A DNA stretch of 63,405 nt, filler included, from Anaerolineae bacterium (GTDB lineage: Bacteria; Chloroflexota; Anaerolineae; B4-G1; DUEL01): assembly GCA_041082215.1 (NCBI GenBank). It is 7 parts of 7 records of this genome, joined end to end, with 100 filler letters (N's around TTAATTAATTAA, not from the genome) between each part and the next. Parts side by side here need not be neighbours in the genome. Positions count along the whole stretch, not along the records: positions 25,631 to 37,060 come from JBDOIF010000069.1; 6 more parts are not named here. One strand, given 5' to 3'. The notes under the pieces are model-generated. The model was given only the letters and a program-made list of their open reading frames with translations, was not told the origin of the DNA and made no database searches. This document shows, one piece after another, positions 1 to 63,405 of this stretch; the first letter of the stretch is position 1, and every line of letters begins with the position of its first letter. A program made the translations under genes and the position numbers.

Positions 1-176
1 TGTCGAACGTCTTCTGCCTCCAAGTAAGGGTACGCTTCCAGTATCTCTTCCGTGCTCATCCCATTCGCCACCAGGTTGACAACCAGAGAGACTGTCACCC
101 GCGTCCCGCGTATACAGGCACGTCCGCCCATTATATTCGGAGCAAAAGTGATTCTGTCCAACCCTGCCACTACCAC
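1..176 (-). CDS. DUF433 family protein (antitoxin-like), runs off window start
   Basis: Not in ORF track. Manual translation MVVAGLDRITFAPNIMGGRACIRGTRVTVSLVVNLVANGMSTEEILEAYPYLEAEDVR matches the DUF433 pattern (GG.ACIRGTR.V...G.S.EEIL..YP.L..EDV); GAGGGGG SD upstream. Confidence 0.85.
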   Translation of the reverse strand, partial: MVVAGLDRITFAPNIMGGRACIRGTRVTVSLVVNLVANGMSTEEILEAYPYLEAEDVR

Positions 177-243
177 GGGACACCCCCTCTTCCCGCCTGA
201 CCCATCGTCCATTCCGACTACGAGTGACGACTCATTCCCTTCG

Positions 244-822
244 TTACGAATCCCCCAGACGCACGAAATACCGGTGAAACCGCTCGTCATTCGTCAATTC
301 GGGGTGAAAAGCGGTCGCCAGCAGGTTGCCCTGCCGAACCGCCACCACGGTCCCATCCTCCAGCCAGGCCAGCACCTCCACGCCTTCGCCGACCCGCTCA
401 ATACGCGGGGCGCGGATGAATACGGCGCGGAAGGACTCCTCCCCCAGCACGGGCACCTCCAGGTCCACCTCGAAACTATCCACCTGACGGCCGAAGGCGT
501 TGCGGCGGACGGCCACGTCCATCAACCTCAGAAGCGGCTGGCCCGGCACGCCGTCCACCACCTCCTTTGCCAGCAGGATCATCCCGGCACATGTACCCCA
601 GATCGGCCGGCCAGACCGGGCCAGGGAGCGGATCGGCTCCAGCAGCCCCCATCGTTCGGCGACCCGACCGATGGTGGTGGACTCCCCGCCGGGGATGATC
701 AGACCATCCACCCCCTCCAGGTGTTCCGGCAGGCGGACCTCCACCGGCTCAACGCCGATCCGGCGCAGCATGTGCCCATGCTCGATGAAGGCTCCCTGTA
801 CGGCGAGCACCCCGATCCGCAT
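244..822 (-). CDS. pdxT: Pyridoxal 5'-phosphate synthase glutaminase subunit
   Basis: [26 protein letters not shown] and FHPE motifs; next to pdxS. Confidence 0.97.
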
Positions 823-825
823 CGG

Positions 826-1713
826 CTACCACCCCCGTGTCGCCAGCCGTTCCTCCGCGGGCAGCGTGCTGACGTTGATGCCGACCATCGGCTCTCCCAG
901 GTTCCGGCTCACCTCGGCCAGGATCTCGGGGTTGTCGTAGTGAGTGACCGCCTGGACGATGGCGTGGGCCCGCCTGGCGGGGTCGCCGCTCTTGAAGATG
1001 CCGCTGCCGACGAACACGCCGTCCATCCCCAACTGCATCATCAGCGCAGCGTCGGCCGGGGTGGCAACCCCTCCGGCGGCAAAGTTGACCACCGGCAGCC
1101 GGCCCAGGCGTGCCGTCTCCACCACCAGCTCGTAGGGAGCGCCGATCTCTTTGGCGTAGGCCATCAGCTCCTCCGGGGCCATCGTCGTCAGGCGACGGAT
1201 CTCCCCCAGCACCGCCCTGGCATGGCGCACCGCCTCCACCACGTTGCCGGTGCCTGCCTCCCCTTTGGTGCGGATCATCGCCGCCCCCTCGCCGATCCGC
1301 CGCAACGCCTCCCCCAGGTTGCGGCAGCCACAGACGAAGGGGACCTTGAACCGGTGCTTGTCTATATGGTGCTCCTCGTCAGCAGGGGTGAGGACCTCGC
1401 TTTCGTCAATGAAATCCACCCCCAGGGCCTCCAGAATCTGCGCCTCGACGAAATGGCCGATGCGGCACTTGGCCATCACCGGGATGGAGACCGCCTCCAT
1501 AATCTCCCGGATCTTATCCGGGTCGGCCATGCGGGCTACGCCGCCCTGTGCGCGGATGTCGGCTGGGACCCGCTCCAGAGCCATCACGGCGACAGCCCCC
1601 GCCTCCTCGGCGATACGCGCCTGCTCGGCATTGGTGACATCCATGATGACGCCGCCCTTGAGCATCTGGGCCAGACCACGTTTGACCTTCTCCGTTCCGA
1701 CTTCCTTCTCCAT
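826..1713 (-). CDS. pdxS: Pyridoxal 5'-phosphate synthase lyase subunit
   Basis: [37 protein letters not shown] motifs. Confidence 0.98.
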
Positions 1714-1825
1714 TTTTCCCTCCCTTACCTCATCCTCTCCCGGAATGGATAGAGGTTGTTTCAGAGCCAGAATGCATATTTATTCTACCGCTATTTGCTC
1801 GAACCGTCAAAGAACACGCTGCCCC

Positions 1826-2017
1826 AGATGTATTTCAGTTTGGGGGCGAGATGTCCCTGGCCCGGGCCGGACCTGGGGAAACACGAATGGCGCGAATGGA
1901 AACGAATACCGCGAATGGGGCAGATATCCCTCCTATTCGCTGTATTCGGGCCATTCGTGGGATTCGCGATCCACCGGCGAGCGAGAGGACCATTTGCCCC
2001 GAAATTGAAATACGCCC
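1826..2017. mobile_element. MITE-like element, copy 1 (full length, ~190 bp)
   Basis: ~30-bp imperfect TIRs (GATGTATTTCAGTTTGGGGGCGA... / ...TGCCCCGAAATTGAAATACGCC); GCTGCCCC repeated at 1818-1825 and 2018-2025; near-identical to copies at 19329, 40867, 55793. Confidence 0.85.
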
Positions 2018-2026
2018 GCTGCCCCC

Positions 2027-2063
2027 AAAAAGGTTGGGAGGGGCGTTGACGCCCCTCCCAACC
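2027..2063 (-). terminator. Intrinsic terminator downstream of the 2088-2588 gene
   Basis: GGTTGGGAGGGGCGT-tg-ACGCCCCTCCCAACC stem followed by T-run on minus strand. Confidence 0.8.
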
Positions 2064-2087
2064 GGCCTGCCCTCGCAGATGGGGGGA

Positions 2088-2588
2088 TCAGTCCTCTTGC
2101 GATGGACGTCCCCAACCGCCGAAGCCCCGGTGGCCGAAGCCCCGTCCCATAGGGAGGTAGCCTTTCTCCAGCCCTTCCAGCATCCAGTCGGCCTGCTCCT
2201 GGCTGATCTTCCCATCCTCGACAGCCTGCTGGATGGCCTCCCGCATGGCATCGGCACGGGCGGCCTCGATCGCCTCCTGCACGGCCTCCATCTCCACGCC
2301 CCGTGCTTCCGCCACCTCCGCCAGCGTCTTGCCTGCGTGCAGCTCGGAGAAAAGCTCCTCCGGGCTCAGCCCGAGCGCCTCCGCCGCGGCGTCGAAGAGG
2401 GTCCAGGAGCCACCTCCCGGATGCCCGAAGAGCCCACCGAACCCGCGCCCGCCGAGAGGTACAACAGGGCATGTCGGCGGGGTCGGCTCCTGGGCCACGG
2501 AGACCGCCACACCGACACCACCGGCCAGGATCAGGGCCGCGAGGGCCACGCCAGAGAACAACAGAACTCGCTTTTTCCACATACACAC
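2088..2588 (-). CDS. Secreted/membrane-anchored hypothetical protein (DUF2680/YckD-like helical repeats)
   Basis: Signal peptide, AEALGLSPEEL..EL.AGKTLAEVA and AVEDGKISQEQAD motifs, Gly-rich flanks. Confidence 0.75.
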   Translation of the reverse strand: MCMWKKRVLLFSGVALAALILAGGVGVAVSVAQEPTPPTCPVVPLGGRGFGGLFGHPGGGSWTLFDAAAEALGLSPEELFSELHAGKTLAEVAEARGVEMEAVQEAIEAARADAMREAIQQAVEDGKISQEQADWMLEGLEKGYLPMGRGFGHRGFGGWGRPSQED

Positions 2589-2688
2589 ACCTCCTGAGTT
2601 TTGCAGGGGTCAATCCCCTTTAACCTGTGAAAATTGTAATAGGAGAGTGTAAAAATCCCATCATGAGATTGTGAAGGTTCGGTGAAGC

Positions 2689-2717
2689 TTGACAACCCTC
2701 TTGCCCACAGTTATAAT
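2689..2717 (+). promoter_or_regulatory. Sigma70-type promoter of the rpsU operon
   Basis: Perfect TTGACA (2689-2694), 17-bp spacer, TATAAT (2712-2717). Confidence 0.9.
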
Positions 2718-2765
2718 GTAGTTTGCTATTCCTGAATTTCAAACAGGGAGGAGGTGAAACAGGCT

Positions 2766-2972
2766 GTGACACGGGTAGTCGCTGAAGAAGGGGAACCTCT
2801 GGAGTCCTTATTGCGCCGTTTCAACAAGAAGGTCCAGAACGACCGCATCCTCTCGGAGGTCCGGCGGCGCCGCTTTTATGAACCGCCCACCGTCCTGCGC
2901 AAGCGGAAACGGGCGGCCAAATTGCGCAAGAGCCGCAGGACCACGACCAAGTATCAGCAGCGGTATAGCTAG
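2766..2972 (+). CDS. rpsU: 30S ribosomal protein S21
   Basis: GEPLESLLRRFNKKV..DRILSEVRRRRFYEPPT..RKRK; GTG at 2766 after GGAGGTG. Confidence 0.92.
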   Translation: MTRVVAEEGEPLESLLRRFNKKVQNDRILSEVRRRRFYEPPTVLRKRKRAAKLRKSRRTTTKYQQRYS

Positions 2973-2982
2973 CGGGGGGAAC

Positions 2983-3429
2983 TTGAACCTGAAGGCCAGA
3001 TTGCAGGAAGACCTTAAGGAAGCCCTGCGCGCGCGCGACGAAAGGCGCAAGGCGGTGATCCGCATGTCCCTCTCGGCAATCCAGTTGGCCGAGGTGGAAC
3101 ACGGAGGAGAACTGGACGACCCGTCCCTGATCGCCGTGCTGCAAAGAGAGGTCAAACGGCGTCAGGAGACGATCGAAGAGCTCAGGGGAGCCGACCGGCC
3201 GGACCGACTGGCAGACGAGGAGGCAGAGCTGGCCATCCTCGAATCCTACCTGCCGCGGATGTTAACGCGCGAGGAGATCGCCTCGGAAGCCCGGGCCGTG
3301 ATCGCCCAGGTCGGGGCCTCCGGCCTGAAGGATATGGGCGCGGTGATGCAGGCACTGATGCCCCGGATGAAGGGGCGGGCCGATGGGCGCCTGGTCAATG
3401 AGGTCGTGCGGGAACTTCTGGCCGGCTAG
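2983..3429 (+). CDS. yqeY: GatB/YqeY domain protein
   Basis: LQEDLKEAL.ARD, EVKRRQE, KDMGAVM..LMP.MKGRADG motifs; canonical position after rpsU; TTG start inferred. Confidence 0.9.
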   Translation: MNLKARLQEDLKEALRARDERRKAVIRMSLSAIQLAEVEHGGELDDPSLIAVLQREVKRRQETIEELRGADRPDRLADEEAELAILESYLPRMLTREEIASEARAVIAQVGASGLKDMGAVMQALMPRMKGRADGRLVNEVVRELLAG

Positions 3430-3461
3430 TTCCCTCCAGCACAATCCCAGGTGCACACCTG

Positions 3462-3494
3462 AGCAGGGGCGACCCGCCGGGTCGCTCTTGTTTT
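3462..3494 (+). terminator. GC hairpin plus T-run after yqeY (REP-like sequence)
   Basis: AGCAGGGGCGACCC-gcc-GGGTCGCTCTTGTTTT. Confidence 0.6.
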
Positions 3495-3496
3495 AA

Positions 3497-5680
3497 ATGG
3501 ATATGGAGGACCTTCCGCGAGGCCACAAAAGGAGAAACTGGTGGATATGGAGCCGGCTGGCACTGACCGCCCTGGCGCTGGCCGCTCTGTCCACCTTCCT
3601 CCTCTCCTTTCCCCTCTTCCCCTCAGGCCGGCTGGTGCTGGAGGAAGGGGACATCGCCCCGCAGGACGTCCGCGCCCCTCGCCGGATCACCTATGAGAGC
3701 ACCATCCGTACAGCCGAGCAGCGAGAGCTGGCCGAGGCGGCGGTCGCGCCCGTCTACACCGAACCGGACTCCGACCTCGCCCGTCAGCAGTTAGAACGGA
3801 CCCACCATGTCCTGGATTACCTGAGCTCGGTCCGCGCCGACACGTTTGCCACCCCCGCCCAGCGGCGGGCCTGGGTGCTGGCCGTTCCGGAGTTAGCCGA
3901 TCTGCCGACCGACACGGCGGACACGCTCCTTACTCTCCCGGAAGAGTCCTGGGACCGTGTGAAGTCGGAGGTGATCAACGCCGTCACTGAGACGATGCGG
4001 CGGGGGGTACGGGAAGATTTCATCGAAGAGGCCAGGCAGGGGGTTTCCTCCCTGGTCGGGCTGGACCTCTCAACAGAGGAGGAGATGGTCACCACCGCGC
4101 TGGCCCAGCGGCTGATCACTGCCAACTCCTTCTACGATGAAGCAGCCACGCAGGCGGCACGCGAGCAGGCCCGCGAGGCGGTCTCCCCCATCCTTGTCTC
4201 CCTGGAGGCCGGGGAAGTCATCGTCCGGGAGGGCGAGCGGGTCACCGCGCTGGATGTGGAGGCCCTGCAGCGGCTGGGACTTCAACAGCCCCGAATCCGC
4301 TGGACCCAGGTGGCGGGCCGGGGAGCACTCTCCATCCTCGGGCTGGCTTTCCTGGGCCTGCTCCTGGCCCACTTCCAGCCAGATGTGCTTCAGGAGGGGC
4401 GCAAGGCGCTTCTCCTCTCACTCCTGCTGGCCTTTTTCCTTTTCCTGGCCCGCGTGATGATCCCGGATCGGACGGTGCTGCGGTTTCTCTTCCCCGGCCC
4501 GGCGCTGGCGATGCTGGCAACGGTCACGCTGGGACCATCGGTAGGGGTGGGGACCAGCATCCTGCTGGGCGGAGCCGCCGGCATGATCGGGGATGACCCG
4601 CTGGAGCTGGCCGTCTATGTCACGGCCGGAGGGCTGGTAGCCTCCCTGGCGCTGCGCCAGGTGGACCGACCGGCGGTCCTCTTCCGGGCTTCCCTCTTCG
4701 TCGCCCTCGCACATATGGCCGTGGTGGCCAGCTTTCGCCTGCAGGGTGAGCAGATCAACCCGGTGGAGACGGCCCTCCACCTCCTGATCTCCGCCGCCAA
4801 TGGCCTGATCTCTGCCAGCCTGGCCCTGGGGGGGCTTTTCCTCATAGGCCCCCTCTTCGACATCATCACCACGTTCCGCCTCATCGAGTTGAGCCGGCCC
4901 GATCACCCACTTCTCCAGCGGCTGCTTCGAGAGGCTCCGGGCACCTACCACCACTCCCTGATGGTCGCCAACCTGGCCGAACAGGCAGCAGAAGCGATCG
5001 GGGCAGACCCCCTCCTCACCCGTGTGGGGGCTTATTATCACGATATAGGGAAAATCTCCCGCCCCTACTTCTTCATCGAGAATCAGATGGAGGGAGTGAA
5101 CCCCCACGAGCGGCTGGACCCCTATACCAGTGTGGAGATCATCGCCAGCCATGTGCAGGATGGCCTGGAGCTGGCCCGCCGCTACCGATTGCCTGCCCGC
5201 GTGCGGGCCTTTATCCCCGAGCACCACGGCACCAACCGGGCCAGTTTCCAGTATGAGCGGGCAGTGGAACTGGCTGGGGACCCGGAGCTGGTGAACGAGG
5301 CGGATTTCCGGCATCGGGGGCCTAAACCTCAAAGCAGGGAAACCGCCCTGACCATGCTGGCCGATGGGTGCGAGGCAGCCGTCCGCGCTGGCCGACCCAC
5401 CTCACTGGAAGAGCTGGCCGAGATCGTGCACGGGGTCTTCAACCTTGTCCTGATGAACGGGCAATTGGACGAATGCCCGATTACGATACGGGAGCTGAAC
5501 ATCGCCCGGGAGTCCTTCATCTCTACGCTGAAGGGGATTTTTCATCCCCGGATCCAGTACCCGGAGCCTGCTCCGAATTACAGGGCGGGCGCGAAGCGAG
5601 CAGAGGAATTGCTGGCGAAAACGGCCGAAGCGATGGAGGGCTGGCAAGCGAACAGGAGCGGATGTGATCGAGAGCTATAG
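3497..5680 (+). CDS. pgpH: 7TM-HD phosphohydrolase (PgpH/YqfF-like c-di-AMP phosphodiesterase)
   Basis: Extracellular domain, 7TM region, APGTYHHS, YYHDIGK, YFFIENQ, EHHGT, MLADGCEA; typical position before ybeY. Confidence 0.88.
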   Translation: MDMEDLPRGHKRRNWWIWSRLALTALALAALSTFLLSFPLFPSGRLVLEEGDIAPQDVRAPRRITYESTIRTAEQRELAEAAVAPVYTEPDSDLARQQLERTHHVLDYLSSVRADTFATPAQRRAWVLAVPELADLPTDTADTLLTLPEESWDRVKSEVINAVTETMRRGVREDFIEEARQGVSSLVGLDLSTEEEMVTTALAQRLITANSFYDEAATQAAREQAREAVSPILVSLEAGEVIVREGERVTALDVEALQRLGLQQPRIRWTQVAGRGALSILGLAFLGLLLAHFQPDVLQEGRKALLLSLLLAFFLFLARVMIPDRTVLRFLFPGPALAMLATVTLGPSVGVGTSILLGGAAGMIGDDPLELAVYVTAGGLVASLALRQVDRPAVLFRASLFVALAHMAVVASFRLQGEQINPVETALHLLISAANGLISASLALGGLFLIGPLFDIITTFRLIELSRPDHPLLQRLLREAPGTYHHSLMVANLAEQAAEAIGADPLLTRVGAYYHDIGKISRPYFFIENQMEGVNPHERLDPYTSVEIIASHVQDGLELARRYRLPARVRAFIPEHHGTNRASFQYERAVELAGDPELVNEADFRHRGPKPQSRETALTMLADGCEAAVRAGRPTSLEELAEIVHGVFNLVLMNGQLDECPITIRELNIARESFISTLKGIFHPRIQYPEPAPNYRAGAKRAEELLAKTAEAMEGWQANRSGCDREL

Positions 5681-6134
5681 AGTTGATGTGCAGGTAGAAG
5701 GGAAATGGCCGGCCGATGTAGAGGCACTGCAGAAGGCCGCTCTGGCGACACTGGCCTACCATGGCGCTCCGCCGGTCGAGGTGGCCATCGTCGTCTCCGA
5801 CGACGAGTCGCTGCAGGAGCTGAACCGCCGGTTCCGGGGCCTGGACGCCCCAACGGACGTCCTGGCGTTTCCCAACGAGGCGCGAGGACCGTTCGTGGAA
5901 GTGGCGGGCCAGCCCCGCTATCTGGGAGACGTGATCCTCTCCTACCCCCGCGCCGAGGAGCAGGCCCGCGAGGCAGGGCATCCGGTGCTGGCAGAGCTGC
6001 TGTTGCTGGTCGTGCACGGCGTGCTCCATCTGCTGGGTTATGAGGACGAGACGGAACCGGAACGGTCGCAGATGTGGGCAGCACAGGAGGCGATCCTGAA
6101 CGCCCTCGGTGTCCAGGTCAACCTGCCAGAGTGA
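5664..6134 (+). CDS. ybeY: rRNA maturation endoribonuclease YbeY
   Basis: LNRRFRG.D.PTDVLAF, YLGDV, HGVLHLLGY motifs. Confidence 0.95.
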   Translation: MIESYRVDVQVEGKWPADVEALQKAALATLAYHGAPPVEVAIVVSDDESLQELNRRFRGLDAPTDVLAFPNEARGPFVEVAGQPRYLGDVILSYPRAEEQAREAGHPVLAELLLLVVHGVLHLLGYEDETEPERSQMWAAQEAILNALGVQVNLPE

Positions 6135-6140
6135 GACCCG

Positions 6141-6515
6141 ATGCACAGTCGGAATCTGCTGGAGAGCTTCCGGTACGCCTTTGCCGGCCTGGCCTACGCG
6201 CTGCGCACTCAGCGGAACACCCGCATCCACCTGACGATCGCCGTCGGCGTGGTGGCGCTGGGCCTGTGGCTGAGGATCTCCCTCACCCAATGGGCTGTGC
6301 TGGCGCTGACCATCGGCTTTGTGCTGGTGGGGGAGATGCTGAACACAGTGGCGGAGACGCTGGTGGACCTGGTCAGCCCGGGCTACCACCCCCTGGCCAA
6401 AGTGGTCAAAGATGTGACGGCTGGGGCCGTCCTCCTGACCGCTATCGTCTCCGTGGCAGTGGGACTGCTGGTGCTCGGTCCGCCGCTGTGGGCCCGACTC
6501 TCTGGAAATCCTTGA
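6141..6515 (+). CDS. dgkA: Diacylglycerol/undecaprenol kinase (DgkA family)
   Basis: SFRYAFAGL, QRNTRIH, EMLNTVAE..VDL, AK.VKD..AGAVL; follows ybeY. Confidence 0.92.
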   Translation: MHSRNLLESFRYAFAGLAYALRTQRNTRIHLTIAVGVVALGLWLRISLTQWAVLALTIGFVLVGEMLNTVAETLVDLVSPGYHPLAKVVKDVTAGAVLLTAIVSVAVGLLVLGPPLWARLSGNP

Positions 6516-6533
6516 GGCATAAAGGAGAAGTTC

Positions 6534-7007
6534 GTGCAACCATCATCGCCTGTCTATCTGACCCGCGAGGGAATCAAGCGGCTGAGGGAGGAGCTGGAAG
6601 AGCTGGTCAACGTCCGACGGCCCGCGCTGGCCGAGCGGCTGCGGAAGGCGATCCAGCAGGGAGACCTCTGGGAGAACGCCGACTATGCCGCAGCCAAGGA
6701 GGAACAGGGCTTCCTGGAGGGACGGATCCAGCAGATCGAAGCGATGCTACGCAACGCTGTGCTCATCGAGGAAAACGGACCTGCGGGGGAGGTCCGCCTG
6801 GGAAGCCGGGTGATGGTTGTGGAAGAGGGGAAGGAGCAGCCGGAGATTTTCCACCTGGTCGGCCCGGCGGAGGCTGATCCGGGTAACGGCTGCATTTCTT
6901 ATGAATCGCCCCTGGGACAGGCGCTGATGGGCCGGATGGTGGGAGAGACCGTGCGGGTGAAAGCCCCCGCTGGGGAGATCCGCTTTCTGATCACGGCGAT
7001 CGAGTGA
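6534..7007 (+). CDS. greA: Transcription elongation factor GreA
   Basis: YLTREG, GDLWENADY.AAKEEQ, ISYESPLG.AL.G motifs. Confidence 0.95.
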   Translation: MQPSSPVYLTREGIKRLREELEELVNVRRPALAERLRKAIQQGDLWENADYAAAKEEQGFLEGRIQQIEAMLRNAVLIEENGPAGEVRLGSRVMVVEEGKEQPEIFHLVGPAEADPGNGCISYESPLGQALMGRMVGETVRVKAPAGEIRFLITAIE

Positions 7008-7052
7008 GCGGGTTTGCGCCGTTCGACCCGTTTTCGCCATAGAGGTCTGCCA

Positions 7053-7652
7053 GTGCAGAGGTTCGAAACCCTCCAGGCCCGCATGAGGGCATGCCGCCGC
7101 TGCCTGGAGGCGGGCTACCCTATCACCCCCGGTGCGGTCTTCTCCGGCCCTGCTTCTGCCCGCGTGATGGTGGTGGGGCAGACCCCCGGGGCAACGGAGG
7201 CAGAGGCCGGGCGGCCGTTCAACGGGCCTGCCGGCCGTCGCCTCTTCCGCTGGCTGGCCGAGGTCGGTTGGGAAGAGGCGGACTTCCGCGCCGCCCAGTA
7301 TCTGACCGCGGTGACCAAATGCTACCCGGGCAAGGCCGCCGGTGGAAAAGGGGACCGCGTGCCCACCAGGGCCGAACAGCGGCTGTGCGCCCCCTTCCTG
7401 GAGCAGGAGCTGGCGCTGGTCCGGCCGGAGCTGATCATCCCTGTGGGAGGGCTCGCCGTGCGCCGGTTCCTGGGGCCAGTACGGCTGACGGAAGTGGTGG
7501 GGACTGCCATCCGGCAGGGGGAAGGATGGTGGATCGTGCCGCTCCCCCACCCCAGCGGGGCCAGCCTGTGGTTGAACCGGGAGGAGAACCGGGCACAGGT
7601 GGCCCGAGCCCTCAATTGCCTGCGGGAGATCCGGGAAGCGTTGCGGCTCTGA
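7053..7652 (+). CDS. Uracil-DNA glycosylase family protein (family 4/5-like, Fe-S)
   Basis: CRRC, VGQTPG, RPFNGPAG, AVTKCYP, LPHPS motifs; start inferred. Confidence 0.88.
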   Translation: MQRFETLQARMRACRRCLEAGYPITPGAVFSGPASARVMVVGQTPGATEAEAGRPFNGPAGRRLFRWLAEVGWEEADFRAAQYLTAVTKCYPGKAAGGKGDRVPTRAEQRLCAPFLEQELALVRPELIIPVGGLAVRRFLGPVRLTEVVGTAIRQGEGWWIVPLPHPSGASLWLNREENRAQVARALNCLREIREALRL

Positions 7653-7663
7653 CCACGGGCAGT

Positions 7664-8224
7664 CTATACCGGCAGCCCACCCCGTTCCCTGGCCCCTCGC
7701 CTCCCGGCCGCTTCCGCTTCGATCCGTTCCTCCTCTCCCGCCTCAATCGGCCAGGTCTCGCTGGCCCGGTCAATAAAGAGCACCCCGTCGAGATGGTCCA
7801 GCTCGTGCTGGAGGACGCGGGCCAGGTATCCCCGTGCCCGCATCCGCACCTTCCGCCCCTGCCGGTCCAGCCCCCTGACGGTGACCGCCAGGTGGCGGGG
7901 GACATGCCCTGCCCAGCCGGGTATCGAAAGGCATCCCTCCACGCCTTCTTCCATCTCCTCGGAAACCCGGGCCAGTTCAGGGTTGATGAGGGCGAAGGAG
8001 ACCCCGGCATCCGGGTCTTCCAGATCCTCAGGGATTTCAACGACAACGACGCGCAACGGCACTCCCACCTGAACGGCCGCCAGGCCCACGCCCCCGGCCG
8101 AGCGCATGGTCTCAAACATATCCTCAATCAACCGCTGGGTCTCGCTGGAGATGCGGGGGACGCGGCGGGATTTCTCGCGCAAGATCGGGTTATCTGAAAA
8201 CAGAATGGGACGTAACGCCATCAA
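7664..8224 (-). CDS. def: Peptide deformylase
   Basis: GVGLAAVQ, EGCLS, QHELDHLDG motifs. Confidence 0.97.
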   Translation of the reverse strand: MMALRPILFSDNPILREKSRRVPRISSETQRLIEDMFETMRSAGGVGLAAVQVGVPLRVVVVEIPEDLEDPDAGVSFALINPELARVSEEMEEGVEGCLSIPGWAGHVPRHLAVTVRGLDRQGRKVRMRARGYLARVLQHELDHLDGVLFIDRASETWPIEAGEEERIEAEAAGRRGARERGGLPV

Positions 8225-9903
8225 TCGGCCTCCTTTTGAGGCGACGGGGAGGACTTGCCAGATTGGCTGCGGATCTCATCGTAGACGCTGAACCAGTCCA
8301 GCATCTCCGTCCGTCGCCGTTCCGCCTCCTGCTCCCGCTGACGACGCCGGGCAGCCTCGATGTGGGAGAAGATCTCCGCCTGCACGGCGTCGGGGCGATA
8401 GACCGTTCGGAAGTGGAAGGCCCCGGCCGGTGCAGCGGTCTCCACGACCACGTCTCCAAAGTGCAGGACCCGCCCCCAGAAGCTCTGAGCAAACCGGACG
8501 TTGGTGATCTGCTCCAGCCTGGCCTCCCGTCGCTCTTCCCGTATGAAAAAGGGGAGCCGCTCTACATGGATGATGCGGGTCGCCGTCACCTGATAGTAGT
8601 CATTCTGCCAGTCCTCCACCTGCCAGAGAAACCACGGGATGATGATGAAACTGGCCAGGGCGTAGAGAACGGTAACGGTCGGGTCCGCGCCCGTTTTCGC
8701 AATGACAAAGAGGACAAGGCCAGTGATGGCGAGGAAAAGGAGAACGGGGATCCCCACTGTACGGATCAGGACGATCCAGTGCTTCCGCCACGTGACCGTC
8801 TCCCCCTCCCGGTGCCAGGTCCCACGGACAGGGGTTGAGACGACGGCGGAGATGAGCGCCAGGCAACCAGGCCGTCGGCCCAGCTCCTGGGATGGCTGGG
8901 GAGGAAGTTCTCCAGCGCCTTCTTCTCCCTCCTGGAGGAAATGCTTTCGCATCGCCCGGTAGATCGTCGCCCGCTCGCGTGCGCGGACGAGCGCACGGGC
9001 CCGGGAGATCTGATCGAAGATTGTGTTACGGACCCTGTCCGGCCGGGGGATGCTGCGAAAGACCACCTGGCCAGCCTCCCCTGCGGTCTCGACGATCAGG
9101 TCGCCGTACCCCCAGATGCGGGACGCAATGCCGATCTGAATCTGCTGAATGTCCTGAATGGCCGAGAGGGGGGCAGCGGAAAAGCTGACGCGCACCAGGC
9201 CGGTCCGTTCCCGGTGGATCACCCGCAGGTTGGTGACGACGTAGAGGTCATTCCGCCAGTCAATGTAAGTGTAGAGGGAAAAGCCCAGCGGGATCAATGT
9301 CAGGATTCCCCCCACCACTGCGGCGAACACACCCCACTGCTCTGCGCCGATTGTGGTGATGAGGAGAGCCAGCAGGGTCATCAGACCGGGAACGAGAAGG
9401 GCCGGCACGAGGACGGCGGGGTGCTTGCGAACCAGTTTGATCACCAGCTCTCCCTCTTCCAGCCAGGGAAAGCGGGGGTATGCCCGGCGCTCGGCTACGT
9501 CGGGGCGCATCCGCAGCGCCCGCTCGATGCCAGGCTCTGTCTCCAACAGGCGGTCAAACGATTCCTTGTCAATGTAAAGGAGCACCGATGGCCTGACACA
9601 TTCCACCGTTGCGTCCCGCACATCTCCCAGCAGGAGAGAAGTTTCACCGAACGCTGCGCCCGGGCCAAGCTCCCCGACAGCCGTCACACGCCCTTCGGGG
9701 TCCACGCGGGTGATCCGCAGGAGGCCCCGCTCAACGATGAAATACTGTCGCCCTGGCTCCCCCTGCTGGCAGACGATCTCTCCGGAACGGTACTCCTTCG
9801 TCTCATGGACAATGGCCGCCAGCGCGCGGAGGTGTGGCCTTGCCAGCCTGGAGAACAGAGGTACGCTCCTGAGCGTCGCGATGATTTCCTCGGTCGAAGG
9901 CAC
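8221..9903 (-). CDS. Membrane protein: N-terminal cNMP-binding domain plus two TM-pair/bPH_2 modules
   Basis: FGETSLL...RDATV cNMP pocket; two repeats of RKH..TM-TM..W.ND.Y.VT..R.IH....YGD/FGD.VVETA. Confidence 0.8.
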   Translation of the reverse strand: MPSTEEIIATLRSVPLFSRLARPHLRALAAIVHETKEYRSGEIVCQQGEPGRQYFIVERGLLRITRVDPEGRVTAVGELGPGAAFGETSLLLGDVRDATVECVRPSVLLYIDKESFDRLLETEPGIERALRMRPDVAERRAYPRFPWLEEGELVIKLVRKHPAVLVPALLVPGLMTLLALLITTIGAEQWGVFAAVVGGILTLIPLGFSLYTYIDWRNDLYVVTNLRVIHRERTGLVRVSFSAAPLSAIQDIQQIQIGIASRIWGYGDLIVETAGEAGQVVFRSIPRPDRVRNTIFDQISRARALVRARERATIYRAMRKHFLQEGEEGAGELPPQPSQELGRRPGCLALISAVVSTPVRGTWHREGETVTWRKHWIVLIRTVGIPVLLFLAITGLVLFVIAKTGADPTVTVLYALASFIIIPWFLWQVEDWQNDYYQVTATRIIHVERLPFFIREERREARLEQITNVRFAQSFWGRVLHFGDVVVETAAPAGAFHFRTVYRPDAVQAEIFSHIEAARRRQREQEAERRRTEMLDWFSVYDEIRSQSGKSSPSPQKEAD

Positions 9904-9941
9904 AGGACCTTTCCCCTTCGGATAAAGTAAAGCTGTATTTA

Positions 9942-9969
9942 ATTATACCATCAAGGCGGGGGAAGACAA
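9942..9969 (-). promoter_or_regulatory. Sigma70 promoter (extended -10) for the cNMP/bPH-def genes
   Basis: Minus strand TTGTCT-16 bp-TATAAT with TG.n extension. Confidence 0.65.
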
Positions 9970-10004
9970 GGCAACATGGTGATAGGTGGTGACTACCTGC
10001 TCAA

Positions 10005-10031
10005 GTAGCGCAGCCTGACAGCCTGCGCTAC
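10005..10031. repeat. GTAG-type REP-like palindrome (copies at 45645, 60080)
   Basis: GTAGCGCAGCCTGACAGCCTGCGCTAC. Confidence 0.75.
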
Positions 10032-10202
10032 GGGCAGCAGATTCACTACCAGACGCTTGTTTGCATAGGCGGAGATTTGAGTATAATAGGCTCAAGCCCA
10101 CAGACTCCCCGCGAAGGAGGTGATGAGAGCCGGTTTTTAAAGGCCCTGCCCCAACCGTTCGCCGATTTTCCGACCCATTCCAGAATAGAGAAGGAGGAGG
10201 AA

Positions 10203-11306
10203 ATGAACAAAAGAATTGGGCTTCTCTTGCCCCTGCTGATAGCCGTCATACTGGTGCTGACCGCCTGCGGCCCCCAGGCCACCCCGACACAAGCCCCGGC
10301 CGAAAAGCTCAAGGTGGCCTTCATATACATCGGCCAGCCCGGCGATCTGGGGTGGACCTATGAGCACGACCGCGGCCGGAAGATGCTGGAAGAGGAACTG
10401 GGAGGCCAGGTGGAGACCATCGTCGTGATGGACGTGCCGGAAGGCCCGGATGCCGAAAAGGCGATCCGCGACGTGGTCCAGCAGGGAGCACAGGTCGTCT
10501 TCGCCACCAGCTTTGGCTATATGGACCCCATGCTGACCGTCGCCCAGGAGTTCCCCGATGTTTACTTTGAGCACTGCTCCGGCTACAAGACCGCCGACAA
10601 CATGGCCACCTACTTCGGCCGGATGTACCAGCCCCGCTACCTTTCCGGCCTGGTCGCCGGCAGCATGACCGAAGCCAACTTCATCGGCTACGTGGCCGCC
10701 CACCCCATCCCCGAGGTCATCCGCGGCATCAACGCTTTCACCCTCGGCGTGCGTAAAGTCAACCCCAACGCCGAGGTCCACGTCGTATGGACCAACACCT
10801 GGTACGATCCGGTGAAGGAGCGGGAGGCAGCCGAGGCGCTGCTGGACGAGGGGGCGGACATCATCGCCCAGCACCAGGACACCACCGAGCCGCAGAAGGC
10901 AGCCAAAGAGCGGAACCTCCTGAGCATCGGCTATGACTCCGATATGCGCCAGTTCGTCGGCGATTCCGTCCTCACCAGCCCGGTCTGGAACTGGGGTAAG
11001 TACTACGTGGCGACAGTGCAGGACATCCTCAACGGCACCTGGACCACCCACCAGTACTGGGGTGGCATGGTTGACGGCGTGGTGGGCCTGGCCGAGTACA
11101 GCCCCCTCGTTCCCGATGAGGTGCGCTCTATAGTGGAGCAGGAAAAGAACCGCATCCTCAGCGGCGAGTGGGATGTGTTCTGCGGCCCCATCGCCGACCA
11201 GGAAGGGAACATCCGCGTGCCTGAGGGGCAGTGCATGAGCGACGCCGATATGCTCAGCTTCGACTGGTTCGTCGAGGGCGTCGTGGGCACCATCCCCACC
11301 CAGTAG
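10203..11306 (+). CDS. BMP/PnrA family ABC substrate-binding lipoprotein (nucleoside/purine type)
   Basis: Lipobox LTAC, DLGWTYEH, FATSFGY, RGINAF.LG, WYDP, QHQD motifs; ATG after AAGGAGGAGG. Confidence 0.92.
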   Translation: MNKRIGLLLPLLIAVILVLTACGPQATPTQAPAEKLKVAFIYIGQPGDLGWTYEHDRGRKMLEEELGGQVETIVVMDVPEGPDAEKAIRDVVQQGAQVVFATSFGYMDPMLTVAQEFPDVYFEHCSGYKTADNMATYFGRMYQPRYLSGLVAGSMTEANFIGYVAAHPIPEVIRGINAFTLGVRKVNPNAEVHVVWTNTWYDPVKEREAAEALLDEGADIIAQHQDTTEPQKAAKERNLLSIGYDSDMRQFVGDSVLTSPVWNWGKYYVATVQDILNGTWTTHQYWGGMVDGVVGLAEYSPLVPDEVRSIVEQEKNRILSGEWDVFCGPIADQEGNIRVPEGQCMSDADMLSFDWFVEGVVGTIPTQ

Positions 11307-11320
11307 CCCCTTAACCCTAA

Positions 11321-11362
11321 CGTGGCCCCCTCCATCCCCCCTCACCACCGGAGGGGGCCACG
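11321..11362 (+). other. Stem-loop after the substrate-binding gene (probable mRNA stabiliser/partial terminator)
   Basis: CGTGGCCCCCTCC ... GGAGGGGGCCACG 13-bp perfect stem. Confidence 0.55.
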
Positions 11363-11382
11363 CCTGCAAAGGGAGGCTTCCC

Positions 11383-12957
11383 GTGGCCATCCGATCGCTC
11401 CAACCTGAGAGACCCCCCGCCCAGCCCCCCGGTCCCCCCTGCGTCGTACAGGTGCGTGGCATCACCAAGCGATTTCCCGGCGTACTGGCCAACGACCATA
11501 TTGACCTGGATGTTTACTCCGGTGAGGTGCTGGCTCTCCTGGGGGAAAACGGCGCGGGCAAGAGCACGCTGATGAACATCCTCTCCGGCCTCTACCACCC
11601 CGACGAAGGCCAGATCATCCTTCATGGTCAGCCTGTCCACTTCCGCTCCCCCCGCGACGCCATAAACCACGGCATCGGCATGGTCCACCAGCACTTCATG
11701 CTTGTCGAAACCCTCACCGCGGCAGAAAACATCCTCCTGGGCTGGCGGTCTGCTGGCTTCCTCCTGCGCCCGGACCAGGTGCGGCGGGAGGTCACCGAAC
11801 TCTCGGAGCGGTACGGCCTGCGGGTGGACCCTGATGCCTACATCTGGCAGCTCTCGGTGGGAGAGCAGCAGCGGGTGGAGATCCTCAAGCTCCTCTACCG
11901 GGGAGCCGACATCCTGATCCTGGACGAGCCAACGGCGGTGCTCACCCCCCAGGAGTCGGCAGAGCTTTCCGCCACCCTCCGGCAGATGGCGGATGAAGGA
12001 AAAGCGGTCATCTTCATCACCCACAAGCTGGATGAGGTGATGGCCTTCGCCGACCGGGTGACGGTGCTGCGGGCCGGGAAGGTCGTCGCCACCCTGCCCA
12101 CCGCTGAGGCGACCAAAGAGGAGCTGGCCCGCCTGATGGTCGGCCGGGAGGTCCTCTTCCGGCTCGATAAGCGGGCCTGTCAGCCCGGAAAGGTGGCCCT
12201 CTCCGTGGAAAACCTGGAGGCGCTGAACGACAAGGGGCTGCCGGCCCTGCGAGGCGTTTCCTTCGAAGTCTGCGAGGGACAGGTCCTGGGCATTGCCGGC
12301 GTGGCGGGCAACGGCCAGCGGGAGCTGGCGGAGGTGATCACCGGCCTCCGCCCTGCCACCGGGGGGCGGGTCCGGGTGTGGGGCCGCGACATCACCAACC
12401 GCTCTCCGCGGGAAGCCATCGAGGCCGGGATCAGCCATATACCCGGCGACCGGGCAGGGGTGGGGCTGGCGCCCAACCTGCCCGTCGCGGAGAACCTGGC
12501 CATGAAGGCCTACCGCCGCCCACCGCTGGCCCGCGGCCCCCTGCTGAACCGGCAGGCCCTCTTATCCTTCGCCCAAAGGCTGATCGAGGCCTTCCGCATC
12601 GCCACACCCACCCTCCAGACACCTGCCCGGCTCCTCTCCGGCGGCAACCAGCAGCGTGTGGTGCTGGCACGGGAGATCACCGCCGGCCGGGGGGTCCTCA
12701 TCGCTGTCCACCCCACCCGCGGGCTGGATGTAGGGGCCACCGAGTCGGTCCGGCGCACCCTACTGGAGCAACGGGACCAGGGGGCAGCAATCCTTCTTAT
12801 CTCGGAGGACCTGGAGGAGCTGCTGGAGCTATCCGACTCCATCGCCGTCCTTTTCGAAGGGCGGATCATGGGCATCCTGCCGACCGACGAGGCGGATATG
12901 GAGGTGCTGGGAATGATGATGGCGGGCGAATCTCCTGGCAGGGAGGCAGGGATATGA
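11383..12957 (+). CDS. ABC transporter ATP-binding protein (two ABC domains, nucleoside/sugar CUT2 type)
   Basis: GENGAGKST, LSVGEQQRVEI, ILDEPT, LSGGNQQR, PTRGLDVGA. Confidence 0.95.
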   Translation: MAIRSLQPERPPAQPPGPPCVVQVRGITKRFPGVLANDHIDLDVYSGEVLALLGENGAGKSTLMNILSGLYHPDEGQIILHGQPVHFRSPRDAINHGIGMVHQHFMLVETLTAAENILLGWRSAGFLLRPDQVRREVTELSERYGLRVDPDAYIWQLSVGEQQRVEILKLLYRGADILILDEPTAVLTPQESAELSATLRQMADEGKAVIFITHKLDEVMAFADRVTVLRAGKVVATLPTAEATKEELARLMVGREVLFRLDKRACQPGKVALSVENLEALNDKGLPALRGVSFEVCEGQVLGIAGVAGNGQRELAEVITGLRPATGGRVRVWGRDITNRSPREAIEAGISHIPGDRAGVGLAPNLPVAENLAMKAYRRPPLARGPLLNRQALLSFAQRLIEAFRIATPTLQTPARLLSGGNQQRVVLAREITAGRGVLIAVHPTRGLDVGATESVRRTLLEQRDQGAAILLISEDLEELLELSDSIAVLFEGRIMGILPTDEADMEVLGMMMAGESPGREAGI

Positions 12958-14048
12958 CCCTTATCTTCGAGAAACGGCTGCAACGCTCTCGCCTGGCCGC
13001 TGCCCTTGTGCCCTTTCTATCCCTCTTCCTGGCTCTGATCTTTGGCGCGGTGATCCTCATCGCCTTCGGGGTGAACCCCCTCCAGGCCTATCAGGTGATG
13101 CTGAAAGGCTCGCTGGGAAGCAGCTATGCCCTTTCCGAGACCCTCGTGAAGGCCACTCCACTGATGTTGACCGGCCTCGGCGTCTCCATCGCCTTCCGTA
13201 TGCTTTTCTGGAACATCGGCGCCGAGGGGCAACTGGCGATGGGGGGCATCGCTGCCACATACGTCGCCCTCTTCCTCAGCGACCAGCTCCCCGCCCCCCT
13301 GATCCTGCCGCTGATGTTCGTCGCGGGGGTGGTGGCAGGCGCGCTGTGGGGGCTGATCCCCGCCTTCCTCCGGGCCGCCGTCGGCGTCAATGAGATCCTT
13401 ACCACGTTGATGATGAACTACATCGCCATTCTTCTGGTCGAATATCTCTACCTGGGGCCGTGGCGGGACCCCCAGGGGTACGGCTTTCCGGGTACGGCCC
13501 CCTTTCCAGAGGTGGCCTGGCTTCCCCGGCTCACAGGGCGCGTTCATGCAGGGTTGATCTTTGCCGTGCTGGCAGCACTGCTGCTGTGGCTCGTCCTCAC
13601 CCGTACCCGCTGGGGGTACGAGATCCAGGTGATCGGGGAAAACCCGCGGGCCGCCCGTTACGCAGGCATCAACATCGGCCGGAACATCCTTCTGGTGATG
13701 CTTCTTTCCGGAGGGCTGGCAGGGATGGCCGGGATGGCGGAGGTGGCCGGCATCTCCCGCCGCCTCTACCACGGCCTCACCGTCGGTTATGGCTATACCG
13801 CCATCATCGTCGCCTGGCTGGCCAACCTGAACCCGTGGGGGGTGCTGCTGGTCGCCTTCCTGATGGGCGCACTGCTGGTGGGCGGCGACCAGCTCCAGGT
13901 TGCCCTCCAGCTCCCCGCCGCCGTCGCCCTGGTGCTCCAGGGAGCGATCCTGTTCTTCATGCTGGGCGGCTCCATCTTTGTCAACTACCGCATCCGGGTG
14001 ATCCGGGGCCATCGGGCAGGAGTGATGAAGGCAAAGGGAAATGAGTGA
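12954..14048 (+). CDS. ABC transporter permease
   Basis: WNIGAEGQ, NEILTT.MMNY, GYGYTAII VA motifs; ATG at 12954 overlaps upstream stop. Confidence 0.92.
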   Translation: MTLIFEKRLQRSRLAAALVPFLSLFLALIFGAVILIAFGVNPLQAYQVMLKGSLGSSYALSETLVKATPLMLTGLGVSIAFRMLFWNIGAEGQLAMGGIAATYVALFLSDQLPAPLILPLMFVAGVVAGALWGLIPAFLRAAVGVNEILTTLMMNYIAILLVEYLYLGPWRDPQGYGFPGTAPFPEVAWLPRLTGRVHAGLIFAVLAALLLWLVLTRTRWGYEIQVIGENPRAARYAGINIGRNILLVMLLSGGLAGMAGMAEVAGISRRLYHGLTVGYGYTAIIVAWLANLNPWGVLLVAFLMGALLVGGDQLQVALQLPAAVALVLQGAILFFMLGGSIFVNYRIRVIRGHRAGVMKAKGNE

Positions 14049-14997
14049 AGCTCTGCTCGTCTCGATCCTGACCATTACCGTCCGTGCTGGCGTTTCGCTC
14101 CTCTACGCCACGCTGGGGGAAATCTACACCGAGCGGTCCGGCGTGCTCAATCTGGGCGTCGAGGGCATTATGATGATGGGCGCCGCCACCGCCTTCGCCG
14201 TGGCCTACCACAGCGGGAGCAGTTGGCTGGGGTTGCTCGCCGCTCTCGGGGCAGGTACACTGATGGCCCTCCTCCACGCCTTCCTCTCCATCTCGCTGCG
14301 GGCCGATCAGGTGGTCAGCGGGCTGGCCCTCACCCTCTTCGGCACGGGGCTGGCCAGCTTTATGGGGCAACGGCTGGGGCCCGGGGGAACGACGATGGTG
14401 GGCCTGCAGGGGCCTGGCTTTCAACGTTTTCCCCTCCCACTGCTGAGCCAGCTCCCCGTGGTCGGCCCCTCCCTCTTCACCCAGGATGTGCTGACCTATT
14501 TTGTATACCTTCTGGTGCCGGTCCTCTGGTTTTACCTCTACAGGACCCAGCCGGGGCTCCATCTGCGGGCTGTGGGAGAGAACCCCCAGGCAGCCGATGC
14601 GATGGGGGTGAACGTCTCTGCCTCCCGCTATCTGTACACCGTCTTCGGCGGCCTCCTGATGGGGATGGCAGGCGCCCATCTCTCACTGGGGTACCTCCAG
14701 GGTTGGGCGGACAACATCACCGGCGGCCGGGGATGGATCGCTATCGCGCTGGTCATCTTTGCCACCTGGGACCCGGTGCGGGCGGTGATCGGCGCGCTCC
14801 TCTTCGGCGGCATCAACGCCATCCAGTTCCGTATGCAGGCGGCAGGCACCACGGTCCCGGCATCCTTCCTGAACATGATGCCCTACTTCTTCACTATCCT
14901 GGTCCTGGTGATGATCACCTGGTGGGAGACGTTCCGTAAACGGGTAGGCGCGCCTGCCGCGCTGGGCCTGCCCTACGTGCGGGAGGAAAAGGGATGA
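14041..14997 (+). CDS. ABC transporter permease
   Basis: ERSGVLNLGVEG, GENPQAADA.G, GRGWIAIALV motifs. Confidence 0.93.
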   Translation: MSEALLVSILTITVRAGVSLLYATLGEIYTERSGVLNLGVEGIMMMGAATAFAVAYHSGSSWLGLLAALGAGTLMALLHAFLSISLRADQVVSGLALTLFGTGLASFMGQRLGPGGTTMVGLQGPGFQRFPLPLLSQLPVVGPSLFTQDVLTYFVYLLVPVLWFYLYRTQPGLHLRAVGENPQAADAMGVNVSASRYLYTVFGGLLMGMAGAHLSLGYLQGWADNITGGRGWIAIALVIFATWDPVRAVIGALLFGGINAIQFRMQAAGTTVPASFLNMMPYFFTILVLVMITWWETFRKRVGAPAALGLPYVREEKG

Positions 14998-16352
14998 CAT
15001 CCGCCTATGTCCTGGGTCTCAAATGCACCATCTGCGGGGCAGAATACGGGGTGGAGGAGGTCGAGTACGTCTGTCCCCACCACGGCGACGACGGCATCCT
15101 GGACGTGGTCTATGACTATACGAAAATCAGAGAGGACATGACGCCGGAAAGGCTGGCCGCCAGCGACGAGCGCTCCATCTGGCGCTATCTGCCCCTCCTC
15201 CCCGTCGCCTCAGAGGTGGCAGAACGGCTGGCCAAAGGAACGGCGCTGGGCAGCGTGGGCTGGACCCCCCTCTACCCCGCCCCCCGGCTGGCCCAGCGGC
15301 TGGGACTGCGCCACCTCTGGGTAAAAGACGACAGCCGCCAGCCCACCGCCTCCTTCAAGGACCGGGCCTCGGCTATCGCGGTGGTCAAGGCCCGTGAGAA
15401 GGGAGCAAAGGTGGTGACCACCGCCAGCACCGGCAACGCCGCCGCCGCCCTCGCCGGCCTCTGCGCCGCCGTGGGCCAGCCCAACGTCATCTTCGTCCCC
15501 CGCACCGCCCCCCAGGCCAAAGTGGCCCAGCTCCTGGCCTACGGCTCCACCGTCCTTCTGGTGGACGGCTCCTACGACCAGGCCTTCGAACTGTGCCTGG
15601 AGGCAGCGCGGACCTTCGGCTGGTACAACCGGAACACCGCCTACAACCCCTATATGTCTGAAGGAAAGAAGACGGCAGCCTACGAGATCTGTGAGCAATT
15701 GGGCAGGGGGTCTGTAGGGGCAACCTGCAGGGGGTCTGTAGGGGCAACCTGCAGGGGGCCTGTAGGGGCAACCTGCAGGTTGCCCCTACAGGCCCCCGAT
15801 GCCATCCTCGTCCCCGTCGGCGACGGCTGTATCATCGGCGGCATCCATAAGGGGCTGCGGGACCTGGCGGCGCTGGGCTGGATCGAGCACATACCCCGTA
15901 TCATCGGCGTCCAGGCAGCCGGCTCCTCCCCACTGGTGGACGCCTGGGAGCGGGGGCTGGAGGGATGGGAGATGAGGCCAGTAGAGGCCCACTCGGTCGC
16001 CGACAGCATCGTAGCCGGACTCCCCCGCGATCGGATCAAGGCCCTGCGGGCAGTGCGAGAGACCGGCGGGGCCTTCCTCCGCGTGAGCGACGAGGAGATC
16101 CTGGCCGCCATCCCCATCCTCGCCCAGGGGGTGGGGGTCTTCGCCGAACCCGCCGCCGCCGCAGCCTATGCCGGCCTGGTGCGGGCGGTGGAGCAGGGAC
16201 TGGTGAGCGCAGCAGACCGGGTGGTCGTGCTCGCTACCGGCTCCGGCCTCAAAGACGTCGCCAGCGCGATGAAGGCAGTGGGCCAGGCCCGACTCATCGC
16301 CCCCGACCTGAAAGAGGTCCGGCGGGTAATGAAAGGAGCACTAGCCACCTGA
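14994..16352 (+). CDS. thrC: Threonine synthase-like PLP enzyme, carrying an in-frame palindromic insert
   Basis: N-terminal CxxC..C, PTASFKDR (PLP Lys), ASTGNA, EGKKT, PVGDG, EPAAA, TGSGLKD. Confidence 0.8.
   Translation: MTSAYVLGLKCTICGAEYGVEEVEYVCPHHGDDGILDVVYDYTKIREDMTPERLAASDERSIWRYLPLLPVASEVAERLAKGTALGSVGWTPLYPAPRLAQRLGLRHLWVKDDSRQPTASFKDRASAIAVVKAREKGAKVVTTASTGNAAAALAGLCAAVGQPNVIFVPRTAPQAKVAQLLAYGSTVLLVDGSYDQAFELCLEAARTFGWYNRNTAYNPYMSEGKKTAAYEICEQLGRGSVGATCRGSVGATCRGPVGATCRLPLQAPDAILVPVGDGCIIGGIHKGLRDLAALGWIEHIPRIIGVQAAGSSPLVDAWERGLEGWEMRPVEAHSVADSIVAGLPRDRIKALRAVRETGGAFLRVSDEEILAAIPILAQGVGVFAEPAAAAAYAGLVRAVEQGLVSAADRVVVLATGSGLKDVASAMKAVGQARLIAPDLKEVRRVMKGALAT
15703..15797. repeat. 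Three 24-bp tandem units ending in a perfect 44-bp GTAG-type palindrome, inside thrC
   Basis: GCAGGGGGTCTGTAGGGGCAACCT x3; 15754-15797 is its own reverse complement. Confidence 0.9.
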
Positions 16353-16378
16353 CACTTCTGTCGGAGCCAAGGAAGCTT

Positions 16379-16492
16379 ATCGCGAATGATGCGAACGGAC
16401 CGAATGTCACGAATGTTTCCAGGCAGTTCTGGCCTTATTGGGGCCTATTTCGCACCATTCGTGTCATTTGCCTGATTCGCAGGATTCGCGAT
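16379..16492. repeat. 9-bp-period inverted repeat (4x CGAAT ... 4x ATTCG)
   Basis: ATCGCGAAT GATGCGAAC GGACCGAAT GTCACGAAT ... ATTCGTGTC ATTTGCCTG ATTCGCAGG ATTCGCGAT. Confidence 0.8.
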
Positions 16493-16529
16493 CTACAAAA
16501 TTGTCCGGTGGTTTGAAAGGAGCACAAGC

Positions 16530-17348
16530 ATGAAGGTCCTGATCTCAGTAGATATGGAGGGCATCGCCGGCGTGGTGACGATGGACCACGTGATGTCCGA
16601 CCAGAAGGAATACGAACGCTTCCGCAAGCTGATGACGGCGGAGGCCAACGCCGCCATCGAGGGGGCGCTGGCCGGCGGGGCGACGGAGGTCGTCGTCAAC
16701 GACAGCCACGGCTCGATGACCAACCTGCTGATCGAGGAGCTGAACCCAAAAGCCGAGCTGATCTCCGGCCACCTCAAACCCTTTGGAATGATGGAAGGGA
16801 TTGACAGGGGAGTGGACAGGGCCTTCTTCGTGGGTTACCACGCAGCGGTCGGCACAGGCAGGGCGGTGATGGAACACACCTGGAGCGGCCGGACCGTGGG
16901 GGAGGTCTCCCTCAACGGCCGGGTGGTCGGCGAGACGGGCTTCAACGCCGCCCTGGCCGGGGCCTTCGGCGTCCCCGTCGTCCTGGTGAGCGGCGACCGG
17001 GCGGTGACGGAGGAAGCGCGGGCGCTTCTGGGAGAGATCGAGACCGTGGCGGTCAAGGAAGGGGTGAGCCGATACGCGGCCCGCTGTCTCCACCCTCAGG
17101 TCGCGCAGGAACGGATCCGGGAAGCGGCCAGGCGGGCCATGCGGGTAGAAGTGGCTCCCTTCGTTGTCCCTCCGCCGATCCGGCTGCGCATCACCTTCCT
17201 GCGCACAATGCACGCCGACGGGGCCGCCCTGTTGCCCGGGAGCCGGCGGCTGGACGGACGCACGGTCGAGTGGCTCGGAGAGGACATGCCGGCAGCCTAT
17301 CAGGCCCTGCAGGCGATGACCGCGCTGGCGTGGTTTACAGAACGATGA
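16530..17348 (+). CDS. dppA: M55 family D-aminopeptidase (DppA)
   Basis: ISVDMEG, VNDSHG, FVGYHA, EHT, GE...N, SGD motifs. Confidence 0.92.
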   Translation: MKVLISVDMEGIAGVVTMDHVMSDQKEYERFRKLMTAEANAAIEGALAGGATEVVVNDSHGSMTNLLIEELNPKAELISGHLKPFGMMEGIDRGVDRAFFVGYHAAVGTGRAVMEHTWSGRTVGEVSLNGRVVGETGFNAALAGAFGVPVVLVSGDRAVTEEARALLGEIETVAVKEGVSRYAARCLHPQVAQERIREAARRAMRVEVAPFVVPPPIRLRITFLRTMHADGAALLPGSRRLDGRTVEWLGEDMPAAYQALQAMTALAWFTER

Positions 17349-17350
17349 GG

Positions 17351-18475
17351 TCAGCTCAGCGAGCGCCAGTATACCCGGTGCCGCTTGTAGGGCCTCACTC
17401 CTAACCCCTCCAGCTCCTGAATCATCCGGGCGTTCGTCTCCTGTACCTGCACCAGATCGGCGTACTGGTACTGAGTGCGGCCGATCAATGTGTGGTACAT
17501 CTCCGCATACAAAAGCGCGTTGCCGCCCAGGCCCCGATACGGCTCGACGATCCCCACCCCGTTGAAGTTGAGCCACTCGGTCCGTCTGAACTCCTGCATG
17601 AGGTGGTACCACCCCGTCGGCCAGACCCGCCCCCGGCAGCGCTGGATCGCAGCGGAGATGTCGGGGTAGGCCAGCACAAAGCCGACAACCTCATCCTCTT
17701 TCATCAACACCTTGATCAGCGTAGGGTCGGCTACAGCGATGACGCGGTCGGCAAAGACGCGGGCCTCTTCCTCCGTGATCGGCACGAACCCCTGCACTTC
17801 CACGAAGGAGTCGTTATAAAGCGCAGCGACGCGGGGGATCATCGCCCGCAGTTCGGCTTTATTGCGAAAGCTGACGGTGCGGAATCCCCGCCGCTGCTTT
17901 ACTTTCTCTGCCACCTCCAGAAACCGGGGAGGGAGGCTGATCTCCCGGTCCAGGTAGGCTGAGATGAAGTCGAGCTGCTTTTCGAAGCCTGCGTCCCGCA
18001 TCAGCTCGTCATAATAGGGGTAGTTGTAGGCAATCCCCAGGGCCGGGCGATGTTCAAACCCTTCCACCAGCAACCCCTGCCCGTCGCCAGCGGCAAACCC
18101 CTTCGGCCCCCACATCCGCTCCAATCCCCGGCGGCGCGCCCAGTCGAAAGCGGCGTCGAAAAGGCCACGGGAGACGGCCCGGTCATCCACCGCGTCGAAA
18201 TGGTAGAAGAAAGCGGTCCGCTCATCGTGGTATTCATTGTAACGGGTGTTATCCAGAACGGCGACACGCCCGACCACCTCCTCCCCCTCCAGGGCCAGGA
18301 AAAAAGCGGCATCCGAGTGAGCGTAGAAGGGGTGGCGAGACGGATCGAGCTGGGCGCGGACCTCGTTGACGAAAGGGGGCACCCACAGGGGGTGTCTGTG
18401 GTAGAGACGGAAGGGGAATTCGATGTAGCGACGGACGTCGCGACGGTTCCCCAGATCAACGCGATGGATCTGCAT
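17351..18475 (-). CDS. GNAT-fold protein (YghO-like)
   Basis: FP.RLY...P.WVPP, GLLVEGF, YN.PYY, G....YRGLG motifs. Confidence 0.75.
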   Translation of the reverse strand: MQIHRVDLGNRRDVRRYIEFPFRLYHRHPLWVPPFVNEVRAQLDPSRHPFYAHSDAAFFLALEGEEVVGRVAVLDNTRYNEYHDERTAFFYHFDAVDDRAVSRGLFDAAFDWARRRGLERMWGPKGFAAGDGQGLLVEGFEHRPALGIAYNYPYYDELMRDAGFEKQLDFISAYLDREISLPPRFLEVAEKVKQRRGFRTVSFRNKAELRAMIPRVAALYNDSFVEVQGFVPITEEEARVFADRVIAVADPTLIKVLMKEDEVVGFVLAYPDISAAIQRCRGRVWPTGWYHLMQEFRRTEWLNFNGVGIVEPYRGLGGNALLYAEMYHTLIGRTQYQYADLVQVQETNARMIQELEGLGVRPYKRHRVYWRSLS

Positions 18476-18514
18476 ATGACCTCCTGAAGTGTCCAGGCAA
18501 GGCGTGCCCTGTCC

Positions 18515-19273
18515 CTACTCTGTGCCGAACTTACAGGCGGCGATTTGCCGCACAATATCGGCGAAGGCAGCGGGGTCGCGGCCCCGGCGGCTGGCCCCCA
18601 GGCCGTCCACGTCGGGATCGGCCAGCAGGGCAGGGGCATGCTGGGGGGTCACACTGCCGCCGTAGATGACCCGGGCCTGCGCGGCGGTCGAAGCGCCGTA
18701 TCGGTCGGCCAGCCAGTGGCGGATGGCCCGGCACCCCGCCGCAGCATGCCAGGCAGCCACCGGCTCCGCCCGTCCGATAGCCCCCTCCGGCTCATAGACA
18801 AAGACCATCCGGGCCACCGCCTCCTCCCCACACCCCGCCAGCAGGACATCCAGCCGGTCCGGATCGAAGGGGCTGCCCTGAGGCTCCCCCACCAGAAGGA
18901 TAGGACGCAGGCCGGCCTCCAGCGCCACCCGCACCTTCCGATTGACCGCCCCATCCCCCTCAGCCAGCCGCCGCCGGACCTCCCAGTGGCCGACCATCAC
19001 CCAGGCCGCCCCTGCATCGGCCAGGAGTGGACCGGAGATAGCGCCGGTGTGCGCTTCGCCGGGGCCTGGCCACAGGTCCTGCCCCCCCACGCCGATGCCA
19101 GTGCCGCGCACCGCCTCCGCCACAGCCTGGATCGCCGTGCAGGGGGGGCAGAGCACGATCTCCACCCTTTCCGTCAGCCCCCTCACCATAGGGACGAATG
19201 CCCGGACAAAAGCCAGGCTCTGGGAAAGGGTCATCGCCATCTTCCAGTTGGAGAGCGCGAACGGACGGCGCAT
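18515..19273 (-). CDS. Divergent triose-phosphate isomerase family protein
   Basis: NWKM, GAHTG-like GEAHTG, GHWEVRR, YEPEGAIG, YGGSV; several canonical motifs altered. Confidence 0.85.
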   Translation of the reverse strand: MRRPFALSNWKMAMTLSQSLAFVRAFVPMVRGLTERVEIVLCPPCTAIQAVAEAVRGTGIGVGGQDLWPGPGEAHTGAISGPLLADAGAAWVMVGHWEVRRRLAEGDGAVNRKVRVALEAGLRPILLVGEPQGSPFDPDRLDVLLAGCGEEAVARMVFVYEPEGAIGRAEPVAAWHAAAGCRAIRHWLADRYGASTAAQARVIYGGSVTPQHAPALLADPDVDGLGASRRGRDPAAFADIVRQIAACKFGTE

Positions 19274-19328
19274 ACCGGTTCGAGTATACCACAGAACCCC
19301 GCAAAGCCAGAATCAGGGCAATATCCAC

Positions 19329-19522
19329 AGGTGTATTTCAGCTTGGGGGCGAGATGTCCCTGGCCCGGACCGGAATCCGGGGAAACACGAATGGCGCGAA
19401 TGGAAACGAATGCCGCGAACGGAGCAGGTATCCCTCCTGTTCGCTGTGTTCGGGCCATTCGTGAGGTTCGCGATCCACCGGCGGGCGAGAGGACCACTCG
19501 CCCCGAAATTGAAATACGCCCG
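19329..19522. mobile_element. MITE-like element, copy 2 (full length)
   Basis: Same TIRs and core as copy 1; ATATCCAC repeated at 19321-19328 and 19523-19530. Confidence 0.87.
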
Positions 19523-19541
19523 ATATCCACCTGGCCCTCGC

Positions 19542-21305
19542 TCATCCGACCGGATGATAGGACGGGGATCGGGCGATGGAAGGGAAGACCGACCCTTCCA
19601 GATACCGCCGGACGAAGAGCCAGTACAGGTCCTGGGGACCCTCCACAGCCTCCAGGCCCACTTCGGGCGGCCAGGCAATGAAGGGCCATTCCTGCCCTCT
19701 CCCCAACCCGCCGTGGGTAGCAACCTGCTCCTCAAAGGTCACGACACGCCCATCGGGCCGGATGGAACCCATCAGAATGAGGTCGCCAGAGTGCGGGAAA
19801 AAGGCCACCCGATGAAGCTCCTCCGCCACCCGCCCGGGATCTCCATAGGGCAACAGGGGGTTGGGCGGGTCCACCTCCAGCCGATCCCCGGTGATCACGG
19901 CGCTTCCCCCTCCAGGGCCCAACACCACGGTCCGTTCGCCAGCCCGCCCCACCACCATCCCCACCTCTTCCATCGAGGCCAGCCGGTCGAGGAGCTGGTG
20001 GTAGAGAATGCCCACCTCAAGGAGGTCCAGAGGACGGGGGGCCACGTTGAAGTAGATATGGGCCAGAGGGCCCGAGACCCGGACCACCACATCTTCCCGC
20101 CGCTCCAGATCGTAGCCTTCCGCTTCGGGGTCAGCGGGCACCCGTCGGTCCACATAATGTCGGAGGGCGCGTAACACCCGTTGCACGGCAGGGGAGGCCT
20201 GCTCCTCCAGCCCCCGCACCTCTTCCAGCAGATAGCGGGCCTTTGCCACCGCATACCCTGGCCGGCCGAACGCCTCGTCGAACGACAGCTCACCCACCTG
20301 TGCGCTGATGAAGGCCCCCAGGCTCTTCCCGACCCCCCAGGAGAAAGGGACCGAAGGGGCGTTGCCGTGATCGGAGAGGATGTACAGGTCATATTCCCGC
20401 CCCCGATACCGCCGACGCATCCGGTCAATCTGCCCGATACGCCGGTCAATGTCCCGCAGGGCTGCAAAGGCGGCCCGGTGGGTGGGGCCGAAGAGGTGGG
20501 CCATTTCGTCGTAAGTGTTGTAGTTGGTGTAGATCGAAGGGACACGGCGGTAAATATCCAGGGTTACCCCGAAGGTCTGCACCTCAGTGAAGAGCGCGTT
20601 GACGACAGCCGACATCATAGGAGAAAGGAGATCGTAGGGTTTGACGACGCTGGGACGGAGAAGGGCGGAGATCCGCCAGCCCAGCGACCGGAGGTAGCCC
20701 AGCGCCGTCAGTCCGAAGACGCGAAGGACCCGGGAGGGGCCCAGGAGGAAGAGAAGCAGCAATCCCGCCCCCCGCACCGATTCAAAGAGCCGCTGGGGAT
20801 GAAAGGCGGACAGGGTGAAGAGGGCCAGGCCAGCATCGCCGTCGAACATATTGACATAGCTGGAACCACCCGCCAGAATGCCGATCCGGTCCCCCTTCAG
20901 CCGCGTCTGGAGCGCCTGGACCTGATCGGGCCGTTTGGCGACGATGGCCAGCCCCCGCTCCTTCTCATACCAGCGGAACCCCGGCACGTCATCCCGGTTG
21001 CCGAACATGATGGCCGCCTGAACTGCGGGCGTTGTGCTGGGGAGGCCGCAGAACCAGGGAGCCAGAGCCGTCCTCCCCTCCCGTTCCATCCGGCTCAGGT
21101 AGGGAAGATAACCGGCCCCCTTCGCCTGCAGGAGATGGTCGTAGGCCAGGCCATCTATCTGAATGATGATAAACCCGCGACGCCCATCAGGGAAAACGCC
21201 AGGCCGCCCCATGCGGCGGGTCAACAGGCCGTACTTACGGCGGTAATACAGCTCCATTACCCCCCGCAGGAGATCCACAGTACGGCGCATCCCCCAGGTA
21301 GACAT
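19542..21305 (-). CDS. Alkaline phosphatase superfamily (type I phosphodiesterase-like) protein
   Basis: IQIDGL, PSTTP, YDEMAH, ILSDHG, THGGLG metal-binding motifs. Confidence 0.85.
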   Translation of the reverse strand: MSTWGMRRTVDLLRGVMELYYRRKYGLLTRRMGRPGVFPDGRRGFIIIQIDGLAYDHLLQAKGAGYLPYLSRMEREGRTALAPWFCGLPSTTPAVQAAIMFGNRDDVPGFRWYEKERGLAIVAKRPDQVQALQTRLKGDRIGILAGGSSYVNMFDGDAGLALFTLSAFHPQRLFESVRGAGLLLLFLLGPSRVLRVFGLTALGYLRSLGWRISALLRPSVVKPYDLLSPMMSAVVNALFTEVQTFGVTLDIYRRVPSIYTNYNTYDEMAHLFGPTHRAAFAALRDIDRRIGQIDRMRRRYRGREYDLYILSDHGNAPSVPFSWGVGKSLGAFISAQVGELSFDEAFGRPGYAVAKARYLLEEVRGLEEQASPAVQRVLRALRHYVDRRVPADPEAEGYDLERREDVVVRVSGPLAHIYFNVAPRPLDLLEVGILYHQLLDRLASMEEVGMVVGRAGERTVVLGPGGGSAVITGDRLEVDPPNPLLPYGDPGRVAEELHRVAFFPHSGDLILMGSIRPDGRVVTFEEQVATHGGLGRGQEWPFIAWPPEVGLEAVEGPQDLYWLFVRRYLEGSVFPSIARSPSYHPVG

Positions 21306-21320
21306 AGGGACCAGAACCGC

Positions 21321-22271
21321 TTATCCTCCGATCTTCTCCAGTGCAAGCGCGAGTGCCCCCAGCAGCCCCACGTCATCCCCCAGCGCCGCCGGAAGGATGG
21401 GGGTCTCCCGCCAGTAAACCTCCGGCGCGCGGGCGCGGACCGTCTCTTCTATCGGCCCAAACAGCAGCTCCCCCGCCTTTGCCACCGACCCGCCGATGAC
21501 AAAGAGGGAAGGGTTCAGCAGATACATCAGGCTGACCAGCGCAACCCCGATGTAGAATCCCGCCCGTTCCAGGAGACGCCGTGCCAGGCCATCCCCTGCC
21601 CGGGCGGCCTGGGCGACCTCGCGGGCCGTGATCCGTTCCGGTTCCCCCCTCGCCCAGTCCTGCAGGAGCGAGGACTCCCCCGAACGAAGTGCAGCACGGG
21701 CGGCGAGGCCGATGGCCGTCCCTGAAGCCAGCGCCTCCAGGCAGCCCCGGTTCCCGCAGCCGCAAAGGGGACCCTCCGCCTCGACGACGATATGGCCGAC
21801 CTCTCCGCCCAGCCCTCGCGCCCCCTCAAATAGCTTCCCTCCCAGGATGAGGCCCCCGCCGATGCCGGTGCTGACCGTCAGATAGACCAGGTCATTCACC
21901 CCCTGCCCGGCCCCGAAGCGCCGCTCTCCGAGGGCAGCCAGGTTGGCATCGTTGCCCACGAAGGTGGGAACACCGAACGTCCCCTGCAGCCGGTCCCGCA
22001 GAGGGACATTTTCCCAGCCGGGGAGGTTGGGGGCAAAGAGCAACACCCCCTGCCGATCGTCCGTCGGCCCGGGCGCGGTGAGGCTCAGCGCGGCGATCTC
22101 CTCCCCCGGCGGCCAAACCTGACGGATCGCCCCCTCTATGCGGGCCAGGACCGCCTCCAGCCCCTCGGAGGCCTGTGTGGCCATCGCCACCCGCGCTTCC
22201 ATCCGCCCATCCGCCTGCACGAGCGCTGCCCGAATCTGTGTCCCGCCCAGGTCCACGACGATGAAGCGCAT
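21321..22271 (-). CDS. ROK family sugar kinase (glucokinase-like)
   Basis: DLGGT, NDAN.AAL.E, STGIGGG, GEVGH, CGCGNRGCLE. Confidence 0.93.
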   Translation of the reverse strand: MRFIVVDLGGTQIRAALVQADGRMEARVAMATQASEGLEAVLARIEGAIRQVWPPGEEIAALSLTAPGPTDDRQGVLLFAPNLPGWENVPLRDRLQGTFGVPTFVGNDANLAALGERRFGAGQGVNDLVYLTVSTGIGGGLILGGKLFEGARGLGGEVGHIVVEAEGPLCGCGNRGCLEALASGTAIGLAARAALRSGESSLLQDWARGEPERITAREVAQAARAGDGLARRLLERAGFYIGVALVSLMYLLNPSLFVIGGSVAKAGELLFGPIEETVRARAPEVYWRETPILPAALGDDVGLLGALALALEKIGG

Positions 22272-22327
22272 ATCTCCTCCTTACCAGTAACTGGATGCCG
22301 ACCGTCGCTGCCCTATTGTAGGGCAAC

Positions 22328-22355
22328 TTGACAAAAAGGACAAAGCTTTTATAAT
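22328..22355 (+). promoter_or_regulatory. Sigma70 promoter of rpoC
   Basis: Perfect TTGACA (22328-22333), 16-bp spacer, TATAAT (22350-22355). Confidence 0.85.
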
Positions 22356-22450
22356 AAGGCCGTCAATGCGGAAACTGCAAAGAAGCGCTGAGTCGTTCGC
22401 TCAGGCGCTTCGTTTGTGCATGTATTGAATGCAACGCCGGGGAGGGGTGC

Positions 22451-25530
<3,080 letters not shown>

Positions 25531-25630
25531 NNNNNNNNNNNNNNNNNNNNNNNNNNNNNNNNNNNNNNNNNNNNTTAATTAATTAANNNNNNNNNNNNNN
25601 NNNNNNNNNNNNNNNNNNNNNNNNNNNNNN
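25531..25630. other. Artificial contig spacer
   Basis: N-run + TTAATTAATTAA + N-run. Confidence 0.99.
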
Positions 25631-26823
25631 GCCAGTTCGCCGTTGCCGTAGGTCCGCACCCGGACAGCCATATCTCCGGCGGCCAGCCGCCGGTGGGCTT
25701 CCACCAGTTCGGCAATGGGCCGGGTGATGACGTAGCCGATAGGAACAGCGATGACTCCTGCCAGCAGGATGCAGACGACAGCGATGAGGGCCACTCGCTG
25801 GTTGAAGGTGTGAACCAGTCCCAGGAAAGTGGCTTCCCGCGCACCGACGTAGAGGCTGCCGACCACATTGCCCTGGTGATCCCGCAGCGGCTCGTAGCGG
25901 GTGATATACCACTCTTTGACGACGAAGGCGCGCCCCACGTACTCCTGCCCCCCTTCCAGAACGGTCTGACGGACGGCCTGGGAGATGCGGGTACCGATCG
26001 CTCTTTGTCCCTCCTCATCCATCACATTGGTGGAGACCCGCAGGTCGCCCAGGAAGATGGTAACGGTGTCTATTCCGGCGACCTCTTTGATCCGGTCCAC
26101 CAGCGTATAGTCGTTGTTGAACATATAGGCGGAGAGGACAGCACCGATCAGATGCCCCGACTCGTCCCGGAGAGGAGAGACGCCCACCAGCGCCAGCCCT
26201 GCTGTTCCCTCCCGGGGGTCGAAGGGCTCCGGCGCGGCCAGTGGGGTCTCCAGGAGCGGGATGAACGCCTGTCCTTCCAGCCCTACCTGGGCCAGATATT
26301 CTCGAGGGATGACCTCGGTGGCGGCCTGAGCCTCGCCCGTTTCCAGCACGGTGCGGACGATGAGCAGGTCGCCGAAACCGCCGTCGGTGAGGGCGGGCGA
26401 GAGAGTACCATCTGGCCAGAGCACTTTTCCCGCGATCATATTTCCACCTGTGTCCAGGACAGCGATAAGGTGGGTGCCGCCCAGGGCCAGGACAGTGATC
26501 TTGTTGGTGATCTGTCGGTCAATGATGCCGATAGCCTCTTCGTTCCCCGCCCGCGCTGCGGGAAAGTTCTCCACCACCCACGGGTCCAGCACCAGCCGGT
26601 GGCTGATGGCGGCGACTTCGTCCAGTTTGAGTTGATAGAAAGTCTCGGCCAGTTTCATATCCCGCGCCACCCGCTCCGCCTCCGCAGAGGCCAGGTAGTC
26701 GTTGAGGACTCGGGAGATGACCAGCGCGTTCAGCCCAATCGTCAGGGCTGAGATCAGCGCGAAGGAGACCGTCAGCACGATCCGCAACCGTCCGCCCAGA
26801 AGATGCAGGAAGAAGGTTCGCAT
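25631..26823 (-). CDS. Membrane sensor with Cache and HAMP domains (probable histidine kinase; C-terminus lost at contig end)
   Basis: TM, TIFLGDLRVSTNV....RAIGT and YITRYEPLRD..G..VG.LYVG Cache motifs, TM, ITRPI..L HAMP. Confidence 0.85.
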
Positions 26824-26835
26824 TTCTTCACCTTT

Positions 26836-26982
26836 AACCGCAGAGGCACAGAGAGCGCAGAGGTTCCAGAAAGCATGAAGCAGGAAGCAAGTCGCAAGTT
26901 GCAGGTCCAAATCGCAGGATACAATCTTGTATCTTGCAGTCTTGTCTCATCATTCTCTGTGTCCTCTGCGTCTCCGCGGTGA
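26836..26982. repeat. Nested periodic palindrome: 9-bp CAGAG/CTCTG arms enclosing 7-bp GCAAG/CTTG arms
   Basis: AACCGCAGAGGCACAGAGAGCGCAGAG ... CTCTGTGTCCTCTGCGTCTCCGCGGTGA; inner GCAGGAAGCAAGTCGCAAGTTGCAGG / TCTTGTATCTTGCAGTCTTGT. Confidence 0.75.
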
Positions 26983-26986
26983 GAAT

Positions 26987-28126
26987 TCAACCTAGAGGCA
27001 GGGTGAAGCGGAAGGCACTTCCCTTCCCCACCTCCGATTCCACCTCAATGGTCCCCCCGTACATCTCCACCACCTGCCGGACGATGGGGAGGCCCAGGCC
27101 GGTGCCCGTTTCCTGCATGCGCTTCCCCTCTTCGGTCCGGTAGAATTCCTCGAAAATGCGAGGTATTTCGTCGGCCGGGATGCCGATGCCCGTATCAGAG
27201 ACAGCGCCGAGGGCCAGCCCCCGCTCCGGGTCTGCCCCCAATGAGATCCTCACCCGACCGCCGGAGGGGGTGTAGCGGATAGCGTTATCCAGCAGGTGGG
27301 TCCACAGCGCCTTGATGTGATCCGGATTGGCCCGCACCCGGGGGGAATCCCGGACGTCCACCTCCAGGGCCACCCCCTGCCGCTCCGCGCGGGGCTTGAT
27401 GGTCGCCAGCACTCCTTCCAGCACTTCCTGCAGGGAGACGGCCTCCGTCCGGCTGAGGCCGATGCCCTCCTTGAGGTGGGCCAGAAGCAGGAGGTCGTCC
27501 AGGGTCGCCAGCAGCTCCCCGGCCCGCCCCTCGGCCCGCTCCAGCATCTCCGGCTGCTCCTCCGGGGGGATGTAGCCCTTTCGGATCAACTGGAGGGTGT
27601 TCTGGAGAACCGCGACAGGGGCCCGCAGGATATGGACCAGGGTGAGCATGAAGCGGCCCTCCACCGCTTCCAGTTTCTGGAGTTCCGCTTTGGCGCGGGC
27701 CAGTTCCCGGGTTTCCTCTTCCAGCGCCCGGAGCCGTTCGGCCTCCCTGCGCAGCGCCCTCCGCTCCAGTTCCCGGTTGATCACCTGGAGGAGGAGGTCG
27801 GCGGAGAAGGGCTTGGCGATGAAGTCGTGGGCTCCCTCGCGGATGGCCTGGATGGCCAGTTCCACGGTAGCATAGCCAGTGATGATGATGCAGATCAGGT
27901 CGGGGTTCATCTGGCGAACCTGGCGGAGGACCTCCATGCCGCTCATACCGGGCATCATGATGTCCAGGAGGAGGACGTCATAGCGGGACTCCCGGAGTTT
28001 GCGCAGGCCCGCGGGGCCGTTCTCGGCCATGTCCACCTCGAATCCCTGGGGGGCCAGCACGCGCCGGCATCCTTCCCGGATACCGACCTCATCATCTACA
28101 ACCAGGATGCGGGTGGAGGAATTCAT
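26987..28126 (-). CDS. Receiver-histidine kinase hybrid
   Basis: ILVVDDE, LLDIMMP, AKPF receiver; HILRAP H-box, NAIRYT, DTGIGI, GTGLGL. Confidence 0.9.
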   Translation of the reverse strand: MNSSTRILVVDDEVGIREGCRRVLAPQGFEVDMAENGPAGLRKLRESRYDVLLLDIMMPGMSGMEVLRQVRQMNPDLICIIITGYATVELAIQAIREGAHDFIAKPFSADLLLQVINRELERRALRREAERLRALEEETRELARAKAELQKLEAVEGRFMLTLVHILRAPVAVLQNTLQLIRKGYIPPEEQPEMLERAEGRAGELLATLDDLLLLAHLKEGIGLSRTEAVSLQEVLEGVLATIKPRAERQGVALEVDVRDSPRVRANPDHIKALWTHLLDNAIRYTPSGGRVRISLGADPERGLALGAVSDTGIGIPADEIPRIFEEFYRTEEGKRMQETGTGLGLPIVRQVVEMYGGTIEVESEVGKGSAFRFTLPLG

Positions 28127-29343
28127 TTCACTGCAAGTTGCTGCGCCACCAGTTCCACCACATCCAGCACACGGATGCGGAGCTTCTCCTGCCGGGCTGC
28201 GCCCGCCAGGGTCCGCTTGCACTGCTGGCAGGCGGAAAGCAGGATTTTCGCGCCGGTGGCCTGCACCTCGCCGATCCGTCGCCGGGCCACAGCGGCGGTC
28301 AGTTCCTTATCGGCCATTTCCACGTCCCCGCCGCCGCCACAGCAGAGGGAGTACTGGTGGTGGTGCTCCATCTCCACCAGCGTGACGCCGGGAATGGCCC
28401 GGATGACCTCCCGGGGCGCGTCGTACACCCCGCCCGTCCGCCCCAGGTCACAGGGGTCGTGGTAGGTCACCGTCTCCTCCAGCGGCTTCAGTGACAGGCG
28501 CCCATCCGCCAGCAGCTCCGCCAGCAGCTCTGTCACGTGAAGCACCTCAAAGCCCAGCGGCTCACCCACGATGCGGGGGTAGTCGTGCTTCCAGGTGTGG
28601 TAGCAGGAGGGGCAGGCTGCGACCAGCCGCCGCGCACCGGTCCGGCGGACCGCTTCCACATTGTGTCGCATGACCTCTACAGCGGCATCCCCCATCCCGG
28701 CGATGACCAGCGGGAAGCCGCAGCACCACTCCTCGCCGCCGAGCGTCAGGTAATCCATCCCAGCCTGCTCCAGCACCTGCACGACGTTCTGGGGGATGGA
28801 ATAGGACTGGGGATAGAAGGAGCCAACGCATCCCACAAAGAAGACCGCTTCAGCCCGCGTTTTTTTGCCGACCCCCTCCGGGATTTCGGGCAGGTTCTGG
28901 CTCCAGATGAGCCGGTTGGCGTTGTCGTCGCCGGAGATGTTATGGGCGGTCAGCAGCGTCTCACGCAGGTGGTCGAAGACTGGTGGGTAAACCCCCTGCT
29001 GCACCAGGTCGCGGCGCATAGCGATCCACAGCTCGCGGGTCTGGATGTGGGCCGGGCAGACGACGGCGCAGCGGCCGCAGAGGGTGCAGTCGTACGTGCC
29101 GGCCGAGTGGGCCTGGAGCGCCTCCGATTTGGGGGGACGGGGACCGAAAAGGCGGGCCAGAAGGCCGTGCTGGGCCCGGATAAACCGCCGCGCCGCCTCA
29201 ATCTTGCGCAGCGGGGTGATGGCGTCCAGGTCGGGCTTTTCGGTGAAGGTGGGGCACCATTGGGTGCATTCGCCGCAGCGGGTGCAGCCGTCCAGCTCCA
29301 GCAGTTGTCGTATCGTATAGAGGGAAGGGTCCACGGTGGTCAT
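28123..29343 (-). CDS. HdrD/DsrK-like Fe-S oxidoreductase (2x[4Fe-4S] + 2 CCG domains)
   Basis: CTRCGEC...CP, CTLCGRC...CP, WCCG..ACPSC, YHDPC, LCCGGG..ACQQC; ATGA-coupled. Confidence 0.9.
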   Translation of the reverse strand: MTTVDPSLYTIRQLLELDGCTRCGECTQWCPTFTEKPDLDAITPLRKIEAARRFIRAQHGLLARLFGPRPPKSEALQAHSAGTYDCTLCGRCAVVCPAHIQTRELWIAMRRDLVQQGVYPPVFDHLRETLLTAHNISGDDNANRLIWSQNLPEIPEGVGKKTRAEAVFFVGCVGSFYPQSYSIPQNVVQVLEQAGMDYLTLGGEEWCCGFPLVIAGMGDAAVEVMRHNVEAVRRTGARRLVAACPSCYHTWKHDYPRIVGEPLGFEVLHVTELLAELLADGRLSLKPLEETVTYHDPCDLGRTGGVYDAPREVIRAIPGVTLVEMEHHHQYSLCCGGGGDVEMADKELTAAVARRRIGEVQATGAKILLSACQQCKRTLAGAARQEKLRIRVLDVVELVAQQLAVK

Positions 29344-30773
29344 GAGTGTTCTCTCCCGGCAGTCTCCACCGCTGCGATCAGCGGGGTGATGAGAATATGC
29401 AGGAACTTGCTGAAGGGCAGATAGGCGATCGTCGCTGCCACCAGAAGGGCATGTAGATACCACAGGACAGGGTAAACCCCCGTCCAGATCAGGTTCAGCG
29501 GGCGCAGGATAACCGCCAGGGCATACCCCAGGAAGGCGTAGGCTGCCCGGCCGGTGGGGAGGCCGACGCTCAGGATGCGGACGGCCTCCAGAAGCAGGCC
29601 CAGGCAGAAGACGGCTGCCAGGAGGGCGATAGCAGCCCGGTCGAGTGCGCCGGTCCGCAGTCGGGGATCGCGGCGGATGAACCGGCGGTAAAGGGCGATG
29701 CAGACCCCCAGGATGACCAGCGTGGCGCAGAGGTCGTTGAGGAGGGCGATGGCAGGGGTGTCCCGATTCGCCAGGAGGAGGGTCCAGCGGGCGGCAGGCC
29801 AGAACGCCTCGCCCGCCCAGGTAACCAGCCCCAGCAGGAACCGGAACAGGAAGGGCCAGTAGATGAGGGCGTGCATCACCCAGCGGCTGACGCTCTCCTG
29901 GAGCACCCGGCGGAGGAAGATCCCATCAGCGAGGAGGCTTCCCAGGAGACGGAAGAGACGGCGCGAGAAGACCAGCCGCACCAGGTCGCCTGCCAGGTAG
30001 GAGAGCTTCTGCATCGGCGTGATGCCCGGATGGCCCGGGAGTTCGCCCCGCAGGTAGATGGAGGCATTGACTGTGATGCCGATCAGGAAGGCCAGCAATC
30101 CCACTGCCGACCAGGGGTCTTTGACGATGGGGGCCGCCTCATGGCAGGGCATACAGAGGACGCTCCGGGCCGGAAGCGTGATTGCCGGGGCGCCGACCGG
30201 ATTTCCGGCATAGTGGCAGTTCTCGCAGCCTGGCCGCGCGGCCAGCGCGTGCGCCGTCCGGTCCACAGGGTTCCCGGCCTCGTCCGCCCGCGCCGTCTGG
30301 AGCTTCCCCGTCGCCGGGTCTCGCACGATAGGCAGGTCGGGGCGGTGGCAGGCGGCACAGTCGGCGTCCAGGTGTGGCGCGCCCATATGGACGTGGGTCA
30401 GGATCGCCGCGTGGCAGTCGGTGCAGGCGACGGGTTCCGTTGCCCGGTGGGGGTTGCGGGCCACGTCCGCATGGCAGGCGGTGCAGGCAACACGGCCATG
30501 GAGGCTCTCCGCGTAACGAGCGGGGTCAACGTAGACCGGCGTGCGCCCGACGGTGGCCCACGCCTCTACCTGGGGGTCGCCGTGGCACTCCAGACACCGG
30601 GCGATCTCAGCTTCCGCGCCCGAAAGGGTGTTGGGGTTAGGCTGCCGATGACAGGCCCAGCAGTTCCGGTCATCGCCCGATGGGCCCTGCGCCCGGGCGA
30701 CGGCCGCCACGGAGAGGCCTATCCAGATCATCAGGGCTGCTGTGATGAGCGGGATCCAGAGGCTCTTCTTCAT
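29340..30773 (-). CDS. Heptaheme cytochrome c fused to NarI/HdrE/DsrM-like cytochrome b membrane domain
   Basis: Signal peptide, 7 CxxCH (CWACH, CLECH, CTACH, CTDCH, CAACH, CENCH, CMPCH), RWVMHALI and YLPFSKFLH motifs. Confidence 0.85.
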   Translation of the reverse strand: MKKSLWIPLITAALMIWIGLSVAAVARAQGPSGDDRNCWACHRQPNPNTLSGAEAEIARCLECHGDPQVEAWATVGRTPVYVDPARYAESLHGRVACTACHADVARNPHRATEPVACTDCHAAILTHVHMGAPHLDADCAACHRPDLPIVRDPATGKLQTARADEAGNPVDRTAHALAARPGCENCHYAGNPVGAPAITLPARSVLCMPCHEAAPIVKDPWSAVGLLAFLIGITVNASIYLRGELPGHPGITPMQKLSYLAGDLVRLVFSRRLFRLLGSLLADGIFLRRVLQESVSRWVMHALIYWPFLFRFLLGLVTWAGEAFWPAARWTLLLANRDTPAIALLNDLCATLVILGVCIALYRRFIRRDPRLRTGALDRAAIALLAAVFCLGLLLEAVRILSVGLPTGRAAYAFLGYALAVILRPLNLIWTGVYPVLWYLHALLVAATIAYLPFSKFLHILITPLIAAVETAGREHS

Positions 30774-32347
30774 CGCACCCTCATCTCCTCTGCGCGTCGA
30801 GAATCGGCCTCGATCCGTTCCCACTCCAGCGGCCGCTCATGGCGCAGTTCCTCTTCGCTGACCTTGCCGGTGAAGATGACCTTGTTGAGTGGGAACTTGT
30901 CGAACCGGATATGGGTGTTGAAAAGATGGACGATGTAGATGAAGCCGACAGCCAGCAGGGCTTCATCGCTGTGCATGATGTGGGCGATGTTGATGACGAT
31001 GCCGGGCAGGAAGCGGGAGAAGAACTCCGGGAACCAGAGGACCAGCCCGGAAAGGCCGATCACCGGGACCCCCCAGAAGACCGCCCAGTAATCGAACTTC
31101 TCGAAGTAGGCGAAGCGGTCGAAGAGGGGCCGGCTGCCTTTGCCGATGAAGTACAGGAAGTTCTGCCAGATGTCTCTGAAGTCCTTGATCGTCGGCACCG
31201 GTGTGTCGGGTCCCCAGGGCTTCCGTTTCTGGACGAAGACGTAATGGACGATGTACGCCAGGTGCATCAGGCACCACAGGGCGATCACGACCGCGCTGAT
31301 GCGGTGGATGATCCCCATCACCTCCACGCCGCCCTGGAGGCGCGTGAACCACTGTGCCCAGCGGGTGGTTGGGTACTTGAGGGGCATCCCGCTGATGGTG
31401 GAACCGAAGAAGCTGGTCAGCACCAGCAGGTGGACCAGGCGGTGGTAGATGTTGAAGCGCCAGTATTCTGGTCCAGTTTCCGCCCTTTCGGCCGCGTGGC
31501 CCGCCGGGCGGCGGAGCCGTTCGTGCAGGCTGCGGAGGAACCAGAGGCCGGTATGAGCGTAGAAGACGGCCAGGACGCTCGCTGTCAGGGCGATGAAGAA
31601 CAGTTGCACCCAGAAGAGCAGGGCGAAGGCCTGACGGTTCGGGTCCTCCGGCGCGGCCTGTAATGTTTCTCGCGCGTGGACGTAGTAGCCGGTCAGGCTG
31701 ATCTCGGCCCGGGGGTGACAGCGACGGCAGGCCTGCGCTTCCTCGGCGGGGGTTTTCAGGGCCAGGACGTTGTGGGCTCCATGACAGTCGGCGCAGGTGG
31801 CCGCGTTTTCGCGCCCCAGAAGCACGGCCTTGCCGTGGTAATCGTGGGTATAGGTCTCCAGCGCGTCGGGGTGGCAGTCGCCGCAGACCGGGCCGACGGC
31901 CTCCAGCACCTGGCTGCGCGTGGTCACCGTGACGTAGTGGGCATTGTGGCAGTGGCCGCAGGTCGGGGCGGGAACGGCTGGAGCCTCTTCTGGTTGGGAC
32001 CTGGCCGTGGCATGGACGCCCTGTTCATAAGCGGCGTACTCTTCCGGGTGGCAGGAGGCGCACCTCTGATAGTCGTAGAGCGCCAGGCTGTCCTCAGTCA
32101 GCCGTGCCGGATCGGGATGAGGGGTGGTTTCGCTCTCCGGAGCGATGTCCGGATGGCACACGGCGCAGTCCAGATTGCCGTGTGCGGAAGCCCGGAAGCG
32201 CGTCAGGTCTATATGCCACCCTGCCTGAGGCGGGGAGGGGGAGCTGGCGGGGGGGCGGGGGGTGCAGCCTGTCAGCAAAGCCATACCGGCGATGCTGGCC
32301 AGGAGAAGCGGGAAGACGTTGCCGATCAATCGGGGCCGGTTGGTCAC
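30770..32347 (-). CDS. Hexaheme cytochrome c lipoprotein fused to FdnI/Ni-hydrogenase-type cytochrome b domain
   Basis: Lipobox LTGC, 6 CxxCH (CAVCH, CASCH, CGHCH, CGDCH, CADCH, CRRCH), [31 protein letters not shown]. Confidence 0.85.
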
Positions 32348-32489
32348 AGGGATCCCTCCTCATGTTTTGCGTACTGGCTCATACGGAATACGCAAAACGT
32401 AATGCGTCAACTCCACAGGCGTAACAAAACAGACGTTCTCAGCCAGCTACGCTGAGACGGAAGACAAGGAGGCTCCGAAAGGGCCGGAA

Positions 32490-32921
32490 TCAGCCCAGCA
32501 GCTCTTTGTATTTTGCCGCTTCTTCCTGTATGAATGCCTGGAACTCCGGTGAGTTGGCCCGCAGGAGATTGTTCAGCTCGGCCGGGCTGGACATTTCGAT
32601 CTTGACCAGCCAGCCCTGGTCGAAGGGGGACTCGTTGATCAGGGTGGGCTCCCACTCCAGTTCCTCGTTGACGGCAGCAATCGTGCCGCTGACCATGGCG
32701 GGGATGCGGCCCACCCACTTGCCGGATTCCAGAGACATAAAGGTCTGGCCCTGGGCTACCGCCTTACCGGTAGGGGGGATCTCCACATAGACGATCTCTT
32801 TGGCAATGCGCTGACCGAAGTCGGTCATGCCCTGGACAACGGTATTCCCCTCCACCCGGGCCCAGTTGTGCTGCTTGTCGTAGTAGAGGTCATCGGGGAA
32901 TTCAATACCGGCGATCTGCAT
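32490..32921 (-). CDS. GcvH-like lipoyl-carrier protein (LbpA-like)
   Basis: FPDDLYY...H.W, G.TDF, LESGKWVG with lipoyl Lys, SG.I..VN, IN.SP..GWL. Confidence 0.88.
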   Translation of the reverse strand: MQIAGIEFPDDLYYDKQHNWARVEGNTVVQGMTDFGQRIAKEIVYVEIPPTGKAVAQGQTFMSLESGKWVGRIPAMVSGTIAAVNEELEWEPTLINESPFDQGWLVKIEMSSPAELNNLLRANSPEFQAFIQEEAAKYKELLG

Positions 32922-32972
32922 GGTTCACCTCCTCAGCGATCTGATTCGCCCTTTTGATCTTTTTTGCTTTTT

Positions 32973-34433
32973 TTATCGGGAAATGACCTCCCTCAGATTC
33001 CCATCGGCGTCGTAGATATGCACCTCCAGCGGCATCTGGCCCGGCAGCGCGTGGGTGGCGCAGCCGAAGCAGGGGTCGTAGGCGCGGAAGGCCATCTCGA
33101 TCCGGTTGAGCAACCCCTCGGTGATCACCTGCCCCTTGCGGATCAGCCCCCTGGCGGCCTGCCGGACGGACATGGCGATGGGTGCGTAGTTGTTGGTGGT
33201 GCCGACGATGAGGTTGCACTTGACCACCAGCCCGCGCTCATCGGTGATGTAGTGATGGGTCAGGGTGCCGCGCGGGGCCTCCACGATGCCCACCCCCTCG
33301 TCCGGCGTCGCCGTGGGGATGTTGCGCACATGGGGGCTGGTGATCTCCGGGTCGGTGGCCAGTTCCAGCAGTCGCTCCGCCGCGTAGAGCAGTTCGATCA
33401 GCCGGGCCCAGTGGGTTGCCAGCGTATGGTGGACCGGCTTCCCGCCGAGTGTCGCGTAAAACTCCTCGTAGGCCTCCTGGGCCCGGGGGGTCGCCATTCC
33501 GTCGGCGGCGTTGAGGCGGGAGAGAGGGGTGGCCTGGTAGATGCCGCTATCTTTGCCCGTCACCAGCCCTTTCCAGCCTATCTTTTTAAGGAAGGGGAAC
33601 TTGAGGTAGGTCCAGGGCTCCACGTGCTCGGCGATGACCTGGGTGTATTCGTGCGGCGCGTACTTGACGAATTCCCGGCCCTCGGGGTCCACCACCCGGA
33701 CCATGCCGTCGTAGAAGTTCACCCGATTCTGCTCGTCCACCAGGCCCATGTAGTACGTGGGCAGGGTGAACATGTCGGAAAGAATCATATCCCGGTAAGC
33801 CGAATTGTCAAGCACGATCTGGCGGAAGAGCTGGAGGGTGAAGAGGCCGAACTCCACCTCCTCCCGCGCGATGGCCTCAATCTGGGCCCGTTCCTCTTCG
33901 GTGATGGCCTTCCCGACGCCGCCGGGGACGCCGAAGAGGGGATGGACCTTACGCCCGCCCAGCATGCCGATGATGTCCATGGCCAGGCCCCGGGAGCGGA
34001 TAACCCGCCCGCCGATCTCCAGACCGACTTTGTGGATCACCCCCAGGATGTTCCGCTCGGTCGGCGGCGCGTCCGGCCCCAGGACAAAATCGGGGCCGGC
34101 CAGGATGTAGAAATGGGTCATGTGGTCGGCGACGTAGAAAGCGGAGTAGAAGAGTTCCCGCAGTTTCTTCGCCGCCGGGGGGACCTCCACATGGTAGACC
34201 GCGTCGCAGGCCTTGACCGAGGCCATGTGGTGGGCTTCCGGGCAGACGCCGCAGATACGGGGGGTGATGTCTGGCAGTTCTTCCACCGGCCGCCCCTCGA
34301 CGAACTTCTCGAATCCCCGCAGTTCGGGGATCACCAGGTAGGCATTGGCAACGTCTCCCTCTTTGTCCAGGAAGATGTCTATCCTGCCGTGCCCTTCCAG
34401 ACGGGTAATGGGATCAATGCTGATCTTGTGCAT
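32973..34433 (-). CDS. mvhA: [NiFe] hydrogenase large subunit, group 3c (Mvh type)
   Basis: TRLEGHG, RICGVC (L1), EAPRGTL, RAYDPCFGCATH (L2) plus C-terminal extension; context with mvhD/hdrA. Confidence 0.92.
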   Translation of the reverse strand: MHKISIDPITRLEGHGRIDIFLDKEGDVANAYLVIPELRGFEKFVEGRPVEELPDITPRICGVCPEAHHMASVKACDAVYHVEVPPAAKKLRELFYSAFYVADHMTHFYILAGPDFVLGPDAPPTERNILGVIHKVGLEIGGRVIRSRGLAMDIIGMLGGRKVHPLFGVPGGVGKAITEEERAQIEAIAREEVEFGLFTLQLFRQIVLDNSAYRDMILSDMFTLPTYYMGLVDEQNRVNFYDGMVRVVDPEGREFVKYAPHEYTQVIAEHVEPWTYLKFPFLKKIGWKGLVTGKDSGIYQATPLSRLNAADGMATPRAQEAYEEFYATLGGKPVHHTLATHWARLIELLYAAERLLELATDPEITSPHVRNIPTATPDEGVGIVEAPRGTLTHHYITDERGLVVKCNLIVGTTNNYAPIAMSVRQAARGLIRKGQVITEGLLNRIEMAFRAYDPCFGCATHALPGQMPLEVHIYDADGNLREVISR

Positions 34434-34447
34434 AGGGGTTCTCCTTT

Positions 34448-34537
34448 CCTCACCCCTCCCCCTGTCCCCCTCCCCTCTCCTGACCTCTGGTCAGGAGAGG
34501 GGAGGGGGTGGCCCGAAGGGCCGGGGGTGGGGTGAGG
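34448..34537. repeat. CCTCACCCC...GGGGTGAGG palindromic element with perfect 20-bp inner stem
   Basis: 34466-34485 pairs with 34489-34508 (loop TCT); outer arms CCTCACCCC/GGGGTGAGG. Confidence 0.8.
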
Positions 34538-34543
34538 TCAAAT

Positions 34544-35509
34544 TCACATTCTGGCCCGATGCAGGGTTGAAGCGGGCAGGCCGAAGCGGTAGAAGGTGCC
34601 CGCCGGGTCCAGGATTTCGCCCACGATGCGGGCTGCCTCCTCTTCGGTATCGGCATCCGCCACCGAAGCGACCGCCGAAAGGAGCGCCGCGCCCTGATCC
34701 AGGACATTAGGCGGCGGGCCGTAGCACCCCCGACAGGGCTGGTTGACGGTGGGGCAGAGAGCGCCGCAGCCGCCCCGGGTGGCGGGTCCAGCGCAGATGA
34801 TGCCCTGCTCCAGAAGACAGCGCTCCGCGTCCGGGATGATTTCGTGATAGCGGTAGAACTTCTTGATCCGCTTCTCCTCCCGGATGCGCTTGCACTCGTC
34901 GCAGACGGTCTTCTCGTTGGCGCCGACAACGCTCCCCTTCGGGGGGAGTCCGCCGCTGAGGATGGCCTCCACCACGGCCCATATCTGGTGCGGCTGCGGC
35001 GGACAGCCGGGCACGAAGTAGTCCACGTCCGTCACCTGGCCCAGGGTTTTGACGGTGTTGTAGAAGCGGGGAATCTCTATCTCCCCCTCCGGCACCGGAG
35101 TGACCGGCTGGGGGATGATGCCCTCCGGGTTCTCCACCGTGGGCACTTCCAGATAGACCCGCCGGAGAATGGCACTCTTCTCAAAGAAGTTGGCCAGGCC
35201 GGGGATGCAGCCCTCGTAGGCGCAGGAGCCGAAGGCCACCAGCACTTTGGACTTGCGGCGCAGGAGATGGGCCATGTGCTCGTTTTCGCTCGTGCGGATG
35301 GCGCCGTTGAAGAGGCAGACGTCCAGGTGGCCGTCCGGCATAGCCTCCACATCTTTGACCTTGAAGTCCATCGCGACGGGCCAGAAGAGAATCTCCGCCG
35401 CCTCATCCAGCAGGAGGATCTTCTCCCGCAGTTCCACCACGGCGATTTCGCAGCCGCCGCAGGACGCGGCCCAGTAGAGGCCCAGTTTGAGTTTCCCGTT
35501 TTGTGCCAT
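34544..35509 (-). CDS. mvhG: [NiFe] hydrogenase small subunit (Mvh type)
   Basis: SCGGCE, AFGSCA, PGCPP, CDEC, CLLEQG..C.GP.T.GGCGA.CP, CRGCYG. Confidence 0.92.
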   Translation of the reverse strand: MAQNGKLKLGLYWAASCGGCEIAVVELREKILLLDEAAEILFWPVAMDFKVKDVEAMPDGHLDVCLFNGAIRTSENEHMAHLLRRKSKVLVAFGSCAYEGCIPGLANFFEKSAILRRVYLEVPTVENPEGIIPQPVTPVPEGEIEIPRFYNTVKTLGQVTDVDYFVPGCPPQPHQIWAVVEAILSGGLPPKGSVVGANEKTVCDECKRIREEKRIKKFYRYHEIIPDAERCLLEQGIICAGPATRGGCGALCPTVNQPCRGCYGPPPNVLDQGAALLSAVASVADADTEEEAARIVGEILDPAGTFYRFGLPASTLHRARM

Positions 35510-35524
35510 GCTATCCCTCCTTGC

Positions 35525-35557
35525 AGGTGACAGTCACCTTAAAGGTGACCGTCACCT
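35525..35557. repeat. Double AGGTGACNGTCACCT palindrome (second copy at 37284-37316); overlaps mvhD stop
   Basis: AGGTGACAGTCACCT-taa-AGGTGACCGTCACCT. Confidence 0.8.
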
Positions 35558-35988
35558 TCCTTATCCTCCAGTTGGCGCGACCAGTTCAGGGGGCCCAGGG
35601 CGCGGATCCGTTCGGTGAACTCGTGGGTCAGTTGAGCCCACTTGACCGCCTCAGCGCCGGAAATCCAGCCCCAGTGAAAGCGCTCTTTCTCAATGCCGAA
35701 CTGGGCCAGCAACTGCTCCACCAGCGGCATGCGGCGGAAGGTCTTGAAGTTGCCGCTGGAGTAGTGACAGTCGCCCGGAGGATGGCAGCCGGAGACAATC
35801 ACGCCGTCCGCGCCCAGCGCGAAGGCCTTCAGGATGAACGCCGGTTCAATCCGCCCGGAGCACATTACCCGGATGATGTCCACGTTCGGCGGCTGCTCCA
35901 TCCGGCCCACGCCCGCGTTGTCGGCGGCGGTGTACGTACACCAGTTGCAGACAAAAGCAACGATGCGTGGATCAAACTGATCGCTCAT
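35539..35988 (-). CDS. mvhD: Methyl-viologen-reducing hydrogenase delta subunit ([2Fe-2S])
   Basis: FVCNWCTY.AAD, RVMCSGR, GCHPPGDCHY..GN, WISGAE; ATG after GGAGGAG. Confidence 0.93.
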   Translation of the reverse strand: MSDQFDPRIVAFVCNWCTYTAADNAGVGRMEQPPNVDIIRVMCSGRIEPAFILKAFALGADGVIVSGCHPPGDCHYSSGNFKTFRRMPLVEQLLAQFGIEKERFHWGWISGAEAVKWAQLTHEFTERIRALGPLNWSRQLEDKEGDGHL

Positions 35989-36003
35989 GTCTCCTCCCAG
36001 AGT

Positions 36004-36065
36004 AACGGAGTACGGAATACGGAGCACGGAGCACGTACTGCGTATTGCATACTCCGTATTCCGTT
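36004..36065. repeat. 7-bp-period inverted repeat (ACGGA(G/A)T ... (A)TTCCGT)
   Basis: AACGGAGT ACGGAAT ACGGAGC ACGGAGC ACGT ACTGCGT ATTGCAT ACTCCGT ATTCCGTT; related pieces at 32365-32406, 45526-45558, 49495-49536. Confidence 0.8.
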
Positions 36066-37060
36066 TATGTGCTCTGCAAAACGTAGCCGGTCAGCAACGC
36101 CTCCAGTTCCGCCAGAATCTGACGGTCGGCGAAGTGGCGGGCGATGATGGCCTCGGCCGGGCAGGCGGCGACGCACGTGCCGCACCCTTTGCAGAGGGCC
36201 TCGTTCACCCGGGCCACCCGCGCCGCTTCGTCAAACGAGATGGCGCTGTACGGACAGAGGGTGATGCAGGTCTTGCAGCCGGAGCAGAGCCGCTCGTCCA
36301 CCAGCGCCGTTGTCGGGGAGATAACCACTTCGCCCCGGCTCAGCAGGGCCAGCACCTCCGAGGCGGCGGCCCCGGCATGGGCCACCGTATCCGGCACATC
36401 CTTGGGGGCCTGGCAGGCACCGGCCAGGAAGACGCCGTCGGTGTTGGTGTGGAAGGGCCGGAGTTTGGGGTGGGCCTCCTGGAAGAAGCCGCTGGCGCTG
36501 CGGCTGATGCCAAAGAGCGTCGCCACCTGGCCCGAGTCGTGCGGGGCCTCCATGGCCGTCTCCAGGATGACCATATCCACGTCTATCTGGACGGGGATGC
36601 CCAGGTTGGTGTTCTCGGCCTTCACCTGGATGCGCCCGTCGTCCAGGACAGCGACCTCCGCGCCGCGCCCCCGGACGAAGTAGACGCCCTCCCGCTGGAC
36701 CCGCTCGTAGAACTCCTCGTAGTCCTTTCCAAAGGCGCGGATGTCCATGTAGAACTCAAACACCTCCGCGCCGGTCTTATCCCGGACCAGGTGGGCGTGT
36801 TTGAGCGCGTACATGCAGCAGACGCGGGAGCAGTAGCGGTTGGCGTTCTCGTCGCGGCTGCCGACGCAGTGGATGATGGCCACCCGGCGGGGCTTCTCGC
36901 CTTTGGACGTGAGAATCTGGCCCTGGGTGGGGCCGGTGGCGCTGGAGAGCCGCTCAAACTGCAGGCCGTCTATGATGTCCGGGGACTTGCCGTAGGAGAA
37001 GGCGGGGAGACGGCGGGGGTCAAACATCTCAAAGCCGGTGGCGACGACAATGGCCCCCAC
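36065..37060 (-). CDS. hdrA: Heterodisulfide reductase subunit A (C-terminal part; N-terminus lost at contig end)
   Basis: IVVATG, HCVGSRD, YCSRVCCMYALK, FYMDIRAFGK.YEEFY, AGACQAPKDVP, two ferredoxin motifs. Confidence 0.95.
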   Translation of the reverse strand: MGAIVVATGFEMFDPRRLPAFSYGKSPDIIDGLQFERLSSATGPTQGQILTSKGEKPRRVAIIHCVGSRDENANRYCSRVCCMYALKHAHLVRDKTGAEVFEFYMDIRAFGKDYEEFYERVQREGVYFVRGRGAEVAVLDDGRIQVKAENTNLGIPVQIDVDMVILETAMEAPHDSGQVATLFGISRSASGFFQEAHPKLRPFHTNTDGVFLAGACQAPKDVPDTVAHAGAAASEVLALLSRGEVVISPTTALVDERLCSGCKTCITLCPYSAISFDEAARVARVNEALCKGCGTCVAACPAEAIIARHFADRQILAELEALLTGYVLQST

Positions 37061-37160
37061 NNNNNNNNNNNNNNNNNNNNNNNNNNNNNNNNNNNNNNNN
37101 NNNNTTAATTAATTAANNNNNNNNNNNNNNNNNNNNNNNNNNNNNNNNNNNNNNNNNNNN
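37061..37160. other. Artificial contig spacer
   Basis: N-run + TTAATTAATTAA + N-run. Confidence 0.99.
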
Positions 37161-37220
37161 CCCCCCCCCCCCCCCCCCGGGGCCACAGGCCCAGAGAGGG
37201 CGGCTTCAATCGGCGCTTGC

Positions 37221-37259
37221 ACAAAAGGGCGGCGCACCTCGAAGAGATACGCCGCCCTT
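37221..37259 (-). terminator. Intrinsic terminator after the S8 protease gene
   Basis: AAGGGCGGCG...CGCCGCCCTT stem, TTTTGT on minus strand. Confidence 0.7.
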
Positions 37260-37283
37260 ATTTGCTCGCATCTGGTGAGGTTC

Positions 37284-37316
37284 AGGTGACGGTCACCTCC
37301 GGAGTGACTGTCACCT
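37284..37316. repeat. Double AGGTGACNGTCACCT palindrome, copy 2
   Basis: AGGTGACGGTCACCT-ccg-GAGTGACTGTCACCT. Confidence 0.75.
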
Positions 37317-37324
37317 GCGCGGGG

Positions 37325-40300
37325 CTACGGGCCAAAGTTCTGCACCACCAGCGGCAGGTAGACCTTCGGATAGCCGGTGACCGTAAGCGGCCAGTAGTAC
37401 GCCTGACCCTTCCCAGGCCGGCCGTTGTAGTCCACAATCATTACGCCCTTGGGTCGGCTGTAGAGATAACCGCCCAGGTCATTCACACCAGCTGCATAGA
37501 AGGTCTCCCGGCCGAACGGCCCTGGATTCTCGGGATAACTGGTGTCCCATCCCCACCAGAACGGCGGACGGGCGATGTCAAAGCGGCCCGCGTCGGTCAT
37601 ATCAGCGCTACCGTAGTAGTCAAAGCCGATCAGCTGGAAGTCAAAGTCGGTGTTGTCACCACCGCCGATGTCGTCCAGGCCGTTCCAGGTGGCCGGCAGG
37701 TACCACTCCATATACCCGGCGTTGTAGTCGGTGTAGATAAGGTAGGGGCTGGCCAGAGAGAGTTCCTCAGTACTCAGGTCCACCTGGACCACCACCCACG
37801 TGTCGTTGTTGCTTCCTCCGGTGGCCCGGCCGTAGTTCCAGTTGAAGTCCACGTAGTCCGCGTTGCCGTCCTCGTCCACGTCCAAGTAGAGGTCAAACTC
37901 GGCGAAGTAGGGCTGCGGCGTGTGCCAGGCCCCCCAGGTGTTGATGGCGACTACAAAGATGTCTCCATAGTTAGGGTCAGGCCCACCATAATCCACCCCT
38001 ACTAGCCGCACATCCCCGGCATCGGTTACGCCCGTCTCGTTGCCGTCCATAGCGAAGACCGGGTAGACCCACAGGCTGGAGGAGATTGGGCCGCTGTGGT
38101 AGAGGTCAAACCAGGCGTAGCCGGTCTCGTAGTCAAAGGTGGTCTGGGAGGCCAGTTCCGTGAGCCGGGTGTAGGGGCGCGGCGAGAGGTAGAAGGGCAC
38201 CCGCAGCGTCTCGGTGGGCATCGCTGCGTTGGTGAAGACGATGTAGCCGTAGTATTCTTCCAATGTCCGCATCAGGAAGGGCAACATGGTGGCGTTGATG
38301 TTCAGCGTCACCGGCACCGCGGCCGTGCCCATCGCGGGCACCTCTACCGTGATCGGGAGGCTCAGGTTCACCCCTGTCGTGCGGGAACCGGTCCCGAAAC
38401 TCCAGGTGGCGCTGTAGACTTTGGTCGCTGCGCTGAGGTTCTGGAGGGTGATGTTCTTAAGGGTGGTGTAGGTGTTGGCCTCAATGGGGAGGACGCCCCA
38501 GTTCACGCTGACCAGGTCCGGATCGCCAATGGCGAGGGTATCCACGACGACGGCCGGATAGGCCTGAATCCGTCCGGCGCCCTGGCGCGGGGTTTGCCGG
38601 GATGCAGCGGTCACCAGGTCCTTCGCGGTGTTCATCATCGCCGCCTTGACCTGCTCCGGTGTCCAGTCGGGGTGGGCCTGGCGGATCAGCGCGGCGAGGC
38701 CTGCCACGTGGGGCGCGGCCATAGAGGTGCCGCTGTAACTGACCCCACCGGTCCCTGAGCCCATTTTCGCGGCGAAGATGCCCACGCCCGGAGCGGTCAC
38801 GTCCGGCTTCAGGAAGGAGTCAAAGCCGCGCGGCCCGCGGGAACTGAAGGTGGCGATGGAATCCGCCGGGGTGTACGGGTCGGGCACCGTCTGAACTTCG
38901 CTCTCCGCTGAAACGATGACCGTCTGCCCGTGTGCGGGGATCAGGTTGAGGCCGTCCTGGCGGGCGATGAAGCCAGCGGGAATAGCCACTGGACTACCAC
39001 TCATGGTAATCCGCTCGTTCCCACCAGAGGCGTTGTTAAAGATAATCGCCCCGACCGCGCCCAGCGCAGCGGCATTGTTGACTTTCTCAAAGAAATAGCA
39101 GCCGCCCCGCTGGATCAGTGCAACGGCACCCTGCAGTTCATCACCATTGAACCCTGCAATCGTACAGAGAGTATCGGTGGTGGTAATGTTGCCAACGTAA
39201 AGCAGGGTTGCCGTGACCCGCTCGGTGAAGTGACCGGTGTTGTTGTCAAACGCTGGCGGCTGGTAGATAATGTTGGTCTGGGTGAGGTAGGTGGTGCCGG
39301 AGATGGAGAGGGTCGGGCCGGTGGCGTAGCCGGTGGTGCTGGCGGCGACAGCGATGGCCGAATCGGCCGCAGCGGGAGTGCCATGAATGTAGGAGACGTT
39401 CCCCGCGTTCCCTGCGCTGGCCACCACAACCACCCCCAGCGCCGAGGCGTTATTGACGGCGATGATTTCGGGGTCCGTGGGATCGTTGGGGCCATAGTCC
39501 GCGCCCAGCGACATGTTGATGACATCCACACGGTCGGAGACATCACCGTCCCCGTTCGGGTCCATCGCCCACTCAATGGCGTCAATGACCAGGTTGGTGG
39601 ACCCGGCGGGCTCGCCGAAGACTTTCAGGGCGTAGAGCAGGGCCTGGGGGGCCACACCGGGACCGAAGACACCCTCCACCCCGATACCGGCGGCTGTGGA
39701 GGCGACGTGAGTGCCGTGGCCATCACCGTCTATGGGGTCCGGATCGGGAACCGGAGTGTTGAGGGCCGGGTCATCCGAACTGGCGTCGTAGTTGGGGCCA
39801 GCAAAGTCGTACCCGCCGATGACCTTGGCGGTGGGGAAGGTCCCTGGTTCTATGACCTGATGGTCATCGTTGGCATAGTCCTCTGGATCCCCGCTTCCGC
39901 CCAGCGCGGCGTGGTAGTAGTCAATGCCAGAGTCAATGACAGCGATGGTGACCCCGTCACCGTCGTAGCCCAGGTCCGCCCACACTTGAGGAGCGCCGAT
40001 CAGGGGGACGCTGGCGGAGAGGTCGGGACGATGTTCGGGAGCCCGGTGGACAGCCCTGACCCCGGGGAGGCTCCGAATCTGGGCCAGTTGGCGGAGCGGG
40101 ACCCGTACCAGGAAGCCGTTGTAGACCCTCTGGTAGCGGGAGAGAACGCGGGCGCCGAGGGCCTTCAGTTGCGGCTCCAGTTTGTCCTGGGCTTGCCGGA
40201 GGGTCTCCACATACCCTTTCTGGGCCGTGGCCGACATCGCGCCGACGCCACCCCGTTCGGCCAGTTTAGCGGCCAGCGGCGGCGCCTCCAGTTCCACGAT

Positions 40301-40609
40301 AACGGCGACCTCGCGGTCCACGAAGGATTCCAGCGCGTGCGGGATCCGTCCGCCGTTAAGAAGGACAAATTCCTCCACCGTCATTCCCTTTTCAAAAAGG
40401 GCAACGATTTCCGGGGGAACCTCTTCCAGTCCGGCGGGAGGCACACGGGGTGCGCGGGTGATTTCCGGTTGCGAGGGCTGCTGGGCCGGGGCGGCGGAGG
40501 AGTCCTCAGGCCGCGCTGGCTGCGCGCTGACGGTGGCCGCGGCCATACTGAGGATCATCGCCAGCACAACCAGCAGGCTGAACCAGTGCCATATATGTTT
40601 GGGCCTCAT
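37325..40609 (-). CDS. Secreted S8 (subtilisin/Vpr-like) serine peptidase with I9 propeptide and PA domain
   Basis: Signal peptide; triad VIDSGID / HGTHVA / GTSMAAPHVAG; ALIQRGGC.F.EK PA motif; C-terminal VYLPLVVQN. Confidence 0.95.
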   Translation of the reverse strand: MRPKHIWHWFSLLVVLAMILSMAAATVSAQPARPEDSSAAPAQQPSQPEITRAPRVPPAGLEEVPPEIVALFEKGMTVEEFVLLNGGRIPHALESFVDREVAVIVELEAPPLAAKLAERGGVGAMSATAQKGYVETLRQAQDKLEPQLKALGARVLSRYQRVYNGFLVRVPLRQLAQIRSLPGVRAVHRAPEHRPDLSASVPLIGAPQVWADLGYDGDGVTIAVIDSGIDYYHAALGGSGDPEDYANDDHQVIEPGTFPTAKVIGGYDFAGPNYDASSDDPALNTPVPDPDPIDGDGHGTHVASTAAGIGVEGVFGPGVAPQALLYALKVFGEPAGSTNLVIDAIEWAMDPNGDGDVSDRVDVINMSLGADYGPNDPTDPEIIAVNNASALGVVVVASAGNAGNVSYIHGTPAAADSAIAVAASTTGYATGPTLSISGTTYLTQTNIIYQPPAFDNNTGHFTERVTATLLYVGNITTTDTLCTIAGFNGDELQGAVALIQRGGCYFFEKVNNAAALGAVGAIIFNNASGGNERITMSGSPVAIPAGFIARQDGLNLIPAHGQTVIVSAESEVQTVPDPYTPADSIATFSSRGPRGFDSFLKPDVTAPGVGIFAAKMGSGTGGVSYSGTSMAAPHVAGLAALIRQAHPDWTPEQVKAAMMNTAKDLVTAASRQTPRQGAGRIQAYPAVVVDTLAIGDPDLVSVNWGVLPIEANTYTTLKNITLQNLSAATKVYSATWSFGTGSRTTGVNLSLPITVEVPAMGTAAVPVTLNINATMLPFLMRTLEEYYGYIVFTNAAMPTETLRVPFYLSPRPYTRLTELASQTTFDYETGYAWFDLYHSGPISSSLWVYPVFAMDGNETGVTDAGDVRLVGVDYGGPDPNYGDIFVVAINTWGAWHTPQPYFAEFDLYLDVDEDGNADYVDFNWNYGRATGGSNNDTWVVVQVDLSTEELSLASPYLIYTDYNAGYMEWYLPATWNGLDDIGGGDNTDFDFQLIGFDYYGSADMTDAGRFDIARPPFWWGWDTSYPENPGPFGRETFYAAGVNDLGGYLYSRPKGVMIVDYNGRPGKGQAYYWPLTVTGYPKVYLPLVVQNFGP

Positions 40610-40814
40610 TGTGACCTCCTACTTAAGATGAGAGAATTGACGAGGGGAAAATACTGAGGGCGAAGACGTGTTGTATGTCAGACATCACCTCCTTTTACAA
40701 GAACTCCTACTGTACAAAACATGCCGTAGAACAAGCCTCCTGGCTTGTCTAGGCGCAGTGCAGCCGTCGCTCTGTGTACAAGGGGTGGTACCTCTTCACG
40801 CGAAGTAAGTTACG

Positions 40815-40842
40815 ATTATATCCTTCCTGATGGTGTTGTCAA
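40815..40842 (-). promoter_or_regulatory. Sigma70 promoter of the S8 protease gene (~200-nt leader)
   Basis: Minus strand perfect TTGACA-16 bp-TATAAT. Confidence 0.8.
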
Positions 40843-40866
40843 GCTATATCGCCTGCATTCTGTCGA

Positions 40867-41058
40867 AGGTGTATTTCAGTCTGTGGGCGAGATGTCCCTG
40901 GCCCGAGCCGGACCTGGGGAAACACGAATGGCGCGAATGCAAACGAATACCGCAAATGGAGCAGGTATCCCTCCTGCTCGCTATATTCGGGCCATTCGTG
41001 GGATTCGCGATCCACCGGCGAGCGAGAGGACCACTCGCCCCGAAACTGAAATACGTCC
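40867..41058. mobile_element. MITE-like element, copy 3 (full length, no clear flanking repeat)
   Basis: AGGTGTATTTCAGTCTGTGGGCGAG ... CTCGCCCCGAAACTGAAATACGTCC with same core. Confidence 0.85.
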
Positions 41059-41105
41059 TGCGCTCGCAACAAGCGCCCTTCGTCGGCCTGCGCCGACGGC
41101 CTTTT

Positions 41106-41194
41106 CACCACAAAGGTCACAAAGGGTTCACGAAGGGCACGAAGGGGTGTTCAAGAACGCTCAAACCTTCGTGCCCTTCATGTCCTTCGTGGTT
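41106..41194. repeat. 9-bp-period inverted repeat (CAC(A/G)AAGG ... CCTTCGTG), overlapping uvsE 3' end
   Basis: CACAAAGGT CACAAAGGG TT CACGAAGGG CACGAAGG ... CCTTCGTGC CCTTCATGT CCTTCGTGG. Confidence 0.8.
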
Positions 41195-41979
41195 TTCAAA
41201 ATCTCCAGCGCCCGCAGCGCGCTCCGCTCCTTGTCCTTCACCTCCAGCATCAGGTCAAAATCGTGGGGACGGCTTTCCTCCAGGAACCGGCGGAAGTGGG
41301 CCTCGTCCAGCGCATGCGCGTGGCTCCCCGGACGGCCGCCGGGGAGAGGGGAGGAGTAGTCCACCATCGGCGGGCCGTCCTGGGGCCCCCAGGTCGCCGC
41401 GGCCGCCGCCAGCGCCTCCGAAAGCGTCTGCCCGTCCGGATAGACCTCCCGGTGGAAGACGTCCAGCAGGACGGGCAGGCCCGTCTCCCCGCTCACCGCC
41501 AGACAATCGTCCAGATTGAAGAGCCGCTCGTCGTTCTCCACGACCAGCCGGGCCCGCACCGCCGGGTCCAGATGCTCCACCTCCCGGACAAAGCGCGCCA
41601 GCGCGGCCTTCTTTTCCCCGTAGAGGCCGCCGATGTGAATCTGTACCTTCGCCGTCCGGTCCAGGCCCAGGAGGTCCAGGACGCGGGCGTGGTAGGCCAG
41701 GTCCGCATGCGCCACCGCCACCACCTCCGGGCGAGGGGAGTTGAGCAGGGTGTACTGGCCCGGATGCATGCTGATGCGCATCCCGGCGGCGCGGATGAAC
41801 GCGCCGATGCGGGCAAAGTCCGGAGCGAAGAACTCGTCCCAGGGGAAGTGGTTGGCCGGGTGGGAGGCCAGCGGCACCAGGTCGGAGGTGATGCGGAAGA
41901 AGAACAGGCCCCGCTCGGCGTTCCAGCGCAGGATGCGCTCCAGACAGGCCAGGTTTCCGACCACCGTCTCCCGCAGCCG
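41161..41979 (-). CDS. uvsE: UV DNA damage repair endonuclease (N-terminus lost at contig end)
   Basis: FFRITSDLVP.ASH, RISMHPGQY..LNSP, QIHIGG, VENDE, HAH, MLEVKDKE. Confidence 0.92.
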   Translation of the reverse strand, partial: RLRETVVGNLACLERILRWNAERGLFFFRITSDLVPLASHPANHFPWDEFFAPDFARIGAFIRAAGMRISMHPGQYTLLNSPRPEVVAVAHADLAYHARVLDLLGLDRTAKVQIHIGGLYGEKKAALARFVREVEHLDPAVRARLVVENDERLFNLDDCLAVSGETGLPVLLDVFHREVYPDGQTLSEALAAAAATWGPQDGPPMVDYSSPLPGGRPGSHAHALDEAHFRRFLEESRPHDFDLMLEVKDKERSALRALEILKTTKDMKGTKV

Positions 41980-42079
41980 NNNNNNNNNNNNNNNNNNNNN
42001 NNNNNNNNNNNNNNNNNNNNNNNTTAATTAATTAANNNNNNNNNNNNNNNNNNNNNNNNNNNNNNNNNNNNNNNNNNNN
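41980..42079. other. Artificial contig spacer
   Basis: N-run + TTAATTAATTAA + N-run. Confidence 0.99.
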
Positions 42080-42117
42080 AGCCCTTCCCTCAGCGTGATG
42101 AGCAAAGACGGAAGCAT
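42080..42117 (-). CDS. FTR1/EfeU family iron permease, first 12 codons only
   Basis: Not in ORF track. [10 protein letters not shown] then MLPSLLITLREG(L), the start of the REGLE iron-permease motif. Confidence 0.65.
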
Positions 42118-42260
42118 TTCTCCTCCCTGCTGTGAGTATAAACCTGCAGGCGCGGGCGAATCGCCCGATGCGTCAATCTTCATGAGAATACACCAACGGG
42201 AGAGCCCCAGGTAGCGCCGTTTACCCGGTATCTGACCCCGCCAAATGGCGGGGAAAACGA

Positions 42261-42292
42261 ACCACCCACAGGTTTGGAAACCTGTGGGAGGT
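42261..42292. repeat. Palindrome CCCACAGGTTT-gg-AAACCTGTGGG (REP-like; possible terminator of Crp/Fnr gene)
   Basis: 11-bp perfect stem. Confidence 0.6.
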
Positions 42293-42324
42293 CCTGTGAA
42301 CCGCGTGCTCTGCCGGTTGGGATT

Positions 42325-43017
42325 TTACTTCTCCGCCTCCGCCTCCAGCCCCTCCCGGTCCAGCAGGATAATCCGGTGGCCTTCTATCTTCAGGAGGCCC
42401 GCGTCGGCGAAGGCGCGCAGAGTCCGTCCCACCACCTCCCGCACAGTGCCGATCTGAGCGGCAATTTCCTCCTGCGTCCAGCGCCGGACGACCGTTGTTG
42501 CGCCCGCCTCCCCCTCCTTATCTCCCTCCGCGTGCTCCAGCAGGAAGCGCGCCAGGCGCCCCCGCACCGTCCGCAGTGAAAGGTCCTCCACCAGGCGGCT
42601 CAGCCGGTCCAGCCGGCGGGCGAAATCCACCAGCAGCACCCGGGCCAGTTCCGGGCACTCGTCCACCAGTCGGAGAAAGTCCGGAACCGCAACGGTGTAG
42701 AGGACGGCAGGCGTCAGGGCCTGAACGGTGGCGTGGTTGACCCTTCGGGGCAGAAACGGAGGGACGGTGTTCAATGCGCCTCCCGGCCCCAGCCGGGCCA
42801 GCACCTGCTCCCGACCGTCCGCCGCCGTCCGCACCACGCGCACTTCCCCCTCAGCGACGAAGAAAACCTCCCGGCAAGGCTCTCCTTCCAGGATGACCAT
42901 CTCGCCAGGTTCAAAGGTGCGGCGCACAACCATTTCCGCCAGCCGACGGAGCACCCGTTCGGGGAGGGCACAGAAGAGGGGCACACGCTGGAGCGCCTGA
43001 ATCGTCCGTTCGTCCAT
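42325..43017 (-). CDS. Crp/Fnr family transcriptional regulator
   Basis: cNMP-like domain, VRGRLARFLL, TQEEIAAQIGTVREVVGR HTH; no Fnr Cys cluster. Confidence 0.92.
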   Translation of the reverse strand: MDERTIQALQRVPLFCALPERVLRRLAEMVVRRTFEPGEMVILEGEPCREVFFVAEGEVRVVRTAADGREQVLARLGPGGALNTVPPFLPRRVNHATVQALTPAVLYTVAVPDFLRLVDECPELARVLLVDFARRLDRLSRLVEDLSLRTVRGRLARFLLEHAEGDKEGEAGATTVVRRWTQEEIAAQIGTVREVVGRTLRAFADAGLLKIEGHRIILLDREGLEAEAEK

Positions 43018-43094
43018 AACCTGAAGAAGGAGCTTCACCGCTACAAGAGCTGTCTTGAGATTACAATAGCTCCCTCGATCTGTCAACCGGGAAA

Positions 43095-43137
43095 TGGGAC
43101 TTTTGTCATAGACACAGAGCTATCTCTCTACTATACT
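43095..43137 (+). promoter_or_regulatory. Crp/Fnr box plus -10 element for the ferredoxin-fprA operon
   Basis: aaaTGGGA-cttttg-TCATA (43095-43110) and TATACT (43132-43137); box centred about -41.5 from the expected start. Confidence 0.65.
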
Positions 43138-43144
43138 GGCTAAT

Positions 43145-43172
43145 GTGGGACAACTGCTCGCAGTTGTCCCAC
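43145..43172. repeat. GTGG-type REP-like palindrome (relative at 51754-51803)
   Basis: GTGGGACAACTGC-tc-GCAGTTGTCCCAC 13-bp perfect stem. Confidence 0.7.
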
Positions 43173-43209
43173 CTGCGAACCGCGGTTGTACAATTTCCGG
43201 ACTATTCTT

Positions 43210-43434
43210 ATGAACGAGCGAGTGCTTCCCCAAATCAACCTGCTACTTTGCAACCGGTGTGGGGCCTGTATCTTCGCCTGCCCGGTCCATGCGGTGGAGA
43301 TGGGGCCTCAGGGCCCCGTCATCGCCCGCCCGGAGGACTGCACCTATTGCGCGGAATGCGAAACGTACTGTCCCACGGGCGCAATCTCCGCAGCGTATGA
43401 GATCATGTGGGGCTCACCCGAAGGGGGTGGCTGA
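43210..43434 (+). CDS. 2x[4Fe-4S] ferredoxin
   Basis: CNRCGAC...CP and CTYCAEC...CP. Confidence 0.9.
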   Translation: MNERVLPQINLLLCNRCGACIFACPVHAVEMGPQGPVIARPEDCTYCAECETYCPTGAISAAYEIMWGSPEGGG

Positions 43435-44642
43435 TGGCTGTTCCGGTTGCCGAAAACGTCTACTGGGTCGGCGCGGTGGATTGGGAGGTGCGCCACTTTC
43501 ACGGCTACACCTATCATACCCATCGCGGCACGTCCTACAACGCCTATCTGGTCGTGGACGAACAGGTCGCGCTGGTGGATACGGTGATGCGCGGGTTTGA
43601 GGGTGAAATGCTCCGCCACATCGCCGAGGTGGTGGACCCGGCGCGCATAGACTACGTCGTCGCAAACCACGGAGAACTGGATCACTCCGGAGCGATCCCC
43701 GCCGTGATGGCCCGCGCGCCGCATGCCACACTGGTCCACTCCAAACGGGCCGCCGACTCCCTGGGCAAGTACCTGCCCGACGGATGGAAGCGGCGGGTCG
43801 TCGGCACGGGCGATACTCTCTCCCTGGGTCGCAAGACGCTGACGTTCCTGGAAGCGCCCATGCTCCACTGGCCCGACTCTATGTTCACCTGCATCCCCGA
43901 AGACAAACTGCTCCTGCCCAACGACGCCTTCGGCCAGCACCTGGCCTCGGCGGAGCGCTTCGCCGACCAGGTGGACCCCGCCGTCCTCTGGGACGAGGCG
44001 CGCAAGTACTTCGCCAATATCCTCACTCCCTTCAGCAAACTCATCCTGCGCAAGATTGAGGAAGTCCAGCAGATGGGGCTGGAGATTGCGACCATCGCGC
44101 CCAGCCACGGCGTGGTCTGGCGGAAGAACCCGATGCAGATTGTGGAGCAGTACATCCGCTGGGCGCGCGGCGAGGCCGGGCCGAAGGCCCTGGTCGTCTA
44201 CGAGACGATGTGGGGCTCCACCGCCGAGATGGCCCACGCGATTGCCGAAGGGATTGCCGGCACCGGCATAGAAGTGCGCGTGCTTCCCGTCCCCCAGACG
44301 GACCACACCACCGTGGTGGGGGAACTGCTGGAGGCGAAGGGCATCGTCGTCGGCTCGCCCACCCACAACCGCCGGATGCTCTTAAACGTGGCGGCGCTGA
44401 TGGAGGACCTGATCGGCCTGCGGCCAGTGAACAAGATCGGCGCGGCCTTCGGTTCCCACGGCTGGTCCGGCGGCGCGGTGCCGCTGATAGAGCAGGGGCT
44501 GAAGGAAGCCGGGATTGAGGTCGTCCAGGAGGGGCTGGCGCTGGCCTGGCGACCCACCCCCGAGGAGCGGGCTCAGGCTGCTGCGTGGGGACAGGCGTTT
44601 GGAAAGCGAGTGATGGAAACCCTTTCAGGAGGTAAACCATGA
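43434..44642 (+). CDS. fprA: Flavodiiron protein (FprA, O2/NO reductase)
   Basis: GTSYNAYL, HGELDHSG, HWPDSM, NDAFGQH, PSHG, flavodoxin domain with GSHGWSG. Confidence 0.95.
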   Translation: MAVPVAENVYWVGAVDWEVRHFHGYTYHTHRGTSYNAYLVVDEQVALVDTVMRGFEGEMLRHIAEVVDPARIDYVVANHGELDHSGAIPAVMARAPHATLVHSKRAADSLGKYLPDGWKRRVVGTGDTLSLGRKTLTFLEAPMLHWPDSMFTCIPEDKLLLPNDAFGQHLASAERFADQVDPAVLWDEARKYFANILTPFSKLILRKIEEVQQMGLEIATIAPSHGVVWRKNPMQIVEQYIRWARGEAGPKALVVYETMWGSTAEMAHAIAEGIAGTGIEVRVLPVPQTDHTTVVGELLEAKGIVVGSPTHNRRMLLNVAALMEDLIGLRPVNKIGAAFGSHGWSGGAVPLIEQGLKEAGIEVVQEGLALAWRPTPEERAQAAAWGQAFGKRVMETLSGGKP

Positions 44643-45184
44643 GGCCGACAGAAATCCTGATGCATGAGCATCAGATTATCCTGACCGTTCTGGACGCCGC
44701 TGCGCGGGAGGTGCAGCGGATGCAGGAGACGGGGGAGGTGCGGACCCAGCGGCTGGAGCAGATGGTGGACTTCTTCCGCAACTTCGCCGACCGCTGTCAC
44801 CACGCTAAGGAGGAAAACCTGCTCTTTGTGCGGATGGAGGAGCGAGGGATGCCCCGGGAGGCCGGCCCCATCGGCGTGATGCTCTACGAGCACGACCTGG
44901 GGCGGGGATACGTGCGCGCCGTGGCGGAGGCGCTCCCCCGCGCAGGAAACGACCCGGCTGCACGACGGGCGGTCCAGGAGAACCTGGCCCGGTACGTCCA
45001 GTTGCTGCGGGACCACATCTACAAGGAGGACCACATCCTCTACCCGATGGCGGACGGGTTGCTCCTGCCCGAAGACCAGCAGGCGCTGGAGACGGCCTTT
45101 GAGCGGGTGGAGCGGGAGGAAATCGGCGAGGGTGTGCACGAAAAGTACCACGAACTGGCCCACCAGTTGGCGGAGGAGGGATGA
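44639..45184 (+). CDS. Hemerythrin (HHE) domain protein
   Basis: EHQ.I, CHHAKEE.LLF, GPI.VML.EH, HIYKED.ILYP. Confidence 0.9.
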   Translation: MRPTEILMHEHQIILTVLDAAAREVQRMQETGEVRTQRLEQMVDFFRNFADRCHHAKEENLLFVRMEERGMPREAGPIGVMLYEHDLGRGYVRAVAEALPRAGNDPAARRAVQENLARYVQLLRDHIYKEDHILYPMADGLLLPEDQQALETAFERVEREEIGEGVHEKYHELAHQLAEEG

Positions 45185-45504
45185 TAGAAGTCCGACTGTA
45201 TGGCAGACTGCGCCGCTTCGGGCCTGACCCGCGCGGCGACCGGGAGACGGTGGTCCGCCTGGAGACGGAACCCGGGGAGACCGTCGGAGATGTGCTGGCG
45301 CGGCTGGGCATCCCCCAGGCGGAGATCGCCCACATCTTTCTCAACGGCCAGCTCCTGACCACCTGCAACTCTATGGCTCCCTGGCTCCGCTATCAGCGGG
45401 TCCGGGAGGACGTCCCCACCTGCGAGCCCAACCTGGACCACCCCCTGCACGACGGCGACCGGCTGGGCCTCTTCGGCCGGGATATGGCGATGCTGGTGGT
45501 GTGA
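45181..45504 (+). CDS. MoaD/ThiS-like beta-grasp protein lacking C-terminal GG
   Basis: IEVRLYG.LRR, GETVGDVL..LGIP, IFLNG, L.DGDRLGLF; ends MAMLVV. Confidence 0.7.
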   Translation: MIEVRLYGRLRRFGPDPRGDRETVVRLETEPGETVGDVLARLGIPQAEIAHIFLNGQLLTTCNSMAPWLRYQRVREDVPTCEPNLDHPLHDGDRLGLFGRDMAMLVV

Positions 45505-45557
45505 CAGGGAGCAGGTCGCAGAGCGCACGGAGTACGGAATACGCAACACGCAATACG

Positions 45558-45899
45558 ATGTACGAAGCATTCAGCACCGAGTATGACCGCTTCGTGAACT
45601 GGCCCGCCCGGCTGGCGGCGGAACTGCCGTTTATTGAACGGGCCGTAGCACAGGCTGACAGCCTGCGCTACGTCCTGGATGCCGCCTGTGGGACCGGGAT
45701 GCACGCGGTGGCGCTGGCCCAGCGGGGCTGGCAGGTAACCGGTGCCGACCTAAGCCCCGAGATGATTGCCCGCGCCCGGGCCAACGCGCGGGCCGCCGGA
45801 GTGGAGGTCCGCTTTGAGGTCGCCGGATTCGGCGAACTCTCTGCTTGCTTCGGCGGCGGCTTTGACGGCGTCCTCTGCCTGGGCAACTCCCTGCCCCAC
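45558..45899 (+). CDS. Class I SAM-dependent methyltransferase (truncated by contig end)
   Basis: VLDAACGTG, GADLS..M, FDGVLCLGNSLPH; alternative GTG start at 45501. Confidence 0.88.
45645..45671. repeat. GTAG-type REP-like palindrome in frame inside the methyltransferase
   Basis: GTAGCACAGGCTGACAGCCTGCGCTAC, encodes VAQADSLRY. Confidence 0.75.
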
Positions 45900-45999
45900 N
45901 NNNNNNNNNNNNNNNNNNNNNNNNNNNNNNNNNNNNNNNNNNNTTAATTAATTAANNNNNNNNNNNNNNNNNNNNNNNNNNNNNNNNNNNNNNNNNNNN
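45900..45999. other. Artificial contig spacer
   Basis: N-run + TTAATTAATTAA + N-run. Confidence 0.99.
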
Positions 46000-48900
46000 A
46001 ATCTGGAGGATGTCCTCCACCAGCGACGCCTGCCGCTCCGCCTCCTGGGCCAGCGGCTCCAGATACTCCCGCCACCGTTCCGGCTGCTGCTGCATCAGAT
46101 AGGCGTACAGCTTGATGGTGGTCGCCGGCGTCCGCAGCTCGTGGGAGACGTTGGAGACAAACTGAGTCTTCATCCGGTCCAGCGCCTTCAGGTGGCTCAC
46201 GTCGTGGATCACCACCACCGCTCCTCCTGCCCCTCCCGACCCACCGATCGGCGAGGCCTTCAGCTCCAGGTCCAGCCCCTTCAGCTCCAGAACCTGCCGG
46301 GGCCGCTCTTCGGCCCGCAGCGCCAGCTCCCGCACCGTCCTCCGGAGGTACCTGGCATCCTCTGGCAGCAGCTCCTGGGTGAGCCAGCCCTGGGCCATCG
46401 GGTTGGCCTGGACGATCTCCCCGTGGGTATCGGTGACGACGATGCCGTCGGTGGCGCTCTCCAGCACCGCTTCCAGCCGGGCGTACTGGGCAGCCAGCTC
46501 TGCCGTCCGGTCCCGTACCCGCGCTTCCAGCTGCTCGGCATAATTCCGCAGCTCCCGGTAGAGCTGGGCGTTCTCGATGGCGATGGCGGCCTGGCTGGCG
46601 AAGGCCTTCAGCCGCTCGCCGTCGGCGGGGCCGAACTGGCCAGGCTGGCCCCCGTTGATGTTGAGGAAGCCCACCGTCAATCCCCCCACCTGGATCGGCG
46701 CGCCGACGTAGGAGCGGATCCATTCCTGCCCTGCCGCCCGAATCCAGCCGGGATCGGCCTGTGTATCCGGGATCACAACCGGCTCTCCCTGCCACACCAT
46801 CCGCCGGAGAACGGGCGCATGCTCCAGCGGGATAAGCCGGTCGGCGGGCTCTCCTCCAATCCCTATCCGCCGGACGACGCGGGCCTGGCCGTCCTCGATC
46901 AGCATGATATTGGAGCTATCGCCGGGGACGACCCGCTGGGCCTGCTCCAGGATGCGGTCCAGCACCTGATCCAGCTCGAGGGTAGAGCCGACGGCGGCGG
47001 CAGCCCCGGCCAGCGCCTGCGCCAGCTCCCTCTGCTCCTGCTCCCGCTCGTAGAGCCGGGCGTTCTCGATGGCGACGGCTGCCTGGGCGGCGAACGCCTC
47101 CGCCAGCCGGGCGTGGGCCTCCGTGTAGAAGCCCGGTTCCCGTTTGTCCAGCGCGATCATCCCGATCAGCCGCTCCCCGACCACCATCGGCACGCCCAGC
47201 CAGGCGCGGATCCCCGCCTGGGCGTGCGGCCCCCGCCGGAACTCAGCATACGCCTCCGAGGCATCCTCCAGGATGAACGGCGCGCGGCTTTCCACCACCC
47301 GCCGGTTGGGGTTGTCGTCGCGGGTCAGGTCGAAAGCGACCCCCACCAGTTCCTCCAGGTTGGGGAAGCCCCGCCCACCAACGATGTAGAGCCGATCCCC
47401 ATCCAGCAGTTGGACCGAGGCGGTGTCGTAGGGGACCACCCGCTGAAGCTCGGCCAGGATGCGGTCCACCACTTCGTCCAGGTCCAGGGTCGTGGCCATC
47501 GCCAGCGCCGCTTCTCGCAGCGTCTCCTGCTCCAGCGCCCGCTGCTGGCTTTCCCGATAGAGCCGGGCGTTCTCGATGGCCGCGGCGGCGGAATCGGCGA
47601 AGGCCCGCAACGGACCGAGATGGGCCGGGGTGAAGAAGCCGGGGGTGGCGCTATCCACGTTCAGGAAGCCGATCACCTCACCCCGGACGACGATGGGCAC
47701 GGCGGCGTAGGAGCGCAGCCATTCCTGCACCGGCACATGGACCCAGCCGGGATAGGTGGCCGTGTCGGGGATGACCAGCGGTTCCTTTGTTTCTTTCATC
47801 AGACGGAGGTTCGGCACCTCGGGGATGCGGAAGACGACGGTCGAGACGAACTCCTCGGCGCCGAAACGGTCGTAGCCCCGCCAGCGGGCGATGCGGACCT
47901 CATCCCCTTCAACAATCATGAAGTTGGCTGCGTCGTGGGGCACAACATGCCCCACCTGCTCCAGGATGCGGTCCAGCACCTGATCCAGCTCGAGGGTAGA
48001 GCCGACGGCGGCAGCGGCCCCGGCCAGCGCCTCGGCCAGTTGCCGCTGCCCCCGCTCTCGCTCGTAGAGCCGCGCGTTGGCGATAGCGGCCGCCACCGTC
48101 GCCGCTGCGGATTCGGCAAGACGAAGGTGGTCCTCCCCAAAGAAGCCCTCCTGTTCGCTATATAGCGACATCACCCCCATCAGCTCCTCACGGCTGATGA
48201 GCGGGACGCTGAGGGCCGACCGCACCCAGTCGTCCAGGCCTGGAACCGGCAGCCATCGCCTGTCGGCCGTCACGTCGGCCACGACGGCCGGCGTGCGGTG
48301 GGCTGCCACCCAGCCGGCCAGGCTGCTATCCCCGGGCGGCAGTTGCAGCTCCCTGAGCGGGAAGTCAGCCGGTTCCGGCTCGTATCCCGAGACGGCGACC
48401 AGCCGCAGCCGCTCCACATCCGGCTCCCATACGAGGACAATCCCCCACAACGCGCCGACCACCGCGCAGATATCCTCCAGCGCCTGCTGGGCTATGGCGT
48501 GGATATCTATGCTGGCGGAGAGGCGCTGACCGAGCCGGTGGAGGAGTTCCAGCCGCTCCCGCTCGAGCCGGGCCGCTTCATAGAGTTGCGCATTGCGGAG
48601 GGCGATGGCAGCCTGGGCTGCAAAGAGGCCCAATAGCTCCGCGTCGGCGTGGGAGAAGAGGCACGGCTGATCGGAGGCTACGGTGATCACCCCCAGGAAC
48701 GCTTCGCCCCAGCGGATCGGCGCGCCCACCACTGCTGCGTAGGGATACCCCTCGTAGATGGCAGCCCGGCCCTCCCAGAACCGGTAATCCTCCACCACCA
48801 GCGGCTCCCCCGATTCCCACACCTTGCCCGACAGGCCCTCCCCCCGACGAAGGGTTGCGCCTGGGAGCACAGGCAGGAGACCGACCGTCACTACCAGCTC

Positions 48901-49479
48901 CAGTCTGTCCTGCTCCGGGCGGTACAGATACAGGCCGCCGTGGTTGCCGCCGATCAATTCCGCCGCCCGCCTGACGATGGAATGCAGGAGGCTTTCCAGG
49001 TCCAGCTCGGCTGCCAGTTCCAGCCCGATCTGGCGCAGCGCATCCAGCCGCTTGGCCTGCTGGCGGAGCGACACCTCCGCTTCCCGCGCTGTCCGTCTCA
49101 GCTCAGCCCGCTGGAGCACCCCGCGCACCACCGTCGGGAGCCGGGAGAAGTGTCTGGGCGACTTGAGCACGTAATCGTCCAGCCCCCCCTTCATCGCCTC
49201 CACCGCCACCTCCTCGTTGCCAGTGGCGGTGAACATCACCACCGGGCAGTCCGGATACCGGCTCTTGACCGCCCGTAGCACCTCCAGCCCGTCCGACCAG
49301 CGGAGCTGGTAGTCGGTGATCACCAGGTCGAAGCCGCCCTGCGCCAGCGCCTCCTCAAACCGGGCGGAGTCGGTGATCTCCTCCACCTCCAGCCCCTCGA
49401 ACTCCTGGCGCAGCACCCGCATCGTCAGAAGACGGTCGTTGGGGTCATCATCCACCAGCAGGATGTGTAATACGTCCAT
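46000..49479 (-). CDS. Hybrid sensor kinase REC-5xGAF-PAS-HisKA (C-terminus lost at contig end)
   Basis: ILLVDDD/ITDY receiver; five GAF repeats each ending A.AI.NA.LY; FVSNVSHELRTP; alternative GTG start at 49536. Confidence 0.92.
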
Positions 49480-49532
49480 CACAGGTTCTCTCGTACGCCA
49501 CGGAACACGGTATGCGTATTGCGTACTGCGTG

Positions 49533-49982
49533 TCACGTGCCCATTTCCGGCTTCTCGCTCAGCACCATCCAGTAAAGATGTACCGCTTTGAGCAGGTCCA
49601 CCAGGCCCTCAAAGCCGACCGGCTTGACCAGGTAGGAGTTGGCTCCCAGCTCGTAGGCCTGGTTGATGTCGGGGCCGTTGCGGGAGGAGGTGAGGACGAC
49701 AACAGGTACTCGCTTCAGCCCTGCGTGCTGCCGGATCCACTGGAGCACCTCGAAGCCGGAGCGGCGGGGGAGCTTCAGGTCCAGCAACACCAGCGCCGGC
49801 AACGGATACTGCTCCCGGTCAGCATAAGCCCCCTCTCCGCCCAGGTAGGCGATCGCCTCCTCGCCGTCCCGGACGACCTGGAGAGGGTTGACCAGCCTGG
49901 CCTTCCGGAAGGCCCGCTGGATGAGAAGGACGTCGTTGGGGTCATCTTCGACCAGAAGGATGGTCTGGACTTGAGTGAACAT
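49533..49982 (-). CDS. Single-domain response regulator (Rcp1-like)
   Basis: LLVEDDPND, LLDLKLP, VVLTSS, AY.LGANSY.VKPV. Confidence 0.93.
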   Translation of the reverse strand: MFTQVQTILLVEDDPNDVLLIQRAFRKARLVNPLQVVRDGEEAIAYLGGEGAYADREQYPLPALVLLDLKLPRRSGFEVLQWIRQHAGLKRVPVVVLTSSRNGPDINQAYELGANSYLVKPVGFEGLVDLLKAVHLYWMVLSEKPEMGT

Positions 49983-50045
49983 CTGACCTTCTTGCCCTCT
50001 TCTCACCACAGAGAGGCACAGAGGATACAGAGTTCCGGTGAACAG

Positions 50046-51746
50046 TTACCCTGCTCCACACAATTCTATCCAGAATCGGCTTCCCTGTCCAACCTCCGAT
50101 TCCAACCCCACGCGCCCTCCCATCCGCTCCACCCCCTTTTTGACGATGGCCAGTCCCACGCCGGTGCCGGGGTAGGTCTCGATGCTATGCAGCCGCTCGA
50201 AGATGCGAAAGACCCGCTCGTGGTGCTCGGGGGGGATGCCGATGCCGTTATCCTCCACCCAGAGGCGGACCCATTGTCCCCGCTCTTCGGCCCACAACCG
50301 CACCCGGGGGCGGACTCCCCCGGCGACGAACTTGACGGCATTGGAAATCAGGTTCGAGACAACCTGGGCCAGGACGGTATAGTGGGCGCGGACCATCGGG
50401 AGCGGTCCTTCGACCACGATCTGGGCCTCCTTTTTCTGGACTTCAACCTCCAGCTCCCGCAGGGCGTCCTGCACCACCAGCTCCAGGTCAACGGGGCCGA
50501 GCCGGATATCAGTGCGGCTCACCCGGCTGTAGGTGAGCAGGTCCTGGATGAGGGCGTCCATCCGTTGGGCGGCAGCGACGACGCGCCCGGCGTAATCCCG
50601 GGCGGTGGGGTCCATCTCGCCGCCGTAGTCCTCCAGCAGCGCCTGGGCGAACCCCTCCATCGCCCGCAGCGGCGCCCGCAGGTCGTGGGAGACGGAGTAG
50701 ACGAAGGCTTCCAGCTCCTCGTTCGCCTCCCGCAGTTGGGCGGCGGTGGCCTCCAGGTTCCGGTTGGCCGCCTGGAGGTCCTCCAGCAGGTTGGTGAGCG
50801 CCCGGTTGAGCCGCTCCACCTCCGCCATCCGCTCCTCCAGCTCAGCCGTCCGTTCGGCGACGCGCCGTTCCAGCTCCTCAGCATGCTGTCGCAGCATCCC
50901 CTCCGCCTGCTTCCGCCAGGTGACGTCGCGGGCCACGAGGAGTATCCCCGCGGCCTGGCCCTCGTGGAGGACAGGGGAGGAACTGACCTCGACAGCGATC
51001 CGCTCCCCGTGTCGGTTGACGAACTCCGTCTCATAAACGTAGCGGTCGAATTCGCCCGCCGCGCGCTGGTCCCGCCGCTGGGCGAGTGCCGGGAGGTGCT
51101 CGGGTGGGATGAAGTCGGTGACGAGCTTTCCCAGCGCCTCCTCCTTGCTGTACCCGCTCCATTCCAGCCCGGCCTGGTTGACGTAGAGGATCCGTCCCTC
51201 CATATCGTGGACGAGGATGATGTCCCGTGCCGTCTCGGCAAGGAGGCGATACCTGGCCTCGCTCTCCGCCAGCTCGGCGACCCGCCGGGCCACTTCCTCT
51301 TCCAGGGTCCGGTACCGCAGGATGTTGGCGAGGACCGGCGCCAGGTAGCCAGCCGCCGTCTCCACCAGCCGCTGCTCCTGCACCAGTTCTTCCCCCGCCC
51401 GCCGGCTCCGGACGCAGAGGACCCCCAGCAGCCGTTGCTCGGCGATCAGGGGCACAGCATACTGGCAGGGTCCATCCCCTTCCTCAACCCCGCCTTTCTC
51501 CCTCAGCCACCGCCAGGGGTCGAACCCCACCGGAAGCTCTCCTCCGATGGGGAGGGGAAGGCCCACGGCCTGGATCAGGCAGAGCGTATGCCCGGTCTGC
51601 CCGGCGACGAAGAGCGCCGCCTGCGCTACCCCCGTCGAGCGGGCCAGCCAGTCCATAAAGACGGCCGTCTCGTGGTCCAGGTCCAGCGTCCTGCCCACCG
51701 TCAGGCCCAGTTCATATAGCTGCTGCAGCGGTTGCTCTGGATTCAT
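50046..51746 (-). CDS. GAF-PAS sensor histidine kinase (Cph1-like transmitter)
   Basis: FVYSVSHDLRAPLR, NLISNAVKF, DNGIGI, IFERLH...YPGTGVGLAI. Confidence 0.93.
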   Translation of the reverse strand: MNPEQPLQQLYELGLTVGRTLDLDHETAVFMDWLARSTGVAQAALFVAGQTGHTLCLIQAVGLPLPIGGELPVGFDPWRWLREKGGVEEGDGPCQYAVPLIAEQRLLGVLCVRSRRAGEELVQEQRLVETAAGYLAPVLANILRYRTLEEEVARRVAELAESEARYRLLAETARDIILVHDMEGRILYVNQAGLEWSGYSKEEALGKLVTDFIPPEHLPALAQRRDQRAAGEFDRYVYETEFVNRHGERIAVEVSSSPVLHEGQAAGILLVARDVTWRKQAEGMLRQHAEELERRVAERTAELEERMAEVERLNRALTNLLEDLQAANRNLEATAAQLREANEELEAFVYSVSHDLRAPLRAMEGFAQALLEDYGGEMDPTARDYAGRVVAAAQRMDALIQDLLTYSRVSRTDIRLGPVDLELVVQDALRELEVEVQKKEAQIVVEGPLPMVRAHYTVLAQVVSNLISNAVKFVAGGVRPRVRLWAEERGQWVRLWVEDNGIGIPPEHHERVFRIFERLHSIETYPGTGVGLAIVKKGVERMGGRVGLESEVGQGSRFWIELCGAG

Positions 51747-51813
51747 CGGTCATGTGGGACAGGCTTTCCAGCCTGTCCGGACAGCCCGGAAAGGCTATCC
51801 TGCAACTGTTCTA

Positions 51814-53235
51814 TCAGCCCTCCAGGATGGAGAACGCCCCTGCAATCGCCTCGCCGATCCTGATTCCCCCTTCTTCGGGGATGACGAACTCCCGGACCTC
51901 GTTGCTATGGCCGCTGCCACGGGCGCTGAGGACGGTGATGGCCCGCCGGATCTGTGCCCCGGAGGGGACGTAGCGGAGGAGGATCACGTTGTCGGCGATG
52001 TGGGAGACCCCGCGCCCGGTCAGCGTCAGCTCGGCGGCGAACATCCTGCCCATCTCGTGGGTCAGGAGCGCGGTAATCCCCCGGTTCTTGAACCACTGGA
52101 TCAGCGAGTAGACGTAGTTGAAGTACCGGTCCTCATCCCTGCGGGTGCCAGCCTCGAAGTCGGCGACGCTGTCAATCACCACCCGGCGGGCCTTCACCTG
52201 CTCGACGCATTCCACCATCGCCAGCACGTGCTCATCCACGTCCAGCTCCACCGGCGAGGTATAGAACATATCCAGCAGCCCCTCAGCCCGGAGCCGGTCC
52301 ACTTCGAAGCCGAAATTACGGGCGATCTGGGCCAACTGGCTGGGGTCCTCCTGGAAGGAGATGTAGGCCCCCGGCTCGCCCTGGAGTGCGCCGTTGAGGA
52401 GGAAGTGGAGGGCAGTGACCGTCTTTCCCACACCGGGGTCGCCGGCGACAAGGGTGGCGGTGCCGCGCAGGAGGCCGCCGTGGAGGAGTTCGTCCAGGCC
52501 GGGGATGCCGGTAGATGCCCGCTCCTGGCTGACGGTGTAGGCCTCCGGAGTGGGCGGGGTGACGAAGCGGGGGAAGAGGGTGATGCCGTCGGCGGTGATG
52601 CGAAAGGCGTGCTCGCCGGAGAGGTAGCTGCTGCCCCGGAGCTTGCGCACGCGGAGGCTGCGGTAGTCCCGCAGGCCGATGGGCTGGTTCCGCAGCTCGA
52701 TGATCCCGTCCACGATGCTCGTCTCCGGCAGTGCGGCGAACTCCTCTGAGCTGTACTCCCCCACCAGCAAGGTGGTGCAGGAAAGGGTGGCCAGCTCCGC
52801 TGCCAGCCGGTAGAGGGTGCGCCTCAGTTTGGCCGGCGATTCGGCTACGTCGTGGATCGCCCTGAAGCTATCAATCACCAGGAACCCTGGCTCGTACCGG
52901 GCCACCAGCTCCTGGATATAGCTCAGGGCCGCTTCACCGTTCCCTTCCAGCAGCATTGGCCCGATGTCCTCATACAACACCGCCTTCCCCACTTTCTCCA
53001 AATCGAAGAAAGAAAGCCCCTGGGTGAACTGGATCAGCCGGGAGAGGGGCTCGGAGATGGTGGTCACGATCAAGGCCCGGTTCTGGGGGGTTGCCCAGCC
53101 ATAGGCGATCTGGTGGGCCAGGATGGTTTTGCCGCTTCCGGGGACCCCGCTGATGAGCAGGATACTGTTGCGGGGCAGTCCGCCGCCCAGTATGCCATCC
53201 AGGTTCGGCACGCTGGTAGGAATTCGTTCTAACAT
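51814..53235 (-). CDS. KaiC-like double-domain ATPase
   Basis: Two RecA-fold domains: GVPGSGKT / VIDS / RKLRGS and GDPGVGKT / VIDSV / SARGS.H. Confidence 0.92.
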   Translation of the reverse strand: MLERIPTSVPNLDGILGGGLPRNSILLISGVPGSGKTILAHQIAYGWATPQNRALIVTTISEPLSRLIQFTQGLSFFDLEKVGKAVLYEDIGPMLLEGNGEAALSYIQELVARYEPGFLVIDSFRAIHDVAESPAKLRRTLYRLAAELATLSCTTLLVGEYSSEEFAALPETSIVDGIIELRNQPIGLRDYRSLRVRKLRGSSYLSGEHAFRITADGITLFPRFVTPPTPEAYTVSQERASTGIPGLDELLHGGLLRGTATLVAGDPGVGKTVTALHFLLNGALQGEPGAYISFQEDPSQLAQIARNFGFEVDRLRAEGLLDMFYTSPVELDVDEHVLAMVECVEQVKARRVVIDSVADFEAGTRRDEDRYFNYVYSLIQWFKNRGITALLTHEMGRMFAAELTLTGRGVSHIADNVILLRYVPSGAQIRRAITVLSARGSGHSNEVREFVIPEEGGIRIGEAIAGAFSILEG

Positions 53236-53642
53236 TCATCGCTCCTTTCGTCGCCGTTTCCGGCGGTGGGGGACCCCCCCACAAGGTTCCAGATATGGTC
53301 CAGAAGCACCTCCCGCTGGAGGGGCTTCAGCAGGAAGCGGTCGGCTCCCACCTGGGCAGCCCGCTCCTTCGCCAGGAGGAGTGTGAAGAAGAGCACCGGG
53401 ATATCGCGGGTCTCCGGGTGGCTCTTCAGGTGGTAACAGGCCTGGAAGCCGTCCACTGTGGGCAGGAGGGCTTCCAGGATCACCAGGGCGGGGCGGTTTT
53501 CACGGACCGCTTCGACGACGGCCGCGCCGTCCTCCACGAACATCAGGTCGAAATGGGGCTCCAGAATCCGCCGGAGGCTGGCCTGCATGAAGGGGTCCCG
53601 CTCCGCTACAAGGATCAGGGGTCGCTCTCTTTGCATCTTCAT
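53229..53642 (-). CDS. Atypical (pseudo-)receiver domain protein
   Basis: Receiver fold with LVAERD acidic pocket, LVILEALLP (Asp->Glu at phospho-site), FLLKP. Confidence 0.85.
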   Translation of the reverse strand: MKMQRERPLILVAERDPFMQASLRRILEPHFDLMFVEDGAAVVEAVRENRPALVILEALLPTVDGFQACYHLKSHPETRDIPVLFFTLLLAKERAAQVGADRFLLKPLQREVLLDHIWNLVGGSPTAGNGDERSDEC

Positions 53643-53675
53643 TCTGGTTACCGGTCCATCTCAAGAGGCAGAGGG

Positions 53676-55712
53676 CTATTCTTCCTTTGCCTTCAGCGGG
53701 TCATCCGCCGCAGGGGTCAGCCCGGCCTCCAGAAGCTGGGCTCGCAGCCGGCGGATCACCTCTTTCAGCTCCGCCATCCGGATCTCCCGACCGGCCATCA
53801 GGTCAATCAGGCGGCGGTACTCCTGGTTCTGCTCCTCCAGTTTCCGCTCCAGCATCTTCCGGTCCGAGATGTCAATCATCGCGCCGATGAAGCCGATGAA
53901 GTTCCCTTCCTGATCGTAAAGGGCGCCGGGGGCGACCAGAGCGGTAAAGCGGGAGCCGTCCTTGCGGATCAACTCTGCCTCCACCGGTTGGATTGAAAGC
54001 CGGTCCTCCCGCCGCCGCTGCATCCGCTCCGCCAGCCAGGGGCGCAGCTCTGGCGCGATCACATCCAGCATGTTCTTTTTCCCAACGACCTCCTCCGGCT
54101 CATACCCGCCCATCTCTGCCAGCCGCCGGTTGACAAATTGGAAGCGGCCTTCCACATCAGCCTGCCAGATTCCCACCAGGGGGCTTTCCACGAGCTGCCG
54201 GTAACGGTCCTCCGATTCGGCAAGCTGACGGGTGCGCTCCGTTACCAGCGTTTCCAGCTCCCTGGTATAGCGCCCCAGTTCCTCCCGAAGGCGGGCCTGC
54301 TGGATGGCGATGGCCAGCACGTCGGCGACCTCTCTGATGATGGCGCTCTCCTCTTCCCCGAACGCCCCTGGCTCCGCTGCTCCCAGACTCACCGCGCCGA
54401 TCAGCTCCTCCCGGTACCGGAGCGGAGCCGTCAGGAAGGTGCGGTGCCCCTGTTCCACCAGCAGCCGGGCGGCGGTGGAGGAGAGGGAGGCCAGGTCTTC
54501 TATTAACAGCGCCTCGCCCCGCTGCATGGCCTGGATACTCTGCTGCATCCTGGAAAACCAGCTCCAGGGCAGGCGATCTCCGGGCTGGACCAGCGCGCTG
54601 CCGTCCCGTTCGACGGCCAGCACCACGATCTCCTCTCGCTCGCGGTCGAGGGCGGCTGCCATCCCGGCCAGGTAGGGCACCAGCCTTCGCAGTTGCTGGA
54701 GGGCAACGTGGGCAATCTCCTCCGGGGAGCGGGCCTCCAGGATGGCCCGGTCAATCTCCCGCAGGATCTGCAGCCGCTCGGCGTACTGGCGGAGGGCCGC
54801 CTCGCTCCGGGTGCGGTGGGCGATCTCCGTTTCCAGCTCCCGCGTGCGGGCCCGCACCTGAGCGCGAAAGAGGACAGAGCCACCGAAGCCTATGGCGGCT
54901 ACGGCCCCTACCGCCAGCATCAGCCATCCGACCCACGGGGGGGTCCGTTCCAGCAGGGTCGGCTTCTCTACCGCCGCTGCGAACCAGCGGTCCATCGCCT
55001 GATAGTAGACCGAATCCGGTTGCCCTTTCCAGTAGGCCAGGTGGCGGTCAATGGCTGCCAGCAGGTCGCTGTTCCTCCCCTCCGGCGCGGCAATGCGCAG
55101 GTCCGAGGGGCAGCAGACGATGGGACTGGGCAGCACGTCGTATGCCCTGGCGTGGCGCAGGCCGTAGAGGCGGGAGACCAGGCCCGCGTCGGCTTTGCCG
55201 GCGGCAACCCACTCCAGAATCGGTCCGTAATCGTCCAGCTCCACGAAGGTGCAGGAGAGATCGAACCCGTCGGCCAGGGCGCGGAGGCCGGCGTAGTAGA
55301 TGTCTTCCCGCACCACAGCCACCGTTCGGCCTTCCAGATCGAGGATGGACTGGGGGCCGTTCTGGCGGATGTAGACCTGGCCCCAGTTGGCCCATACCGT
55401 CTCGTGGATAAAATCGAAACGCTCGTCCCGCTCCTTGGAGTAAGCGATAGCGGTCATCAGGTCCAGCTCCCCCTGCTCCAGCATCGTCAGGCAGTCGGGG
55501 AACATACACTCCACCCAGTCCAGCTTCCAGCCCTCCTCAGCGGCGACGGCCGTCAGGAGATCAACATAAAGTCCCTGCGCCCTTCCCTCCTCGTCGGTGA
55601 AAACCAGTGGGGCATCTTGATAGACCCCGACCCGGACCGTAGGGGCCTGCGCCCGGGCGGGAAGAGCCATCACGAGGGTCAGAAGCAACAGGAACGGGAC
55701 GATCCTCCTCAT
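53676..55712 (-). CDS. Membrane sensor: periplasmic SBP_bac_3 - TM - GAF - PAS - coiled coil, no catalytic output domain
   Basis: VRVGVYQDAP..G.YVDLL, IAYSKERDERFDF; GAF; PAS; ends LMAGREIRMAELKEVIRRL. Confidence 0.85.
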   Translation of the reverse strand: MRRIVPFLLLLTLVMALPARAQAPTVRVGVYQDAPLVFTDEEGRAQGLYVDLLTAVAAEEGWKLDWVECMFPDCLTMLEQGELDLMTAIAYSKERDERFDFIHETVWANWGQVYIRQNGPQSILDLEGRTVAVVREDIYYAGLRALADGFDLSCTFVELDDYGPILEWVAAGKADAGLVSRLYGLRHARAYDVLPSPIVCCPSDLRIAAPEGRNSDLLAAIDRHLAYWKGQPDSVYYQAMDRWFAAAVEKPTLLERTPPWVGWLMLAVGAVAAIGFGGSVLFRAQVRARTRELETEIAHRTRSEAALRQYAERLQILREIDRAILEARSPEEIAHVALQQLRRLVPYLAGMAAALDREREEIVVLAVERDGSALVQPGDRLPWSWFSRMQQSIQAMQRGEALLIEDLASLSSTAARLLVEQGHRTFLTAPLRYREELIGAVSLGAAEPGAFGEEESAIIREVADVLAIAIQQARLREELGRYTRELETLVTERTRQLAESEDRYRQLVESPLVGIWQADVEGRFQFVNRRLAEMGGYEPEEVVGKKNMLDVIAPELRPWLAERMQRRREDRLSIQPVEAELIRKDGSRFTALVAPGALYDQEGNFIGFIGAMIDISDRKMLERKLEEQNQEYRRLIDLMAGREIRMAELKEVIRRLRAQLLEAGLTPAADDPLKAKEE

Positions 55713-55747
55713 GCCTGTACAACTTTCTGGCGATAATCTTTTTAAAA

Positions 55748-55776
55748 ATTATAACACACTTATGGGAGCAAGGCAA
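55748..55776 (-). promoter_or_regulatory. Sigma70 promoter of the KaiC signalling cluster
   Basis: Minus strand TTGCCT-17 bp-TATAAT with TG.n extension. Confidence 0.7.
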
Positions 55777-55792
55777 AGGTGGGCATCTGCCG

Positions 55793-55911
55793 AGGTGTAT
55801 TTCAGTTTGGGGGCGAAATGCCCCTGGCCCGGGCCGGACCTGGGGAAACACGAATGGCGCGAATGGAAACGAATACCGCGAATGGAGCAGGTATCCCTCC
55901 TATTCGCTGTA
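55793..55911. mobile_element. MITE-like element, copy 4 (right part deleted)
   Basis: Left TIR and CGAAT core match copy 1; similarity stops after CCTATTCGCTGTA. Confidence 0.85.
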
Positions 55912-55919
55912 GTAGCTGG

Positions 55920-55949
55920 TTGCCCCTTTCCCCCGCCGTGTGTTATAAT
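55920..55949 (+). promoter_or_regulatory. Sigma70 promoter (extended -10) of the tRNA nucleotidyltransferase gene
   Basis: TTGCCC-18 bp-TATAAT with TG.n. Confidence 0.65.
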
Positions 55950-55998
55950 GTCAACCGCCGCGCACTTATAGCGGACAGGAACCTGCCGGAGGGATGGT

Positions 55999-58593
55999 GT
56001 GGAGGTCATTCTGACCCACGAGAACGCCGATTTCGACGCCATCGCGTCGCTTCTGGGGGCCTACAAACTCTTCCCCGAGGCCACACCGGTCCTGCCGCGC
56101 CGCATCAACCGGAACTGCCGCGCGTTTCTCTCCCTTTATGGCGCTGAGCTTCCTTTCGTTGACCCCGACGACCTCCCCCGCCGCCGCATCCGCCGGGCCA
56201 TCCTGGTGGACACCCAGGGGCTGACCAGCCTCAAGGGGATGGTGCAGGACCTGAAGGTACACATCATTGACCATCATGAGCTGAGCCGTGAGCTTCCCGA
56301 GGGCTGGAGCTACTCCGGCGAGCCGATGGGGGCGACGACGACGCTTCTAACAGAGGAGATCTCCCGTCGTTCCCTCTCCGTCACCCCCATCGAGGCGACC
56401 CTCCTCCTGATGGGCATCTACGAAGACACGGGCAGCCTCTCCTACCTGACCACGACCCCTCGCGACATCCGGGCAGCCGCCTGGCTGATGGAGCAGGGGG
56501 CCAACCTGGCCGTCGTCAACGAATTCCTCCATCACCCCCTCACCCCTGGCCAGCGGGAGCTGTACGAGCGACTGCTGGATGCAGCGGTCACCCACGACAT
56601 CGCTGGCCACGCCATTGTCGTCGCCCAGGCTCAGGCAAGCGATTACGAAGAGGAAATCTCCACCCTGGCCCACAAGCTGAGGGAGCTTCTGGAACCCTCC
56701 GCCCTCTTCGTCCTGGTCGCCCTCGACGACCACGTCCAGCTTGTGGCCCGCTCGGCCACCGACGACATAGACGTTGCTGCCATCGCCACCCACTTCGGCG
56801 GAGGGGGACATGCCCGGGCCGCCGCCGCAATGGTCCGCAACCGGACGCTGGAGTCGGTCCACGCCGAACTCCTGGACCTGCTGAGCCGCTCTGTCCGCCC
56901 CATCGTCACCGTCGGCCAGATCATGTCGCGGGGGGTCCAGGTCCTCTCCCCCGACACCACCGTGGCGGAGGCGGACGACCGGATGCGGCGGACCGGCCAC
57001 GAGGGATATCCGGTGGTGGAGAACGGGGAAGTGGTGGGGCTGCTCACCCGCCGGGCGGTGGACCGGGCCCTCCAGTTCGGCATGGCCGCTCATCCCGTCC
57101 GGCAGGTGATGGAGCCGGGCACCGTCACTGTGGCCCCCGACGATTCGGTGGAAAGGCTCCAGCGGCTGATGATCGAGACCGGATGGGGGCAGGTGCCGGT
57201 GGTGGAGGAAGGCGAGATCGTCGGCGTGGTCACCCGCACCGACCTGATCACCCTCTGGGGCACACCCCCTACCCAGCCCGGGCAGGCACAAATTCAGGCC
57301 CGTCTGGAAAACGCCCTTCCCCCTCAGACCCTCGCCCTCGTCCGGCGGATCGCCGAGGAGGCGCAGAGGATGGGGTACAGCCTCTATTTTGTGGGGGGGC
57401 TGGTGCGGGACCTGCTGCTGGGCGCTCCGATCGTGGATGTGGACGTGGTGGTGGAGGGAGACGCCATCCGGCTGGCCCAACACCTGGCGCGACAGTTGGG
57501 GGGACGGGTGGTCGCCCACAGCCGCTTCGGCACCGCCAAGTGGCTCCTCAGCCGCCGGGTCTGGCGGGAGGTGGCCGGCGGGCCGCTGCCCCCTGAAAAG
57601 GCTATCTCCTCGGTGGACTTCGCCACAGCCCGTACCGAATTCTACACCCACCCCACCGCCCTGCCCGAGGTGGAGCGGAGCTCCATCAAGCAGGACCTCC
57701 ACCGGCGGGATTTCACCATCAACACGCTGGCGATCCGGCTGGACCCCCCTTACTGGGGACAGCTTCTGGATTTCTACGGCGGCGAGGCGGACCTGCGGGA
57801 CGGGGTGATCCGGGTGCTCCACAGCCTCAGTTTCATAGACGACCCCACCCGCATCCTCCGGGCTGCCCGGCTGGAGGCCCGCCTGGGGTTCCATCTTGAC
57901 CCCCGCAGCGAGGAGCTGATCGCCAACGCCCTGCCGATGTTGAGCCGCGTCAGCGGCGACCGGATCCGCCACGAGCTGGAGCAGATTCTGGACGAGGAGG
58001 AGCCGGAACGGGCCCTCTGCCGCCTCGATAGCCTGGGGGTCCTCCACGAGATCCACCCCAACCTCCGCTGTGACCACTGGCTCTCCGCCCGCTTTCGGAC
58101 GTTGCGGGAGGAGCTGGACCTGGAGGCGTGGGGGTTATCTCCCCAGGATCGCCGCTTTCTGGGGTGGGCGCTGCTCTTCTACCGGCTGGAGCCTTCGCCG
58201 CTGGCGGAGGTGCTCAAGCGGCTCAAGTTCCCCCGTGCGGAGGCAGACGACTTTCAGGAGCTGCCGGGCCTGCGGCGCGCTCTGCCGGTTGTCGCCCTTG
58301 CCCGGCGCCCCAGCCAGGTCTACCGTGCCCTTTCTCCCTATCCCCCCTCCCTCCTTGCTGCTGCGTGGGTCGCCACTGAGGGGGAAAAGCTGCGCGCCAA
58401 CCTGCTCCGTTTCCAGACCGAATATCGGCGCGTTGAGACAGCGCTGACGGGGGAGGACCTCAAGCGGATGGGGCTGCGGCCCGGTCCGCTCTTCGGCCGC
58501 CTTCTGGGAGCTCTGCGGGACGCGCGGCTCGATGGGGAGGTCGCCACGCGGGAGGAGGAGGAAGCCCTGCTGCGTCGGATGCTGGAAGCGTGA
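55999..58593 (+). CDS. DHH-DHHA1-CBS-CBS fused tRNA nucleotidyltransferase (A-adding or CCA-adding)
   Basis: THENADFD, IDHH, EDTG, GGGGH; two CBS; VGG.VRD, DVDVV, RRDFTIN, SFIDDPTRILR. Confidence 0.92.
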   Translation: MEVILTHENADFDAIASLLGAYKLFPEATPVLPRRINRNCRAFLSLYGAELPFVDPDDLPRRRIRRAILVDTQGLTSLKGMVQDLKVHIIDHHELSRELPEGWSYSGEPMGATTTLLTEEISRRSLSVTPIEATLLLMGIYEDTGSLSYLTTTPRDIRAAAWLMEQGANLAVVNEFLHHPLTPGQRELYERLLDAAVTHDIAGHAIVVAQAQASDYEEEISTLAHKLRELLEPSALFVLVALDDHVQLVARSATDDIDVAAIATHFGGGGHARAAAAMVRNRTLESVHAELLDLLSRSVRPIVTVGQIMSRGVQVLSPDTTVAEADDRMRRTGHEGYPVVENGEVVGLLTRRAVDRALQFGMAAHPVRQVMEPGTVTVAPDDSVERLQRLMIETGWGQVPVVEEGEIVGVVTRTDLITLWGTPPTQPGQAQIQARLENALPPQTLALVRRIAEEAQRMGYSLYFVGGLVRDLLLGAPIVDVDVVVEGDAIRLAQHLARQLGGRVVAHSRFGTAKWLLSRRVWREVAGGPLPPEKAISSVDFATARTEFYTHPTALPEVERSSIKQDLHRRDFTINTLAIRLDPPYWGQLLDFYGGEADLRDGVIRVLHSLSFIDDPTRILRAARLEARLGFHLDPRSEELIANALPMLSRVSGDRIRHELEQILDEEEPERALCRLDSLGVLHEIHPNLRCDHWLSARFRTLREELDLEAWGLSPQDRRFLGWALLFYRLEPSPLAEVLKRLKFPRAEADDFQELPGLRRALPVVALARRPSQVYRALSPYPPSLLAAAWVATEGEKLRANLLRFQTEYRRVETALTGEDLKRMGLRPGPLFGRLLGALRDARLDGEVATREEEEALLRRMLEA

Positions 58594-58615
58594 CAGCTCA
58601 CGAATCCCACGAATT

Positions 58616-59899
58616 TTATGAGACGGGCATCACCACCCGCGCGGCCTCTTTCAGTGCGTAGGCTGCTGCCATGCCCGCCGCAGCCGTGAGGATGCCGGCC
58701 GCCACAAAGACCGTCTGCACGCCTATAAAGTGGCCCAGGAAAGCGGAGAGTCCCTCCGCCAGGGCCGTCCCCGCCGCGACGATGAGGTTCACCGCTGACT
58801 GGACGCGCCCTCGCACCTCATCGGGGGAGAGAGCCTGCGTGAAGGTGTCCAGCGCTCCCCGGGCGATGACGACGCACAGCCCCAGCACCATCACACTGAG
58901 CAGGACGACGGCGTAGTTGGGGGCGCAGGCGAAGGCGACGACGGCCGCCCCCGCCACAACCAGCATGCCACCGACGATGACGTTGGTGGAGAGGCGGCGG
59001 GAGAGCCGGGTGACCAGTAGCCCTCCCAGAACGGAGCCGACGCCCAGCATACTCATTGCCCCCCCGTACTCCAGCCCGCCCGCTTCCAGGCGAGCCTTGA
59101 GGTGGGGGATGGCCAGGAGCACCACCGCGCCGATCCCCAGCGTTGCCACCGCGGTGATGTAGAGTACATGGCGGAGGGGACGGGCCCGTCGAATGAAATT
59201 CAGCCCCGCCTTCATGTCCTGCCACATGTTCCCCTGGACCGTTAGCCCGGGTGCCCCATTCTGCAGAGGGGGAATTTGTAGAAGGAAGATAGTAACGGCG
59301 GAGATCACAAAGGTGGCGCTGTCGAAAAGGATCGCCGCCTGCATTCCCCATAATTCCACTGTGATCCCCGCCACCATCGGCCCCAGGATGAGGGCGATGA
59401 TATAGCTACCCTGGATCAGGCCGTTGGCTGCCAGCAGGAGGCCGTTCGGGACGATGTTGGGGAGCGTCGCGTTGCGGGCAGGGTAGAAGAAGGTTCCCAG
59501 GACAGCCAGCCCCGCTGCCACCAGGTAGAGGAGCCAGAGGAGTCCTGTCGTCCGCACCAGGAGAACCGCCAGCACCAGCGCCGCCCGCAGCAGGTCAGCG
59601 GCGATCATCACCCGCTTTCGGTCCCACCGGTCGGCCACCACGCCGCCAAGGAGGCCGAAGAAGACCTGGGGCACGGCGATGGAAAGGGCCGGGATGAGAA
59701 TGGCCAGGGGGGAGGCGGAGAGGTCAGTGATGAGAGTGATTGCGGCGATGAGCAGGCACTGGTCGCCGATCTGTGAGAGCAACTGCCCGGCCCAGAGGAG
59801 GACAAAATCCCGATGGTGCAGCAACCGGTATGTCCCCTGTTGTGGATGGACCCGTCGGGCAGACGGCACGGCTTCGATCTCTACCGGTGTCTCCTGCAA
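58616..59899 (-). CDS. MFS transporter (DHA3/macrolide-efflux-like)
   Basis: F.LLW.GQ.LS.IGD, GVVADRWDRKRVM..ADL.R, 12 hydrophobic segments. Confidence 0.9.
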   Translation of the reverse strand: MQETPVEIEAVPSARRVHPQQGTYRLLHHRDFVLLWAGQLLSQIGDQCLLIAAITLITDLSASPLAILIPALSIAVPQVFFGLLGGVVADRWDRKRVMIAADLLRAALVLAVLLVRTTGLLWLLYLVAAGLAVLGTFFYPARNATLPNIVPNGLLLAANGLIQGSYIIALILGPMVAGITVELWGMQAAILFDSATFVISAVTIFLLQIPPLQNGAPGLTVQGNMWQDMKAGLNFIRRARPLRHVLYITAVATLGIGAVVLLAIPHLKARLEAGGLEYGGAMSMLGVGSVLGGLLVTRLSRRLSTNVIVGGMLVVAGAAVVAFACAPNYAVVLLSVMVLGLCVVIARGALDTFTQALSPDEVRGRVQSAVNLIVAAGTALAEGLSAFLGHFIGVQTVFVAAGILTAAAGMAAAYALKEAARVVMPVS

Positions 59900-60079
59900 T
59901 CTTTTCCCCCTGGAAAGTTCCGATCCTCGTTCTAACCTGATGGAGCAACGGGCGCGGGATCTCTTCCCTCCTTACGCTCATTCGGGCGAAGCTATTGTAC
60001 TCGAAAGCGGGAGGGGCGCAAGTGAGCGTTTTTCCGGTGATGTTGAATTCTGCCACCTCGTGGTGCAGGTTGTCGGTCT

Positions 60080-60106
60080 GTAGCGCAGGTTGACGGCCTG
60101 CGCTAC
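60080..60106. repeat. GTAG-type REP-like palindrome, with partial tandem unit at 60060-60079
   Basis: GTAGCGCAGGTTGACGGCCTGCGCTAC. Confidence 0.75.
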
Positions 60107-60211
60107 GAGGTTGCGCTTGCCTAACGGCCAAAATGGAGTACACTAAGGGAAATGAACTGCCTGGTAGCCCAGCACCATCAACCTGTGGCAACCGGGCGAG
60201 GAGCAAGCAGC

Positions 60212-60511
60212 GTGGTCAAGTTATTGATGGGGTGGAACATTATCCCGGGGCGGGAAAGCGAGTATTTTGACTTCATTGTCCAGGAATTCGAGCCGGGGCT
60301 TTCGGACCTGGGGCTGCAGACCACCGACGTCTGGTACACCCTCTACGGGGAATGGCCCCAGATCGTGACGGGCACTGTGGCCCGGGACATGAAGGCGATG
60401 CAGCAAGTGTTGGCCTCGAAGCGGTGGCGGGACCTGAAGGAGCGTCTGCTTCAGTTTGTCACCGACTACCAGCAGAAGATCATCCGCGCCGACGGGGGAT
60501 ACCAGCTATAG
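60212..60511 (+). CDS. Conserved hypothetical protein (dimeric alpha/beta barrel-like)
   Basis: GAGGAG SD, GTG start, KLLM.W.I.PG.E.EYF.F pattern, followed by hairpin. Confidence 0.7.
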   Translation: MVKLLMGWNIIPGRESEYFDFIVQEFEPGLSDLGLQTTDVWYTLYGEWPQIVTGTVARDMKAMQQVLASKRWRDLKERLLQFVTDYQQKIIRADGGYQL

Positions 60512-60534
60512 GCCCTCATCGGCCCAGAAAACAG

Positions 60535-60560
60535 ACGGGCACGACTTTCGTCGTGCCCGT
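60535..60560 (+). terminator. Hairpin after the hypothetical gene (T-tail not visible, contig end)
   Basis: ACGGGCACGAC-tttc-GTCGTGCCCGT. Confidence 0.6.
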
Positions 60561-60660
60561 NNNNNNNNNNNNNNNNNNNNNNNNNNNNNNNNNNNNNNNN
60601 NNNNTTAATTAATTAANNNNNNNNNNNNNNNNNNNNNNNNNNNNNNNNNNNNNNNNNNNN
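60561..60660. other. Artificial contig spacer
   Basis: N-run + TTAATTAATTAA + N-run. Confidence 0.99.
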
Positions 60661-61047
60661 CTCCGGATGGCGGGGGCCGGAGTACTCGGTGGAGCGGACG
60701 TCGTAGAGGCCGGGTTCGTCAAACCGCCAGAGGATGCGGTTCTCATACCCCGGAACCACCTGCATCTGGAAGACCATCCGGCCGTCCTTGCGGAAGACGC
60801 CGAAGCCGTAGGTGACATCCTGACTGATGGCGATGAACTCTATGAACTCCCCGGCCTTCACCTGAACCCTCTGGGACGGAAGGCGGATTTCAGAGTCCGC
60901 AAACTCCACCCGGACCTGCTGCCGGGGGACGGGACGGTCCCAGAGCATCCATTTCTGCCAGGGCACGACCGGGGAGAGAGTGACGGCGTTGACCAGCAGG
61001 AAGACGACGACCAGTACCCCAAGCCAGATGCGCTCTTCCCGGTCCAT
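60661..61047 (-). CDS. Heme-copper oxidase subunit II-like cupredoxin lacking CuA ligands (truncated)
   Basis: Single TM, SQDVTYGF, QVVPGY.N, F.EPG.Y.VRSTEYSGPRH. Confidence 0.8.
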
Positions 61048-61048
61048 G

Positions 61049-61153
61049 CTACCCTCCTTTCTGCCGCACCTTGGCGGCGAAGTAGAGCATAAAGAGGACG
61101 ACGGCGACGACAAAGGCTGTGTAGGCCCACCAGACTGTTTCGGTGATGTACAT
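61049..61153 (-). CDS. 34-aa single-TM peptide, subunit IIa (CbaD)-like
   Basis: Not in ORF track. AAAGGAGGAG SD; MYITETVWWAYTAFVVAVVLFMLYFAAKVRQKGG; stop 1 nt before subunit II ATG. Confidence 0.75.
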   Translation of the reverse strand: MYITETVWWAYTAFVVAVVLFMLYFAAKVRQKGG

Positions 61154-61198
61154 TTTGCTCCTCCTTTCCGTGAAAATGCAGGGTATCCGGCCCCGGGC

Positions 61199-62257
61199 TC
61201 ACAGGCACAATTCTCCCGCGCACTCCGGCCCGCACTCGTAGGAGATGGCGCTGTGGGTGGGAAACAGAAGCGCCAGCAGCCAGTTCAGCGCCACCCGCAG
61301 CCGGTTCTGCCAGCCGACCAGCCGCAGGAGGTAGTAGAACTTCCACATTGCCCAGGCGGAGAAGCCGCGCAGGTGGTGGCCGAAGGGGTCCGCCACGCCG
61401 GAGAGGCGGCCCAGGGAGACCAGGTCGCCGATGTAGGTAAAATCAAAAGGGCGGGGCGTGCCGCCGATGAGGTCGGCGGCGATGTTGGCGGCCGCCACCG
61501 GTGCCTGCCGGTAGGCCACCTGCGCGGTGGGCGGATAGACCTCCCCGGTCTGTGGGTGACGGGCGTGTGCTGCGTCTCCCAGGACATAGACGTTGGGCAT
61601 ACCGGGGACCCGCAGGTATGGGTCCACGACCACCCGGCCCAGGGGGTCTTTCTCCAGGGGGAGTGTCGCCACCACCAGATGGGCCCGCACCCCAGCCGCC
61701 CAGACCACCGCTTCGGTGGGGAGCGGCGGACGGTCGTCGGCGAAGACCAGTCCTTCATCCGTCCAGTCCCGCACCCGGGTGTTGAGCAGGACCTCTATGC
61801 CCATCCGCCGCATCCGCTGGAGCGCCGTCCGGGAGAGGGTGCGGTCCATCTGGGGCAGGACCCGGTCCTGCAACTCCACCAGAACGGTCCGCACTTCCTC
61901 CACGGGGATGTGGGGATACTGTTCCTCCCGCAGGTGGAGCAGGAACTCCCGCAGTTCGGTGACGGTCTCCACGCCGGTGCAGCCGCCGCCCACCACGACG
62001 AAAGTCAACAACCGGCGGCGCCGTTCCGGGTCCCTCTCGCGGGTTGCCGCCTCAAAGCGGTTGATGACGTGACAGCGCATCCGCTCCGCGTCGGCGGCCG
62101 TCTTAATCTCCAGAGCCCGGCCCCGGAGGGACTCCAGGCCGTAGAAGTTGGTCACTGAGCCCAGGGCAATCACCAGGATGTCGTAGGGCAGGACGATGCA
62201 ACAGAGTTGCACCCGGCGGTGTTCCAGGTCAATCCTGTCCACGCGGGCGCGCAGGAA
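61199..62257 (-). CDS. Type II NADH:quinone oxidoreductase family FAD oxidoreductase (N-terminus lost)
   Basis: YDILVIALGS, VVVGGGCTGVE, VWAAGV, VLGD.A, PPTAQVA, LVSLG. Confidence 0.88.
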   Translation of the reverse strand, partial: FLRARVDRIDLEHRRVQLCCIVLPYDILVIALGSVTNFYGLESLRGRALEIKTAADAERMRCHVINRFEAATRERDPERRRRLLTFVVVGGGCTGVETVTELREFLLHLREEQYPHIPVEEVRTVLVELQDRVLPQMDRTLSRTALQRMRRMGIEVLLNTRVRDWTDEGLVFADDRPPLPTEAVVWAAGVRAHLVVATLPLEKDPLGRVVVDPYLRVPGMPNVYVLGDAAHARHPQTGEVYPPTAQVAYRQAPVAAANIAADLIGGTPRPFDFTYIGDLVSLGRLSGVADPFGHHLRGFSAWAMWKFYYLLRLVGWQNRLRVALNWLLALLFPTHSAISYECGPECAGELCL

Positions 62258-62357
62258 NNNNNNNNNNNNNNNNNNNNNNNNNNNNNNNNNNNNNNNNNNN
62301 NTTAATTAATTAANNNNNNNNNNNNNNNNNNNNNNNNNNNNNNNNNNNNNNNNNNNN
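62258..62357. other. Artificial contig spacer
   Basis: N-run + TTAATTAATTAA + N-run. Confidence 0.99.
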
Positions 62358-62963
62358 CGTGCGGGTGGGGGTGGATGTCGGCGTCGGCGTGCGGGTGGGG
62401 GTGGATGTTGGCGTCGGCGTGCGGGTGGGGGTGGATGTTGGCGTCGGTGTCGGCGTCGGCGGCGTCAGCGGGATGGGGGTCGGAGAGGCCGTCGGTGTAG
62501 GAGATGGAACCGGTGTAAAGGTCGCGGTGGCGCGCGGGCGTATCCGGGTGGGTGTGGGCGATGGGGTTGGGGATGGTTGGGGAGTTGGGGAAGGAGAGGG
62601 AGGCACACGCGTGGCGGTTGCAGTTGCGGTGGTCTGAGGTGTCGCCGTCGCTGTGGGAATCGGGACGAATACCTGCGGTGGAATCACCGCTACCGGCCCC
62701 AGGGGCGTCAGGATGCGACGGAGGTCCCAGAGCGGGGTCATAATCTCGGGGCGCAGAGGTTCTATCATCGGCAGGGGCGTGGCAACGGCCTGGTCCGGGT
62801 CTATCTCGGAGCCCATTCCAGCTGCAGCTTTCCACTCTCGTGGCAGCCGGATAGCGACCTCGGCGGAGAGGAGGATACAGGCAAACCCGATCACCAGGAT
62901 GAGGGCGAATATCGTCCACTCACTCCGTCCCCAGCGCCGACCGACCAAAGGACGCTCTGTCAT
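62358..62963 (-). CDS. Membrane-anchored Pro/Thr-rich protein (C-terminus lost)
   Basis: N-terminal TM, then TPTP linker encoded by a 30-bp tandem repeat (62358-62447). Confidence 0.75.
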
Positions 62964-62990
62964 CTTGTTCACCCCTGAGGTTTGTTCTCT

Positions 62991-63405
62991 TTATGGTCCT
63001 GCTTGCAGCGGGAGATAGATCGTGAACGTGCTCCCCACGCCGGGCTCGCTGGCGACCTGAATCTGCCCTCCGTGAGCTTCCACGATGGCTCGGGTGATAT
63101 AGAGGCCCAGGCCCAGTCCCCGGACGGTATCATCCCCTGTTGGGATTCCCCGGTAAAAGCGAGTGAACAGGTGTTTCTGAATCTCCGGCGGGATGCCCAC
63201 ACCGGTATCGGCAACTTCCAGAACCAGCCAGTCATCCTGAGTGGAAATTCGCAGTGTAATGGTACCTCCCGGGGGGGTGTACTGGGAGGCGTTTCGGAGC
63301 AGGTTGATGAGAGCCCAGCGCAGCCGCTCGGAGTCAGCCGTGATGGACGGGAGATGGTCGGGTATCTCCGTCCGGAAAGTGACTCCGTTCCCTTCTATCC
63401 GTGGC
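62991..63405 (-). CDS. Sensor histidine kinase, C-terminal HATPase domain (runs off window end)
   Basis: ADSERLRWALINLLRNA.QYT, VADTGVGI, FTRFYR, GLGLGL, GSTF. Confidence 0.9.
   Translation of the reverse strand, partial: PRIEGNGVTFRTEIPDHLPSITADSERLRWALINLLRNASQYTPPGGTITLRISTQDDWLVLEVADTGVGIPPEIQKHLFTRFYRGIPTGDDTVRGLGLGLYITRAIVEAHGGQIQVASEPGVGSTFTIYLPLQAGP

Follow-up and report, generated by a model that had tools for sequence, protein, structure and literature searches.

A cysteine-free GcvH-like protein related to LbpA, encoded in a hydrogenase/Hdr operon of an Anaerolineae bacterium, is a candidate lipoyl carrier for Hdr-type complexes

Introduction

Hdr-like CCG proteins are widespread in non-methanogens. 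To our knowledge, their thiol/disulfide substrate is known for only a few: DsrC in sulfate reducers and, as a proposal, LbpA-bound sulfur in sHdr systems. The locus studied here raises the question why a gene publicly annotated as "glycine cleavage system protein H" stands beside hydrogenase genes, and what its product carries. The original prediction described an orphan GcvH paralog with an LbpA-like lipoylation loop inside a hydrogenase operon, and proposed a redox or sulfur carrier rather than an aminomethyl carrier. We refer to the gene as gcvHL and to its product as GcvHL. The DNA comes from an Anaerolineae bacterium of the phylum Chloroflexota (GenBank assembly GCA_041082215.1). The window, i.e. 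the whole stretch of 63,405 nucleotides that was analysed, consists of seven contigs joined by N44-TTAATTAATTAA-N44 spacers, and gcvHL lies on contig C10 (window positions 25631-37060, 11.4 kb).

Results

Gene context of GcvHL

Contig C10 carries the following features:

25631..26910, minus strand: Cache/HAMP sensor, cut by the contig end (domain matches)
26987..28222, minus strand: hybrid response regulator/histidine kinase (domain matches)
28123..29463, minus strand: HdrD/DsrK-type protein; carries two complete CCG motifs as well as two 4Fe-4S motifs of ferredoxin type; likely start codon at 29343
29340..30824, minus strand: membrane protein with seven CXXCH motifs and a NarI/DsrM-type cytochrome b domain
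30770..32347, minus strand: membrane protein with six CXXCH haem c motifs and a cytochrome b561-type domain
32364..32398, no strand assigned: perfect 10-nt inverted repeat (GTTTTGCGTA/TACGCAAAAC) directly upstream of the cytochrome gene
32437..32457, minus strand: terminator-like hairpin 33 nt past the GcvHL stop codon; weak, 1 site against 0.7 expected in shuffles
32490..32921, minus strand: GcvHL, GcvH-like lipoyl carrier (143 aa, 0 Cys, pI 4.49)
32706..32729, minus strand: ESGKWVGR codons (residues 65-72), with the lipoyl Lys68 codon at 32718-32720; invariant in the clade described below
32973..34433, minus strand: [NiFe] hydrogenase large subunit of Mvh/Vhu type, mvhA (PF00374; NF041785 VhuA 401.9 bits, under the cut-off)
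34544..35509, minus strand: hydrogenase small subunit, MvhG/VhuG-like (profile matches)
35539..36027, minus strand: MvhD/FlpD-type iron-sulfur subunit (PF02662, 168.9 bits)
36065..37060, minus strand: HdrA, truncated by the contig end to its C-terminal two thirds (profile match)

The MvhA sequence matches PDB 5odc_F MvhA with an E-value of 5e-111. HdrA contains an in-frame TGA within TLDCS(T/A)-TGA-ILGPK, which probably encodes selenocysteine, and contig C141 starts with the N-terminal part of HdrA and a soluble HdrD-like gene. The start of gcvHL lies 51 bp downstream of mvhA and is preceded by GGAGG, which places the gene within the hydrogenase/Hdr operon, as predicted. On its other side, a gap of 142 bp containing the weak hairpin and the inverted repeat separates gcvHL from the cytochrome and HdrD genes, so that the two may form separate transcription units; a promoter/terminator scan gave no result above chance. 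The sequencing runs that contain the window DNA come from metagenomes of hot springs; at least half of the sampled words are present in six runs, which belong to two studies, and one of the six may be the source. In three RNA-labelled runs, two of them flagged as probably DNA, no contig covers positions 32376-32897.

Family, lipoylation loop and aminomethyl cavity

GcvHL matches the GCV_H family (PF01597, 125.8 bits) and clears the NF002270 subfamily cut-off (130.8 against 117), but it misses the TIGR00527 gcvH equivalog cut-off (100.8 against 115.85 bits). Assignment as GcvH-L, as "not_gcvH" or as a Desulfovibrio GcvH-related protein was rejected on the family cut-offs (TIGR03077, 45.3 against 144 bits; NF045810, 43.8 against 150 bits). 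The NCBIfam matches to GcvHL include no LbpA-specific model, and our PDB search found no LbpA structure.

In the alignment, Lys68 of GcvHL corresponds to Lys63 of the pea H-protein. The lipoyl lysine is kept, in the context LESGKWVGR, and not in the ESVK(A/T) context of the canonical copies that match the motif pattern. We scanned the phylum with PF01597 (at least 150 matches, with multi-copy genomes examined individually). GcvHL falls in a clade represented by 60 species-level loci of Chloroflexota; adding the window's protein gives 61 clade proteins. ESGKWVGR is present at all 60 loci, so the motif is not a product of chance. A tryptophan directly follows the lipoyl lysine in 61/61 clade proteins and in 8/8 LbpA-type proteins, but in 0/30 canonical copies, and 59 of 60 clade proteins contain no cysteine. 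The clade is rare: of 300 other Chloroflexota genomes sampled, 3 contain it (E ≤ 1e-30).

In the E. coli H protein, the aminomethyl-lipoyl arm is held by Glu14, Ser67, Asp68, and Tyr70 (PMC7733448). These cavity residues are well represented in the canonical copies (E in 30/30, S in 25/30, D in 27/30, Y/F in 30/30), whereas the clade proteins retain them in 0/61 cases at each of the four positions. The equivalents in GcvHL are Asn19, Gly71, Arg72, and Pro74. This loss, and the finding of gcvP or gcvT within 8 kb at 0/60 clade loci, argue at the sequence level that GcvHL is not an aminomethyl carrier, in line with the original prediction.

Phylogenetic position and the other H proteins of the genome

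In a tree built on 143 alignment columns, the clade is monophyletic with support of 100/99. It lies within a group of 39 rows that includes LbpA-type and HdrD-linked proteins (89/85, a node that is not starred), and appears as the sister of LbpA-type proteins from Chloroflexota sHdr-linked loci with moderate support (89/85). The genome's own canonical GcvH falls in a different clade (99/98). Constraining the clade to group with the canonical copies from Chloroflexota lowers lnL by 34.6 (p-AU 0.014; the group used in the AU test was chosen after the tree was seen). GcvHL thus does not branch within canonical GcvH. In this tree, the affinity to LbpA concerns LbpA-type rows that all come from Chloroflexota.

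GcvHL is also not the only H protein of this genome. The canonical gcvH adjoins gcvPA/PB on contig C150, a third GCV_H paralog is located on contig C147, and the best GCV_T match of the genome is on contig C161. Since the window is made of seven joined contigs, the claim that no glycine-cleavage genes are nearby covers contig C10 only; it is true there and holds at genome level too, given the contigs on which gcvPA/PB and GCV_T lie.

Comparison with LbpA of sHdr systems

As reference we used eight GcvH-like proteins from sHdr-like clusters, which contain CCG proteins, short HdrA, EtfBA, and LplA, with TusA and DsrE in locus L135. The loop feature ES(G/A/S)KW(V)G was derived here from these eight proteins and is not a published definition. 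Their lipoyl loops read ES(G/A/S)KW(V/L)G, a pattern that GcvHL shares; all eight carry ES(G/A/S)KW, and the resemblance of ESGKWVG to LbpA named in the original prediction holds. Like the LbpA proteins of sHdr systems (Cao et al. 2018, PMC6067878; Tanabe et al. 2023, PMC10332631), GcvHL is a GcvH-fold lipoyl carrier by sequence. Both have a strictly conserved lipoyl lysine and have lost the aminomethyl-cavity residues, and the genes of both accompany those for Hdr-like CCG proteins and for an Lpl(AB)-type ligase, which in the case of GcvHL is probably dedicated.

There are also differences. N- and C-terminal cysteines are described as the most conspicuous LbpA feature in PMC6067878; the pair is present in 7/8 LbpA-type proteins and absent from GcvHL. 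At position K+4 GcvHL has an arginine, compared to proline or alanine in the LbpA-type proteins. A preprint (10.64898/2026.10.01.755906) describes the surface and pI of LbpA as more basic than those of GcvH. Computed pI values are 4.49 for GcvHL, 4.53-6.73 for the eight LbpA-type proteins and 4.05-4.49 for the canonical copies. The gene context of GcvHL lacks TusA, DsrE, rhodanese, short sHdrA, and Etf, and instead comprises long HdrA with MvhD, HdrD/NarI modules, hydrogenase, and multihaem cytochromes. Identification of GcvHL as LbpA proper was rejected on the missing terminal cysteine pair and the missing TusA/DsrE or sHdr context. We lean towards GcvHL being a lipoyl carrier of an LbpA-related, cysteine-free lineage, an assignment whose functional part is deduced from sequence.

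Conserved neighbours and the lipoate ligase

Within 8 kb of the 60 clade loci we found a CCG protein of HdrD/HdrB type at 50, a NarI-like protein at 30, LplA at 26, HdrA at 22, MvhD at 13, and an MvhA-like hydrogenase subunit at 8. At least one of CCG protein, LplA, HdrA, and MvhD is present at 58/60. The same distance around 19 canonical loci contains gcvT at 8 and gcvP at 7, with no CCG protein and no LplA. Nine clade loci were scanned with Pfam. Among these the electron-input module varies (Mvh hydrogenase, NuoEF-like proteins, a Mo-oxidoreductase with NrfD, HdrCBA with AOR, or glycerol-3-phosphate-type flavoproteins), while GcvHL and the CCG protein are constant, except at L039, which has LplA only. 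The hydrogenase link is limited to close relatives, and the conserved partners are CCG/Hdr proteins.

The search for an sLpl(AB)- or LipS1/S2-type assembly pathway gave a divided answer. An LplA gene is located inside an hdr cluster on another contig than gcvHL (C83:59325-60362), and its product is 41-42% identical to the LplA proteins beside the LbpAs in L135 and L138. This type of LplA occurs in 23/301 sampled Chloroflexota genomes, including all four that have the clade. In this genome no LipS1/S2-like genes were found, and LipS1/S2-like radical SAM genes accompany 2/60 clade loci. The genome inventory further includes two LipA genes and two other LplA/LipB/LipM-family genes.

The HdrD-like subunit

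The HdrD-like subunit (28123-29463) has two complete CX(n)CCX(n)CXXC motifs and an extra cysteine, with no histidine completing a cluster, and all ten CCG-domain cysteines are present in 24/24 homologues. Its closest solved relative is EtfD (9ojn, E 6.9e-39), compared to an E-value of about 5e-5 for HdrB. Its NCBIfam scores all fall under the respective cut-offs (DsrK 100, TmcB 94, and HmcF 78 bits). In mycobacterial EtfD, Thr539 and His583 are associated with a linear 3Fe-4S cluster and a non-catalytic noncubane cluster (PMC13083937). The HdrD-like subunit has Cys and Ser at these positions, as in Hdr; CTG and CPHC of EtfD are replaced in it by CCG and CPSC, respectively. Judged by these residues, its CCG cluster ligands are of the Hdr catalytic type and not of the EtfD type, and disulfide reductase activity is predicted.

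Discussion

On the observed family, motif, cavity-residue loss, phylogenetic position, neighbourhoods, and catalytic-type CCG ligands, we favour, with restrained confidence, the reading that GcvHL is a lipoyl dithiol/disulfide carrier for Hdr-type complexes. The lipoyl dithiol/disulfide, and not an aminomethyl group, would be its working group, and lipoyl-GcvHL would be a protein-bound disulfide substrate of Hdr-type CCG enzymes. We infer lipoylation of GcvHL, its binding by CCG proteins and the direction of electron flow, and the same is true of any bifurcation. In the cytoplasmic half of the scheme, the Mvh hydrogenase, HdrA, and the soluble HdrD-like protein would use H2 to reduce the lipoyl disulfide, possibly with ferredoxin reduction by flavin-based bifurcation. 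In the membrane half, the HdrD-like protein, the NarI-type cytochrome b, and 13 c-type haems would re-oxidise the dihydrolipoyl form and pass electrons to quinone or periplasmic acceptors; this half might also run in reverse. The potential of free lipoamide is about -290 mV, far below that of CoM-S-S-CoB, which would leave little driving force for H2-driven ferredoxin reduction.

Several other functions have to be weighed against a dithiol/disulfide carrier. The public name and the passed NF002270 cut-off would fit an ordinary H protein that serves glycine cleavage or the reductive glycine pathway. We give this hardly any credence, as GcvHL scores below the equivalog cut-off, has lost the cavity residues, branches in a separate clade and has clade relatives with no gcv genes nearby, and the canonical copy of the genome stands with gcvPA/PB elsewhere. 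A function closer to LbpA would be carriage of persulfide or polysulfide: the lipoyl arm would bind sulfane sulfur and present it to the CCG proteins for processing, in a pathway such as sulfur oxidation or H2-linked sulfur reduction. The sister relation to LbpA-type proteins and the shared ESxKW loop are in keeping with this, as are a Psr/Ttr-like Mo-oxidoreductase with NrfD at clade locus L041 and, at L137, an Isp-type hydrogenase with fused NarI::HdrD flanked by DsrE and GcvH-like genes. However, GcvHL is cysteine-free, as are nearly all members of its clade, and TusA or DsrE gave no match in 79 loci, which together favour a dithiol/disulfide role over persulfide carriage. Moreover, the HdrA near the clade genes is of the long methanogen type with MvhD and not the 355-aa sHdrA of L135 and L136. 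We therefore consider a sulfur carrier unlikely.

Two further readings do without a disulfide substrate or assign GcvHL to another pathway, and both appear improbable to us. In the LipM/LipL relay of Bacillus, GcvH hands on the lipoyl group. By analogy, LplA could load GcvHL first, and other lipoyl domains would then receive their lipoate from GcvHL, which would make the two a relay or salvage pair; LplA lies at most 500 bp from the clade gene at 14/60 loci, and L039 and L042 have LplA without a CCG protein within 8 kb. Such a relay accounts poorly for the CCG protein at 50 of 60 loci, no amidotransferase gene stands beside GcvHL in the nine Pfam-scanned loci, and besides its LipA and further LplA/LipB/LipM-family genes the genome has a canonical GcvH that could act as the relay. 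The CCG clusters of EtfD form an electron wire with no disulfide site, and the membrane NarI/HdrD-like module might likewise be an EtfD/EMO-type wire that needs no disulfide, with GcvHL as an accessory or in thiol-stress defence. EtfD is indeed the best solved match of the HdrD-like subunit and shares the fused NarI::HdrD architecture of relatives, and the neighbours at L039 are CsoR-, thioredoxin-, and thioredoxin-reductase-like. The Hdr-type ligands of the CCG clusters speak against a wire, as does the finding that no ETF genes adjoin the clade genes in the nine scanned loci. GcvH-L of the macrodomain/sirtuin system gives only a marginal match to GcvHL (5a35, E 0.026).

The operon has recognisable relatives. 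Methanosarcina HdrDE and the DsrMK, Tmc, and Hmc complexes of sulfate reducers likewise pair a cytochrome b of NarI type with a cytoplasmic subunit of HdrD/DsrK type containing two CCG motifs, and Tmc and Hmc also have c-type multihaem domains. In contrast to HdrDE and DsrMK, the proposed substrate is a lipoyl protein instead of CoM-S-S-CoB or DsrC trisulfide, and NarI and HdrD are fused into one polypeptide in many relatives. The operon shares homologues of MvhA, MvhG, MvhD, and HdrA with the electron-bifurcating MvhADG-HdrABC complex of methanogens (5ODC), but one HdrD-like protein replaces HdrB and HdrC, and a lipoyl-carrier gene follows mvhA. The operon shows no sign of coenzyme M/B use. 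In Culexarchaeia, GcvH encoded with HdrB/HdrA2B2C2 and hydrogenase was proposed as carrier of an unknown disulfide (Kohtz et al. 2022, PMC9723716). The likeness to that Ehe/Hdr cluster is one of gene context; the Culexarchaeia are archaea with a membrane-bound group 4 hydrogenase, and the study presents their GcvH without sequence or phylogenetic analysis. Apart from that study and the sHdr papers, our literature search, which covered sources outside subscription journals, found no GcvH-like or lipoate-binding protein with HdrD, DsrK, TmcB, or Isp2, or with Mvh/HdrA in Chloroflexota.

GcvHL has left glycine cleavage, stays with CCG proteins while the input module changes, and probably has its own ligase, which makes it a concrete and testable substrate candidate. 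The original prediction of a redox or sulfur carrier rather than an aminomethyl carrier is supported in this sense, its non-aminomethyl part through cavity loss and context. A wider reading, which we put forward tentatively as possible rather than probable, is a bacterial counterpart of the heterodisulfide cycle with protein-bound lipoate: reduction by Mvh-HdrA-HdrD, probably with selenocysteine and possibly with bifurcation, would be followed by re-oxidation through HdrD, NarI, and 13 haems to quinone or periplasmic acceptors, and many Hdr-like enzymes of bacteria would have cysteine-free LbpA-like carriers as their substrate. If true, such a cycle would couple H2 oxidation in the cytoplasm to the quinone pool or to acceptors in the periplasm. 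For this clade, the automatic name "glycine cleavage system protein H" misleads, and the ESGKW loop and the loss of the Glu14/Ser67/Asp68/Tyr70 equivalents are markers that separate aminomethyl carriers from Hdr-linked carriers. A search for bona fide LbpA on plasmids found no sHdr cluster; the matches were an HdrD-linked gene resembling LbpA, located on a plasmid of Acidithiobacillus ferrooxidans, and a canonical gcv operon of Paracoccus.

A GcvH-like gene in a hydrogenase operon

GcvHL, the GcvH-like gene under study, occupies minus-strand positions 32490-32921, codes for 143 residues and starts 51 bp past the stop codon of the large-subunit gene of an Mvh-type [NiFe] hydrogenase, with GGAGG before its start. 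The protein matches PF01597 (GCV_H) with 125.8 bits and clears NF002270, NCBI's loose GcvH subfamily model (130.8 bits, cut-off 117), and it falls below the cut-off of TIGR00527, NCBI's gcvH equivalog (100.8 bits vs 115.85). In an alignment Lys68 pairs with the lipoyl Lys63 of pea H protein in the setting LESGKWVGR, which bears out the lipoyl lysine and its LESGKWVG context in the original prediction. GcvHL contains no cysteine and has a calculated pI of 4.49.

The window joins seven contigs (C5, C10, C11, C12, C13, C20, C21) through N44-TTAATTAATTAA-N44 spacers at 25531-25630, 37061-37160, 41980-42079, 45900-45999, 60561-60660 and 62258-62357, and any apparent synteny across the joints is spurious. 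The first 19 letters of contig C11 (37161-37179) are all C, probably through an artefact of assembly. GcvHL lies on C10 (25631-37060, 11,430 bp).

Gene order on contig C10
1, minus: HdrA, C-terminal part, truncated by the contig end
2-4, minus: MvhD, MvhG, MvhA
5, minus: GcvHL
6, minus: membrane protein, six-haem c / cytochrome b561-type
7, minus: membrane protein, seven-haem c / NarI-type
8, minus: CCG protein (with CCG cysteine motifs), HdrD/DsrK-type
9, minus: hybrid response regulator/kinase
10, minus: Cache sensor

The start of contig C141 supplies the missing upstream end of the operon: the N-terminal part of HdrA, 96% identical to its counterpart in the complete homologous locus L013, and a soluble HdrD-like gene, 91% identical. 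At 32364-32398 a perfect 10-nt inverted repeat (GTTTTGCGTA N15 TACGCAAAAC) lies 17 nt ahead of the start of the cytochrome gene; it is unusually AT-rich for the surrounding DNA and may be an operator.

Aminomethyl-cavity residues and phylogeny

In the E. coli H protein, according to sections of PMC7733448, Glu12 and Glu14 hold the aminomethyl-lipoyl arm, which passes Ser67, Asp68 and Tyr70 on release. Residues were counted (E. coli numbering) in a 106-sequence alignment that includes 30 canonical glycine-cleavage copies, 61 members of the clade formed by GcvHL and its Chloroflexota relatives, and eight LbpA-type proteins from sHdr-like clusters.

Residues at cavity positions
Glu14: canonical E 30/30; clade 0/61 (N, G, S or D); LbpA-type 0/8
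Ser67: canonical S 25/30; clade G 61/61; LbpA-type G 7/8
Asp68: canonical D 27/30; clade R 61/61; LbpA-type P or A
Tyr70: canonical Y/F 30/30; clade aromatic 0/61 (P, A or other); LbpA-type F 1/8
Residue after Lys: canonical A or T; clade W 61/61; LbpA-type W 8/8

With the equivalents of Glu14, Ser67, Asp68 and Tyr70 kept in 0/61 clade members, GcvHL is, judging from its residues, not an aminomethyl carrier, as had been predicted.

An IQ-TREE phylogeny of 81 rows and 143 columns, few columns for that number of rows, recovers the clade as monophyletic and separate (100/99) and places the genome's canonical copy inside the canonical Chloroflexota clade (99/98); branching of GcvHL within canonical GcvH was not seen. 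A 39-row group (89/85, not starred) unites the clade with the LbpA-type, Isp-hydrogenase-linked and A. ferrooxidans HdrD-linked proteins. Forcing the clade together with the canonical Chloroflexota group, a group named after the tree had been seen, costs 34.6 log-likelihood units (p-AU 0.014).

GcvHL is one of three GCV_H genes in the genome (3.53 Mb, 96% complete). The canonical gcvH (144.8 bits, ESVKAASD) directly adjoins gcvPA and gcvPB on C150 and the best GCV_T match is on C161; GcvHL, on C10, is thus neither the only H protein nor near glycine-cleavage genes, the latter as originally noted. Each of five related genomes likewise carries a canonical copy (134-149 bits) and a clade copy (123-130 bits). 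The third gene, with an ETMK motif, lies on C147 downstream of a dihydrolipoamide-dehydrogenase-like gene. At C147:7970-11000 this paralog (VETMKAD, no Cys) sits between that gene and a small Cys-rich ORF, with an ArsR-like gene upstream, the neighbours being named from N-terminal sequence reading rather than a family scan; it has relatives in 3/5 related genomes. Another Chloroflexota genome, G123 (1.9 Mb; L112, L117, L122, L127, L129, L131, L133), has eight GCV_H-family matches, mostly longer (141-236 aa) with an E-G-x-K-M motif, five of which form their own clade in the tree.

Distribution and neighbourhoods of the clade

Scanning one genome per species gave 79 loci, 60 of the clade (L011-L070) and 19 canonical loci of other phyla. 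The clade loci, 56-90% identical to GcvHL, belong to MAGs of Anaerolineae, Thermoflexales or Caldilineae, and identity falls to at most 47% in the canonical loci. ESGKWVGR is kept in 60/60 clade loci, and 59/60 are cysteine-free. The best 120 matches listed from a large protein collection are 70-97% identical and, where the source names them, are called 'glycine cleavage system protein H'. The clade is rare among Chloroflexota, occurring in 4 of 301 genomes of an evenly drawn sample (E <= 1e-30, the window's own genome counted), the other three holding copies 54-55% identical to GcvHL. The sample tallies take in G208, G136, G269 and G173, four genomes with no clade or LplA (lipoate-ligase-type) match; none of the single claims depends on them.

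Neighbours within 8 kb, by tblastn with a query panel (clade; canonical)
CCG protein: 50/60; 0/19
NarI-like: 30/60; 0/19
LplA: 26/60; 0/19
HdrA: 22/60; 0/19
MvhD: 13/60; 0/19
MvhA-like: 8/60; 0/19
gcvP: 0/60; 7/19
gcvT: 0/60; 8/19

At least one of CCG protein, LplA, HdrA and MvhD is present at 58/60 clade loci, and at the other two no more than ~130 bp separate GcvHL from the upstream end of the locus. TusA or DsrE gave no match in any of the 79 loci. Apart from the window, a hydrogenase directly adjoins GcvHL in just four loci, whose GcvHL copies are all at least 87% identical. Layouts were read for nine loci from Pfam scans, with ORFs from a simple caller of our own.

Layouts of clade loci
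L013: as in the window
L016, L026, L069: NarI::HdrD as a single fused ORF immediately following GcvHL
L025: GcvHL-LplA-HdrC-HdrB-HdrA-AOR
L045: NuoEF-type input
L041: Mo-oxidoreductase/NrfD module
L049: LplA, two radical SAM genes and HdrB/C-like genes
L039: only LplA, CsoR, thioredoxin and thioredoxin reductase

Relation to LbpA

LbpA/sHdr systems are established (in portions of PMC6067878; PMC10332631; preprints 10.1101/2023.12.18.572138 and 10.64898/2026.10.01.755906); a PDB search found no LbpA structure. For comparison we took eight GcvH-like proteins from sHdr-like clusters of multi-copy Chloroflexota genomes (L135, L136, L138), each with CCG proteins, EtfB or EtfBA, one LplA and two or three GcvH-like proteins. 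L135 and L136 add a short HdrA (355-356 aa), L135 also TusA and DsrE, and L136 a radical SAM protein; the layout is the 'Group III' layout outlined in Cao et al. 2018 (PMC6067878). The suggested likeness of ESGKWVG to LbpA proved right, because all eight read ES(G/A/S)KW(V/L)G(P/A/S). Unlike GcvHL, 7/8 have cysteines near both termini, and the eight carry P or A where the clade has R and have pI values of 4.53-6.73. Three more genomes from the class to which the window belongs also hold cysteine-bearing LbpA-type proteins, and ESGKWVGR proteins lie beside CCG genes in two genomes of other Chloroflexota families.

Locus L137 (G108:C51:291000-310999) has a group-1-type [NiFe] hydrogenase of Isp-like layout, with a fused NarI::HdrD-like protein (674 aa) encoded between the small- and large-subunit genes and DsrE, two GcvH-like, two LplA and two radical SAM (LipS-like) genes in the flanks. 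An Acidithiobacillus ferrooxidans plasmid, p1 (NZ_CP040512.1, 47 kb; L090, 14001-17704), encodes an LbpA-like GcvH (ESGKWAGG; Cys 7, 143, 146); nearby are hemerythrin, thioredoxin and globin genes and one annotated 'heterodisulfide reductase-related'.

Ligase and proposed function

Two LipA genes and three of the LplA/LipB/LipM family are present in the genome. The suggested search for lipoate-assembly genes gave this result: an LplA (C83:59325-60362) 41-42% identical to those adjoining the LbpAs of L135 and L138 lies inside the cluster hdrCB-hdrA-mvhD-lplA-hdrB'-hdrC'-...-hdrD-hdrA, and no LipS1/S2-like gene was found in the genome. This LplA type occurs in 23/301 sampled Chloroflexota genomes (E <= 1e-40), including all four clade holders, the sHdr-type genomes G171, G236, G300 and G108, and 11/20 genomes of family f2, all 11 with at least three GCV_H copies; since related genomes are not independent, this co-occurrence is no statistical test. 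At C86:6367-7842 (minus), LipA and LplA/LipB/LipM-family matches share one 574-aa open frame, which may encode a fused octanoyltransferase-lipoyl synthase.

The analyses support GcvHL as a cysteine-free lipoyl-carrier paralog, related to LbpA, that has left glycine cleavage and, across varying electron-input modules, remains associated with Hdr-type CCG proteins and a matching ligase. In the most economical mechanism, to which we incline, its lipoyl disulfide/dithiol would be the substrate of the CCG proteins; we infer lipoylation, binding, flow direction and bifurcation. In this organism GcvHL would move back and forth between two partners, a cytoplasmic Mvh-HdrA-HdrD complex and a membrane module of HdrD, NarI and multihaem components. 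Against this mechanism count the low potential of lipoamide, the modest tree support, a possible transcription boundary after GcvHL and sequence likeness to EtfD. The best solved match of the HdrD-like protein is mycobacterial EtfD (9ojn, E 6.9e-39), with HdrB chains at about 5e-5. According to PMC13083937, EtfD acts as an electron wire and not as a catalyst, since its first CCG motif has Thr539 in place of the second Cys and its second cluster is completed by His583; the HdrD-like protein has Cys and Ser at the aligned positions. Two ferredoxin-type motifs and all ten CCG-domain cysteines are kept in 24/24 homologues, and the genome's soluble HdrD-like and HdrB-like proteins have two CCG motifs each and no His inside the CxxC motifs.

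No earlier account of the Chloroflexota clade, or of a GcvH-like protein encoded together with HdrD/NarI modules, turned up in the literature searched. For a GcvH in a Culexarchaeia Hdr/hydrogenase cluster, a passage in Kohtz et al. 2022 (PMC9723716) suggests that it may carry an unknown disulfide.

Contigs C100 (about 18-108 kb) and C83 (53-65 kb) hold very many HdrA, HdrB and HdrC paralog matches, C100 alone at least ten HdrA-like stretches (tblastn). In 6/6 HdrA genes examined, the operon's own included (C141:1-677, minus; two on C83; L013:4950-6920; L025:13098-15053; L026:7445-9403), one in-frame TGA stands at a conserved place, TLDCS[T/A]-TGA-ILGPKMMD, and probably encodes selenocysteine.
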